A stretch of 64,000 nt of DNA, taken from Escherichia coli. Its GTDB lineage: Bacteria > Pseudomonadota > Gammaproteobacteria > Enterobacterales > Enterobacteriaceae. The stretch lies in NCBI RefSeq assembly GCF_044647545.1, contig NZ_CP172818.1. One strand, written 5' to 3'. Positions within the stretch are counted from its first letter, which is position 1, and each line of letters begins with the position of its first letter. A model generated the notes under the pieces. It ran no database searches. It was not told the DNA's origin and worked only from the letters and a program-made list of their open reading frames with translations. This document shows, one piece after another, positions 1 through 64,000 of this stretch. The position numbers and the translations under genes are program-made.

Positions 1-213
1 CAATATTAACGCGCCAAAACGGCGACGTGTTTTCTCTCCCAGATGAACAAATTCAATCTCAAGTGGTAGCGGCAGGACATCGTTCATTAACACATCCCAT
101 AGAGAGTCGAGATCGCGTACTTTATCTTTTGCCAGACCAAAGGTTTGGCTAAAGTCGCGATAAAAATCCTCCTGACTCTCAATCTCATCAAAATCAAAGG
201 TATAAATATTCAT
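1..213 (-). CDS. yhcO: barstar-like protein YhcO, N-terminal part (3' end runs off the window start)
   Basis: Reverse-strand ATG at 211-213; translation [21 protein letters not shown]... open to position 1; position downstream of aaeB fits K-12 order. Confidence 0.6.
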
Positions 214-304
214 CTGTTGCCACCGTCACGTTTCGCGGCGAGTTCTGCCGTTCATTGCTAAGTATAGCCATGAAAAAACCGACGCTTTTGGCGTCGGTTT
301 TGAC

Positions 305-2272
305 TTAACTATCGGTCAACGCATGTTGATACTTATGGAGCATACCCGTAAGCCGATGTACTGGTTCCGTCACCTGCGGTGGCGCTTGCCAGATGCGTAG
401 CTTTTCCTGGTAGATTTCCAGTTCTTCCAGCAACTGGCCAAAGTACCGACGACGTTTATCATCGCTACGGGCAGATATCACATGGTCTGCTGTGCGGCGC
501 ATTTGCCGGTGAAACGCCGATAAATCCTCGTTAACCGGGATCGGCGCATCACGCAGGCGCTGGTGCGCGATAATCATCGTCAGTGCCAGGCGAAATTTCG
601 GCAAATCCCCTGGGAACTTATTCATCAGCAAAAACAGCTGCTGATAAAGTGCCGGGAGGTGATTCTCTTTACGACGTGCCACATTGGTAGTCATCGCGGA
701 AACAGCGGCAGAAACAAACTGATTAAGCAGTACACGTCCAGTCCTGTCGCGCGATTTATCCCGCACCAGCAAAATAACGGTGAACGCGAGCACACAGCCG
801 ACGATTTGCCCTAATGCGCTGTCGAGAAACTGACTGAAATGGAAAGTCATCGGGTTATCCAGCACGATAATATTTATGGTGCTGGCCAGCGCCCCCATCG
901 AGCCCAGTCGCCGTTTCTGTACTTCTATACCGAGGAAAAATCCCAGCACTGCCAGGCTAATACACAGCAGCAACATGCTCTGTTGAGTATTAGGGATAAT
1001 CACCAAAAAGTAGAGCAGCCCTAACGGCAGCGCGGCCAGCGTCCCGTAGATAAAGTCGATCGCCACCATGCGTGGATTTGGCAAACGCATTGCCAGTGAC
1101 GTCACTACCGCAATCATCACCATTGCACCACTGCCGGAAGTCCAGCCCGTCCACAGCCAGAAAAGCGTCCCCAGAATGCAGGAAAGTGTGGTTCGCCAGA
1201 AGTTAACCATCGCATGATGACGTTCGGCTGACTCTACTTTGACTTCCGGTTCGCCTTGCAGGATCTCTTCTTCGGTGGCGTTGATTTTTGTGTTACTGAT
1301 AACGCCGCGCTTGAGAAGCTGATAACGCGTTGCCGCCGCGACCCAGCTATAAATGGTAACAGGCGTTTCCCGTTCCCCGGTCCAGGCGATCACTCTCCGC
1401 AGGCGTTTGAGCTGCTTGTGGACGTCCTGCGCGGTTTCTACCGGCGTGTCAAAAAATTCGCGGAAAGTATCAGTGATCAATTCCGGGCGCGTATTCTGAA
1501 TAAGATAAGTTTCGCAGGATTGTGTAATCAGCGTCAGCGATAGCGTATTGATCGCTTTTAAACGTCGATTGGCCCGCGCCCAGCGGGAAGATTCCATATT
1601 CAGGTTGCTGCGCATACCTTGTAACGCCGTAGTACGTCGCACCAGATCGCCCCAGGCTTTATCGACAACTTCACCATCGCCATGTTTGATACAGAGTTGC
1701 ATTAATTGATATTGCGCGACCAGCAAACTTTCCAGCTCTCGATCCACTTCTTGTTTGATCGATCGCGGAGAAAAGAGCAAATCCGCCATAATTGCACACA
1801 CAATACCGATAACGATCTCGCTACAACGTTCGACGGCAAACTGCGGCGTAAGCAATGGTTCCGGCTGAATAGTGATCACAATGATCAGCGCGGTATAACC
1901 TGCCAGCCCCCACGCATACGAGTTTTCTATTCGTACCAGCGAGGATATCCAGGTACAAAAACCGGCCCAGATACAGCACACCAGAATCATCAATAATGGT
2001 GCGCGGATCATCGCAATGATGATTACCAGTCCGGCAATACAGCCAATAAATGTGCCGATGATGCGCAAAAAGCCACGATAGCGAATGGCGCCAGAATACG
2101 GTTCACCTCCCGCAGCAAAGGCCGGACCGGCGGCAACAATCGCCGCTGTCAGTACCGCCCAGCGTGGCGTTTCCAGCTGGAAGTGAAAGCCAACAAACAG
2201 CGCCAGTACAATGGCGGTCGCCAGTTTTACCGCAAAGCGAATATGTTGATTAGCAATGGAGAAAATACCCAT
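305..2272 (-). CDS. aaeB: p-hydroxybenzoic acid efflux pump subunit AaeB
   Basis: 655 aa ORF; membrane protein; aaeXAB arrangement with divergent LysR regulator. Confidence 0.9.
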
Positions 2273-2277
2273 CGTGA

Positions 2278-3210
2278 TTAACCAAACTCACGCAGGCGAT
2301 GGGCCATTTTACGGAAGAACGAATCCTGGCTTTCGTCGCGATCTTGTTTGCCAGTGACCACCACTGTAGCAGTGGTGCCCGCAGGCCAGATGTTCTCTTG
2401 CTGGTTGTCGAGACGAATACGTACCGGAACACGTTGCGCCAAACGTACCCATTCAAGGTTAGAGTCGATGGTCGCCATCCCTTTGTCGTCACGCGTGCTG
2501 CTGGCGTTGGTGACCCCAGCGGCAACACTATCAACAGTCCCTTTCAGCACTTTGTTACTGCCAAGCGGCGTGATCTCCGCACGATACCCAGGGCGCACCC
2601 CTTCCAGCTTGGTTTCTTCCATATAGGCCAGTACATAGAAAGAGTTCTGTTTCACCAGCGCAACCGCCGTTGATCCACGGGTAATAAACTCACCGGTATA
2701 GACGTTGAGGTTGGTCACCCAGCCATCTGCTGGCGCGCGGATGACTGTACGTTCAAGATCCAGTTTTGCCAGATCGCGGGTCGCCTGCGCTTTCGCTAAC
2801 TGATGCAGAACCGTTTGTAGTACGTTGTTGGCCTGGTCGATCTCTTCGCGAGACATCGCCTGCACACCGAGACGGTTACGACGTCCGGCCTCCTGGCGTT
2901 TCTCCTGTGCCAGTACCTGATAATAAGCAACATCGGCTTGCGCTTCCTCAAGCGCCTTTTGATAGCGCGGCTGGTCGATGATGAACAGTACCTGTCCTTT
3001 TTTCACCAGCTGGTTATCATGAACATTCACCTGGGTGATAAGTCCAGAAACGTCCGGCGCGATCGCAACGACGTCAGCGCTAAAGCGCGCGTCACGCGTC
3101 CAGGGGGATTCGGTGTAATAGACCCAGGCATTAAAAATTGCGATGAAGGCCAGAATGACTAATACGACCGTGATGGCCGTACGGGAGAATTTTCTTATTA
3201 GTGTTTTCAC
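2278..3210 (-). CDS. aaeA: efflux pump membrane-fusion subunit AaeA
   Basis: 310 aa ORF immediately upstream of aaeB on same strand; HlyD-like profile. Confidence 0.9.
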
Positions 3211-3217
3211 TTCAACC

Positions 3218-3421
3218 TCAAACGAACAGTCGCGATATCAAATAAAACAAGCAGCAATAGAGCGCGGTGTTGAACAACGCCGGATGCCAGACAAAGTCGT
3301 AGATACCTGTTGGCACAAGTACCCGGCGCACCAGCCAGAAAATCGCCAGTGATAAAAGCAATTCGAAAAATATCGGTGGGAAGGACAGCCCAAACACCAC
3401 GATAACGGGAAACAGACTCAT
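3218..3421 (-). CDS. aaeX: small membrane protein AaeX
   Basis: 67 aa hydrophobic ORF ([16 protein letters not shown]...) inside the 90 aa track ORF; start trimmed to the internal Met. Confidence 0.8.
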
Positions 3422-3603
3422 GTTGACCTTGGTTGTATAGAGAGAGCAGGCGTTATTATTTTCAGCATCTGTCGCCGCAGAGAAGGGCATGGAAAGCCGG
3501 GCGAGAGCAACATTGCTGTAGATTGATATTTAATATATTAGCGTAACTGTTATGCTGTTATCTATATTATGTGATCTAAATCACTTTTAAGTCAGAGTGA
3601 ATA

Positions 3604-4533
3604 ATGGAACGACTAAAACGCATGTCGGTGTTTGCCAAAGTAGTTGAATTTGGCTCTTTTACCGCCGCCGCCAGACAGCTACAGATGAGCGTTTCGTCCA
3701 TCAGTCAGACGGTGTCAAAACTGGAAGATGAGTTGCAGGTAAAGCTGTTAAACCGTAGCACACGCAGCATTGGCCTGACCGAAGCCGGTAGAATTTACTA
3801 CCAGGGCTGCCGTCGGATGCTCCATGAAGTGCAGGATGTTCATGAGCAACTGTATGCCTTCAATAACACCCCCATCGGGACGCTGCGCATTGGCTGTTCT
3901 TCAACTATGGCACAAAATGTTCTCGCCGGGCTGACAGCAAAAATGCTGAAAGAATACCCAGGTTTGAGCGTCAATCTGGTTACCGGAATTCCTGCCCCCG
4001 ACCTGATTGCCGATGGTCTGGATGTGGTGATCCGCGTCGGCGCGTTGCAGGATTCCAGCCTGTTTTCCCGCCGTCTGGGCGCGATGCCGATGGTGGTGTG
4101 CGCCGCGAAAAGCTATCTCACACAATACGGCATACCGGAAAAACCCGCCGATTTGAGTAGTCATTCATGGCTTGAATACAGCGTGCGGCCCGACAATGAA
4201 TTTGAACTGATCGCACCGGAAGGGATCTCGACTCGCCTGATCCCACAAGGAAGATTTGTGACTAATGATCCGATGACGCTGGTGCGCTGGCTGACGGCGG
4301 GTGCCGGGATCGCCTACGTGCCGCTGATGTGGGTGATCAACGAGATCAATCGTGGGGAGCTGGAGATCCTGCTGCCGCGTTATCAGTCAGATCCACGCCC
4401 GGTTTATGCGTTATATACCGAAAAAGATAAGCTGCCGCTGAAGGTACAAGTCGTGATCAACTCGCTAACGGATTATTTTGTTGAGGTCGGTAAATTGTTT
4501 CAGGAGATGCACGGGCGCGGGAAAGAGAAGTAA
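3604..4533 (+). CDS. aaeR: LysR-family transcriptional activator AaeR
   Basis: 309 aa ORF; N-terminal HTH (FAKVVEFGSFTAAARQLQMSVSSISQTV); divergent from aaeXAB. Confidence 0.9.
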   Translation: MERLKRMSVFAKVVEFGSFTAAARQLQMSVSSISQTVSKLEDELQVKLLNRSTRSIGLTEAGRIYYQGCRRMLHEVQDVHEQLYAFNNTPIGTLRIGCSSTMAQNVLAGLTAKMLKEYPGLSVNLVTGIPAPDLIADGLDVVIRVGALQDSSLFSRRLGAMPMVVCAAKSYLTQYGIPEKPADLSSHSWLEYSVRPDNEFELIAPEGISTRLIPQGRFVTNDPMTLVRWLTAGAGIAYVPLMWVINEINRGELEILLPRYQSDPRPVYALYTEKDKLPLKVQVVINSLTDYFVEVGKLFQEMHGRGKEK

Positions 4534-4570
4534 TTAATATTGTACTGTTACGTAGTACAAACCTGTGCCA

Positions 4571-4622
4571 ACGGGTTCCCCTCCCCCTAACCCCAGAGGG
4601 GCGAGGGGACCGTTCGTACACG
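4571..4622. terminator. GC-rich imperfect palindrome between convergent aaeR and tldD (candidate bidirectional terminator or BoxC-like repeat)
   Basis: cgggttcccctccccct aaccccag aggggcgaggggaccg forms an imperfect stem of about 16 bp. Confidence 0.4.
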
Positions 4623-4660
4623 GAGAAGGATTAATTATCCTTCTGAAAATACTGAAATTA

Positions 4661-6121
<1,461 letters not shown>

Positions 6122-6151
6122 TTAGTTACTGCAGTAGAGGTTTTTACGGCT

Positions 6152-6187
6152 GCCGGATGCGGCGTGAACGCCCTGTCCGGCCTACGG
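6152..6187. repeat. REP (repetitive extragenic palindrome) element
   Basis: gccggatgcggcgtgaacgccctgtccggcctacgg matches the classic REP consensus; lies between tldD and yhdP. Confidence 0.7.
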
Positions 6188-6259
6188 TTATGTTCTGGCT
6201 CGTTGGCCTTTGGCAACGATTATCCTATGAGATTGGGGCAATTACGCGCCCTCGTCAAA

Positions 6260-9200
6260 TCATTGCGCTTTTTCTTTACGCGGTTGTCGCAACACTTCGT
6301 TGATTTGCGGATCGTCCAGCGGACCCGAAATGTGATAGCGCAAAATGGAGACTTTGCTCCACAGCGGTCCCAGCACTTTACTGGCGGCAAACACTGCCGC
6401 GCCAACAATGGGGTTAACCGCAAAGGCCGCAGCCACACCCACCGTCGCAGAAATCTCTGGTGCGACAACCGCTTCCATATTCAGGTCGCGACGTACCAGA
6501 TTTACCGACCCTTTCATAGCGATGTCCGCTTCCAGGCCATCCACCAGCGTGTCGTCGGTGTGCATAACGCCGTCTTTAATCCACGCGGTGCTGCGAATGG
6601 AGTCAAAATAGAACCCTTCGCCAAAAGTGTCTCTGAAATCAAAACGCAGCTTACGCATCAGGGCATCTACGCTCAATAAGCGCAGCAATTGCCCGGCATG
6701 TCCGGTATTGATTTCGGTAATTTCGCCTTTACCCAGTTGAGTATGAATGATGCCATTCAACGTCGCCTCATCTGGCTGCCAGGGTGCTTTGCGCCAGTGT
6801 AAATCGTAATCCACATTAAATGACGACTGGCGTATGGGCGTCGTGACACCAAAAAATTCTGCGGCGGCATCAATTTTCTGCCCGCGCAGTTTTCCTTTCA
6901 GCGAGGTACGTTCATTCCCCGGATTGTTAACCCATTCACCATCGGCAGTGAGCCGCGAAAAACCAGTATCAATCAGTCCATTAGTCAGCGTTAACGTATC
7001 GCCAGAAATGGTGATATCACTGTCAATGCGACCGAATTTTTGCCCCCAGAACCAGCACTCTGCGCATCGTATTTGTGCGTCTGGCCAGCCACGGAAGTTA
7101 ATGCGTTCCGTTGTCGGGAAAGGTGATGACGGCGTTGAATCACCAAGAGTTTTCGCCACGCTTGGGTTGTAATAAAGATATTTGATATTCGCCAGCCACG
7201 GTGCGTTATTACGCATCGCCAGCGTGGCGTTGATTTCACGCCCTTGCGCCTCAACCTGGGTGCCATTTGCCGTCGGTTGCGAAACAATACTCAGGTTATT
7301 CCATTGCTGATTTCCCAGCGACAACATAGGCGTACGTAACGTTATGTGTTGTGGGAAACTCGCTGCACCACCGACACTCTCCGCCGCGCCTTTCTGGAAC
7401 AGGGCCAGCCACTCGGCACCATTCATCGGCGGCATATTGAGTTCAACGCCACTTTGTTCCGGCAACGGCGGGAGCGTTTTACTGTCTGCCGCCCAAATAG
7501 CACGGTCGAGCGTCAGCTTTTGACCAAGCAACCAGCGGCTATTGAAATGGTTATCTGCACCAGCCTGTCCGGTTAACTCAAAGCTGTTGAGATTGCCATC
7601 AACCTTAACGTTTACCGGCAGTGGTTCACCCGCAGGTTTGGCTAACGGTGAAGGTAAGTGACTGCTCACATTCTTCAAATCGCCGTTTAGCTCTACGTTA
7701 TAGGTCGCGCCAGCATGATAAGGCAGATCAATGCCCACTTTACCATCCCACGCCACGCTGCCACTTAATGCTTCGTTCACCGCTTCAGGCAGAACGCCGG
7801 TTTTCGCTGGTTGCCAGTTACCGTTGAGATTCACCGCGACCTGGTAGGCTTTTGCCCCTTCTTTGGTGGAAAAATCCACGTTCAACGGCTGATTAAACCA
7901 GCTTGCTGTCAGTGGTTCACTTTGCAGATCGCCATTAATAAAGCTGAATTTCCCGCTCAAATTTTTCAGGGTGCTGTCGAGTGGTTTGATAAACAGACTG
8001 TTATTACGCAGCGTCACTTCACCTTTCGCGGTTACCAGTTCGCCGTTCAGCGGAATATCGAGATGTAAGCGAGCATTCACATCGCCGTCGAGCTGGAGTT
8101 CTTGCAGGGTCGCCCCCAGAGAATCTTTCAGCGGTGTCTCATCAAAGTAAGGGCCGACGGCTTTACCCGGGCCTTTAATGTCAGCGTCAATCAGCAGTTT
8201 TTCTTTTGAGTAGTCAGGGATCACTGCGGTGAGATTACTCGCACGCACGCCGCCCAGATTAACGCCATCGGTTTTCATCCATAAACCGTCGTTAATAAAG
8301 TCCAGTTCAATATCAAGGTTAGTTAATGCAGGCCAGTCCGGCTGGAAGGCAAACTTCGCGTTGCGCAGCGGCACCAGCACTTCAAACTGACCTTCATTGT
8401 GTTTATAGGGGAAGAGTTGCGGATTGCCACCATAAACCAGCGTCGCGTTATCCGCTTCACCGCCCTGAATCGCGCCACTTAAGTAATCAACCAGGTCTTT
8501 ACCCATCAAGTTTTCCGGGAAATAGCGCCAGGCTTGTGAACCATCATCGGTACTGATGCCAGCCAGAATCCCCAGCCAGGGTTCATCGTTAGCAGGTTGC
8601 AGGTAACGAAAATCGCCGCGCGCATGGACGGCTTTGGCTTTAACGTCAATATTACGTCCATCCAGCTGGAAACCTTTGTCATTGTTCAGCCAGCTTATCG
8701 TTGCCTGGCCGTCGGCGATTTCCAGTGGTGCACGGAATACCGTTTCGTAAGGCATCTTTGCCTGCTTCATCGACGCGGTAAGCAAACCATTTTCTACGCT
8801 GCCGGAAAGCGTCCCGGAGAAGTGTTCCGCACCCGGTAATAATTTCCATTGCTTCCAGGCCAGATCGCTCCACGATGCCTGAAAACGGGTCTTGTCTGCC
8901 GCCTGAAGCGGGATATCCAGCGCCAGAGTGTTAATCTTGCCGCTCGGTTGTGTGGAGCGCCAAACATCACCCAGTGCAGGTGAAAGTTTCGCGACCAGCG
9001 GGCGTACGCCCTCCAGGCCTGCCAGCTCCAGATTACTGGCGCGAATCCGGAGTTCGTCACTGCGTTTATTGTCTTTGCCGCCAACGTCCTGTTTCGGTAT
9101 CCAGGCCAGCGTCAATGCTCCGCTCGGCCAGGGTTTGCCGTCCATCGTGATCCGTGTATCGGGAATAGAGAACTGCCATCCCGGATTTTCACGCGTAATA

Positions 9201-10060
9201 TGCGCAGTCAGATTATCCACCGACAGCGTATGTGTTTCCTTCTCGCCCAACCAGCTGGCACCGCCCTGTTTCAGCCAGACGTCACCGCCGGTTACATCGC
9301 CTTTGTCGATCGTCATCCAGCCTTCAAGGGAGAACTGTGCCGTTTCCAGCGCAATATTGTCCTGCATCCATTTACCGAGCCACGGCTTCAGGTCGATGTC
9401 ATCCGCCTGGAGCCAGACGCGACCATTGCTTAACAACCCCTCATCATCGCGCAAATCCATACGCACCTGCATCACGCCGTGCTGTCCGGTAAGGCTGGAG
9501 AGGCTTACCAGGCCTTCCGCACGGTGTCGACGTGGATCGTTCAGCCAGGTGAGCTGTGGGATCGCCAGCTCGGCGCGCTGACTGGATGGCGTCAGGAAAC
9601 TGACTTCACTGTCGCGGAGATCGAAATGGTCAAATTGACGAAGAAACAGATCGCTGATGTGACTGGCTTCCAGGCTATCATTACCACCGCCGCTGGTGAT
9701 AGGAGTGTTGGTGCGAAAGCGCAGCTGCCAGAAAGTGAGGTCGCGAAACTGCCAGCGCATATGTAACAGGCTCTGCCAGACATCCAGCGCCAGAGTAACG
9801 CGTTTAACCGAAAATTCGCCGCCATCTTTTAGTTCTGCACGGATGTCGTGCGCTTCAAGCGTCGGACCAAAATTCTGCCAGCTGGCTGAGAGCTGACTGG
9901 CTTCTACCGGCATGCCAGTCGCGGATTCTATTTTGTTGAGGATTTCCGGACGCCAGGCGTCAAGATGCGGTAAAGCAATACGCAGGCCGCTAACCAGCAG
10001 GGCAGCGATCACAACGAGCGCAGCTCCAGTAAGCAGTAAAATCCCCGGCAATCGCCTCAC
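6260..10060 (-). CDS. yhdP: AsmA-family envelope protein YhdP
   Basis: 1266 aa ORF; N-terminal signal anchor; length and position match K-12 YhdP. Confidence 0.9.
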   Translation of the reverse strand: MRRLPGILLLTGAALVVIAALLVSGLRIALPHLDAWRPEILNKIESATGMPVEASQLSASWQNFGPTLEAHDIRAELKDGGEFSVKRVTLALDVWQSLLHMRWQFRDLTFWQLRFRTNTPITSGGGNDSLEASHISDLFLRQFDHFDLRDSEVSFLTPSSQRAELAIPQLTWLNDPRRHRAEGLVSLSSLTGQHGVMQVRMDLRDDEGLLSNGRVWLQADDIDLKPWLGKWMQDNIALETAQFSLEGWMTIDKGDVTGGDVWLKQGGASWLGEKETHTLSVDNLTAHITRENPGWQFSIPDTRITMDGKPWPSGALTLAWIPKQDVGGKDNKRSDELRIRASNLELAGLEGVRPLVAKLSPALGDVWRSTQPSGKINTLALDIPLQAADKTRFQASWSDLAWKQWKLLPGAEHFSGTLSGSVENGLLTASMKQAKMPYETVFRAPLEIADGQATISWLNNDKGFQLDGRNIDVKAKAVHARGDFRYLQPANDEPWLGILAGISTDDGSQAWRYFPENLMGKDLVDYLSGAIQGGEADNATLVYGGNPQLFPYKHNEGQFEVLVPLRNAKFAFQPDWPALTNLDIELDFINDGLWMKTDGVNLGGVRASNLTAVIPDYSKEKLLIDADIKGPGKAVGPYFDETPLKDSLGATLQELQLDGDVNARLHLDIPLNGELVTAKGEVTLRNNSLFIKPLDSTLKNLSGKFSFINGDLQSEPLTASWFNQPLNVDFSTKEGAKAYQVAVNLNGNWQPAKTGVLPEAVNEALSGSVAWDGKVGIDLPYHAGATYNVELNGDLKNVSSHLPSPLAKPAGEPLPVNVKVDGNLNSFELTGQAGADNHFNSRWLLGQKLTLDRAIWAADSKTLPPLPEQSGVELNMPPMNGAEWLALFQKGAAESVGGAASFPQHITLRTPMLSLGNQQWNNLSIVSQPTANGTQVEAQGREINATLAMRNNAPWLANIKYLYYNPSVAKTLGDSTPSSPFPTTERINFRGWPDAQIRCAECWFWGQKFGRIDSDITISGDTLTLTNGLIDTGFSRLTADGEWVNNPGNERTSLKGKLRGQKIDAAAEFFGVTTPIRQSSFNVDYDLHWRKAPWQPDEATLNGIIHTQLGKGEITEINTGHAGQLLRLLSVDALMRKLRFDFRDTFGEGFYFDSIRSTAWIKDGVMHTDDTLVDGLEADIAMKGSVNLVRRDLNMEAVVAPEISATVGVAAAFAVNPIVGAAVFAASKVLGPLWSKVSILRYHISGPLDDPQINEVLRQPRKEKAQ

Positions 10061-10127
10061 CCGTCACTCCTTGTCTGCTAAAAATGTGACTCAAAAACCC
10101 TTTGCCGGATGGCGGCCCAGCATCTGT

Positions 10128-11597
10128 TTACATCATTACGACGTCAAACTGCTCCTGGTTATAGAGCGGTTCAATTTGTACTTTAACCTGTTTGCCAACG
10201 AAAATTTCCACTTCCGCCAGCGAGTGTGACTCTTCGCCTTTCAAGGCTTCAGCTACTGCCGGAGAAGCATAGACCAGGAAACGGTCGGAGTCGTAAGCAT
10301 GGTGGACACGAACAATCTCGCGCATGATTTCATAGCATACCGTTTCCACGGTTTTCACCGTTCCGCGACCGTGGCAGGTTGGGCATTCGTTACACAGTAC
10401 GTGCTCAATGCTTTCGCGGGTGCGTTTACGCGTCATCTCCACCAGCCCCAGCGCCGAAAAACCATTAACGCTGGTTTTCACCCGATCTTTGCTCAACGCC
10501 TGCTCCAGCGAGTGCAGCACGCGGCGGCGGTGATCTTCATTATTCATATCGATGAAATCAATAATGATAATCCCGCCCAGATTACGCAACCGTAACTGGC
10601 GAGCGATAGCCTGCGTCGCTTCAATATTGGTATTGAAAATGGTGTCGTCCAGATTGCGATGACCGACAAACGCCCCGGTATTGATGTCCACGGTGGTCAT
10701 CGCTTCGGTCTGGTCGATAATCAGATAGCCACCGGATTTCAGTTCTACTTTGCGTTCCAGCGCCCGCTGGATTTCGTTTTCGACATCAAAGAGATCGAAA
10801 ATCGGCTGGCGTCCGGTGTAATGCTCCAGCTTGCTGGTCATCTCGGGAATGTACTCCGAGGTAAACTCCAGCAATGCTTCGTAAGTCAGGCGTGAGTCAA
10901 CGCGAATGCGGTCGAGTTCGGCGTCGGCGAAATCACGCAGAACACGCTGCGCCAGCGCCAGTTCGCCGTACAGCTGATAACGGGTCTGTGGGCGCTTTTT
11001 ACGCTCCATAACTTTGGTCCAGACGCGTTTCAGATAAGCGGCATCGGAGGCCAGTTCAGCCTCGCCAACCCCTTCCGCTGCGGTACGGATGATAAACCCG
11101 CCCTGCTCGTCGCAATACTCTGCGACCACTTTTTTCAGGCGTTCACGTTCTGATTCGCTTTCAATTCGTTGGGAAACCCCAACGTGAGAAGCCCCTGGCA
11201 TAAATACCAGATAGCGAGAAGGCAGCGTGATATCGGTGGTCAGGCGCGCACCCTTAGTGCCAAGCGGATCTTTCACCACCTGCACCATCAGATCTTGCCC
11301 CTGACGGACCAGCTCCGAGATGTCGCGCACCGTGAATTGCTTTTGTTCTTCACCCGCCACACATTCGGTGTGCGGCATGATGTCGGATGCATGAAGAAAC
11401 GCGGCTTTATCCAGCCCAATATCTACAAAAGCCGCCTGCATACCCGGAAGTACACGACTTACACGACCCTTGTAGATATTGCCTACTATTCCGCGTCGCG
11501 CCTCACGTTCAATATGAATTTCCTGCAGAATACCGCCATCAATATACGCCACTCGCGTTTCCGAAGGCGTTACGTTTACTAACAATTCAGCCGTCAT
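10128..11597 (-). CDS. rng: ribonuclease G
   Basis: 489 aa from internal Met ([17 protein letters not shown]...); track ORF is extended 6 codons upstream. Confidence 0.9.
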
Positions 11598-12180
11598 GTT
11601 TATCCCTTTTCTCACGCAGTGCGTTAAAATTACTTAATAATTCATACGTTTCAACCAGCGGTAAGCCGACTACGGCGTGATAGCTGCCATTTATCTTCCT
11701 GACAAAACAGCCACCCAGCCCCTGAATACCGTATGCACCTGCTTTATCTAACGGTTCACCGCTGGCGACATAGCCCGCGATGTCTTCGTCTGTTAACGTT
11801 CTGAAAGTCACATCGGTGACCACCAGGCAATCGAGAATGTGCTGGCTGTCGGCCAACGCCACTGCCGTCATTACCTGATGGGTCTGACCCGATAATTTGC
11901 GCAACATCTGCACCGCATGCTCTGCGTCGCGCGGTTTCTCCAGCACTTCTCCATTCAGGATAACGATAGTATCCGCACCCAGCACCGGGAGATCCTGCGC
12001 CGTTTGCGCGACACCCGCCTGTGCTTTCTCGCGCGCCAGACGCACAACATATTGCTGCGCGCTCTCCTGCGGCTGACGCTGCTCCTCAATGCCCGTAACA
12101 ATACGTTCAAAGGTTACGCCAAGTTGCGCAAGTAACTCCTGACGACGCGGAGAACCGGAAGCTAAATACAGAGAAGTCAT
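11587..12180 (-). CDS. yhdE: Maf-like nucleoside triphosphate pyrophosphatase
   Basis: 197 aa ORF; Maf family; immediately downstream of mreD. Confidence 0.85.
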
Positions 12181-12188
12181 AGAAACCT

Positions 12189-13780
<1,592 letters not shown>

Positions 13781-13845
13781 AAGTTATGCGTATTCTCGTA
13801 TCAGACCAGGCAGGGTAAACAGACGCTTCCCCTGCCTGCATCCGA

Positions 13846-15015
<1,170 letters not shown>

Positions 15016-15193
15016 TTACAAATCTCTGCCTGAGTCCAGAAAGGCTTAATGCATCAGCAGCATTCCTCGCCTGTTTGCAACCGCGTAAGGTCATTCATCT
15101 GCATATGTGCTGCAACAATCTGGCGAGCAGACAAGCACACTCCCATGAGACGCAGCGCGCGTTATTCTACGTGAAAACGGATTAAACGGCAGG

Positions 15194-17134
15194 TTAAACC
15201 GAGTATCTTTGTGAATATTTTTTCACGTTAGTATCAAGTGGCTGTGAGGACGCGAAAAAATCCCCTTGCCCACCTGTAACACCGCGCTGAATCAGGGTCT
15301 GCCACTCGCTTCGCGAACGCACGCCGGTGGCGTAAACCTGGGTGCTGGTCCCGGAGCAGGCTTCCACCAGGCTTTGAACCAGCAGCTGGTTCTCCGTTCG
15401 CTTCTCAATGTTTCTGACCAGCCCCGGATGGAGCTTGAGTAACTCAACATTAAGTTCTTTGATCCAACTGGTGCTTACCAGCGTCAAACCAGCCTGGTTG
15501 ACGGCTACCCGTACCCCTAAAGCATTCACTAAACGAATAACAGGTTGTAAGCGACTGATATGTTGACCAACATCGGCCTCTGCAAGTTCAATAATTATGC
15601 GTCTTCGTTGCGATTTTTCACATTGCATTAACGTATCGCGCAGCCAACGCTGAAAACGCGGGCGAATCAGCGACTCAACGGTAACCTGAATCGCCAGATT
15701 TTCCTCTGGCCAGTAACGCAATAGTGGAATAAGACGGCTGATTAGCAGGCGGTCATACTCTTCCGATAAACCAAACTGCAAGACCATCGGCATATACTCT
15801 GCCGAGCTAACCTCTTCATTACCATCGAAGATGCGGCACATGAGTTCACGATGATGAACCCGGCCTTCGCGAGTAACCGCCGGTTTTTGATAAAGGCGCG
15901 GGCCGCCGCGACTCAGCATTTGCTCGATAAGCGTACGCCAGCGAACATTACCGCGTCCTTTTTCAGGCAACGAGTCATCGTAAATAGCCCAGCTATTGCC
16001 GCCCTGCAATCCCGCATTACGCGTGGCAGACTCTGCATGTTCCATTACCTGCTCGGTATCCTGACCACTACGCCAGGCACAGATACCAATGTGGATCATA
16101 TCGTCGCGATCGAGCATTTTATTGTTCGGCAAGGTATCGACGGCTTTGATTAACTGACTGGCGATGCTCTCTGCCTCTTTTAACGTTCGGTGCGGTAACA
16201 GCGCAGCAAAATCACTGCGGTGGTAACGCGCCAGCAGTGCGCCAGGGTAGCGCATCATAAATGTCGATAGCAGATTCGTCAGAGAGAAGAACTGTTCTTC
16301 AACCTGGCTGTGCCCCCAGGTATCACTCAACATATTGAAATCCGGCAGACGAATCATCATCACGATCCCGTGGGTACCTACTTTCTCTTGATCTTCCAGT
16401 AACGTTGCTAACTGATTATCGAAAAAGAGGCGGTTATTGAGGCCGGTTTTCATGTCCTGGGCGGCATAAGAGCGGATCAGCGTATCAAGACGGCTGTGTT
16501 GTTCGCGTGCGTTCTGAATTTCACAAAGCAGCGTATCCAGCGCACTGCTGGTTCTGGGCGGCCATTCATAGATGGTTCCCAACACATTAGAGCCACGCTC
16601 ACCGTTTAAGATACGAGTAGCCCGGGTTTCCAGCAATTCTTGCCCGGCAAGTTGCCGTTGTAACCAGCGTACCGCCAGGAAGAGCATAAGAATGATAAAG
16701 CCAATCGCCCCCGTGAGCGGCGCGGTAGTCATTAAAGAATGGAAATAGTTGCCCATCGGATCCTGATAAACCAGACGCAGCGACATCCCCGGATGCTTTA
16801 TCAACGGAACGCTCAGTTCACGAAATAGATCGTTGGTGCCAACCGGACGATAACTACCATTTCTGGCCAGGGTATAAACCTGTTTATCACCATGCAGCAG
16901 GTCTACACGAACGATATCTGCTGACATCATTAATTCGGTAATTTGTGGCCTTAATGCGCTGAAGTCATTCGACACAAGATGGGTATCAATCGCCGTCGCC
17001 ACCGCCTGAACACGATGACTAAACTTATACTGAATGGCGTTGTAGAAACTTAGCGAACAGCCCAACAAAGTCACAAAAATTGTTAACCCGGTGAGCAGCG
17101 TAACAAAGGCCGAAAATTTCGTCGTTAATCTCAT
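15194..17134 (-). CDS. csrD: CsrB/CsrC decay regulator CsrD (degenerate GGDEF-EAL protein)
   Basis: 646 aa ORF; two N-terminal TM segments then GGDEF/EAL-like domains. Confidence 0.9.
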   Translation of the reverse strand: MRLTTKFSAFVTLLTGLTIFVTLLGCSLSFYNAIQYKFSHRVQAVATAIDTHLVSNDFSALRPQITELMMSADIVRVDLLHGDKQVYTLARNGSYRPVGTNDLFRELSVPLIKHPGMSLRLVYQDPMGNYFHSLMTTAPLTGAIGFIILMLFLAVRWLQRQLAGQELLETRATRILNGERGSNVLGTIYEWPPRTSSALDTLLCEIQNAREQHSRLDTLIRSYAAQDMKTGLNNRLFFDNQLATLLEDQEKVGTHGIVMMIRLPDFNMLSDTWGHSQVEEQFFSLTNLLSTFMMRYPGALLARYHRSDFAALLPHRTLKEAESIASQLIKAVDTLPNNKMLDRDDMIHIGICAWRSGQDTEQVMEHAESATRNAGLQGGNSWAIYDDSLPEKGRGNVRWRTLIEQMLSRGGPRLYQKPAVTREGRVHHRELMCRIFDGNEEVSSAEYMPMVLQFGLSEEYDRLLISRLIPLLRYWPEENLAIQVTVESLIRPRFQRWLRDTLMQCEKSQRRRIIIELAEADVGQHISRLQPVIRLVNALGVRVAVNQAGLTLVSTSWIKELNVELLKLHPGLVRNIEKRTENQLLVQSLVEACSGTSTQVYATGVRSRSEWQTLIQRGVTGGQGDFFASSQPLDTNVKKYSQRYSV

Positions 17135-17285
17135 CCTTGTGTTAACTCCGATAGTGAGGAAGCGGGCATACTAGCAAATCAGATTTATCTCGCAATTTAT
17201 TGCGCTTCATCGGCTTTGCTTTTCCATTAGCGAGTATAGTCTTCAGAAATTATTTTCCAATCCATCATGCACATGAGGACCACTT

Positions 17286-18260
17286 ATGCAGGCGTTACTT
17301 TTAGAACAGCAGGACGGCAAAACTCTCGTATCGGTACAGACACTGGACGAAAGTCGCCTGCCGGAGGGCGATGTCACGGTTGATGTTCACTGGTCGAGCC
17401 TGAACTACAAAGATGCGCTGGCAATTACCGGTAAGGGAAAAATCATCCGTAATTTTCCGATGATTCCTGGGATCGATTTTGCCGGAACTGTACGCACCAG
17501 CGAAGATCCGCGTTTTCATGCCGGTCAGGACGTATTACTCACTGGCTGGGGCGTTGGTGAAAACCACTGGGGTGGGCTGGCGGAACAGGCGCGAGTGAAA
17601 GGTGACTGGCTGGTTGCCATGCCACAAGGGCTGGACGCGCGTAAAGCAATGATTATCGGTACTGCCGGTTTTACCGCCATGCTGTGTGTGATGGCGCTGG
17701 AAGATGCCGGTGTTCGCCCGCAGGATGGGGAGATTGTCGTGACGGGTGCCAGTGGTGGCGTCGGCAGTACCGCCGTGGCGCTGCTGCATAAGTTGGGTTA
17801 TCAGGTCGTTGCCGTTTCCGGTCGCGAAAGTACCCATGAATATCTGAAAAGTTTAGGTGCCAGCCGTATTCTCCCTCGCGATGAGTTTGCCGAATCCCGT
17901 CCTCTGGAAAAACAAGTCTGGGCAGGGGCAATTGACACCGTTGGCGACAAAGTGCTGGCAAAAGTGCTGGCGCAAATGAATTACGGCGGCTGCGTGGCGG
18001 CCTGTGGTCTGGCGGGTGGTTTTACTCTGCCAACCACGGTCATGCCATTTATTCTGCGTAATGTCCGTTTACAGGGGGTAGATTCAGTGATGACGCCACC
18101 AGCACGCCGCGCACAAGCCTGGCAGCGACTGGTCGCCGATTTACCGGAATCATTCTATACCCAGGCGGCAAAAGAGATATCTCTGGCAGATGCACCGAAG
18201 TTTGCCGAGGCCATCATTAATAACCAGATCCAGGGTCGCACGCTGGTGAAGGTTAACTAA
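17286..18260 (+). CDS. acuI: acrylyl-CoA reductase AcuI (YhdH), MDR-family oxidoreductase
   Basis: 324 aa ORF; GASGGVGS nucleotide-binding motif. Confidence 0.9.
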   Translation: MQALLLEQQDGKTLVSVQTLDESRLPEGDVTVDVHWSSLNYKDALAITGKGKIIRNFPMIPGIDFAGTVRTSEDPRFHAGQDVLLTGWGVGENHWGGLAEQARVKGDWLVAMPQGLDARKAMIIGTAGFTAMLCVMALEDAGVRPQDGEIVVTGASGGVGSTAVALLHKLGYQVVAVSGRESTHEYLKSLGASRILPRDEFAESRPLEKQVWAGAIDTVGDKVLAKVLAQMNYGGCVAACGLAGGFTLPTTVMPFILRNVRLQGVDSVMTPPARRAQAWQRLVADLPESFYTQAAKEISLADAPKFAEAIINNQIQGRTLVKVN

Positions 18261-18683
18261 CCATTTAGCAAGGATTAATAAGAGAGGGAACTCATTTTGA
18301 AATCATTATTCAATCGGTTAACGGGAAAAGCGGTTAGCCGGACAGCTTTCGTCGAACATCTTGGTCATGAAGTTGTACAACATCATCCAAACTGGAAAGT
18401 CATGATTTCGACTGACCATAAATTGATGCGCATTGATACTCACCAAACGGTAAATCACTCTTGATGATCTACAAATAACAAAAATAATATAAAAAAAACA
18501 TTTAAAAAAAAAAACGCCTCGCTGGATTTTGCCTGGGAAGACTTAACGATGAGTTAATTATCTTGTTTGCTGAAGATGGTAGCGAAACCATGCGCTATCT
18601 GATGCGCTACGAAGTGACCATTGACCGCGAACAAGCCATCAATAATTTGAAGCAAATATTGCCGGAAGTTTCGGCTGAAATCG

Positions 18684-19400
18684 TTGATACAGGCGCAAAC
18701 GCTGGAAAATTTGCCGTTATCTCCCCAGGGGTCTTTAGACCCCCCTCTTGTTCCTTTTACCTTTTCGCCAACCCCCCCCCAAATTTTTATCCCCCCCCCC
18801 AAAAAAAATTTTTTTTCCCCACAAAAAAAACCACCCAAAACCCCACCCATAATAAAAAAAAAAAAAAAAAATTCCCCCCTGCAAGAACCACCCCTCCAAA
18901 AAAAAAAATTTATCCCCCCCAAACTCTCTTTTCCCCGGAAAAAACCCTTCATCAACCCACCCCCCCAGATAAAAAAAATTGGGGATGATGGTAAAAATTC
19001 AAAAACACCAAACGCCTTTCCCCAAAAATTTTTTTTTTTTTTTAGCGAAAAAATCAAAAAACAAAAAAACGCACTGCCGCCTGACAAAACAGTTTACCTT
19101 CTGCAAAATGGGGGGAATAATCTGATTTTATTTGATTACAAATTAACCACTTAAACCTATTTCATACTGAGCATTATCAGTCGGTTGATTTTGCGTGCTT
19201 TAGCATTCACATCTATCCAGACGATGCAGTGAAAATTGGGCAATCCCCAGCAACCGCTGCGTAATGTCGTCTATCTTGTCGCGATCCTGGCATCCCTACA
19301 TTATTTGTGGTCTGTGAAGATTATCTCATTGCAGCCCCTCATCTTCGCAGGGCTGGCTTTACAGCTTTTCACCTTACGTTATAAGAAGTTCCGTCGATGA
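18684..19400 (+). pseudogene. disrupted MsrQ/YedZ-like membrane protein reading frame; in-frame stops at 19152 (TAA) and 19230 (TGA); 5' two-thirds is low-complexity sequence
   Basis: One frame translates ...[101 protein letters not shown], resembling the MsrQ C-terminal half as recalled from memory. Confidence 0.3.
18740..19130. repeat. homopolymer-dominated, G-poor low-complexity tract (probable assembly or sequencing artefact, or synthetic filler)
   Basis: Runs include A18, T16, A12, C10, C9; very few G on the top strand; complexity degrades gradually from both flanks. Confidence 0.8.
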
Positions 19401-19804
19401 TGGCGCTAATTTCGTGAATTGTGCGGCTTGTTGCAAATTACACGGTGTTGAAGGTTATTTACATGTTAGCTGTTGATTATCTTCCCTGATAAGACCAGTA
19501 TTTAGCTGCCAATTGCTACGAAATCGTTATAATGTGCGACCTCGTCCTCCCTGACGCAGTTTTTGCGCTGCGGAAAAGGTGACATTGGCGCAACGAAGGT
19601 ATATTTTGTTTTTTGCCGGAGGATAGCAGCAGATCGCTGCACAATGTCCGTCAAGTCTAACATTGACACTCTGGGGCAAAATAGACCGGCGTCCCGGCCT
19701 GCTGGAATTTATCGCTATGCATACAGCTGTCGGGGCATACGCTTTACAGACGGCGGTGAAACGCCTGTCACAATCACACTAAACAAAGAGTACGGAACCC
19801 ACTC

Positions 19805-20275
19805 ATGGATATTCGTAAGATTAAAAAACTGATCGAGCTGGTTGAAGAATCAGGCATCTCCGAACTGGAAATTTCTGAAGGCGAAGAGTCAGTACGCATT
19901 AGCCGTGCAGCTCCTGCCGCAAGTTTCCCTGTGATGCAACAAGCTTACGCTGCACCAATGATGCAGCAGCCAGCTCAATCTAACGCAGCCGCTCCGGCGA
20001 CCGTTCCTTCAATGGAAGCGCCAGCAGCAGCGGAAATCAGTGGTCACATCGTACGTTCCCCGATGGTTGGTACTTTCTACCGCACCCCAAGCCCGGACGC
20101 AAAAGCGTTCATCGAAGTGGGTCAGAAAGTCAACGTGGGCGATACCCTGTGCATCGTTGAAGCCATGAAAATGATGAACCAGATCGAAGCAGACAAATCC
20201 GGTACTGTGAAAGCAATTCTGGTCGAAAGTGGACAACCGGTAGAATTTGACGAGCCGCTGGTCGTCATCGAGTAA
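19805..20275 (+). CDS. accB: biotin carboxyl carrier protein of acetyl-CoA carboxylase
   Basis: 156 aa; [28 protein letters not shown]...; biotinylation motif [10 protein letters not shown]. Confidence 0.97.
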
Positions 20276-20285
20276 CGAGGCGAAC

Positions 20286-21635
20286 ATGCTGGATAAAATT
20301 GTTATTGCCAACCGCGGCGAGATTGCATTGCGTATTCTTCGTGCCTGTAAAGAACTGGGCATCAAGACTGTCGCTGTGCACTCCAGCGCGGATCGCGATC
20401 TAAAACACGTATTACTGGCAGATGAAACGGTCTGTATCGGCCCTGCTCCGTCAGTAAAAAGTTATCTGAACATCCCGGCAATCATCAGCGCCGCTGAAAT
20501 CACCGGCGCAGTAGCAATCCATCCGGGCTACGGCTTCCTCTCCGAGAACGCCAACTTTGCCGAGCAGGTTGAGCGCTCCGGCTTTATCTTCATTGGCCCG
20601 AAAGCAGAAACCATTCGCCTGATGGGCGACAAAGTATCCGCAATCGCGGCGATGAAAAAAGCGGGCGTTCCTTGCGTACCGGGTTCTGACGGCCCGCTGG
20701 GCGACGATATGGATAAAAACCGCGCCATTGCTAAACGCATTGGTTATCCGGTAATTATCAAAGCCTCCGGCGGCGGCGGCGGTCGCGGTATGCGCGTAGT
20801 GCGCGGCGACGCTGAACTGGCACAATCCATCTCCATGACCCGTGCGGAAGCGAAAGCTGCTTTCAGCAACGATATGGTTTACATGGAGAAATACCTGGAA
20901 AATCCTCGCCACGTCGAGATTCAGGTACTGGCTGACGGTCAGGGCAACGCTATCTATCTGGCGGAACGTGACTGCTCCATGCAGCGCCGCCACCAGAAAG
21001 TGGTCGAAGAAGCACCAGCACCGGGCATTACCCCGGAACTGCGTCGCTACATCGGCGAACGTTGCGCTAAAGCATGTGTTGATATCGGCTATCGCGGTGC
21101 AGGTACTTTCGAGTTCCTGTTCGAAAATGGCGAGTTCTATTTCATCGAAATGAACACCCGTATTCAGGTAGAACACCCGGTTACTGAAATGATCACCGGC
21201 GTTGACCTGATCAAAGAACAGCTGCGTATCGCTGCCGGTCAACCGCTGTCGATCAAGCAAGAAGAAGTTCACGTTCGCGGCCATGCGGTAGAGTGCCGTA
21301 TCAACGCCGAAGATCCGAACACCTTCCTGCCAAGTCCGGGCAAAATCACCCGTTTCCATGCACCTGGCGGTTTTGGCGTGCGTTGGGAGTCTCATATCTA
21401 CGCGGGCTACACCGTACCGCCGTACTATGACTCAATGATCGGTAAGCTGATTTGCTACGGTGAAAACCGTGACGTGGCGATTGCCCGCATGAAGAATGCG
21501 CTGCAGGAACTGATCATCGACGGTATCAAAACCAACGTTGATCTGCAGATCCGCATCATGAATGACGAGAACTTCCAGCATGGTGGCACTAACATCCACT
21601 ATCTGGAGAAAAAACTCGGTCTTCAGGAAAAATAA
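20286..21635 (+). CDS. accC: biotin carboxylase subunit of acetyl-CoA carboxylase
   Basis: 449 aa from [29 protein letters not shown]; track ORF starts further upstream, overlapping accB. Confidence 0.97.
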
Positions 21636-21651
21636 GACTGCAAAAGCGCTC

Positions 21652-21679
21652 AAAAGGCCGGATTTTCCGGCCTTTTTTA
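21652..21679 (+). terminator. rho-independent terminator after accC
   Basis: aaaaggccggattttccggcctttttt: GC stem followed by a T-run. Confidence 0.8.
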
Positions 21680-21743
21680 TTACTGGGGATTGATATCTAC
21701 ATAAGGTACAATCCTCGTTCTCTTCACCCATCAGGGACAAAAA

Positions 21744-21986
21744 ATGGACACTCGTTTTGTTCAGGCCCATAAAGAGGCGCGCTGGGCGCTGGGGCTGACC
21801 CTTTTGTATCTGGCGGTATGGTTAGTAGCCGCTTACTTACCTGGCGTTACCCCCGGTTTTACCGGCTTTCCACGCTGGTTTGAGATGGCTTGCATCCTGA
21901 CGCCGCTGCTGTTTATTGGACTGTGCTGGGCGATGGTGAAATTTATCTATCGCGATATCCCGCTGGAGGATGACGATGCAGCTTGA
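21744..21986 (+). CDS. yhdT: small inner-membrane protein YhdT
   Basis: 80 aa hydrophobic ORF overlapping the panF start. Confidence 0.8.
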   Translation: MDTRFVQAHKEARWALGLTLLYLAVWLVAAYLPGVTPGFTGFPRWFEMACILTPLLFIGLCWAMVKFIYRDIPLEDDDAA

Positions 21987-23427
21987 AGTGATTCTACCGC
22001 TGGTCGCCTATCTGGTGGTGGTGTTCGGGATTTCAGTTTATGCAATGCGTAAACGGAACACCGGCACCTTCCTCAATGAGTATTTCCTCGGCAGCCGTTC
22101 TATGGGCGGTATTGTGCTGGCGATGACGCTCACCGCGACCTATATCAGTGCCAGTTCGTTTATCGGCGGGCCAGGAGCTGCTTATAAATACGGCCTGGGT
22201 TGGGTATTGCTGGCGATGATTCAGCTTCCTGCGGTCTGGCTTTCGCTCGGTATTCTCGGCAAGAAGTTCGCGATTCTTGCGCGCCGCTACAATGCGGTGA
22301 CGCTGAACGATATGCTGTTTGCCCGCTATCAGAGTCGTCTGCTGGTGTGGCTGGCGAGTTTAAGTTTGCTGGTTGCGTTCGTTGGTGCGATGACCGTGCA
22401 GTTTATCGGCGGTGCGCGCCTGCTGGAAACCGCGGCGGGTATTCCTTATGAAACCGGGCTGCTGATTTTCGGTATCAGCATTGCGTTGTATACCGCCTTT
22501 GGTGGCTTTCGCGCCAGCGTGCTGAACGACACCATGCAAGGACTGGTGATGCTGATTGGCACCGTTGTGCTGCTTATTGGCGTGGTCCATGCTGCTGGCG
22601 GCTTAAGCAATGCAGTAGAGACGCTGCAAACCATTGATCCGCAACTGGTTACGCCACAAGGCGCTGACGATATTCTGTCACCTGCGTTTATGACGTCGTT
22701 CTGGGTGCTGGTGTGCTTTGGCGTTATTGGCCTGCCGCATACTGCGGTGCGCTGTATCTCCTATAAAGACAGCAAAGCAGTACATCGGGGGATCATCATC
22801 GGTACGATTGTAGTCGCAATCCTGATGTTCGGTATGCACCTAGCCGGAGCATTAGGTCGTGCAGTGATCCCCGATCTCACCGTACCGGACCTGGTGATCC
22901 CGACGTTGATGGTAAAAGTACTGCCACCGTTTGCTGCCGGGATCTTCCTTGCAGCTCCTATGGCTGCGATCATGTCGACGATCAACGCCCAATTGCTGCA
23001 AAGTTCCGCTACGATCATTAAAGATCTCTATCTGAATATCCGTCCGGATCAAATGCAAAACGAGACGCGCCTGAAGCGGATGTCGGCGGTGATTACGTTG
23101 ATTCTCGGCGCGTTGCTGCTGCTTGCTGCATGGAAGCCGCCTGAAATGATCATCTGGCTGAATTTGCTGGCCTTCGGCGGGCTGGAAGCTGTCTTCCTGT
23201 GGCCGCTGGTACTGGGTCTTTACTGGGAACGCGCTAACGCCAAAGGCGCGCTAAGTGCGATGATCGTTGGCGGCGTGCTGTATGCCGTACTTGCGACACT
23301 GAATATTCAGTACCTGGGCTTCCACCCTATCGTGCCCTCGTTGCTGCTAAGTTTGCTGGCTTTCCTGGTCGGAAACCGTTTCGGTACGTCCGTCCCGCAA
23401 GCTACCGTTTTGACTACTGATAAATAA
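21976..23427 (+). CDS. panF: sodium/pantothenate symporter
   Basis: 483 aa from [30 protein letters not shown]-family transporter. Confidence 0.93.
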
Positions 23428-23438
23428 AGAGTTTTGCC

Positions 23439-24320
23439 ATGCCTTGGATCCAACTGAAACTGAACACCACCGGCGCGAACGCCGAAGATCTTAGCGATGC
23501 GCTGATGGAAGCGGGTGCCGTTTCTATCACTTTTCAGGATACCCACGATACGCCTGTATTTGAGCCGCTTCCGGGCGAAACGCGTCTGTGGGGCGACACC
23601 GATGTGATTGGCCTGTTCGATGCTGAAACCGACATGAAAGAAGTCGTGGCGATTCTGGAGAATCATCCGCTGCTCGGCGCAGGCTTCGCGCACAAAATCG
23701 AACAACTGGAAGATAAAGACTGGGAGCGCGAATGGATGGATAATTTCCACCCAATGCGCTTTGGCGAACGTCTGTGGATCTGCCCAAGCTGGCGTGATGT
23801 GCCGGACGAAAACGCCGTCAACGTAATGTTAGACCCAGGTCTGGCGTTTGGTACAGGGACTCATCCAACTACCTCTCTGTGCCTGCAATGGCTCGACAGC
23901 CTCGATTTAACCGGTAAAACGGTCATCGACTTTGGCTGTGGTTCCGGCATTCTGGCTATCGCGGCGCTGAAACTGGGTGCAGCAAAAGCCATTGGTATTG
24001 ATATTGATCCGCAGGCGATTCAGGCCAGCCGCGACAACGCCGAACGTAATGGCGTTTCTGACCGTCTGGAACTCTACCTACCTAAAGATCAGCCAGAAGA
24101 AATGAAAGCCGACGTGGTGGTCGCTAACATCCTTGCAGGCCCATTACGTGAACTGGCACCGTTAATCAGCGTCCTGCCGGTTTCAGGTGGCTTGCTGGGC
24201 CTTTCCGGTATTCTGGCAAGCCAGGCAGAGAGCGTTTGTGAAGCTTATGCCGACAGCTTCGCTCTGGACCCGGTCGTGGAAAAAGAAGAGTGGTGCCGCA
24301 TTACCGGTCGTAAGAATTAA
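23439..24320 (+). CDS. prmA: ribosomal protein L11 methyltransferase
   Basis: 293 aa; AdoMet motif [15 protein letters not shown]. Confidence 0.93.
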
Positions 24321-24648
24321 CCTTCGCATCGCCGTAGGGTGACGCAAGGCGAAGTGCGAGCAAGGTCACAAAAGGCACGTTAATTTGCCGATTATTTACG
24401 CAAATTTGCGTGCCAAAATTTTCATTCATAAAGAAAAATTGAGAACTTACTCAAATTTCTTGGAGTGTAAATTTTAGTCACTATTTTCTAATATAATGAT
24501 TTTTATGAGTAATTATCGCGCCAAGCTCATTTTAAATGCAATTCTTTGATCCATCTCAGATGATTGGTCAAAGTTTGGCCTTTCATCTCGTGCAAAAAAT
24601 GCGTAATATACGCCGCCTTGCAGTCACAGTATGGTCATTTCTTAACTC

Positions 24649-25614
24649 ATGCGCATCGGACAATATCAGCTCAGAAATCGCCTGATCGCAGCGCCCATGG
24701 CTGGCATTACAGACAGACCTTTTCGGACGTTGTGCTACGAGATGGGAGCCGGATTGACAGTATCCGAGATGATGTCTTCTAACCCACAGGTTTGGGAAAG
24801 CGACAAATCTCGTTTACGGATGGTGCACATTGATGAACCCGGTATTCGCACCGTGCAAATTGCTGGTAGCGATCCGAAAGAAATGGCAGATGCAGCACGT
24901 ATTAACGTGGAAAGCGGTGCCCAGATTATTGATATCAATATGGGTTGCCCGGCTAAAAAAGTGAATCGCAAGCTCGCAGGTTCAGCCCTTTTGCAGTACC
25001 CGGATGTCGTTAAATCGATCCTAACCGAGGTCGTCAATGCAGTGGACGTTCCTGTTACCCTGAAGATTCGCACTGGCTGGGCACCGGAACACCGTAACTG
25101 CGAAGAGATTGCCCAACTGGCTGAAGACTGTGGCATTCAGGCTCTGACCATTCATGGCCGTACACGCGCCTGTTTGTTCAATGGAGAAGCTGAGTACGAC
25201 AGTATTCGGGCAGTTAAGCAGAAAGTTTCCATTCCGGTTATCGCGAATGGCGACATTACTGACCCGCTTAAAGCCAGAGCTGTGCTCGACTATACAGGGG
25301 CGGATGCCCTGATGATAGGCCGCGCAGCTCAGGGAAGACCCTGGATCTTTCGGGAAATCCAGCATTATCTGGACACTGGGGAGTTGCTGCCCCCGCTGCC
25401 TTTGGCAGAGGTTAAGCGCTTGCTTTGCGCGCACGTTCGGGAACTGCATGACTTTTATGGTCCGGCAAAAGGGTACCGAATTGCACGTAAACACGTTTCC
25501 TGGTATCTCCAGGAACACGCTCCAAATGACCAGTTTCGGCGCACATTCAACGCCATTGAGGATGCCAGCGAACAGCTGGAGGCGTTGGAGGCATACTTCG
25601 AAAATTTTGCGTAA
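24649..25614 (+). CDS. dusB: tRNA-dihydrouridine synthase B
   Basis: 321 aa; [26 protein letters not shown]; first gene of the dusB-fis operon. Confidence 0.95.
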
Positions 25615-25639
25615 ACAGAAATAAAGAGCTGACAGAACT

Positions 25640-25936
25640 ATGTTCGAACAACGCGTAAATTCTGACGTACTGACCGTTTCTACCGTTAACTCTCAGGATC
25701 AGGTAACCCAAAAACCCCTGCGTGACTCGGTTAAACAGGCACTGAAGAACTATTTTGCTCAACTGAACGGTCAGGATGTGAATGACCTCTATGAGCTGGT
25801 ACTGGCTGAAGTAGAACAGCCCCTGTTGGACATGGTGATGCAATACACCCGTGGTAACCAGACCCGTGCTGCGCTGATGATGGGCATCAACCGTGGTACG
25901 CTGCGTAAAAAATTGAAAAAATACGGCATGAACTAA
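25640..25936 (+). CDS. fis: nucleoid-associated protein Fis
   Basis: 98 aa; translation matches Fis as recalled. Confidence 0.98.
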
Positions 25937-25961
25937 TTCAGGTTAGCTAAATGCTTGATTA

Positions 25962-25999
25962 AAAAGGCGCTACTCGGCATGGGGAAGCGCCTTTTTTAT
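25962..25999 (+). terminator. rho-independent terminator after fis
   Basis: aaaaaggcgctactcggcatggggaagcgccttttttat: stem-loop followed by a T-run. Confidence 0.75.
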
Positions 26000-26021
26000 A
26001 GGTGTCACAAAGGGAGTGACC

Positions 26022-40982: not shown

Positions 40983-41084
40983 TCACAACCCGAAGATGTT
41001 TCTTTCGACTCATCATCGTGTTGCGAAAATTTGAGAGACTCACGAACAACTTTCGTTGTTCAGTGTTTCAATTTTCAGCTTGAT

Positions 41085-41102
41085 CCAGATTTTTAAAGAG
41101 CA
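41085..41102 (-). promoter_or_regulatory. spacer boxA antitermination element
   Basis: Reverse complement tgctctttaaaaatctgg lies between the spacer tRNAs and 23S. Confidence 0.6.
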
Positions 41103-41165
41103 AAACTTCGCAGTGAACCTTTGCAGGTACACTCTGAAGTATTTTTTATTTAATCACTACAGAGA

Positions 41166-41241
41166 TGGTGGAGCTATGCGGGATCGAACCGCAGACCTCC
41201 TGCGTGCAAAGCAGGCGCTCTCCCAGCTGAGCTATAGCCCC
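41166..41241 (-). tRNA. alaU: tRNA-Ala (UGC), rrnD spacer
   Basis: Reverse complement GGGGCTATAGCTCAGCTGGGAGAGCGCCTGCTTTGCACGCAGGAGGTCTGCGGTTCGATCCCGCATAGCTCCACCA. Confidence 0.97.
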
Positions 41242-41283
41242 ATAACATGTAGTTAAAACCTCTTCAAATTTGCGGTGCAAATT

Positions 41284-41360
<77 letters not shown>

Positions 41361-41428
41361 GTAGAGGTTTTACTGCTCATTTTCATCAGACAATCTGTGT
41401 GAGCACTGCAAAGTACGCTTCTTTAAGG

Positions 41429-42970
<1,542 letters not shown>

Positions 42971-43093
42971 AAAAGTTTGATGCTCAAAGAATTAAACTTC
43001 GTAATGAATTACGTGTTCACTCTTGAGACTTGGTATTCATTTTTCGTCTTGCGACGTTAAGAATCCGTATCTTCGAGTGCCCACACAGATTGT

Positions 43094-43114
43094 CTGATAA
43101 ATTGTTAAAGAGCA
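43094..43114 (-). promoter_or_regulatory. rrnD leader boxA antitermination element
   Basis: Reverse complement TGCTCTTTAACAATTTATCAG. Confidence 0.75.
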
Positions 43115-43149
43115 GTTGCGACGCTGCTTTCAGCTCACTGTCGCGAGGT

Positions 43150-43185
43150 GGCGTATATTACGCTTTCCTCTTTCAGAGTCAACCC
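43150..43185 (-). promoter_or_regulatory. rrnD P2 promoter
   Basis: Reverse strand TTGACT -35 (43177-43182) and TAATAT -10 (43155-43160), 16 bp spacer. Confidence 0.7.
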
Positions 43186-43257
43186 TGAATTTCAGGATTT
43201 TTTCTCTTCGTTGTTCCGACCATCTTGTGAAGTGTTTCACATTGTCGTCTCAACGGA

Positions 43258-43295
43258 GGCGCATTATAGGGATCCCATTTTTTTGCACAAGTACT
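43258..43295 (-). promoter_or_regulatory. rrnD P1 promoter with upstream A/T-rich UP element and Fis region
   Basis: Reverse strand TTGTGC -35 (43285-43290) and TATAAT -10 (43263-43268), 16 bp spacer, GCGC discriminator; A/T tracts continue to about 43400. Confidence 0.75.
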
Positions 43296-43442
43296 TTTTT
43301 GATCTTTTTTTCTGTTTGTTGTTTTTTCACCCTTTTTGCTGCATTTGCACACAAAACGGTGCTTTTTTGCATACTAAAAGACTTGCACAAGGCCAATAAT
43401 GCACCCAAAGTCATTAGTAAATCATTTATTGTTGAGGTAAGT

Positions 43443-43997
43443 ATGTCTGATGTTTTACGCCCATACCGCGATCTTTTTCCACAAATCGGTCAGCGCGTAA
43501 TGATCGACGATAGTAGTGTAGTGATCGGTGACGTTCGTTTGGCTGATGATGTGGGGATCTGGCCACTCGTTGTGATTCGTGGTGATGTACATTATGTACA
43601 GATTGGAGCACGCACCAATATCCAGGATGGCAGTATGTTGCATGTCACCCATAAGTCCTCATACAACCCAGATGGCAACCCATTAACCATTGGCGAAGAT
43701 GTCACTGTTGGTCATAAGGTGATGCTCCACGGCTGTACCATTGGCAATCGAGTGTTGGTTGGGATGGCATCAATTTTACTTGATGGTGCAATAGTAGAAG
43801 ATGATGTGATGATTGGTGCGGGTAGCCTGGTCCCACAAAATAAACGGCTGAAGAGCGGATATCTGTATCTCGGTAGCCCCGTCAAACAGATCCGCCCGTT
43901 AAGTGATGAAGAGAAGGCTGGGTTACGCTATTCCGCAAATAACTACGTGAAATGGAAGGACGAATATCTGGATCAAGGTAACCAGACCCAACCTTGA
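43443..43997 (+). CDS. yrdA: gamma-carbonic-anhydrase-like hexapeptide-repeat protein YrdA
   Basis: 184 aa from MSDVLRPYRDLFPQIGQRV; the 293 aa track ORF runs back through the rrnD promoter and is not credible. Confidence 0.88.
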   Translation: MSDVLRPYRDLFPQIGQRVMIDDSSVVIGDVRLADDVGIWPLVVIRGDVHYVQIGARTNIQDGSMLHVTHKSSYNPDGNPLTIGEDVTVGHKVMLHGCTIGNRVLVGMASILLDGAIVEDDVMIGAGSLVPQNKRLKSGYLYLGSPVKQIRPLSDEEKAGLRYSANNYVKWKDEYLDQGNQTQP

Positions 43998-44230
43998 TCA
44001 TCTTCACTTTGTTCCTGAATTAAGTTTTCTGCTTCTTCTTCCAGGTCCCAGCGATGCTGACGAAAACTCGCTAACCACTGTTCTGGCGTATCTCCTGCAA
44101 AGCGGTTCGCCAGACTCTCTCCAGTAATAGCGCAAGTGAGCTGCATACCATTTACAAGAGCGGGAAAACAAACGCATTTTTTACTCTCGTTCCACTCTTC
44201 CCTGTCCGGAAACTGGATGGCCTGATTCAC
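43973..44230 (-). CDS. yrdB: small acidic protein YrdB
   Basis: 85 aa ORF; 3' end overlaps the convergent yrdA by 25 bp. Confidence 0.8.
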
Positions 44231-45045
44231 GCGGACAACTCCTCCTGCAATTGCTTTATAACTGGTTCTATGTCAGGCAGAACACCGTGCCAGAGAAGAA
44301 AGGCATGAGCTGCCTGTGCCACCAGCATCCCCAATCCATCCGCATTACGCTTTGAACCTCGCAGCTCACACCATGCCAGAAAAGGTGTTTTTCCTTTCTG
44401 ATAGAACATGTCATAGCAACACATGCCTGAATGAATGAGCGATGCCGGGATCGCGGGAATATCACCACTGATGCCACTGGATGTTGCATTAATAATGAGA
44501 TCGAACTCATGCCCCTCCAGTTCGTCCATACCCAACGCCTGAATACTGCCCGTGTGCGCAAACAATTTAGCCAACTCTTCCGCGCGGGATACCGTCCGAT
44601 TAGTGATTGTCACCGCGCAGTCCAGAGAAAGGAGTGGAAGTAATACACCACGAGACGCCCCACCAGCGCCGATGAGTAGAATACGTAAACCAGGGCGGAT
44701 AAAAGACAGACGTTCCAGATCGCTTAACAAGCCTACGCCATCGGTATTGTCACCCAGCAGGCGTCCATCTTCTAACCGCTTGAGGGTATTAACAGCACCA
44801 GCCAACGCTGCCCGTTCAGTAAGTTCATCAGCTCTGGCAAAGGCCTCTTCTTTAAAAGGCACCGTCACATTCGCTCCTTTACCACCAGCACTAAAGAAAG
44901 CGTTCAGTGTGTTAATGAAATCATTGATAGGTGCCAGCACGCGCCCATAGGGATGTTCAATATTCAATTGCTGAGCAAATTGCTGATGAATGAATGGCGA
45001 TTTGCTGTGGGCTATTGGATTACCAAAAACAGCATAGTTTTCCAT
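44227..45045 (-). CDS. aroE: shikimate dehydrogenase
   Basis: 272 aa from the [20 protein letters not shown] internal Met. Confidence 0.93.
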
Positions 45046-45049
45046 TATG

Positions 45050-45622
45050 TTACCCCTGTCGAAACAGTTCACCCGTCAGGGCATCGCGGATTTCTGAAGG
45101 ATTTAAACGCCCTCCCGTTTCACCAGGCACAACCGGGAACGCTGCGCCAAATTGTGCGCGAACTTCGTCTACTGTTCGACAAGGCGGCAATCCACTCAAG
45201 TTGGCACTGGTAGAAACCAGCGGTTTACCATAAGCCTGGCACAAAGCAACCACCAACGGATGGTCGGTGACTCGTACAGCAAGCGAATCAAAGCGGCCCG
45301 TCAACCAGCGCGGTGTTGTCGCAGGCGCGGGAAAGACAAAGGTGACGGGACCTGGCCAGCGAGAAAAAATGGTTTCACGCTGCGCATCAGTCAGCATGCA
45401 GTCATCAATATAGGGTTTAAGCTGCTCGTAATTTGCCGCGATTAAAATCAGCCCCTTATCAACCGGACGCTGTTTTAACTCCAACAGTCTCATCACTGCT
45501 GTTTCGCTATCAGGATCGCACCCGACACCGAAAACGGCTTCCGTGGGATAGGCGATGACACGTTCTTCATTGAGGACATCTATCGCAGCTGCGATAGCGT
45601 CTCCTTGCAGGTTATTATTCAC
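45050..45622 (-). CDS. tsaC: threonylcarbamoyl-AMP synthase TsaC (YrdC)
   Basis: 190 aa using the GTG at 45620-45622 ([31 protein letters not shown]). Confidence 0.88.
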
Positions 45623-45626
45623 GTTA

Positions 45627-46169
45627 TTATTCCGCCGAAACCGGCTTTCCACATTGTTTACTGGCACAAAAGTGTTTTACACCCTGCGCGGTTTTCTTTT
45701 CGATGAGTAGCGGATAATGACACTCAGGGCATTCTCCGGCTATAGGTTTGAAGTTAATGGCAAATTGACACTCCGGGTAGCGATCACAGGAATGAAATGT
45801 TTTGCCATAACGGGAGCGGCGCTGGACCAGATGGCCCGTCCGACATTGGGGACATGTAATTGCTGTTTCGTCCGGTTTATCGATAAGTTCGGTATGTTCG
45901 CATTCAGGATAGTTACTGCAACCAACAAACATACCAAAGCGCCCCTGGCGTAAGACCAGATTTGCGCCGCATGCAGGGCAAATCTGTCCCTCCAGAACTT
46001 TGACGATATGTCCATCCGCTGAAGATTTCAGAGGACGGACGTAGTCACACGCCGGATACTGTGAGCATCCAAGAAACGGACCGTGTTTCCCGGATCGAAT
46101 AACCAGTTCAGCCCCGCACTTTGGGCAGGACTCATTATTACGCACCGTGAACAGTGCTGATTTCGCCAT
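45627..46169 (-). CDS. yrdD: topoisomerase-I-type zinc-ribbon domain protein YrdD
   Basis: 180 aa; repeated CPxCG zinc-ribbon motifs. Confidence 0.85.
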
Positions 46170-46197
46170 AACAACTTATGCTGAATTAAAGAAATGA

Positions 46198-46671
46198 TTA
46201 ATGCAGCATACCTTCATTCACTTCAAAGAGTAATTCTTCCATTTGCTGGTACGCATTTTCGCAGCCCGGAATATTGAACAACACCATCAGGATTACCCAT
46301 TTCAGGTCTTCCAGGTCGAACTCTGCGGTATCCAGCGCGAGCACTCGCTCTATCACCATTTCACGGGTTTCAAGGTTAAGCACCTGAATTTGCTCAAGGA
46401 AAAGCAGAAAACCACGACAGCTGGCATCCAGCCTTTCACACTCTTCAGGGGTATAAATACGCATGGAGAGTGGATCAGAGGCCAGTTGCATCGGTTCTGC
46501 CAGTCCTTCCTGATAATCCGCAAGCTTTTCCAGCCAAAGCAGGGCATTGTAGATATCTTCTCGATCAAATCCTGCGTCGGTAAGATCCTGTTCAAGTTTG
46601 TCTTGATCCACACGCAACTCAGCTTCTGTGTGAATATAGGTTTCAAACAAATACATTAGTACGTCGAACAT
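46198..46671 (-). CDS. smg: protein Smg
   Basis: 157 aa acidic ORF downstream of smf. Confidence 0.85.
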
Positions 46672-47767
46672 GGCATGCCCTCCTCAATCGGACATAGCCG
46701 CCGGGTACAGCTGCGATCCATCCTGCTAACTCCAGTTCGAGTAGTTGAGTTACTACCTCTGGCACAGGTTGGCCGGCACGTTCAGCGACGACGTCAACAG
46801 GTGTTACCTCATCTCCTACGTTAGCCAGGAGCTCAGGAAATGGCAATGCCACGTCTTCCTGATCTGGTGAATAAAATGAATTTTCAGGGGCGTCTGGCAA
46901 CCAGTGCAATCCAAATTGCAAGTTTTCCAGAATTTCTTCCGGTTCCGTCACAAGAATCGCACCTTGTTTTATTAACCAGTGAGGCCCTTCGCTTCCCGGA
47001 TTCCCTAATGGACCCGGCAAGGCAAAAACTTCACGCCCCTGCTCAAGCGCACAACGTGCTGTCACCAGCGAACCACTGCGCAAAGCCGCTTCCACCACCA
47101 GTACACCTTTACTTAGACCACTGATAATGCGATTTCTTCGTGGGAAATTGTAAGCAAGGGGAGGAACATCAAGGGGAAATTCCGAGACGAGAGCACCACC
47201 CTGTTCAAGTAGACTGGCAGCCAGTGGAGCATGGCGGCGGGGATGAATAGTATTAAGTCCATTCCCCAATACAGCAATGCTGACGCCATTTACCTGTAAG
47301 GCCGCTTTATGCGCCACACCATCGATTCCACGCGCCAGTCCACTCGTAATTGTCACTCCACGCGTCGCCAGAGTTTCGCAAAATAATCGTCCCCATCGCT
47401 CGCCATACCATGAATGCGCCCGACTCCCCACTACGGCAAGCTGAAATGAATGCAACGCGTGCAGTTCTCCTTCAACAAACAGTGTGCCGGGGTAATCTGT
47501 CGTCGCCAGAAGTTGAGGAGGATAAAATTCGCTGTCCGCAGAGATTAAATGATGGTTGGGTTGCTCCAACCAACAAAGTGAGCTTTCGATACTCTTTCGC
47601 GGAAATGAAAGAAAGCGTTGTGCCTGCCGCAATGTAAGCCCTGTTTGCTGCAATACAACCGCATCAATATGCGACTGTTTTGCCAGCCAGTGAGCTATAC
47701 GGACCATATCATCGCCGTACAAGCTGCTGACGCTCATTAAACGCAGCCAAATTTCTGTATCGACCAT
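46643..47767 (-). CDS. smf: DNA processing protein DprA (Smf)
   Basis: 374 aa; divergent from def. Confidence 0.88.
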
Positions 47768-47896
47768 CCTTATCTCCCTGCCATAAGCAGCCTTAGCAAT
47801 CTTTGCGATTGGTCAGTGATGCTGTCAATCAGAGGGGGATTTGTCTAGAATAGAAGAAATAATCTTTCTAACTCCTGAACACATCTCTGGAGATTT

Positions 47897-48406
47897 ATGT
47901 CAGTTTTGCAAGTGTTACATATTCCGGACGAGCGGCTTCGCAAAGTTGCTAAACCGGTAGAAGAAGTGAATGCAGAAATTCAGCGTATCGTCGATGATAT
48001 GTTCGAGACGATGTACGCAGAAGAAGGTATTGGCCTGGCGGCAACCCAGGTCGATATCCATCAACGTATCATTGTTATTGATGTTTCGGAAAACCGTGAC
48101 GAACGGCTGGTGTTAATCAATCCGGAGCTTTTAGAAAAAAGCGGCGAAACAGGCATTGAAGAAGGATGCCTGTCGATCCCTGAACAACGTGCTTTAGTGC
48201 CACGCGCAGAGAAAGTTAAAATTCGCGCCCTGGACCGCGACGGTAAACCATTTGAACTGGAAGCAGAGGGTCTGTTAGCCATCTGTATTCAGCATGAGAT
48301 GGATCACCTGGTCGGCAAACTGTTTATGGATTATCTGTCACCGCTGAAACAACAACGTATTCGTCAGAAAGTTGAAAAACTGGATCGTCTGAAAGCCCGG
48401 GCTTAA
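47897..48406 (+). CDS. def: peptide deformylase
   Basis: 169 aa; motifs [18 protein letters not shown]. Confidence 0.97.
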
Positions 48407-48420
48407 GGATAAGAACTAAC

Positions 48421-49368
48421 GTGTCAGAATCACTACGTATTATTTTTGCGGGTACACCTGACTTTGCAGCGCGTCATCTCGACGCGCTGTTGTCTTCTGG
48501 TCATAACGTCGTTGGCGTGTTCACCCAGCCAGACCGACCGGCAGGACGCGGTAAAAAACTGATGCCCAGCCCGGTTAAAGTTCTGGCTGAGGAAAAAGGT
48601 CTGCCCGTTTTTCAACCTGTTTCCCTGCGTCCACAAGAAAACCAGCAACTGGTCGCCGATCTACAGGCTGATGTTATGGTTGTCGTCGCCTATGGCTTAA
48701 TTCTGCCTAAAGCAGTGTTGGAGATGCCGCGTCTTGGCTGTATCAACGTTCATGGTTCACTGCTGCCGCGCTGGCGCGGTGCCGCGCCAATCCAACGTTC
48801 GCTGTGGGCGGGCGATGCAGAAACCGGCGTAACCATTATGCAAATGGATATTGGTTTAGACACCGGTGACATGCTCTATAAGCTCTCCTGCCCGATTACC
48901 GCAGAAGATACCAGTGGTACGCTGTACGACAAACTGGCAGAGCTTGGCCCACAAGGGCTTATTACTACGTTGAAACAACTGGCAGACGGCACGGCGAAAC
49001 CAGAAGTTCAGGACGAAACTCTCGTCACTTACGCTGAAAAATTGAGTAAAGAAGAAGCGCGTATTGACTGGTCGCTTTCGGCGGCACAGCTTGAACGCTG
49101 CATTCGCGCTTTTAATCCATGGCCAATGAGCTGGCTGGAAATTGAAGGCCAGCCTGTTAAGGTCTGGAAAGCGTCGGTCATTGATACGGTGACAAAGTCT
49201 GCGCCAGGAACAATCCTTGAAGCCAGCAAACAAGGCATTCAGGTCGCGACCGGTGATGGCATCCTGAATCTGCTCTCGTTGCAACCTGCGGGTAAGAAAG
49301 CGATGAGCGCACAAGACCTCCTGAATTCTCGTCGGGAATGGTTTGTTCCGGGCAACCGTCTGGCCTGA
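48421..49368 (+). CDS. fmt: methionyl-tRNA formyltransferase
   Basis: 315 aa; GTG start; [19 protein letters not shown]. Confidence 0.95.
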
Positions 49369-49413
49369 TAGTCCACTCTTCTAAGCCCGGTCTTGCCGGG
49401 CATTTTTATACTT

Positions 49414-50703
49414 ATGAAAAAACAACGTAATTTACGTAGCATGGCGGCCCAGGCCGTTGAACAAGTCGTCGAGCAAGGGCAATCATTAAGCAACATTCTG
49501 CCACCGCTCCAGCAAAAAGTTTCTGATAAAGACAAAGCACTTCTTCAAGAGTTGTGCTTTGGCGTACTGCGTACGCTTTCACAGTTAGACTGGCTGATTA
49601 ATAAGCTAATGGCCCGTCCGATGACAGGCAAACAGCGTACTGTTCATTACCTGATTATGGTTGGTTTGTATCAACTGCTTTATACCCGCATTCCACCTCA
49701 TGCCGCGCTGGCTGAAACGGTTGAAGGCGCAGTTGCAATTAAGCGCCCGCAACTTAAGGGATTGATTAACGGTGTATTACGTCAGTTCCAGCGTCAGCAA
49801 GATGAGTTATTAGCCGAGTTTAATGCCAGTGATGCACGTTATCTGCATCCTTCCTGGTTGCTGAAGCGTCTGCAAAAGGCGTATCCCGAGCAGTGGCAAT
49901 CCATCGTCGAAGCCAATAACCAGCGTCCGCCAATGTGGCTGCGCGTTAATCGTACGCATCATTCCCGCGACAGCTGGCTTGCATTGCTGGATGAAGCAGG
50001 AATGAAAGGTTTCCCGCATGCGGATTACCCTGATGCTGTACAGCTGGAAACACCTGCACCTGTTCATGCGCTACCCGGTTTTGAAGAAGGATGGGTTACC
50101 GTTCAGGATGCTTCAGCACAAGGTTGCATGACCTGGCTTGCTCCACAAAATGGTGAACACATTCTGGATCTTTGCGCTGCCCCCGGCGGTAAAACAACGC
50201 ATATTCTTGAGGTTGCTCCAGAGGCGCAAGTTCTGGCGGTCGATATTGATGAGCAGCGCCTCTCTCGCGTTTACGACAATTTAAAACGCCTTGGTATGAA
50301 GGCAACCGTGAAACAAGGTGATGGCCGTTACCCTTCCCAATGGTGTGGCGAGCAACAGTTTGATCGCATTTTATTAGATGCGCCTTGTTCAGCAACCGGT
50401 GTGATTCGTCGCCATCCGGATATTAAATGGTTACGTCGCGATCGCGATATCCCGGAACTCGCGCAATTGCAGTCTGAAATTCTCGACGCCATTTGGCCGC
50501 ATTTAAAATCCGGTGGAACCCTGGTCTATGCCACCTGTTCAGTGTTACCGGAAGAGAATAGCCTGCAGATTAAAGCCTTTTTGCAACGTACCGCTGATGC
50601 CGAACTTTGCGAAACAGGAACACCAGAGCAACCGGGTAAACAAAATCTGCCTGGTGCCGAAGAGGGCGACGGCTTCTTTTACGCTAAGCTAATCAAAAAG
50701 TGA
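49414..50703 (+). CDS. rsmB: 16S rRNA m5C967 methyltransferase RsmB
   Basis: 429 aa from [18 protein letters not shown]; track ORF extended 7 codons upstream. Confidence 0.93.
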
Positions 50704-50724
50704 TGAGATAACGGGTCGCGACTG

Positions 50725-52101
50725 ATGAAAATTATCATTCTGGGTGCCGGCCAGGTTGGCGGCACACTGGCGGAAAACCTGGTTGGCGAGAACAACGATA
50801 TCACTGTTGTCGATACCAACGGTGAGCGTCTGCGGACCTTGCAGGATAAATTTGACCTGCGAGTCGTGCAGGGGCATGGCTCTCATCCACGCGTATTGCG
50901 GGAGGCAGGTGCCGACGACGCCGATATGCTGGTTGCTGTAACCAGTTCAGATGAAACCAATATGGTTGCCTGCCAGGTAGCCTACTCACTTTTCAACACC
51001 CCTAATCGCATCGCTCGTATCCGCTCACCAGACTACGTGCGCGATGCCGATAAGCTATTTCATTCAGATGCTGTACCGATTGATCATCTGATCGCACCAG
51101 AGCAGTTGGTTATCGATAATATTTACCGACTGATTGAGTATCCCGGCGCATTGCAGGTGGTAAACTTCGCTGAGGGTAAAGTCAGCCTGGCTGTGGTTAA
51201 AGCCTATTACGGCGGCCCGCTGATTGGTAATGCACTTTCGACCATGCGCGAACATATGCCACATATCGATACTCGTGTGGCAGCAATTTTCCGCCATGAT
51301 CGCCCCATTCGTCCGCAAGGTTCGACCATTGTTGAAGCTGGTGATGAAGTGTTCTTTATTGCCGCTTCACAGCATATCCGCGCGGTGATGAGTGAATTAC
51401 AGCGACTGGAAAAACCGTATAAGCGGATCATGCTGGTTGGTGGTGGTAATATCGGTGCAGGGCTGGCGCGTCGTCTGGAAAAAGATTACAGCGTCAAACT
51501 CATCGAACGTAATCAGCAGCGCGCTGCCGAACTGGCGGAAAAGTTGCAGAATACGATCGTCTTTTTTGGTGATGCGTCGGATCAAGAACTGCTGGCCGAA
51601 GAACATATCGATCAAGTTGATCTGTTTATTGCTGTCACCAACGATGACGAAGCCAATATCATGTCCGCCATGCTTGCCAAACGTATGGGTGCGAAAAAGG
51701 TGATGGTATTGATCCAGCGTCGCGCTTATGTGGATCTGGTTCAGGGGAGCGTGATCGATATTGCGATTTCACCGCAACAAGCAACTATTTCTGCGTTGCT
51801 TAGCCATGTGCGAAAAGCTGATATTGTTGGTGTTTCCTCACTGCGCCGCGGCGTAGCAGAAGCTATTGAAGCCGTTGCTCACGGTGATGAAAGCACCTCA
51901 CGCGTTGTCGGCAGAGTCATTGATGAAATCAAGCTACCGCCAGGAACGATTATTGGAGCGGTGGTACGTGGAAACGACGTGATGATTGCCAATGACAATC
52001 TGCGCATTGAGCAAGGCGATCACGTAATTATGTTCCTCACAGATAAAAAGTTTATTACCGACGTCGAAAGACTGTTCCAGCCAAGTCCTTTCTTCTTGTA
52101 A
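50725..52101 (+). CDS. trkA: Trk potassium-uptake NAD-binding protein TrkA
   Basis: 458 aa; [19 protein letters not shown]ossmann motif. Confidence 0.95.
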
Positions 52102-52230
52102 TTAATAAGGCGTCTAATGACGCCTTATTATTTCCCTTTGATTATCAAGGATTAATTAAATTCATTCCTGGCAGGAAAATGGCTTAACATTTGTTAGACT
52201 TATGGTTGTCGGCTTCATAGGGAGAATAAC

Positions 52231-52641
52231 ATGAGCATTATTAAAGAATTTCGCGAATTTGCGATGCGCGGGAACGTGGTGGATTTGGCGGTGGGTGTCA
52301 TTATCGGTGCGGCATTCGGGAAGATTGTATCTTCACTGGTTGCCGATATCATCATGCCACCTCTGGGCTTATTAATTGGCGGGATCGACTTTAAACAGTT
52401 TGCTGTCACGCTACGCGATGCGCAGGGGGATATCCCTGCTGTTGTGATGCATTACGGTGTCTTCATTCAAAACGTCTTTGATTTTCTGATTGTGGCCTTT
52501 GCCATCTTTATGGCGATTAAGCTAATCAACAAACTGAATCGGAAAAAAGAAGAACCAGCAGCCGCACCTGCACCAACTAAAGAAGAAGTATTACTGACAG
52601 AAATTCGTGATTTGCTGAAAGAGCAGAATAACCGCTCTTAA
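52231..52641 (+). CDS. mscL: large-conductance mechanosensitive channel
   Basis: 136 aa; translation matches MscL as recalled. Confidence 0.98.
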
Positions 52642-52856
52642 CAAGCGCCTGAAAGCAGAAGGCCAGTGGTAAAAAAGTGATTTACTTTCTTGCCACTGGC
52701 CTCCCAGTTCCCCCGATTGCCATGTTTTCCTTTTCGCATGTAACTGCCTTTCCCTTTCTTATTTTTCTCTACTCGCTGTCGGAATAAGGGATCATGTAGT
52801 AATGCTTCTATCGCATTATCCTTTATCTGCCCTTTAGTATGCTGATATCGGCTCAT
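52638..52856 (-). CDS. arfA: alternative ribosome-rescue factor ArfA
   Basis: 72 aa ([39 protein letters not shown]...); 3' end overlaps the mscL stop by 4 bp. Confidence 0.9.
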
Positions 52857-52911
52857 AAAAACTCCAGTTGGTTATTTAACGGCGCGAGTGTAATCCTGCC
52901 AGTGCAAAAAA

Positions 52912-53337
52912 TCAACAGCCACTCTTAACGCCACTCGCTCCTTGTTCAAGAGCTTCAAGAATCGAGCAATAAACACTGCTATGGGCGGTCCCACAACAGG
53001 CATCGTTAAGGCGTTGCAAGGAACGCTGCATACTCTGCAACTCGGCTATCCGTGCTTCGACTTCCTGCAATCTTTCCTGCACAATGCCTTTTGACTCCTG
53101 ACAGGTATGGTGTTCAGGATCGATACGGATCGACAGCAACTCGCGGATCGACTCCAGACTGAAACCAAGTTGTCTGGCATGGCGGATAAATTTCAATCGC
53201 TGGAGATCGCTTTCGGTATACAGGCGAAACCCACCTTCGGTGCGTACTTCATGCTCCATCATCTGCTGCTTTTCGTAATAACGAATCGTGTCGGGCGTAA
53301 CTTCTGCCAGTTTTGCCAACTCACCAATGCGATACAT
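52912..53337 (-). CDS. zntR: MerR-family Zn(II)-responsive regulator ZntR
   Basis: 141 aa; MerR HTH MYRIGELAKLAEVTPDTIRYYEKQ; C-terminal Cys/His cluster. Confidence 0.93.
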   Translation of the reverse strand: MYRIGELAKLAEVTPDTIRYYEKQQMMEHEVRTEGGFRLYTESDLQRLKFIRHARQLGFSLESIRELLSIRIDPEHHTCQESKGIVQERLQEVEARIAELQSMQRSLQRLNDACCGTAHSSVYCSILEALEQGASGVKSGC

Positions 53338-53347
53338 AAATTATCTC

Positions 53348-53716
53348 TCAGTTGTCATTAATTTTATTCAGAAGCTTATCAGCATATTCGCCACGTAAAA
53401 ATTCAGTGCTCAAACCTGCTTGCCGCAGTTTCAACTCCAGTAAAGACAACTGACGGCTAACCTCTTGATATTGCTGGTCATCCTGACGGATACCTTTGAG
53501 AATATCCAGAAGCTGAATTGCTTCCTTGCGCTGCTCAAGTTCTGGCGGTAAACAACCAGCATTTTTTAACAAGCGATAGCCAGCACGCAGTTCCGGCGGT
53601 ACGTGTGAATCATCATCCAGAATTAATGGCTCACCAATGCCTGGGAGATTATCAAACTCACCTTTAGCTTGTGCTTCAGTAATATGGCGCTCTGCCCACT
53701 GGTCAAGTAACCACAT
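53348..53716 (-). CDS. yhdN: DUF1992 protein YhdN
   Basis: 122 aa ORF upstream of zntR on the same strand. Confidence 0.85.
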   Translation of the reverse strand: MWLLDQWAERHITEAQAKGEFDNLPGIGEPLILDDDSHVPPELRAGYRLLKNAGCLPPELEQRKEAIQLLDILKGIRQDDQQYQEVSRQLSLLELKLRQAGLSTEFLRGEYADKLLNKINDN

Positions 53717-53781
53717 AAATACTCCAGGGGATGAACAAAAAGAGTACAGCTATTGTAGATAAGTGGGGATACTATGGGTAT

Positions 53782-53809
53782 AAAAAAACCCGCCGGGGCG
53801 GGTTTTTTT
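53782..53809 (-). terminator. alpha-operon terminator after rplQ (symmetric, potentially bidirectional)
   Basis: aaaaaaacccgccggggcgggttttttt. Confidence 0.8.
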
Positions 53810-53822
53810 ACGTTGCTTCAGA

Positions 53823-54230
<408 letters not shown>

Positions 54231-54246
54231 TTAACCTGTGATCCGG

Positions 54247-55236
54247 TTACTCGTCAGCGATGCTTGCCGGTGGCCAGTTTTCCAGGCGCATGCCCAGAGA
54301 CAGTCCACGGGAAGCCAGCACGTCTTTAATCTCAGTAAGAGATTTTTTACCAAGGTTAGGCGTTTTAAGGAGCTCAACCTCGGTACGCTGTACCAGATCA
54401 CCGATATAGTGGATAGCTTCTGCTTTAAGGCAGTTAGCAGAGCGGACAGTCAATTCCAGATCGTCAACAGGGCGCAGCAGGATCGGATCGAACTCTGGTT
54501 TCTCTTCTTTCACTTCAGGCTGACGTACATCACGTAAGTCAACGAAAGCTTCCAGTTGTTCAGCCAGAATGGTTGCCGCACGACGAATCGCCTCTTCAGG
54601 ATCGATTGTGCCGTTGGTTTCCATTTCGATGACCAGCTTGTCCAGGTCGGTACGCTGTTCTACACGCGCTGCTTCAACATTGTAGGCAATACGCTCCACA
54701 GGGCTGTAGCATGCGTCGACCAGCAGACGGCCGATTGGGCGCTCATCTTCTTCCGAATGAATTCGGGTAGAAGCCGGCACATAACCACGACCGCGCTGAA
54801 CTTTGATACGCATGCTAATAGACGCGTTCTCATCGGTCAGGTGGCAGATCACGTGCTGCGGCTTGACGATTTCGACATCACCGTCGTGGGTGATATCGGC
54901 TGCAGTCACAGGGCCAATGCCAGATTTATTCAAGGTAAGAATAACTTCATCTTTGCCCTGAACTCTCACCGCCAGCCCTTTCAGGTTGAGCAGGATTTCC
55001 AGGATATCTTCCTGAACGCCTTCTTTGGTGCTGTACTCATGTAGTACACCATCAATCTCAACCTCGGTCACCGCGCAACCCGGCATCGATGAGAGCAGAA
55101 TACGGCGCAGTGCGTTACCCAGAGTATGGCCAAAGCCACGCTCTAAAGGCTCAAGGGTCACCTTGGCGTGCGTCGAACTCACTTGCTCGATATCAACCAG
55201 GCGCGGTTTTAGAAACTCTGTCACAGAACCCTGCAT
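54247..55236 (-). CDS. rpoA: RNA polymerase alpha subunit
   Basis: 329 aa; translation matches RpoA as recalled. Confidence 0.98.
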
Positions 55237-55261
55237 TGTGTCCTCTCTTTGGTACTAAGCT

Positions 55262-56308
<1,047 letters not shown>

Positions 56309-56321
56309 TCAATCACCCCGA

Positions 56322-56687
<366 letters not shown>

Positions 56688-56823
56688 CTACTATTTAATA
56701 TGTACGTTCCATGCTGAAAAGCCCGTTTTCAGGATACTCAAATGGAAACGCACAGACATACAAAAGATTGGCTGGCTAATCTAGCCAGCTCAACCCAACT
56801 TTGCAAGAAAAATATGCGAAAAA

Positions 56824-58304
<1,481 letters not shown>

Positions 58305-58311
58305 CTGCTAC

Positions 58312-59445
<1,134 letters not shown>

Positions 59446-59450
59446 CTACC

Positions 59451-60758
<1,308 letters not shown>

Positions 60759-60785
60759 TTACTCCCGTGATTCAATTGGTGACAA

Positions 60786-61094
<309 letters not shown>

Positions 61095-61105
61095 GTAACC
61101 CTACC

Positions 61106-62368
<1,263 letters not shown>

Positions 62369-62460
62369 CTAATGTCAACTACTACTGAGACCCGAAAATC
62401 AGGTCGTTAAAAATCCCCATATCGAGGGCGCGGCATTATAACACCGCTTCAAGGATATGG

Positions 62461-62497
62461 GTAGAAAAAATAAACGGCTCATTTCTGAGCCGTTTAT
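62461..62497 (-). terminator. S10-operon terminator between rpsQ and the spc promoter region
   Basis: aaacggctca-tttc-tgagccgttt hairpin followed by a U-run on the reverse strand. Confidence 0.7.
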
Positions 62498-62520
62498 TCG
62501 TATCGAGAGAGTGTACTGTA

Positions 62521-64000
<1,480 letters not shown>

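What the first reader, a model, noticed from the sequence alone, without database searches (positions are those of the whole stretch)
4571..4622. GC-rich imperfect palindrome between convergent aaeR and tldD
cgggttcccctccccct...aggggcgaggggaccg forms an imperfect stem of about 16 bp that is unusually C/G-run-rich for an intrinsic terminator and lacks a clear U-tract. It may be a BoxC-type repeat rather than a simple terminator; it sits where two convergent genes need termination.
Basis: seen in the sequence. Interest (0 to 1): 0.2.

Follow-up and report, generated by a model that had tools for sequence, protein, structure and literature searches.

The report
Shortened BoxC repeat between aaeR and tldD
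The GC-rich palindrome is this strain's slightly shortened copy of BoxC, a known dispersed E. coli repeat, and in E. coli K-12 the messenger RNAs of both converging genes end at its edges, so it is real but ordinary.

Summary
Window 4571-4613 forms a 16-bp GC-rich stem with one bulge (-27.5 kcal/mol) and no U tract on either strand. It sits in the 127-bp spacer between convergent aaeR and tldD.

The K-12 orthologue (MG1655 3390490-3390540) is verbatim a catalogued BoxC member and is listed by gene names in the G-quadruplex catalogue.

The window carries a minority allele (about 3% of 5,421 E. coli records). It lacks one CCCTCA-type hexamer, so it has lost the third block that a triplex or a canonical G-quadruplex needs, and is a plain, more stable hairpin.

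Public K-12 3'-end maps place the aaeR mRNA end at one edge of the element and two tldD ends in and just beyond its other side. Other BoxC copies also carry 3' ends, none with a U tract. A Rho-dependent region lies about 435 nt past the tldD stop.

Best reading: a REP-like RNA 3'-end-protecting hairpin, prone to slippage at the DNA level, not a classical terminator. Novelty: already known. Interest: low.

The parts
3604..4533 (+). aaeR coding sequence (context). Its mRNA runs into the element.
   Evidence: ORF list. RefSeq annotation of the orthologous loci.
4661..6106 (-). tldD coding sequence (context), convergent with aaeR.
4540..4560 (.). AT-rich 7-bp hairpin (TTGTACT/AGTACAA). Locus-specific, not part of the repeat family.
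   Evidence: The flanks without BoxC are single-copy in E. coli genomes.
4562..4623 (.). Long imperfect palindrome: an outer stem (4562-4574 with 4610-4623) enclosing the BoxC core.
   Evidence: Fold of the whole spacer and of the core.
4575..4617 (+). Segment homologous to BoxC (C-rich blocks first on the + strand). It is orthologous to MG1655 3390490-3390540, minus 6 bp.
   Evidence: nhmmer hit at 31.4 bits, E = 6e-8, spanning profile positions 2-50. Allele alignment. Published family list.
4577..4588 (+). Outer C-rich block, TCCCCTCCCCCT (K-12 has TCCCCTCACCCT). It is the left arm of the hairpin in this allele.
4589..4596 (+). Loop AACCCCAG. CCCC at 4591-4594 is all that remains of the middle C-rich block. 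The 6-bp deletion relative to K-12 (ACCCTC, flanked by the ACCC microhomology) lies here.
   Evidence: Alignment A1. Tract counts.
4597..4609 (+). G-rich block AGGGGCGAGGGGA, the right arm of the hairpin (C4602 bulged).
4610..4619 (+). Conserved right tail of BoxC (CCGTTCGTAC). Position 4619 corresponds to the mapped K-12 aaeR 3' terminus (3390541).
   Evidence: Family sequences. TRS 3' termini and coordinate transfer.
4566..4566 (-). Position equivalent to the distal K-12 tldD 3' terminus (3390482), at the foot of the extended stem. This is a predicted end for this allele, not a measured one.
   Evidence: Transferred through alignment A1.
4624..4644 (.). 8-bp hairpin AGAAGGAT/ATCCTTCT. Locus-specific. 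K-12 has a mismatch in it.

Best explanation
This is the aaeR-tldD copy of BoxC, a roughly 50-56-bp dispersed intergenic repeat of E. coli. The canonical unit has two tandem C-rich blocks followed by one G-rich block (CCCCTCACCC-TAA-CCCTCTCCCC-AAA-GGGGCGAGGGG-ACCGnnCGnG). In this strain a hexamer has been lost from the middle block and an A>C change has occurred in the outer block. The outer block now pairs with the G block in one plain 16-bp GC hairpin.

The element lies in the 3' untranslated region of both convergent mRNAs. I propose that it acts at the RNA level as a stable stem-loop that fixes and protects the two 3' ends, as REP elements do, and that it does not release RNA polymerase by itself. 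Polymerase reads through and is stopped further on, by Rho on the tldD strand. 3'-to-5' exonucleases then trim back to the hairpin. At the DNA level the tandem CCCTNA-like hexamers slip, which produces the 133-, 127- and 121-bp spacer alleles.

Shown: the identity as BoxC, the allele structure, the K-12 3' termini at the element, and the downstream Rho-dependent region. Inferred: exonuclease trimming, and the transfer of all K-12 results to this allele.
For: Identity. The K-12 orthologue equals eco:13_BoxC exactly, at MG1655 3390490-3390540. The profile hit in the window is 31.4 bits, E = 6e-8. The same locus is HPG1 member 37 in the G-quadruplex catalogue. BoxC, PIT and TMECO are the same element.

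RNA 3' ends at this locus in K-12. The aaeR end is at 3390541 (+). The tldD ends are at 3390499 and 3390482 (-). The longest U run near them is 2-3 nt.

RNA 3' ends at other BoxC copies. Term-seq lists ends at 164636+, 632098+, 3781065+, 4231270-, 847200-, 3959467- and 3774365+. TRS lists ends at hrpB, hemB, glnH and alx. None has a U tract. A crude genome-wide expectation for such coincidences is 0.1-0.3 against 7 observed.

Not intrinsic termination. The lldD copy has an intrinsic-terminator score of 1.3, below the threshold of 3. PIT elements showed no promoter or terminator activity in reporter tests, as summarised.

Read-through and Rho. A Rho termination region lies at 3390148 (-), about 435 nt past the tldD stop, with Rho score 5.99 and p = 5.5e-18. 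The same arrangement is seen at the ppiC copy: a 3' end at 3959467- and a Rho region at 3959177-. The first 100 nt beyond the spacer have a C/G ratio of about 2 on both transcribed strands.

Comparative. Most Enterobacteriaceae have a single GC hairpin in this spacer. E. coli has BoxC at that position.

Slippage. The deletions are 6 or 12 bp with CCC-type microhomology and occur in at least three forms. The locus is 88.7-100% identical among E. coli records.
Against: No 3'-end data exist for a strain carrying this allele. All RNA evidence comes from the full-length K-12 allele. The curated Term-seq list of Adams et al. holds no 3' end for aaeR or tldD, so the ends are minor or come from poorly expressed genes. 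The published maps cannot tell termination from processing. Predicted hairpin stability varies widely between alleles (whole-spacer MFE from -38 to -55 kcal/mol), and BoxC copy number ranges from 2 to 35 per genome. Both points argue that any selected role is weak. Some ends in the G-rich orientation lie 13-16 nt past the Watson-Crick stem, further than exonuclease stalling usually leaves.
Confidence: 0.6

Rival explanations
1. The hairpin is a genuine bidirectional terminator that works without a U tract. RNA polymerase would stop at the very stable GC stem, perhaps helped by head-on collisions between polymerases on the two convergent genes.
For: 3' termini of both genes flank the element in K-12. 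The stem is very stable in both orientations. 7 of 19 K-12 BoxC loci lie between convergent genes. Relatives carry a single GC hairpin, usually also without a good U tract, in the same spacer.
Against: There is no U tract. Reporter tests found no terminator activity for these elements (reported). The lldD copy has a low intrinsic-terminator score. Bicyclomycin-sensitive read-through past the element on the tldD strand shows that polymerase crosses it.
Confidence: 0.2
2. The element acts as non-B DNA. It would form an intrastrand triplex (TMECO) or a G-quadruplex/hairpin switch (HPG1) that perturbs replication or transcription, or that promotes local rearrangement.
For: Full-length copies form triplexes or G-quadruplexes in vitro, and their loci are unusually variable. 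This locus is itself hypervariable and carries an IS insertion in one isolate.
Against: The window allele has only three C or G tracts, no canonical G4 motif on either strand, and only a 4-nt remnant of the middle block. It therefore fails the sequence requirement of both models. In vivo DMS footprinting gave no sign of a triplex, and the duplex wins when the complementary strand is present. The hexamer deletions are explained by simple slippage.
Confidence: 0.07
3. The element is a decaying relic of a once-mobile or gene-converted repeat with no effect on either gene. Any RNA ends at it would be an inconsequential by-product.
For: About two thirds of E. coli genomes carry deleted alleles. Copy number collapses to 2-5 in some lineages. 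Flanking gene functions show no pattern.
Against: The element is retained in 5,415 of 5,426 genomes, and no empty site was seen. Every allele keeps a stable hairpin. 3' ends recur at many copies in two independent data sets. The same spacer holds a hairpin or a palindromic repeat in nearly all relatives.
Confidence: 0.15

Closest known systems
BoxC repeat of E. coli, also published as the PIT element (Hoyne and Maher), the TMECO intrastrand triplex motif (Holder et al. 2015, PMC4666352) and the HPG1 G-quadruplex-hairpin-duplex switch (Kaplan et al. 2016, PMC5100583)
   Same: Same locus as the catalogued K-12 member (eco:13; HPGQ 37). Same outer C block, G block and right tail. Intergenic position. 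Member of a family with a median of about 19 detectable copies per E. coli genome.
   Different: One hexamer of the middle C block is missing and the outer block carries an A>C change. This gives three rather than four C/G tracts, so there is no three-block triplex motif and no canonical G4 motif. What remains is a single hairpin that is more stable than in K-12.
REP/BIME elements as mRNA 3'-end stabilisers
   Same: Dispersed intergenic palindromes, transcribed into 3' untranslated regions, with RNA 3' ends just downstream and no U tract. REP-like palindromes occupy this same spacer in Salmonella and Citrobacter.
   Different: No sequence similarity to the REP consensus. No dedicated transposase or binding protein is known for BoxC, whereas REP has RAYT/TnpA-REP, IHF and gyrase (from my own knowledge). 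BoxC copy number is about 20, against about 500 for REP.
Rho-independent (intrinsic) bidirectional terminators between convergent genes
   Same: A GC-rich stem-loop placed between two convergent stop codons, with 3' ends of both transcripts mapped at it in K-12.
   Different: No U tract or A tract on either side. Reporter tests of the family were negative. There is Rho-dependent read-through beyond the element.

Membership tests
BoxC repeat | Significant match to a profile of other family members | tested here: met
   An nhmmer profile built from 21 K-12 copies, excluding this locus, hits window 4575-4617 at 31.4 bits, E = 6e-8. The K-12 allele scores 54.6 bits.
BoxC repeat | Orthology to a catalogued member | tested here: met
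   The K-12 spacer contains eco:13_BoxC verbatim at MG1655 3390490-3390540. The window aligns to it end to end with one 6-bp gap.
BoxC repeat | Full architecture: two tandem C-rich blocks plus one G-rich block (about 50-56 bp) | tested here: not met
   The middle block is reduced to CCCC (4591-4594). The C tracts are 4, 5, 4 against 4, 3, 3, 4 in K-12. This is a truncated derivative of a true member, not a different element.
BoxC repeat | Extragenic and multi-copy in the genome | tested here: met
   The element lies between two stop codons. A consensus finds 2-35 places (median 19) per genome in 5,425 of 5,426 E. coli genomes. Only one copy lies in the 64-kb window. Genomes sharing the window allele showed 5-11 places with the 127-bp spacer as query at E <= 10.
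TMECO / PIT intrastrand triplex motif | Three consecutive triplex-forming blocks of at least 6 nt with loops of 1-6 nt | tested here: not met
   Only two full blocks remain, plus a 4-nt remnant. The criteria are quoted.
HPG1 G-quadruplex-hairpin-duplex switch | Four G tracts of at least 3 nt with loops of 1-7 nt on one strand | tested here: not met
   A regular-expression scan finds the motif only in the 133-bp alleles (minus strand). It finds none in the window allele on either strand.
Intrinsic terminator | GC-rich stem-loop | tested here: met
   16-bp stem, -27.5 kcal/mol (+) and -27.2 kcal/mol (-).
Intrinsic terminator | U tract immediately 3' of the stem | tested here: not met
   2 T in the 10 nt after the stem on each strand. 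The scan finds no terminator-like site in the spacer. The longest U run at the K-12 ends is 2-3 nt.
Intrinsic terminator | Factor-independent release of RNA polymerase at the site | not testable with these tools
   Reporter tests of PIT elements were reported as negative (summarised). They have not been done for this allele.
REP-like 3'-end protecting stem-loop downstream of a Rho-terminated gene | RNA 3' ends at the foot of the stem, and bicyclomycin-sensitive read-through further downstream | tested here: met
   Met for the K-12 orthologue only, from published data. The ends are at 3390541 (+) and at 3390499 and 3390482 (-). The Rho region is at 3390148 (-). Not tested for the window allele.
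REP/BIME | REP consensus palindrome (GCCGGATG...CCGGCCTAC type) | tested here: not met
   No REP core pattern occurs in 4534-4660.

The most novel reading that the evidence does not exclude
BoxC copies may be REP-like, orientation-independent modules that set RNA 3' ends. Hexamer slippage at the aaeR-tldD copy (133, 127 and 121-bp alleles) would then toggle the element between two forms. One form has two alternative structures and is G4-capable, and gives two tldD ends in K-12. The other is a single-hairpin form, as in the window. The switch would heritably change where and how stably the two convergent mRNAs end, and how far each reads antisense into its partner gene. The independent colonisation of the same spacer by BoxC in E. 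coli and in Enterobacter cloacae, and by REP-like palindromes in Salmonella and Citrobacter, would then reflect targeting of, or selection at, convergent 3' ends.
Probability: 0.2. Interest if true: 0.4.

Novelty: already known. Interest (0 to 1): 0.17.

Why it matters
It matters little for discovery. The element, its family, and even this exact locus in K-12 are already in the literature under four names. The useful outcomes are modest. First, annotation: RefSeq marks nothing in this spacer, so genome scans will keep re-finding the palindrome. Second, there is a concrete link, not stated in the BoxC, TMECO or G-quadruplex papers I read, between BoxC copies and mapped RNA 3' ends in two public data sets, including both genes at this locus. 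Third, natural alleles here remove the triplex and G4 potential but keep the hairpin. That offers a ready-made test of whether the hairpin or the non-B DNA structure is what matters.

Tried and rejected
- Rfam, with permissive thresholds over 4000-5200, gave only chance-level hits. The best at the site was Antizyme_FSE at 15.8 bits, E = 3.9.
- The promoter and terminator scan found nothing in the spacer.
- A search of the window for near-exact copies found none within 3 mismatches. The family relationship needed a profile and the literature.
- My first two literature searches for 'Box C' were swamped by unrelated uses of the term.
- The SMRT-Cappable-seq supplements hold nothing for tldD or aaeR.
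- The Dar and Sorek 2018 supplements are not held.
- The curated Term-seq list of Adams et al. has no 3' end for either gene. The ends were found only in the more sensitive TRS re-analysis.
- A BoxC hit on a 'plasmid' lies between flgG and flgF, which are chromosome-type genes, so it is not evidence of mobility.
- I looked for an empty site (the flanks joined without BoxC) in 5,421 E. coli records and saw none.
- I spent the single genome-contig scan on tldD orthologues rather than on a BoxC pattern. I therefore did not re-derive the taxonomic spread of the family, which Holder et al. report as more than 260 genomes.
- Small ORFs overlap the element (4457-4621 on the - strand, 4565-4885 on the + strand). 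I did not pursue them. They are mechanical ORFs in a spacer whose sequence and length vary between strains.

Full report
**1. The observation.** Window 4534-4660 is the 127-bp spacer between the stop codons of convergent aaeR (3604-4533, +) and tldD (4661-6106, -). 4571-4574 pairs with 4610-4613 and 4577-4588 pairs with 4597-4609, giving 16 pairs with C4602 bulged and an 8-nt loop. The energy is -27.5 kcal/mol as + strand RNA and -27.2 as - strand RNA. On its own the 52-mer is only moderately unusual (z = -2.4). The whole spacer is far more structured than shuffles (z = -7.1 and -4.7). It holds two further small hairpins (4540-4560, 4624-4644) and an outer stem that extends the palindrome to 4562-4623. 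Neither strand has a U tract after the stem, and the terminator scan finds nothing in the spacer. Rfam has no family for it.

**2. What it is.** The window is E. coli: the spacer is 100% identical to strains such as FDAARGOS_497, ST648 and ECONIH1. The published BoxC family list for K-12 (Petrillo et al. 2008, PMC2267715, supplementary sequences) contains as member 13 a 51-mer that is found verbatim in the K-12 aaeR-tldD spacer, at MG1655 3390490-3390540. A profile built from the other 21 listed copies hits the window at 4575-4617 (+) with 31.4 bits, E = 6e-8, spanning profile positions 2-50. It is the only hit in the 64 kb.

The same family has been redescribed several times. Hoyne and Maher called it the PIT element. 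Holder et al. 2015 called it the TMECO intrastrand triplex motif, with 23 copies in MG1655, all intergenic. Kaplan et al. 2016 called it the HPG1/HPG2 'G-quadruplex-hairpin-duplex switch', and their Table 1 lists this very locus: member 37, aaeR >>> 45 nt | 3390505 (-) | 67 nt <<< tldD. A BoxC consensus finds matches in 5,425 of 5,426 complete E. coli genomes, with 2-35 places per genome and a median of 19.

**3. What is particular about this allele.** The spacer is one of the most variable short stretches one could pick. Among 5,421 records it is 88.7-100% identical to the window and comes in lengths of 133, 127 and 121 bp.
- With the K-12 spacer as query, about 37% of records carry 133-bp alleles, about 50% carry 127-bp alleles and about 13% carry mostly 121-bp alleles. 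These are estimates from identity classes and evenly spaced rows.
- Only 172 records (about 3%) are within one mismatch of the window.
- The alignment shows that all the length change lies in the C-rich arm. K-12 has CCCCTCACCC-TAA-CCCTCACCCC. The window has CCCCTCCCCC-TAA-CCCC, which is a loss of ACCCTC between ACCC repeats plus an A>C change. Strain L65 has lost the outer block instead. Strain Ecol_745 has lost 12 bp.
- These are slippage-type events between C tracts spaced at hexamer intervals, and they have happened in at least three different forms.

The consequences are as follows. Only the 133-bp alleles keep four C/G tracts, and with them the canonical G4 motif on the minus strand and the three blocks a triplex needs. 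The window allele has three tracts and a 4-nt remnant, so it fails both definitions. Its remaining blocks pair better than in K-12: the core RNA folds at -38.1 against -32.2 kcal/mol, and the whole spacer at -54.8 against -43.0. Holder et al. describe such 'TMECO mutated' alleles as common.

The flanks, including the two small hairpins, are single-copy and always interrupted by the element. I saw no empty site.

**4. Comparative context.** I fetched tldD loci from 80 species and extracted the spacers.
- Most Enterobacteriaceae have 13-45 bp holding one GC-rich hairpin, often of the CCCTCT...AGAGGG kind.
- Salmonella enterica subsp. diarizonae, several Citrobacter and Pseudocitrobacter have REP-like palindromes there.
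- BoxC appears only in E. coli and, as an inverted pair with different flanks, in Enterobacter cloacae DSM 26481 (L022 2955-3056). Seven other Enterobacter loci lack it.
- BoxC was therefore acquired at this site within the Escherichia lineage, and independently in one Enterobacter. It occupies the place where relatives keep a simple hairpin.

[quoted passage not shown] The longest U runs near them are 2-3 nt. Placed on the sequence, the aaeR end is 10 nt past the G block, at the end of the conserved BoxC tail. One tldD end is 8 nt past the inner hairpin, and the other is at the foot of the extended stem. The two mRNAs thus end on opposite sides of the element and overlap across it. The window equivalents are 4619 (+), and 4583 and 4566 (-).

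The pattern is general.
- The Term-seq table of Adams et al. 2021 (PMC7815308) has 3' ends directly after seven other BoxC or BoxC-like copies, in both orientations, none with a U tract.
- TRS adds ends at hrpB, hemB, glnH and alx.
- A crude genome-wide expectation is 0.1-0.3 such coincidences.

These ends do not look like intrinsic termination.
- The lldD copy has a terminator score of 1.3 against a threshold of 3.
- Reporter tests of PIT elements found no promoter or terminator activity (as summarised).
- On the tldD strand a bicyclomycin-sensitive Rho termination region lies at 3390148, about 435 nt past the stop codon inside antisense aaeR. Downstream/upstream reads are 26/148 untreated against 243/231 treated, giving a Rho score of 5.99 and p = 5.5e-18.
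- The ppiC copy shows the same arrangement.
- In the window, the first 100 nt beyond the spacer are C-rich and G-poor on both transcribed strands (C/G about 2).

I therefore favour a REP-like role. Polymerase crosses the element and is released further on. Exonucleases then trim back to the very stable stem, which becomes the mature 3' end. The trimming step, and the transfer from the K-12 allele to this one, are inferences.

**6. Rivals.**
- *A U-less bidirectional terminator, possibly collision-assisted.* It fits the position and the paired 3' ends. It conflicts with the reporter data and with the Rho-dependent read-through.
- *A non-B DNA role (triplex or G4).* This is the published emphasis, but this allele no longer has the required blocks. 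In vivo footprinting did not detect a triplex even for full copies.
- *A neutral relic.* This fits the lineage-specific decay: strains with the 121-bp allele show only 2-5 BoxC places. It also fits the wide range of hairpin stabilities. It fits less well with retention in 5,415 of 5,426 genomes and the recurrent 3' ends.

**7. Novelty and verdict.** The palindrome is real, the BoxC reading is right, and the locus is already catalogued, so it is already known. Two things go slightly beyond the papers I read. One is the coincidence of BoxC edges with mapped RNA 3' ends. The other is that natural alleles at this locus separate hairpin potential from triplex and G4 potential. Both are modest and untested in this strain. 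Interest: 0.17.

Noticed in passing
L007 380-482; L091 (NZ_OW967795.1 500600-502800): In E. coli isolate 538 an IS4-like ISEc13 element is inserted exactly in the loop of the 121-bp-allele BoxC hairpin, with an 8-bp duplication AACCCCAG.
   Followed up: partly
L022 2955-3056 (Enterobacter cloacae DSM 26481): An inverted pair of BoxC-like units fills the same aaeR-tldD spacer in this one Enterobacter. Seven other Enterobacter loci have only a short hairpin, so this looks like an independent acquisition at the same convergent spacer.
   Followed up: partly
L011, L012, L014, L015, L016, L026 (Citrobacter, Salmonella enterica subsp. diarizonae, Pseudocitrobacter, Enterobacter sp. ENT03), spacer after position 2943: REP-like palindromes (GCCTGATGGCGCTGCGCTTATCAGGCCTAC type, judged by eye) occupy the aaeR-tldD spacer in these species. 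Different repeat families have colonised the same site in different genera.
   Followed up: no
E. coli genomes collection: Detectable BoxC places per genome range from 2 to 35. CFT073, a Nissle derivative, ST131-type strains and others with the 121-bp allele have only 2-5, so the family has largely decayed or been lost in some lineages.
   Followed up: no
K-12 MG1655 847200 (-), 3959467 (-), 3774365 (+) (published Term-seq): At BoxC copies read in the G-rich orientation, the RNA 3' ends fall within 0-4 nt of the end of the third block. That is 13-16 nt past the Watson-Crick hairpin, further than exonuclease stalling usually leaves. The third block may take part in the protective RNA structure.
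   Followed up: partly
K-12 MG1655 624680 (-) (published Term-seq): An abundant 'orphan' 3' end upstream of fepB stops at the 5' edge of a BoxC-like unit (the upstream sequence ends ...GCCCCCTCTC). Here the element lies in a 5' leader rather than a 3' UTR.
   Followed up: no
window about 6150-6180: A REP-like palindrome lies just upstream of tldD, between tldD and the next gene. In K-12, TRS lists a 3' terminus right after it (3392117-3392121, -).
   Followed up: no
L010 (Escherichia albertii NBRC 107761): No aaeR homologue lies within 1.5 kb downstream of tldD, and there is no BoxC. The locus is arranged differently in this close relative.
   Followed up: no
window 4434-4533 (- strand RNA) and 4661-4760 (+ strand RNA): The first 100 nt beyond the spacer are C-rich and G-poor on both transcribed strands (C/G 2.0 and 1.85). 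This is the composition expected of Rho utilisation sites.
   Followed up: partly
L090 (NZ_CP074792.1 'plasmid' p94_0962-1, 1627-1664): A BoxC copy lies between flgG and flgF on a 155-kb record labelled as a plasmid. The surrounding genes are chromosomal flagellar genes, so the record is chromosome-like.
   Followed up: partly

What the first reader, a model, noticed from the sequence alone, without database searches (positions are those of the whole stretch)
18740..19130. Homopolymer-dominated, G-poor low-complexity tract in the acuI-accB spacer
About 400 bp are built almost entirely of A, C and T homopolymer runs (A18, T16, A12, C10, C9), with G nearly absent from the top strand. Complexity decays gradually from normal-looking sequence on both flanks (about 18700 and 19140) into the middle. 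All six frames give poly-K/P/F/G translations, including the three long track ORFs here. Nothing else in the window looks like this. The likeliest explanation is an unresolved assembly join of low-quality read ends, or a placeholder or engineered filler, so the true sequence here is unknown; shorter A-runs (A8, A11) at 18488-18517 may belong to the same problem.
Basis: seen in the sequence. Interest (0 to 1): 0.7.

Follow-up and report, generated by a model that had tools for sequence, protein, structure and literature searches.

The report
Garbled assembly patch inside a gene
The odd A/C/T homopolymer stretch is almost certainly not real E. coli DNA: it is a blurred, mis-reconstructed copy of an ordinary gene that is intact at this spot in near-identical strains, so it is a data-quality problem and not biology.

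Summary
All 11 homopolymer runs of 8 nt or more in the 64 kb lie in 18491-19043, and G is 20 of 338 bases in the core.

It is not a spacer feature. In ST648-type E. coli whose flanks match the window 100%, an 831-nt DUF1444-like gene (WP_000838294.1) lies between acuI and accB. The window carries that gene with two garbled stretches:
- A, 18440-18512: 73 nt stand for 214 true nt.
- B, 18732-19069: 338 nt stand for 384 true nt.

Stretch B is collinear with the true sequence (z = 9-13 against shuffles). A Gaussian blur of about 2-2.5 nt applied to the true sequence, with G down-weighted, reproduces it at 74% identity and puts the long runs in the right places.

Left edges decay gradually and right edges are abrupt. 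None of 5,426 complete E. coli genomes has the tract. 667 carry the intact long allele, and three sampled from different strains have no indels.

The garbled ORF is already in RefSeq as WP_400165336.1, on one 4.50-Mb contig.

The window's other private differences also sit where K-12-type and ST648-type genomes differ in structure. This points to a backbone-limited consensus or polishing artefact, a published failure mode.

Verdict: artefact (at least 0.95). The true sequence can be inferred. Interest is low.

The parts
18297..18439 (+). Intact 5' 143 nt of the DUF1444-like gene (TTG start). This is the same part that survives in K-12 as pseudogene yrdF.
   Evidence: Identical to CFSAN061771 and ECONIH1. 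K-12 annotation of yrdF.
18440..18512 (+). Garbled stretch A: 73 nt stand for 214 true nt of the gene. Errors are almost all deletions of G, C and T, with A kept. The first error is a GGG deletion exactly at the long/short allele breakpoint. The stretch ends abruptly, at a near-repeat (GCCTGGCTGGAT / GCCTCGCTGGAT) in the true sequence.
   Evidence: (retention A 39/46, T 16/31, C 11/36, G 4/41).
18513..18731 (+). Near-correct middle part of the gene (219 nt). It has one T deletion at 18543 and G>T at 18710 and G>C at 18725, the onset of the second decay.
18732..19069 (+). Garbled stretch B, the core of the finding: 338 nt stand for 384 true nt. The true nt are the last 254 nt of the gene (stop maps to about 18955) plus about 130 nt downstream. 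The stretch is collinear with the truth, blurred into A/C/T runs and depleted of G. The right edge is abrupt.
   Evidence: z 9.4-12.7; retention A 82%, C 72%, T 56%, G 21%; blur model 74% identity, score 177 against 45 raw and 22±18 for controls.
19070..19804 (+). Correct sequence up to the accB start (19805). It includes the YedZ/cytochrome-b-like pseudogene remnant at about 19098-19400.
   Evidence: 100% identity to ECONIH1 and CFSAN061771. Annotation; coordinates.
18563..18988 (+). Spurious 141-aa ORF created by the garbling. Its N-terminus is real gene; its C-terminus is poly-P/K junk. It has been deposited as RefSeq WP_400165336.1 / UniRef100_UPI0037DC4295.
18554..19087 (-). Spurious 177-aa antisense ORF (poly-F/G/K) made possible by the low complexity.
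   Evidence: Not found in the protein collection.
18684..19154 (+). Spurious 156-aa ORF (poly-P/K) across stretch B.
   Evidence: Not found in the protein collection.

Best explanation
The tract is not the strain's DNA. It is a reconstruction artefact in a deposited assembly.

**Shown**
- The window is an ST648-type E. coli. Its acuI-accB interval carries the 'long' allele, an 831-nt DUF1444-like gene.
- 56% of that gene, plus about 130 nt downstream, is rendered as two degraded stretches.
- Stretch B behaves like the true sequence passed through a low-pass filter of about 2-2.5 nt with G under-weighted. At each position the locally commonest base wins. This turns A-, C- or T-rich neighbourhoods into A18, C10, T15 and similar runs, and removes the isolated Gs.

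**Inferred mechanism**
- The chromosome was built or polished on a backbone that lacked this segment. That backbone could be a short-allele, K-12-type structure or a draft that dropped the segment.
- The missing insert was then written by a consensus or polishing step from noisy reads that were out of register with one another.
- A majority vote over mis-registered reads amounts to a blur.
- Later accurate-read polishing could repair only the parts good enough for reads to map: the flanks and 18513-18731.

Probability that the tract is an artefact of some kind: at least 0.95. Probability of this particular route: about 0.6.
For: 1. **Flanks versus tract.** There are 0 mismatches in 18.4 kb upstream and 2.6 kb downstream against CFSAN061771 and ECONIH1. 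Inside the tract identity is only about 60%, with a net loss of 188 nt.
2. **Collinearity.** z = 9.4 against mononucleotide shuffles and 12.7 against run-preserving shuffles.
3. **Blur model.** Score 177 and 74% identity, against 45 and 60% for the raw true sequence. Blurred unrelated segments give mean 22, maximum 63. Blur alone cuts G from 20% to about 11.5%, and G is the most isolated base here.
4. **Strand-asymmetric loss.** G is retained 16/77 and C 73/101, p = 9e-12.
5. **Not reproduced elsewhere.** No place in any of the 5,426 complete genomes covers 80% of the query. 667 genomes have the long allele. Three long alleles from different strains have no indels and 2.3% variable sites.
6. 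**Start of the damage.** The first error lies exactly at the long/short allele breakpoint.
7. **Other private differences.** Outside the multi-copy 16S rRNA gene, where there are three G>A differences, every other private difference also sits at a K-12/ST648 structural difference:
   - 6141, beside a REP-array difference.
   - The 8.6-kb island is missing, and the spacer left in its place matches any of 4,003 genomes at 93.2% or less.
   - A hybrid-looking junction at 37610-37614.
   - There are no private SNPs in single-copy DNA.
8. **Contig size.** The contig on record is 4,499,902 bp. Listed relatives are mostly 4.9-5.3 Mb, with one at 4.69 Mb.
9. **Published precedent.** Racon x4 plus Medaka wrote long A/T homopolymers without read support. 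[quoted passage not shown] 6).
Against: - No reads and no assembly metadata are available, so the platform and pipeline are unproven.
- A pileup consensus from both strands should not deplete G much more than C. The asymmetry fits a single-strand read better.
- The blur width does not grow along stretch B. It plateaus at about 2-3 nt, so a simple left-anchored drift model is not supported.
- The near-perfect 219-nt island between A and B needs an extra assumption (partial later polishing).
- The backbone is not K-12 MG1655 itself. The accC-yhdT spacer differs from MG1655 at about 11 positions.
- The published precedent shows A/T runs; this tract also has C runs.
Confidence: 0.6

Rival explanations
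1. This is the same kind of artefact reached by a different route, the first reader's. A de novo assembly stitched contigs together through the low-quality 3' tails of single plus-strand reads. These could be late Sanger trace with broadened peaks, or a poor nanopore read segment. The tails were never corrected.
For: - Both garbled stretches decay gradually 5'>3' on the plus strand and recover abruptly.
- Base loss is strand-specific, G far more than C, as expected from one-strand reads.
- Stretch A ends at a 12-nt near-repeat of the true sequence, which looks like an overlap join.
Against: - It does not explain why the damage starts exactly at the long/short allele breakpoint.
- It does not explain why the window's other private errors cluster at structural-polymorphism sites.
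- It does not explain why an 8.6-kb island present in all nearest relatives is missing.
- A Sanger read that is good for only about 190 nt (18513-18700) is atypical.
- A recent RefSeq accession on a 4.5-Mb contig suggests long-read data (inference).
Confidence: 0.33
2. The tract is real DNA. It would be a strain-specific, locally hypermutated or degenerate remnant of the gene, produced for example by targeted mutagenesis or massive slippage.
For: - The sequence is present in a public RefSeq record.
- No reads were available to disprove it directly.
Against: - There are zero substitutions in about 21 kb of flanking DNA against relatives, yet about 40% divergence and many indels within 338 nt.
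- The change is a smoothing of the sequence toward the locally commonest base. No known mutational process does that.
- No place in any of the 5,426 complete genomes covers 80% of the query, and three sampled natural long alleles are indel-free.
- The tract is absent from 100,044 species representatives.
Confidence: 0.02
3. The tract is a deliberate placeholder or engineered or synthetic filler inserted into the record or the strain.
For: It has low complexity and no coding sense.
Against: - It is collinear with the true gene at z = 9-13, and a blur of the true sequence predicts it. A filler would carry no such signal.
- The left edge decays gradually, with G-only deletions.
Confidence: 0.01

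Closest known systems
Polishing-induced aberrant inserts in long-read assemblies (Racon + Medaka). Source: 'Long-read only assembly of Drechmeria coniospora genomes...', bioRxiv 10.1101/866020 / PMC7500977, Fig. 6.
   Same: Homopolymer-dominated sequence without biological counterpart. The insert is of roughly the correct size. Single-base errors appear near the 5' breakpoint, followed by a continuous aberrant stretch. It arises where the draft lacked a region that the reads contain. Here the size is 338 against 384 nt, the onset is gradual on the left, and the location is a population insertion/deletion site.
   Different: The published case shows A and T runs in a fungal genome and a 10-kb insert. 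Here there are also C runs, G-specific depletion, a 0.4-kb scale, and a demonstrable base-by-base relation to the true sequence. The pipeline of this record is unknown.
Untrimmed low-quality read tails in consensus, for example late Sanger trace with peak broadening (own knowledge, not tested).
   Same: One-directional decay, local smearing into runs, channel- or base-specific loss, approximate length preservation, and abrupt recovery where the next good sequence starts.
   Different: A read tail would not be expected to start at an allele breakpoint or to be accompanied by a missing island. The good stretch before the second decay is only about 190 nt.
K-12 yrdF/yrdE pseudogene locus, the natural 'short allele' between acuI (yhdH) and accB.
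   Same: Same chromosomal site. yrdF equals the first 143 nt of the same gene, and the window's damage begins exactly where yrdF homology ends.
   Different: The short allele is a clean replacement of about 855 nt by about 100 nt, and about 88% of complete genomes have it. The window instead has the long allele in degraded form and none of the sequence unique to the short allele.
Phase-variable homopolymer tracts (contingency loci).
   Same: Long mononucleotide runs within or near coding sequence.
   Different: Contingency loci have one tract, conserved in relatives, that varies in length. Here there are 11 runs in 0.55 kb, none is present in the near-identical relatives compared, and no complete genome covers the tract.

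Membership tests
Assembly/consensus artefact (polishing-type aberrant insert) | Sequence is not reproduced in independent assemblies of near-identical strains | tested here: met
   No place in any of the 5,426 complete E. coli genomes covers 80% of the query. Genomes with 100%-identical flanks have a normal gene. No hit in 100,044 species representatives.
Assembly/consensus artefact (polishing-type aberrant insert) | Aberrant, homopolymer-rich composition, with size and order roughly those of the true sequence | tested here: met
   All 11 runs of 8 nt or more lie here. 338 nt stand for 384 true nt, collinear at z = 9-13. The blur model gives 74% identity.
Assembly/consensus artefact (polishing-type aberrant insert) | Lies where the draft or backbone lacked the region | tested here: inconclusive
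   The first error is at the long/short allele breakpoint. Other private errors lie at structural-difference sites. However, the backbone is unknown and is not MG1655.
Assembly/consensus artefact (polishing-type aberrant insert) | No coherent read support | not testable with these tools
Low-quality single-read tail joined into the consensus | Error rate rises 5'>3' along one strand, then recovers abruptly at the join | tested here: met
   The sliding identity profile shows this twice, in A and in B.
Low-quality single-read tail joined into the consensus | Strand-specific base bias | tested here: met
   G retained 21% against C 72%, p = 9e-12.
Low-quality single-read tail joined into the consensus | A single read carries the tract verbatim, with depth of about 1 | not testable with these tools
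   No reads are available.
Natural phase-variable homopolymer tract (contingency locus) | Tract present in related strains, with length variation | tested here: not met
   The near-identical relatives and three sampled long alleles have ordinary sequence with no indels and a longest run of 6, and no complete genome covers the tract.
Diversity-generating-retroelement-type targeted hypermutation | Adenine-specific substitutions without indels, relative to a template repeat | tested here: not met
   A is the best-retained base (82%), G is the one lost, and there are many indels. I did not look for a reverse transcriptase or a template repeat.
Pfam DUF1444 (PF07285), for the underlying true gene | Significant match to the family profile | tested here: inconclusive
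   Near full-length but weak match, i-Evalue 0.025, residues 29-270 against model positions 15-254 of 264. RefSeq names it 'DUF1444 domain-containing protein' in some records and 'hypothetical protein' in others.

The most novel reading that the evidence does not exclude
The tract is genuine DNA of this isolate. In that case a 0.4-0.6-kb segment of a gene has been locally rewritten into G-depleted A/C/T homopolymer runs that still follow the parental sequence, while the surrounding 60 kb stayed identical to sister strains. That would imply an unknown, highly localised, strand-specific mutational or repair process.
Probability: 0.02. Interest if true: 0.75.

Novelty: not a real feature. Interest (0 to 1): 0.08.

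Why it matters
This matters only as a data-quality flag.

- A public RefSeq E. coli chromosome carries a garbled gene.
- That gene has already produced a nonsense 'hypothetical protein' (WP_400165336.1 / UniRef100_UPI0037DC4295).
- The same record probably lacks an 8.6-kb sugar-utilisation island and has small junction errors elsewhere.
- Pangenome, pseudogene, indel or selection analyses that use this record would score false gene loss and false novel proteins.

The blur test is a cheap way to recognise this class of artefact without reads, provided a close relative is available. It asks whether the oddity equals a smoothed copy of a relative's sequence.

Tried and rejected
1. **Naming the source record.** The exact 141-aa ORF is in the protein collection, but the look-up of encoding contigs returned nothing. 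The accession, platform and pipeline therefore stay unknown.
2. **Exact scans of the GTDB species representatives.** I scanned for a 49-mer of the tract and a 25-mer of the odd accC-yhdT spacer. Both gave 0 hits.
3. **K-12 MG1655 as the backbone.** Rejected, because the spacer differs from MG1655 at about 11 of 110 positions.
4. **Other ST648-specific insertions kept intact.** Finding one would argue against a backbone effect. The test was uninformative: within the 64 kb the DUF1444 allele is the only sequence the window has beyond K-12.
5. **Left-anchored pileup drift.** This model predicts blur that grows along stretch B. It is not supported; sigma jumps to about 2-3 nt and plateaus.
6. **G>A (bisulfite- or deamination-like) conversion.** Rejected. 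Lost Gs become A (18), C (13), T (10) or a gap (20).
7. **Flow-order periodicity (454 / Ion Torrent).** The run order shows no TACG-like cycle on reading, so I did not pursue it.
8. **Foreign insertion or mobile element.** Rejected. The tract aligns only to the resident gene.

Full report
**1. The observation**

Reading 18300-19500 shows the tract as described.
- The 64-kb window has 11 homopolymer runs of 8 nt or more, and all lie in 18491-19043. There are none in the remaining 63.4 kb. About 3 per 64 kb are expected under iid composition.
- G is 30 of 391 bases in 18740-19130 and 20 of 338 in 18732-19069. GC skew reaches -0.91.
- Run lengths are A18, T15 (not 16), A11 (not 12), C10 and C9.
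- The three long ORFs across the tract exist and translate to poly-K/P/F/G.

**2. What lies at this locus in relatives**

- A megablast of 18000-19800 against 5,426 complete E. coli genomes hit 5,425 of them, but none covered 80% or more of the query. The best hits covered 79% in three pieces and spanned 1,989 nt for the query's 1,801 nt.
- In those genomes an 831-nt gene lies between acuI and accB. Examples are CFSAN061771 and ECONIH1, which are among the best hits along with a strain named ST648. The gene is WP_000838294.1, annotated 'DUF1444 domain-containing protein' or 'hypothetical protein'. Pfam gives only a weak, near full-length DUF1444 match, E = 0.025.
- The window's ORF starting at 18297 is the start of this gene.
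- Pairwise alignment and BLAST without low-complexity masking give these results:
  - Window 1-18439 and 19070-21635 match with zero substitutions.
  - 18513-18731 matches except for one T deletion (18543) and two substitutions (18710, 18725).
  - 18440-18512 ('A') and 18732-19069 ('B') are garbled.
- A holds 73 nt where the true sequence has 214. B holds 338 where the true sequence has 384.
- The gene's stop maps to about 18955. In total 56% of the gene lies in garbled sequence.

**3. The tract is a degraded copy of the true sequence**

- A global alignment of B to the true 384 nt scores 46.5. Mononucleotide shuffles give -9.0 ± 5.9 (z = 9.4) and run-preserving shuffles give -49.2 ± 7.5 (z = 12.7).
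- Base retention in B is A 82%, C 72%, T 56% and G 21%. Almost nothing becomes G. G against C retention differs at p = 9e-12.
- In A the errors are nearly all deletions of G, C and T, with A retained. A ends at a jump between two near-identical 12-mers of the true sequence.
- Identity profiles show a gradual decline on the left of both A and B and an abrupt return to 100% on the right, at 18513 and at 19070.
- The key test was a Gaussian blur of the true sequence that takes the locally strongest base.
  - With sigma 2-2.5 nt, G weight 0.6 and T weight 0.8, it yields a sequence that aligns to B at 74% identity, score 177.
  - The unblurred truth scores 45, and blur without weights scores 158.
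  - Blurred unrelated segments score 22 ± 18, maximum 63.
  - The predicted runs fall where A18, C10, A8, T8, A11 and T15 are.
- Blur alone lowers G from 20% to about 11.5%, because G is the rarest and most isolated base in this stretch. The observed 5.3% needs some additional G-specific loss.

**4. Population context**

- The locus has two alleles. 667 of 5,426 genomes carry the long allele, at 97.8% identity or more in the long-allele rows listed. The rest carry a short allele as in K-12, where the remnants are annotated as pseudogenes yrdF and yrdE.
- Three long alleles from different strains (ECONIH1, HS, 2015C-3107) have no indels and 40 variable sites in 1,732 nt.
- A strain whose flanks are identical to ECONIH1 therefore cannot plausibly have diverged about 40%, with many indels, in 0.4 kb.

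**5. The tract is in a public record**

- The exact 141-aa product of ORF 18563-18988 is in NCBI/UniRef as WP_400165336.1 / UniRef100_UPI0037DC4295. It was seen on one contig of 4,499,902 bp.
- The encoding record could not be retrieved.
- A 49-mer of the tract has no exact match in 100,044 species-representative genomes.

**6. Clues to how it arose**

- The first error of A is a GGG deletion at 18440. It falls exactly where long- and short-allele homology ends.
- Correct sequence resumes 20-40 nt before homology to the short allele resumes.
- I listed the window's other differences from its two closest complete relatives and compared the window with K-12. Every K-12/ST648 structural difference in the 64 kb coincides with a private anomaly of the window:
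  - **6141:** a 2-nt deletion 9 nt from a REP-array copy-number difference. It is absent from all complete genomes.
  - **18440-19069:** the DUF1444 allele described above.
  - **21636-21744:** the 8.6-kb sugar island between accC and yhdT, present in all nearest relatives, is missing. In its place is a K-12-type 110-nt spacer with private changes. It matches any of 4,003 genomes at 93.2% or less and has no hit among species representatives.
  - **37610-37614:** three single-C deletions at a junction where K-12 has about 165 extra nt. The window's junction looks like a hybrid of the two forms.
- There are no private SNPs in single-copy DNA. The only others are three G>A differences inside the multi-copy 16S gene.
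- The 4.50-Mb contig is smaller than most of the listed relatives, which are 4.9-5.3 Mb apart from one at 4.69 Mb.
- This pattern is what a backbone-limited (reference-guided or reference-patched) consensus would give. Sequence absent from the backbone is either lost or badly rebuilt.
- A published case documents this failure (bioRxiv 10.1101/866020, Fig. 6). [quoted passage not shown] - A majority vote over reads that are a few bases out of register is a blur. That would explain the fit. This step is inference.

**7. What does not fit that route**

- The G-versus-C asymmetry and the one-directional decay are more natural for a single one-strand read tail.
- The blur width does not increase along B.
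- The good 219-nt island needs partial later polishing.
- MG1655 itself is not the backbone.
- Without reads or metadata the two artefact routes cannot be separated. I put them at about 0.6 and about 0.33.

**8. Readings rejected**

- **Placeholder or engineered filler:** rejected by the collinearity and blur results.
- **Foreign insertion:** rejected, because the tract aligns only to the resident gene.
- **Real hypermutation:** very unlikely, given identical flanks, indel-free natural alleles and a smoothing-type change that no mutational process produces. I keep it at 0.02 only because no reads were seen.
- **DGR-type mutagenesis:** fails on pattern. A is the best-kept base and there are many indels.

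**9. Verdict**

The finding is a real oddity of the record but not of the organism. The true sequence here is, with high confidence, the intact long allele as in ECONIH1 (NZ_CP009859.1:3859640-3860470 plus downstream). Novelty class: not a real feature. Interest is low, apart from flagging the record and its spurious protein.

Noticed in passing
window 21636-21744 (between accC stop and yhdT start): All nearest relatives (100% identical flanks) carry an 8.6-kb sugar-utilisation island here: aldose epimerase, two sugar kinases, an ABC transporter, tagatose-bisphosphate aldolase and a DeoR regulator. The window instead has a K-12-type 110-nt spacer with private changes. The spacer is at most 93.2% identical to any of the 4,003 complete genomes that have a spacer, and no genome matches the junction above 98.5%. 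Either the island was lost by the assembly or this is an unusual natural allele.
   Followed up: partly
window 6141: A private 2-nt deletion (GAGGATTTTTT > GAGGTTTTT) in the tldD-yhdP intergenic region. It lies 9 nt from a REP-array copy-number difference with K-12 and is absent from all 5,426 complete genomes, where the best match is 98.6%.
   Followed up: yes
window 37610-37614: Three private single-C deletions (GGCCTTTCGCTTG > GGCTTTGTTG) just downstream of the distal 5S rRNA gene. At this junction K-12 has about 165 extra nt. The window's junction looks like a hybrid of the two forms.
   Followed up: partly
window 42347, 42687, 42881: Three A-for-G differences inside the 16S rRNA gene, against both ECONIH1 and CFSAN061771. 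They may be variation between rrn copies or a mixed-copy consensus.
   Followed up: no
window 18563-18988: The junk-containing 141-aa ORF is already in public protein databases as 'hypothetical protein [Escherichia coli]', WP_400165336.1 / UniRef100_UPI0037DC4295, seen on one contig of 4,499,902 bp.
   Followed up: partly
window 18261-19804; loci L001, L005, L006, L009, L010: The acuI-accB interval has two alleles in E. coli. An intact DUF1444-like gene (long allele) is in 667 of 5,426 complete genomes. The rest have a short allele whose remnants are K-12's yrdF and yrdE pseudogenes. Downstream, both alleles carry a YedZ/cytochrome-b-like pseudogene fragment.
   Followed up: partly
window 18543: A single T deletion (TTT > TT) inside the otherwise correct middle part of the gene. 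It would frameshift the gene even if A and B were repaired, and is probably part of the same error process.
   Followed up: no

Follow-up and report, generated by a model that had tools for sequence, protein, structure and literature searches.

The window, by which we mean the whole stretch of 64,000 nucleotides of E. coli chromosome that was analyzed, carries the gene order csrD, acuI, a 1.5-kb interval, accB and accC. Of 5426 complete E. coli genomes, the closest to the window is FDAARGOS_497; coordinates in its acuI-accB locus are prefixed L001 below. The features of the interval and of the two genes that flank it are the following, all coordinates being those of the window unless stated otherwise.

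17286 to 18260, plus strand: acuI (acrylyl-CoA reductase), the upstream flank; a 324-aa ORF that matches the annotated acuI of FDAARGOS_497 with 100% identity
18297 to 18439, plus strand: codons 1-48 of a DUF1444-like gene, undamaged, within the exact block 18200-18439 (L001 1501-1740)
18440 to 18512, no strand assigned: garbled tract 1, 73 A/T-rich bases in place of 214 bp, DUF1444-like codons ~49-119
18513 to 18709, plus strand: DUF1444-like codons ~120-185, in exact blocks, the translation matching ...FAEDGSETMRYLMRYEVTIDREQAINNLKQILPEVSAEIVDTGANAGK...
18684 to 19154, plus strand: low-complexity ORF of 156 aa that runs through garbled tract 2
18710 to 19069, no strand assigned: garbled tract 2 (the 'homopolymer tract'), 360 G-poor bases in place of 406 bp
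~19002 to 19081, plus strand: msrP 5' relic, codons ~6-35, with coordinates inferred from alignment (L001 2483-2570)
19098 to 19409, plus strand: msrQ (yedZ) pseudogene relic, MsrQ residues ~97-199 of 199, by profile, tblastn and alignment
19805 to 20275, plus strand: accB, the downstream flank; a 156-aa ORF identical to annotated accB

Outside the garbled tracts the window and FDAARGOS_497 differ by 0 substitutions over ~40 kb and by a handful of small indels, and across the interval the two are exactly identical in the blocks 18200-18439, 18513-18544, 18545-18709 (after a 1-bp deletion) and 19070-19810. The remaining differences in the ~40 kb, all of them small indels, are a 2-bp loss at 6141 in the tldD-yhdP spacer, three single-C losses at 37610-37614 immediately past yhdZ, one additional C at 38338 in a C-run within 23S rRNA, and a 1-bp loss at 18544/18545 in a T-run within the DUF1444-like gene. 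Being indels only, these differences point to consensus errors, with rRNA operon copy variation as a possible alternative for the indel at 38338. Further downstream, the accC-yhdT spacer of the window (21636-21744) measures 109 bp, which is the K-12-type length, and FDAARGOS_497 has 8.7 kb in place of this spacer (L085 21885-30565), encoding a sugar ABC transporter, kinases, a tagatose-bisphosphate-type aldolase and a DeoR regulator. This island difference indicates that the source strain is a close relative of FDAARGOS_497 with a different genome. The adenine-specific DNA methyltransferase gene yhdJ (26022-26906) has an in-frame stop at codon 71 in the window, and it is annotated in FDAARGOS_497 as a pseudogene with an internal stop.

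The msrQ relic upstream of accB

In MsrPQ, a methionine-sulfoxide reductase of the periplasm, the membrane subunit with haem b is MsrQ, or YedZ. A reading made from the sequence alone had proposed that an MsrQ/YedZ-like protein is encoded, in disrupted form, by one forward frame that spans the homopolymer tract. The resemblance is borne out for the C-terminal ~100 codons and fails for the tract part, since the homology starts at 19098. The conceptual translation of 19089-19397 matches the NCBIfam MsrQ model NF003831 with an E value of 2.6e-17 over profile positions 105-193 of 212, with a score of 63 bits that lies below the curated whole-protein cutoff of 130. When the intact syntenic MsrQ of Escherichia sp. 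E1V33 was used as a tblastn query, its residues 97-193 were found at window positions 19098-19388 with 66% identity (E 3e-31). Protein alignment of the relic with intact MsrQ gives 64-66% identity, and the two have in common the LRYKKFR motif and the same natural stop.

The relic contains in-frame stops at 19152 (TAA), 19230 (TGA) and 19398 (TGA, from TGG). The intact C-terminus reads KKFRQWWR* and that of the window KKFRR*WR*, which identifies the TGA at 19398 as a third premature stop and the TAA at 19407-19409 as the ancestral stop. A full-length uninterrupted MsrQ ORF (~199-211 aa) is absent at the relic, and tblastn gave no match to MsrQ residues 1-96 anywhere in the window or in the FDAARGOS_497 locus L001. 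A tblastn search of the window for an adjacent, co-oriented msrP gave no MsrP match, the best E value being 2.3. Among the conserved transmembrane-helix histidines of MsrQ, which we take to be the haem ligands, the protein alignment shows His164 kept, His151 replaced by Arg and the His91 region missing.

With the 103-aa conceptual translation, Pfam-A returned DUF2391 as its sole hit (E 0.0098) and no PF01794; longer homologues obtained through a word-indexed protein search do carry PF01794. That search, from which the stop-free relic (P0001) and the E. coli MsrQ fragments were taken, returned mainly pieces of the relic and of E. coli MsrQ, and no full-length proteins. A search of solved-structure sequences with the relic gave chance ion-channel matches (E 0.23), which were discarded. 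Compared with MsrQ/YedZ (NF003831; PF01794, the ferric-reductase-like transmembrane family), the relic is alike in sequence and in its position upstream of accB, and differs in that it comprises the C-terminal half only, has three in-frame stops and the His151Arg replacement, and has no adjoining msrP. Judged by sequence comparison, its homology to MsrQ is real but that of a fragment. The stretch 19098-19409 is a dead, decayed msrQ pseudogene of the C-terminal half and not a working member of the family.

The acuI-accB relic interval was matched in 5425 of the 5426 complete E. coli genomes, with a relic identity of 95-99%. The window's own copy (19070-19810) is 100% identical to FDAARGOS_497 and ~95-97% identical to the other haplotypes. 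In some genomes PGAP annotates the relic as a pseudogene, under the names MsrQ, sulfoxide reductase heme-binding subunit YedZ or cytochrome b family protein; the fullest name, 'protein-methionine-sulfoxide reductase heme-binding subunit MsrQ', is found at the same place in locus L002 (2587-2889). In many other records, including a K-12-like genome and FDAARGOS_497, the relic is unannotated. The PGAP pseudogene of the E. coli acuI-accB spacer has the same locus and sequence and is, without difference, the relic itself, so the earlier suggestion of an undescribed paralogue does not hold. The comparison with the K-12 spacer that was proposed at the same time came out positively: the K-12-type acuI-accB spacer has the same relic, with ~85% amino acid identity to the stop-free version. 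The disruptions vary by haplotype, the copy in 25POL being annotated as frameshifted with internal stops and that of K-12 being without the TAA at 19152. The relic is thus a known, species-wide annotated pseudogene, which is ordinary and nothing new; a full-text literature search found no paper that describes the acuI-accB msrQ relic.

The presence of the relic in all but one of these genomes, at such high identity, could also be read as retention for a function. The 54-codon ORF that starts with TTG (19236-19400), which is open and has two predicted hydrophobic stretches, would then be a small membrane protein, or the DNA would serve the upstream region of accBC. Within-species identity, however, needs no selection for retention, and the stops and frameshifts differ between haplotypes (25POL, K-12). 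The partner msrP is gone and a conserved histidine is lost, a search of 17000-20500 against Rfam matched no family, and the relic ends 395 bp before accB. We regard a retained function as very unlikely.

The DUF1444-like gene and the msrP remnant

Directly after acuI, 667 of the 5426 complete E. coli genomes, including FDAARGOS_497 (CDS at L001 1598-2428), have a gene of 831 bp that encodes a 276-aa protein (WP_000838294.1 / WP_000838295.1). PGAP names it 'hypothetical protein' or 'DUF1444 domain-containing', depending on the record. We call it DUF1444-like, as both family matches are weak: Pfam DUF1444 (PF07285) matches residues 29-270 to model positions 15-254 of 264 with an E value of 0.025, and the NCBIfam model PRK13668 gives an E value of 2.5e-4 and 20.7 bits, against a cutoff of 221. 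K-12-type and B2-type E. coli have retained no more of this gene than a 143-bp stub (nt 1-143).

The gene is present in the window as two legible pieces. The piece at 18297-18439 lies in the first exact block, and the piece at 18513-18709 is made up of two exact blocks (18513-18544, equal to L001 1955-1986, and 18545-18709, equal to L001 1988-2152) that are separated by a 1-bp deletion (TTT to TT) at 18544/18545, which shifts the frame. Compared with the gene for WP_000838294.1/WP_000838295.1, these pieces are identical except for that deletion, while the rest is unreadable in the two garbled stretches. An msrP remnant had been suspected at 18261-18683; tblastn found none there, these positions being occupied by the 5' part of the DUF1444-like gene.

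A remnant of msrP does lie further downstream. In FDAARGOS_497, L001 2483-2570 is identical to msrP of E1V33 (L005 2796-2884) at 67 of 88 nucleotides, with a local score of 58 where shuffled sequences reached at most 31, and there are weak tblastn matches to MsrP residues 6-41. The window gives just the final 12 bases of it (19070-19081) correctly, and the rest is legible in intact relatives. This ~88-bp relic is flanked by the DUF1444-like gene on one side and the msrQ relic on the other, and is unannotated in both L001 and L002.

The two garbled tracts

At 18200-19810 the window is covered to at most 77% by any record among the 5426 genomes, and the best contiguous 12-kb matches are all 188 bp longer than the window. 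The net length changes are -141 bp in tract 1 and -46 bp in tract 2. The true content under tract 2 is DUF1444-like codons 186-276 with the stop, followed by a 130-bp spacer that includes most of the msrP 5' relic. Both tracts retain a collinear similarity to the true sequence that exceeds that of run-order shuffles (z 8.6 for tract 1 and 13.7 for tract 2); in tract 2, 69% of the window bases match collinearly, compared with 53% for shuffles. Similarity of this kind marks the tracts as degraded copies of that sequence rather than as DNA that was inserted. The sequence-only reading had likewise taken the tract for a corruption of real sequence and not an insertion, which these z values uphold; its description of the corruption as of the substitution type needs amending, since 141 and 46 bp were lost on balance.

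The errors have a marked pattern. Tract 1 opens with deletions of GGG, GG and G/C. Among the aligned true bases, 91% of A, 80% of C, 69% of T and 34% of G are retained, and G is also the base most often deleted. Of 100 mismatches, 74 repeat the base just before them. Tract 2 contains 6.5% G, and its GC skew falls to -0.9. The two tracts, ~0.4 kb in all, hold 19 of the 86 homopolymer runs of at least 6 bases in the window, including A18, T15, A11 and C10. A second homopolymer-rich spot, at 43276-43375, was considered as a further garbled stretch and rejected, as it is ordinary T-rich intergenic DNA near an rRNA operon.

This composition bears directly on the frame from 18684 to 19400 in which the resemblance to MsrQ had been noticed. 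On translation we obtained the same peptide, with internal stops solely at 19152 (TAA) and 19230 (TGA) and the terminal TGA at 19398-19400. It is conceivable that this frame represents a single disrupted msrQ, with the tract as its substitution-corrupted N-terminal half: no stop interrupts the frame between 18684 and 19152, it passes in phase into the MsrQ-like part, and real sequence does underlie the tract in corrupted form. The otherwise identical relative, however, has DUF1444-like codons 186-276, the spacer and the msrP relic at this place, so the tract overlies these features and is not the 5' part of msrQ as had been claimed. MsrQ homology begins only at 19098, residues 1-96 being unmatched in the window and in L001. 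Relative to the sequence it stands for, the tract has a net loss of 46 bp, and because 46 is not a multiple of 3 no reading phase is carried through it. Nor does the preservation of the frame across the tract, to which weight had been given, go beyond chance. Inside 18710-19069 two of the six frames have 0 stops and the others 3-7, where the true sequence has 3-9 per frame, and other long ORFs run through the tract just as open, one of 177 aa on the minus strand (18554-19087) and one of 141 aa on the plus strand (18563-18988). The apparent continuity arises because the composition of the tract is stop-poor. The translations of the 177-, 141- and 156-aa ORFs are of low complexity and rich in P, K, F and G, and these ORFs are spurious; the tract translation matched no family in NCBIfam. 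At 18684-18709 the frame differs in phase from that of the real gene, which reads ...ILPEVSAEIVDTGANAGK... there. We give a single msrQ across 18684-19400 a probability close to negligible; the interval contains three distinct things that are linked by chance in a single frame.

What remains to be explained is how the tracts came about. The strand-asymmetric, neighbour-copying and indel-rich pattern, confined to 0.43 kb within a substitution-free 40 kb, fits a consensus or base-calling failure. Judging from the sequence pattern, the tracts are most likely errors of assembly, consensus or base calling and not biology. Under this explanation 18440-18512 and 18710-19069 would have been mis-read, G being dropped or replaced and bases being smeared into the neighbouring homopolymer. 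This verdict is based on comparison with other genomes, the source genome lying outside the 5426-genome collection.

For the same reason, and because the 8.7-kb island sets the strain apart from FDAARGOS_497, the strain could carry a private change, and the tracts could be genuine DNA in which local hypermutation or scrambling, or replacement by foreign simple sequence, has inactivated the DUF1444-like gene. Several observations speak against it. There are 0 substitutions in the ~40 kb of flanks, compared with ~30% mismatches plus indels within the 0.43 kb; on one strand G is either deleted or turned into A, C or T, and 74% of the mismatches duplicate the base just before; long runs (A18, T15 and C10, for instance) cluster here alone; and the tracts occur in 0 of the 5426 genomes. 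The version with foreign DNA is excluded by the collinear residual similarity. Hypermutation of the tract by a DGR-type or deaminase-type mechanism is ruled out by the error spectrum: DGR mutagenesis acts on A, and a deaminase produces transitions of one type. We know of no mutational process that gives the spectrum of the tracts. Genuine strain DNA in any of these forms is in our judgment highly improbable, and it is extremely unlikely that both G-depleted stretches record a sharply localised scrambling of a ~0.6-kb lineage-specific segment in an otherwise substitution-free genome. We are highly confident in the account as a whole, which comprises a dead msrQ relic, a DUF1444-like gene with an msrP relic upstream of the msrQ relic, and two stretches that were mis-read in the record.

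Tract 1 starts at the exact base (18439/18440; L001 1740/1741) where the majority K-12-type haplotype stops matching, and tract 2 ends 38 bp before the haplotypes resume matching (19108). Taken together, these limits place the damage within a segment that about 88% of E. coli genomes lack. The onset at the K-12-type breakpoint may point to some processing step that was guided by a reference or by homology, which we offer as conjecture.

The finding matters mainly for quality control, and in practice it means that 18440-19069 deserves a quality flag. A gene caller that was run on this record would call spurious low-complexity 'proteins' (177 aa on the minus strand; 141 and 156 aa on the plus strand) and would miss the real 276-aa gene.

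Ancestral position of msrPQ and a proposed history of the locus

Our comparison set was a scan of one genome per species, which gave 80 loci with an intact msrQ, Salmonella not being among them. In 76 of the 80 species loci accB lies directly downstream of msrQ, and 57 have acuI upstream at a distance of no more than 4 kb. These loci include those of Citrobacter, Klebsiella, Raoultella, Enterobacter, Kosakonia, Buttiauxella, Erwinia and Pantoea, and of three cryptic Escherichia lineages; msrPQ is intact between acuI and accB in Citrobacter, Klebsiella, Enterobacter, Kosakonia, Erwinia, Pantoea and the cryptic clades. One of these loci, that of Escherichia sp. E1V33 (L005), has the order acuI, msrP (334 aa), msrQ (199 aa) and accB, and its syntenic msrQ is 78% identical in nucleotide sequence to the relic. 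The order acuI-msrP-msrQ-accB of the intact loci indicates that this is the ancestral arrangement and that the E. coli relic is a positional orthologue. The second alternative raised from the sequence, a locus arrangement like that of Salmonella, was right in kind, and the relic lies at the ancestral site.

A near-full-length annotated msrQ is found elsewhere in 5410 of the 5426 E. coli genomes, with a median of 2 matching places per genome, and the working MsrQ of E. coli has 92-93% protein identity to the syntenic MsrQ of the cryptic clades. With a working msrQ at another locus the relic is redundant. Such a redundant relic would decay neutrally at the ancestral position, and the copy in the window would by this process have come to be without residues 1-96, with three premature stops and with His151 changed to Arg. 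E. coli sensu stricto has at the ancestral site a dead msrQ, joined in one haplotype by a dead msrP 5' end, and it has a working msrPQ elsewhere, while the cryptic Escherichia clades and most of the other sampled Enterobacterales still have msrPQ at the ancestral site. This is a routine story of gene relocation and pseudogene formation, and it opens no new question.

The haplotypes of E. coli differ in what they have kept of the interval. The DUF1444-bearing haplotype consists of acuI, the DUF1444-like gene, msrP codons ~6-35, msrQ codons ~97-199 and accB; the K-12/B2 haplotype consists of acuI, DUF1444 codons 1-48, msrQ codons ~69-199 and accB. Since each haplotype keeps parts that are missing from the other, two independent deletions are the simplest account. 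We infer, from the alignment of five haplotypes, a common ancestor with the order acuI-DUF1444-msrP-msrQ-accB, in which two different internal deletions would have given rise to the two E. coli haplotypes.

The working MsrQ of E. coli has a C-terminal extension (...SLFNRLRKQVHNKLSV) that is missing from the relic and from the MsrQ encoded between acuI and accB in the cryptic clades (L005-L007). The MsrQ of Escherichia sp. MOD1-EC7003 (L041), a locus with no acuI or accB within 4 kb of msrQ, aligns to the working copy of E. coli through the entire tail. The distribution of this tail may give a clue to when msrPQ was relocated.

What the first reader, a model, noticed from the sequence alone, without database searches (positions are those of the whole stretch)
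43973..43997. Convergent gene pairs with overlapping 3' ends (yrdA/yrdB and mscL/arfA)
yrdA (+) and yrdB (-) overlap by 25 bp at their 3' ends; mscL (+) and arfA (-) overlap by 4 bp at 52638-52641. Overlapping convergent transcripts produce complementary 3' UTRs, and arfA is known to be regulated through RNase III processing of its 3' region. This is known organisation, noted for completeness.
Basis: established knowledge. Interest (0 to 1): 0.15.

Follow-up and report, generated by a model that had tools for sequence, protein, structure and literature searches.

The report
Two known convergent gene-end overlaps
Two pairs of E. coli genes that face each other (yrdA/yrdB and mscL/arfA) do share their last 25 and 4 bases, but this is ordinary, already catalogued organisation, and at mscL/arfA the part that matters is a nearby, well-studied RNA hairpin rather than the overlap.

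Summary
yrdA (43443-43997, +) and yrdB (43973-44230, -) share 25 bp. mscL (52231-52641, +) and arfA (52638-52856, -) share 4 bp (TTAA). RefSeq annotates the same coordinates in K-12 and in the closest genomes.

**mscL/arfA.** The 4-bp overlap is incidental. The arfA stop codon drifts among close relatives, giving overlaps of 0, 4, 50 and 65 bp. The conserved element is a roughly 50-bp hairpin at 52656-52706, stable on both strands (z about -5). On the minus strand it is the published RNase III/terminator hairpin that makes arfA mRNA non-stop. On the plus strand it is the mscL 3' UTR, the target of the arfA-derived antisense RNA (Morra 2023).

**yrdA/yrdB.**
- The overlap is exactly 25 bp in 77 of 80 Enterobacteriaceae species.
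- The wobble positions of the two frames coincide.
- YrdA's tail and stop codon are the antisense image of YrdB's conserved C-terminus (QGWxW). All three exceptions follow from YrdB substitutions.
- I found no conserved hairpin, no terminator and no reported dsRNA hot spot.

Both pairs are in the published E. coli "excludome". Verdict: real, already known, low interest.

The parts
43443..43997 (+). yrdA CDS (gamma-carbonic-anhydrase-like hexapeptide-repeat protein, 184 aa)
   Evidence: ORF; RefSeq annotation; Pfam Hexapep; PDB 3TIO covers residues 2-184.
43973..44230 (-). yrdB CDS (DUF1488, 85 aa, GTG start). It is the last gene of the dprA-smg-yrdD-tsaC-aroE-yrdB string.
   Evidence: ORF; annotation; Pfam DUF1488 covers residues 5-84 of 85. 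The protein is 85 aa in nearly all Enterobacteriaceae.
43973..43997 (.). 25-bp yrdA/yrdB CDS overlap. It encodes YrdA 177(3rd base)-184 plus stop, and YrdB 78(3rd base)-85 plus stop. Third codon positions of the two frames coincide.
   Evidence: The overlap is exactly 25 bp in 77 of 80 Enterobacteriaceae species genomes. Third-position entropy is 0.76 bit inside the overlap and about 1.29 bit in the flanks.
43971..43999 (.). 9-bp perfect palindrome arms GATCAAGGT / ACCTTGATC around the overlap. This is specific to this allele and is not a conserved hairpin.
   Evidence: Found. Fold z-scores are -0.46 and -0.17. K-12 and most species carry G at 43976, and K-12 also carries G at 43991, which breaks the arms.
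44227..45045 (-). aroE CDS. Its stop overlaps the yrdB start by 4 bp (co-directional coupling).
   Evidence: Annotation; ORF.
52231..52641 (+). mscL CDS (136 aa)
   Evidence: ORF; annotation; Pfam MscL.
52638..52856 (-). arfA CDS as annotated (72 aa). Pfam ArfA covers only residues 4-45.
   Evidence: ORF; annotation; Pfam; PDB 5H5U and truncated constructs of 45-61 aa.
52638..52641 (.). 4-bp TTAA overlap of the mscL and arfA stop codons
   Evidence: The overlap length among relatives is 0, 4, 50 or 65 bp.
52656..52706 (.). Shared hairpin DNA. On the minus strand it is the arfA intra-ORF RNase III/terminator hairpin. On the plus strand it is the mscL 3'-UTR hairpin. The inverted-repeat arms are 52660-52678 and 52684-52702.
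   Evidence: 19-nt arms, 89% complementary. (minimum free energy -37.5 kcal/mol on the minus strand and -30.6 on the plus strand, z -5.2 and -4.9, 0 of 200 shuffles as stable). Conserved in 6 genera with one compensatory pair. Matches the published arfA nt 146-206.
52642..52705 (+). mscL 3' UTR (+1 to +64) as defined in the literature, fully antisense to the arfA 3' coding region
   Evidence: Morra 2023, Fig. 2A legend, mapped onto the window by me.
52668..52692 (-). Interval between the two published RNase III cut sites in arfA mRNA (nt 165 and 189). Cleavage at nt 165 leaves a 55-codon non-stop mRNA.
   Evidence: Positions from Morra 2023, mapped as window = 52857 minus arfA nt. Not measured here.

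Best explanation
Both overlaps are genuine tail-to-tail overlaps of real E. coli genes, of a common and already catalogued kind. They have different causes.

**mscL/arfA.** The unit that works is a roughly 50-bp inverted repeat just inside the 3' part of arfA.
- Transcribed on the arfA strand, it folds into a hairpin. RNase III cuts it, or RNA polymerase terminates at it.
- As a result arfA mRNA lacks a stop codon. Its product is destroyed by tmRNA tagging unless trans-translation is saturated.
- Transcribed on the mscL strand, the same DNA is the mscL 3' UTR. The arfA fragments released by RNase III pair with it and shorten mscL mRNA half-life.
- The annotated arfA stop codon is rarely reached. 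Its position drifts, so the 4-bp overlap is a by-product.

**yrdA/yrdB.** The overlap is a coding arrangement.
- The last eight YrdB codons belong to its conserved DUF1488 domain (..DQGWVWL[SP]).
- The last eight YrdA codons are read from the opposite strand in the frame where wobble positions coincide.
- YrdA's tail (Q-x-x-Q-x-Q-P) and its stop codon are therefore dictated by YrdB's TGA, TGG, TGG, GGN and CAA codons.
- This fixes the overlap at 25 bp across Enterobacteriaceae.
- Full-length mRNAs of the two genes are necessarily complementary there. No dedicated RNA element or regulatory use is evident.
For: **Shown here**
- Coordinates and annotation.
- The arfA/mscL hairpin is exceptionally stable on both strands. 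It is conserved in Salmonella, Enterobacter, Cronobacter, Raoultella and an E. coli-like variant, with one compensatory pair, while the sequence 3' of it diverges with indels.
- Annotated ArfA length ranges from 71 to 92 aa. The CDS overlap with mscL is 0, 0, 4, 50, 65 and 65 bp. Pfam ArfA ends at residue 45.
- The yrdA/yrdB overlap is exactly 25 bp in 77 of 80 species genomes. The three exceptions are explained by YrdB codon changes. W81Y creates a stop in yrdA two codons early (19 bp, two species). Q79F destroys the yrdA stop (40 bp, one species).
- Third positions coincide and are less variable inside the overlap.
- DUF1488 reaches YrdB residue 84 of 85. Distant gamma-CA structures stop aligning at YrdA residues 169-176, just before the overlap.

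**From the literature**
- arfA hairpin at nt 146-206, RNase III cuts at nt 165 and 189, arfA sRNA antisense to the mscL 3' UTR, mscL half-life about doubled in the arfA deletion, and in vitro RNase III cleavage of both RNAs (PMC10070815).
- The non-stop mRNA and tmRNA logic (PMC8012679; PMC5371410).
- Both pairs are in the MG1655 excludome (PMC12288877).
Against: - No transcript-end data could be examined here. The extent of RNA overlap at yrdA/yrdB rests on one catalogue entry based on RNA-seq coverage thresholds.
- The exact conservation of 25 bp could also reflect selection on something other than YrdB's C-terminus. Truncating YrdA upstream of the overlap would be mutationally easy, yet none of the 80 genomes shows a yrdA stop upstream of the overlap, so the YrdA tail may not be a pure passenger.
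- For mscL/arfA, the nuclease that degrades the sRNA-mscL duplex in vivo is not identified, and RNase III had a net positive effect on mscL mRNA in the published work.
Confidence: 0.88

Rival explanations
1. The yrdA/yrdB overlap is kept because it works as a convergent excludon. Transcription of the tsaC-aroE-yrdB operon and of yrdA would interfere with each other, or form RNase III-sensitive duplexes, making their expression mutually exclusive.
For: - The pair is in the MG1655 excludome, meaning transcript overlap in at least 50% of 58 RNA-seq samples.
- No intrinsic terminator is predicted on either strand between 43300 and 44400 apart from one chance-level hit inside aroE, so read-through into the partner gene is likely.
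- Both read-through RNAs are C-rich and G-poor, as Rho substrates are.
- The convergent arrangement is conserved across Enterobacterales.
Against: - The fixed length is fully accounted for by coding constraint.
- The p19-captured RNase III duplex hot-spot table lists nothing at the overlap (U00096.2 3427788-3427812), although it lists sites in yrdA and aroE on either side.
- Plesiomonas keeps the arrangement with an 11-bp gap.
- A different antisense RNA inside yrdA had no effect on a yrdA::lacZ fusion when its promoter was mutated (PMC2912661).
- No functional link between YrdA and the operon is known.
Confidence: 0.2
2. RNase III control of arfA works through an intermolecular duplex between the convergent mscL and arfA transcripts created by the overlap, rather than through an intramolecular hairpin.
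For: - The mscL 3' UTR (+1 to +64) is perfectly complementary to the arfA 3' coding region.
- arfA transcript rose 2.6-fold in the mscL deletion at high osmolality.
- Full-length arfA expressed from a plasmid in an rnc arfA double mutant raised mscL mRNA, possibly through a heteroduplex.
Against: - arfA RNA alone is cut by RNase III in vitro into the known 24- and 30-nt fragments.
- The hairpin is very stable on its own.
- The published account attributes cleavage to the arfA stem-loop itself.
- No duplex hot spot at this locus appears in the p19 data.
Confidence: 0.1
3. The 9-bp palindrome centred on the yrdA/yrdB overlap is a bidirectional terminator or a collision-positioning hairpin for the converging RNA polymerases.
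For: - A perfect 9-bp inverted repeat with an 11-nt spacer lies exactly on the overlap.
- Stem-loops between convergent genes are reported to position polymerase collisions (bioRxiv 10.1101/2022.10.23.513370).
Against: - The local fold is no more stable than shuffled sequence (z -0.46 and -0.17).
- There is no U-tract.
- The arms are imperfect in K-12 (two mismatches) and in almost all other species.
- Part of the symmetry is forced by TGA lying opposite CAA on each strand.
Confidence: 0.04
4. One or both overlaps are annotation artefacts, with an over-extended ORF.
For: - Many long convergent overlaps in databases are 3'-extension artefacts (PMC2478687).
- The annotated arfA stop is rarely used in vivo.
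Against: - Stop codons are fixed by the sequence, unlike start codons.
- YrdB is 85 aa and YrdA is 184 aa across the family.
- The crystal structure sequence of YrdA runs to residue 184.
- The 72-aa arfA ORF is the accepted gene model.
Confidence: 0.03

Closest known systems
arfA (yhdL) non-stop mRNA control by an intra-ORF RNase III/terminator hairpin and tmRNA (Garza-Sanchez 2011; Chadani 2011; Schaub 2012, as summarised in PMC8012679)
   Same: It is the same gene. The protein is identical to K-12 ArfA (WP_000092696.1). The hairpin is at the same place (arfA nt about 151-201). Across the 341-bp mscL-arfA stretch compared with K-12 there are four differences, and only one lies in the hairpin (52662 G versus A, synonymous; G-C instead of G-U in the stem).
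   Different: Nothing of substance differs. In this allele the stem is fully Watson-Crick at that position on both strands.
arfA-derived antisense sRNA acting on the mscL 3' UTR (Morra et al. 2023, Life Sci Alliance, PMC10070815)
   Same: Same locus and same complementary 64-nt stretch (window 52642-52705).
   Different: That paper places E. coli in its 'proximal' (non-overlapping) class, whereas RefSeq coordinates for K-12 and this window give a 4-bp CDS overlap. The difference is probably one of distance convention.
Convergent excludons of E. coli MG1655 (ExcludonFinder, NAR 2025, PMC12288877)
   Same: Both pairs, and also aaeR-tldD from this window, are on the published list of 165.
   Different: The defining behaviour, mutually exclusive expression, has not been shown for yrdA/yrdB specifically. 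No RNase III duplex hot spot is reported at either overlap.
Conserved convergent overlapping gene pairs in prokaryotes (Rogozin 2002; Palleja 2008, PMC2478687; Huvet and Stumpf 2014, PMC4161906)
   Same: Short tail-to-tail overlap, ascribed in these papers to movement of a stop codon, conserved among related genomes. yrdA/yrdB uses the frame in which the third codon positions of both genes coincide (shown here).
   Different: yrdA/yrdB stays at the same length across a whole family, and the way each gene's stop is set by the partner's codons can be read directly from three natural exceptions. I did not find that detail described elsewhere.

Membership tests
Convergent (tail-to-tail) overlapping protein-coding genes | Two CDSs on opposite strands whose 3' ends share nucleotides | tested here: met
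   The overlap is 25 bp at 43973-43997 and 4 bp at 52638-52641.
Convergent (tail-to-tail) overlapping protein-coding genes | Both ORFs are real genes rather than over-extended predictions | tested here: met
   Pfam hits for all four genes, PDB matches, and conserved lengths for YrdA and YrdB.
Convergent (tail-to-tail) overlapping protein-coding genes | The overlap is conserved in other genomes | tested here: met
   For yrdA/yrdB the overlap is 25 bp in 77 of 80 Enterobacteriaceae, and 46, 25 and 13 bp or an 11-bp gap in four other Enterobacterales. For mscL/arfA the arrangement is conserved but the overlap length ranges from 0 to 65 bp.
Convergent excludon | Transcripts of the two neighbours overlap | not testable with these tools
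   No RNA data were available here. The literature lists both pairs, and the mscL 3' UTR extends 64 nt into arfA.
Convergent excludon | Reciprocal or mutually exclusive expression of the two genes | not testable with these tools
   For mscL/arfA, reciprocal post-transcriptional down-regulation is reported. For yrdA/yrdB there are no data.
Convergent excludon | RNase III-processed double-stranded RNA from the overlap | tested here: inconclusive
   The supplementary hot-spot table of the p19 capture study has no entry at either overlap. However, thresholds and growth conditions limit what that table would detect, and the stored file is truncated elsewhere.
ArfA non-stop mRNA regulatory module | An ArfA-family protein whose conserved part ends well before the annotated stop | tested here: met
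   PF03889 covers residues 4-45 of 72. Ribosome structures use 45-61-aa constructs.
ArfA non-stop mRNA regulatory module | A stable stem-loop inside the 3' part of the ORF | tested here: met
   Minimum free energy is -37.5 kcal/mol with z -5.2. The stem is conserved in 6 genera with one compensatory pair.
ArfA non-stop mRNA regulatory module | RNase III cleavage or premature termination at the stem-loop, and tmRNA tagging of the product | not testable with these tools
   Literature only.
Bidirectional intrinsic terminator between convergent genes | A G+C-rich hairpin followed by a U-tract on both strands | tested here: not met
   At yrdA/yrdB there is no stable hairpin and no U-tract. At mscL/arfA the hairpin is present. 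The tail on the arfA strand is moderately U-rich (UUCUGCUUU), but the tail on the mscL strand is CUCCCAGUUCCCCC. The consensus scan did not call the hairpin on either strand.

The most novel reading that the evidence does not exclude
The exactly conserved 25-bp yrdA/yrdB overlap, together with the absence of any terminator on either strand, is a selected site of polymerase collision or antisense control. It would couple yrdA (a gamma-carbonic-anhydrase-like protein) to the tsaC-aroE-yrdB operon. It might also stop operon read-through from running through yrdA into the rrnD promoter region, which lies just upstream of yrdA on the same strand as the operon.
Probability: 0.1. Interest if true: 0.35.

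Novelty: already known. Interest (0 to 1): 0.1.

Why it matters
It matters little as a discovery. Both overlaps are in standard annotation and in a published catalogue, and the mscL/arfA case has a dedicated mechanistic paper.

Two small points come out of this check.

1. At mscL/arfA the CDS overlap is a labile by-product, and the hairpin shared by both strands is the conserved element.
2. yrdA/yrdB is a clean natural illustration of how one gene's conserved C-terminus can dictate the tail and stop codon of the gene on the other strand, freezing an overlap at one length across a bacterial family.

Tried and rejected
- **Palindrome as a functional hairpin.** The GATCAAGGT/ACCTTGATC palindrome at the yrdA/yrdB overlap was rejected as a hairpin. 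Its fold is no better than shuffles and the arms are not conserved.
- **Intrinsic terminators near either overlap.** The consensus scan found only chance-level hits.
- **Rfam families.** None lies at either locus. The window yields only rRNA, tRNA, StyR-44 and the alpha-operon leader.
- **dsRNA evidence.** The p19 supplementary table has no entry at either overlap.
- **ExcludonFinder supplements.** None are held.
- **Garza-Sanchez 2011 (PMC3103599).** Not held, so it is cited only through reviews.
- **Window annotation by colinearity.** I first annotated the whole window by assuming it was colinear with strain FDAARGOS_497. That was wrong on the left side, because the window lacks an 8.7-kb island that this strain carries. 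I corrected it and recounted the convergent pairs.
- **First overlap computation.** My first script mis-scored a few loci because tblastn aligned through stop codons. I redid it from motif anchors.

Full report
**Source and observation.** The window is E. coli chromosome. The yrdA-yrdB-aroE stretch is 100% identical to several complete genomes such as strain FDAARGOS_497, and it is present in 5425 of 5426 complete E. coli genomes. The ORF listing and the raw sequence place the genes as follows.
- yrdA at 43443-43997 (+).
- yrdB at 43973-44230 (-).
- mscL at 52231-52641 (+).
- arfA at 52638-52856 (-).

RefSeq annotation of the identical stretch gives the same coordinates. K-12 BW25113 and MG1655 show the same 4-bp and 25-bp overlaps.

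All four genes are real. Pfam finds Hexapep, DUF1488, ArfA and MscL. PDB holds YrdA itself (3TIO), a YrdB relative (2GPI) and ArfA on the ribosome.

**Is it more than chance?** Convergent CDS overlaps are commonplace. One survey counts 75 in E. coli (PMC4161906), and across prokaryotes about 7% of well-characterised overlaps are convergent (PMC2478687). The window has four convergent CDS pairs.
- aaeR/tldD, 127-bp gap.
- yhdU/acrS, 2-bp gap.
- yrdA/yrdB, 25-bp overlap.
- mscL/arfA, 4-bp overlap.

With roughly one convergent pair in nine overlapping, two of four has a probability near 0.07. The denominator behind that ratio is my own estimate. The result is unremarkable.

**mscL/arfA: what is there.**

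*Hairpin.* Ten to seventy bases inside arfA from its stop lies an inverted repeat with arms at 52660-52678 and 52684-52702. It folds very stably on both strands. The minimum free energy is -37.5 kcal/mol on the arfA strand and -30.6 kcal/mol on the mscL strand. The z-scores are -5.2 and -4.9, and none of 200 shuffles is as stable. It coincides with the published arfA stem-loop at nt 146-206, whose RNase III cuts are at nt 165 and 189. These map to window 52692 and 52668.

*Published mechanism on the arfA strand.* Cleavage, or premature termination at the hairpin, leaves arfA mRNA without a stop codon. Ribosomes stall on it, and tmRNA tags the product for degradation. ArfA therefore accumulates only when trans-translation fails (PMC8012679; PMC5371410).

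*Published mechanism on the mscL strand.* The same DNA is the mscL 3' UTR (+1 to +64, window 52642-52705). Morra et al. 2023 report four things.
- The arfA fragment released by RNase III lowers mscL mRNA about twofold.
- mscL mRNA half-life roughly doubles without arfA.
- Only arfA variants that retain nt 160-203 complement the deletion.
- RNase III also cuts the mscL 3' UTR in vitro.

**mscL/arfA: the overlap itself is incidental.**
- Annotated ArfA length varies from 71 to 92 aa among close relatives, including common E. coli alleles.
- In fetched loci, the CDS overlap with mscL is 0 bp in Enterobacter ludwigii and Raoultella terrigena, 50 bp in Cronobacter sakazakii, and 65 bp in Salmonella enterica. 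It is also 65 bp in an E. coli-like allele in which a 1-nt deletion in the hairpin's T-run shifts the frame.
- The hairpin is nearly invariant across these genera, with one compensatory U-A to C-G change. The sequence 3' of it diverges with indels.
- Pfam's ArfA model ends at residue 45, and ribosome structures use 45-61-residue constructs.

The conserved unit is therefore the dual-strand hairpin, not the shared TTAA. The window differs from K-12 by one base in the hairpin (52662). The change is synonymous and turns a G-U pair into G-C.

**yrdA/yrdB: what is there.**

*Conservation of YrdB.* YrdB relatives are 85 aa in essentially all Enterobacteriaceae. They share a conserved C-terminus, EDDQGW[VI]WL[SP]. 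The DUF1488 model reaches residue 84 of 85.

*Conservation of the overlap.* I fetched 80 species-level genomes carrying yrdB. All carry yrdA convergently downstream. The overlap is exactly 25 bp in 77, 19 bp in 2 and 40 bp in 1.

*Frame relationship.* The third codon positions of the two frames coincide. This lets many changes be silent in both genes. Third-position variability is nonetheless lower inside the overlap, at 0.76 bit against about 1.29 bit in the flanks.

*YrdA's tail is the antisense image of YrdB's C-terminus.*
- YrdB's stop TGA and its two TGG (Trp) codons each force a CA on the other strand. This gives YrdA Gln178, Gln181 and Gln183.
- YrdB's Gly80 forces CC, giving YrdA Pro184.
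- YrdB's Gln79, together with the third base of codon 78, forms the yrdA stop.

*The exceptions confirm the coupling.* W81Y in YrdB, found in Kosakonia sp. S29 and Phytobacter diazotrophicus, creates a stop in yrdA two codons early. Q79F, found in Siccibacter turicensis, destroys the yrdA stop and lengthens the overlap to 40 bp.

*Where YrdA's conserved fold ends.* Distant gamma-carbonic-anhydrase structures stop aligning with YrdA at residues 169-176, just before the overlap. The overlap is therefore most simply a short 3' extension of yrdA into yrdB, frozen by YrdB's conservation.

*Outside the family.* The gene string dprA-smg-yrdD-tsaC-aroE-yrdB facing yrdA persists, but the junction varies.

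| Species | yrdA/yrdB junction |
|---|---|
| Pantoea stewartii | 46-bp overlap |
| Rouxiella aceris | 25-bp overlap |
| Edaphovirga cremea | 13-bp overlap |
| Plesiomonas shigelloides | 11-bp gap |

**yrdA/yrdB: is there an RNA element or regulation?**
- A perfect 9-bp palindrome (43971-43979 and 43991-43999) sits on the overlap. The local fold is no better than shuffled sequence. The arms are imperfect in K-12 and in almost every other species. Part of the symmetry is forced by the two stop codons lying opposite Gln codons.
- No intrinsic terminator is predicted on either strand, and no Rfam family matches.
- The untranslated read-through RNAs on both strands are C-rich and G-poor. This is compatible with Rho-dependent termination, but that is inference only.
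- The pair is in the MG1655 excludome, so the transcripts do overlap.
- The p19-captured RNase III duplex table lists no hot spot at the overlap, although it lists sites in yrdA (5' part) and aroE on either side.
- Apart from that catalogue entry, no paper found in these searches deals with the yrdA/yrdB junction.
- An unrelated internal antisense promoter in yrdA was tested and had no effect on yrdA expression (PMC2912661).

I therefore rate a regulatory (excludon) role as possible but unsupported, at about 0.2.

Its statements are right, and it correctly called the finding known. I add three refinements.
- The RNase III site is an intramolecular hairpin within the arfA ORF. It is not a product of the overlap.
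- Most arfA mRNA ends before the overlap.
- A 2023 paper directly links the arfA fragment to mscL control.

**Verdict.** The overlaps are real, correctly described, already known and of low interest. The family-wide 25-bp constancy at yrdA/yrdB, and its codon-level explanation, are a tidy detail rather than a discovery.

Noticed in passing
window 21636-21744 (between accC and yhdT): The window lacks an 8.7-kb sugar-utilisation island that its closest complete genomes (FDAARGOS_497, MS6198, ECONIH1 and others) carry at this site. The island encodes an aldose epimerase, two sugar kinases, an ABC transporter, a tagatose-bisphosphate-family aldolase and a DeoR regulator. The window has only 109 bp there.
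   Followed up: partly
window 18476-19069 (between acuI and accB): This roughly 600-bp stretch does not align cleanly with the otherwise 99.9-100% identical genome, which annotates a hypothetical or DUF1444 protein there. Only a 220-bp piece matches, at 98.6%.
   Followed up: no
window 43535-43596, inside yrdA, minus strand: There is an internal antisense promoter (-10 CATAAT at 43591-43596, start near 43584). It corresponds to a published yrdA antisense RNA and to a p19-captured RNase III duplex hot spot (U00096.2 3427350-3427388). Mutating the promoter did not change a yrdA::lacZ fusion.
   Followed up: partly
window 43400-44300: The yrdA-yrdB-aroE stretch is unusually diverged within E. coli. 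It is only 90-95% identical to 3600 of 5425 genomes, and about 96.6% to K-12 over 43852-44119. The mscL-arfA stretch is at least 98% identical in the genomes sampled.
   Followed up: partly
window 27169-27172 and 4533-4661: There are two further convergent pairs. yhdU/acrS are separated by only 2 bp. aaeR/tldD are separated by 127 bp and are also on the published excludon list.
   Followed up: no
L095:701-979 and proteins P0338, P0341, P0393, P0406: Common E. coli arfA alleles encode 88-92-aa ORFs because of frameshifts in or after the hairpin, for example a T6 to T5 change in the loop-proximal run. This extends the CDS overlap with mscL to about 52-65 bp, apparently without consequence.
   Followed up: partly
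window about 26022-26906 (yhdJ): The adenine methyltransferase gene yhdJ is annotated as a pseudogene with an internal stop in the genome whose sequence is 100% identical to the window over this stretch.
   Followed up: no
literature (PMC10070815) versus window 52638-52641: Morra et al. 2023 classify E. coli mscL/arfA as 'proximal' (non-overlapping), although RefSeq coordinates give a 4-bp overlap. Their distance was measured last nucleotide to last nucleotide, which may explain the difference.
   Followed up: partly
window 37624-42970, minus strand: This is the rrnD-type ribosomal RNA operon, with two 5S genes flanking tRNA-Thr and with tRNA-Ile and tRNA-Ala in the spacer. An Rfam StyR-44 hit lies in the 23S-proximal spacer at 40990-41098. 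An Alpha_RBS leader lies at 56646-56757. All are ordinary features.
   Followed up: no
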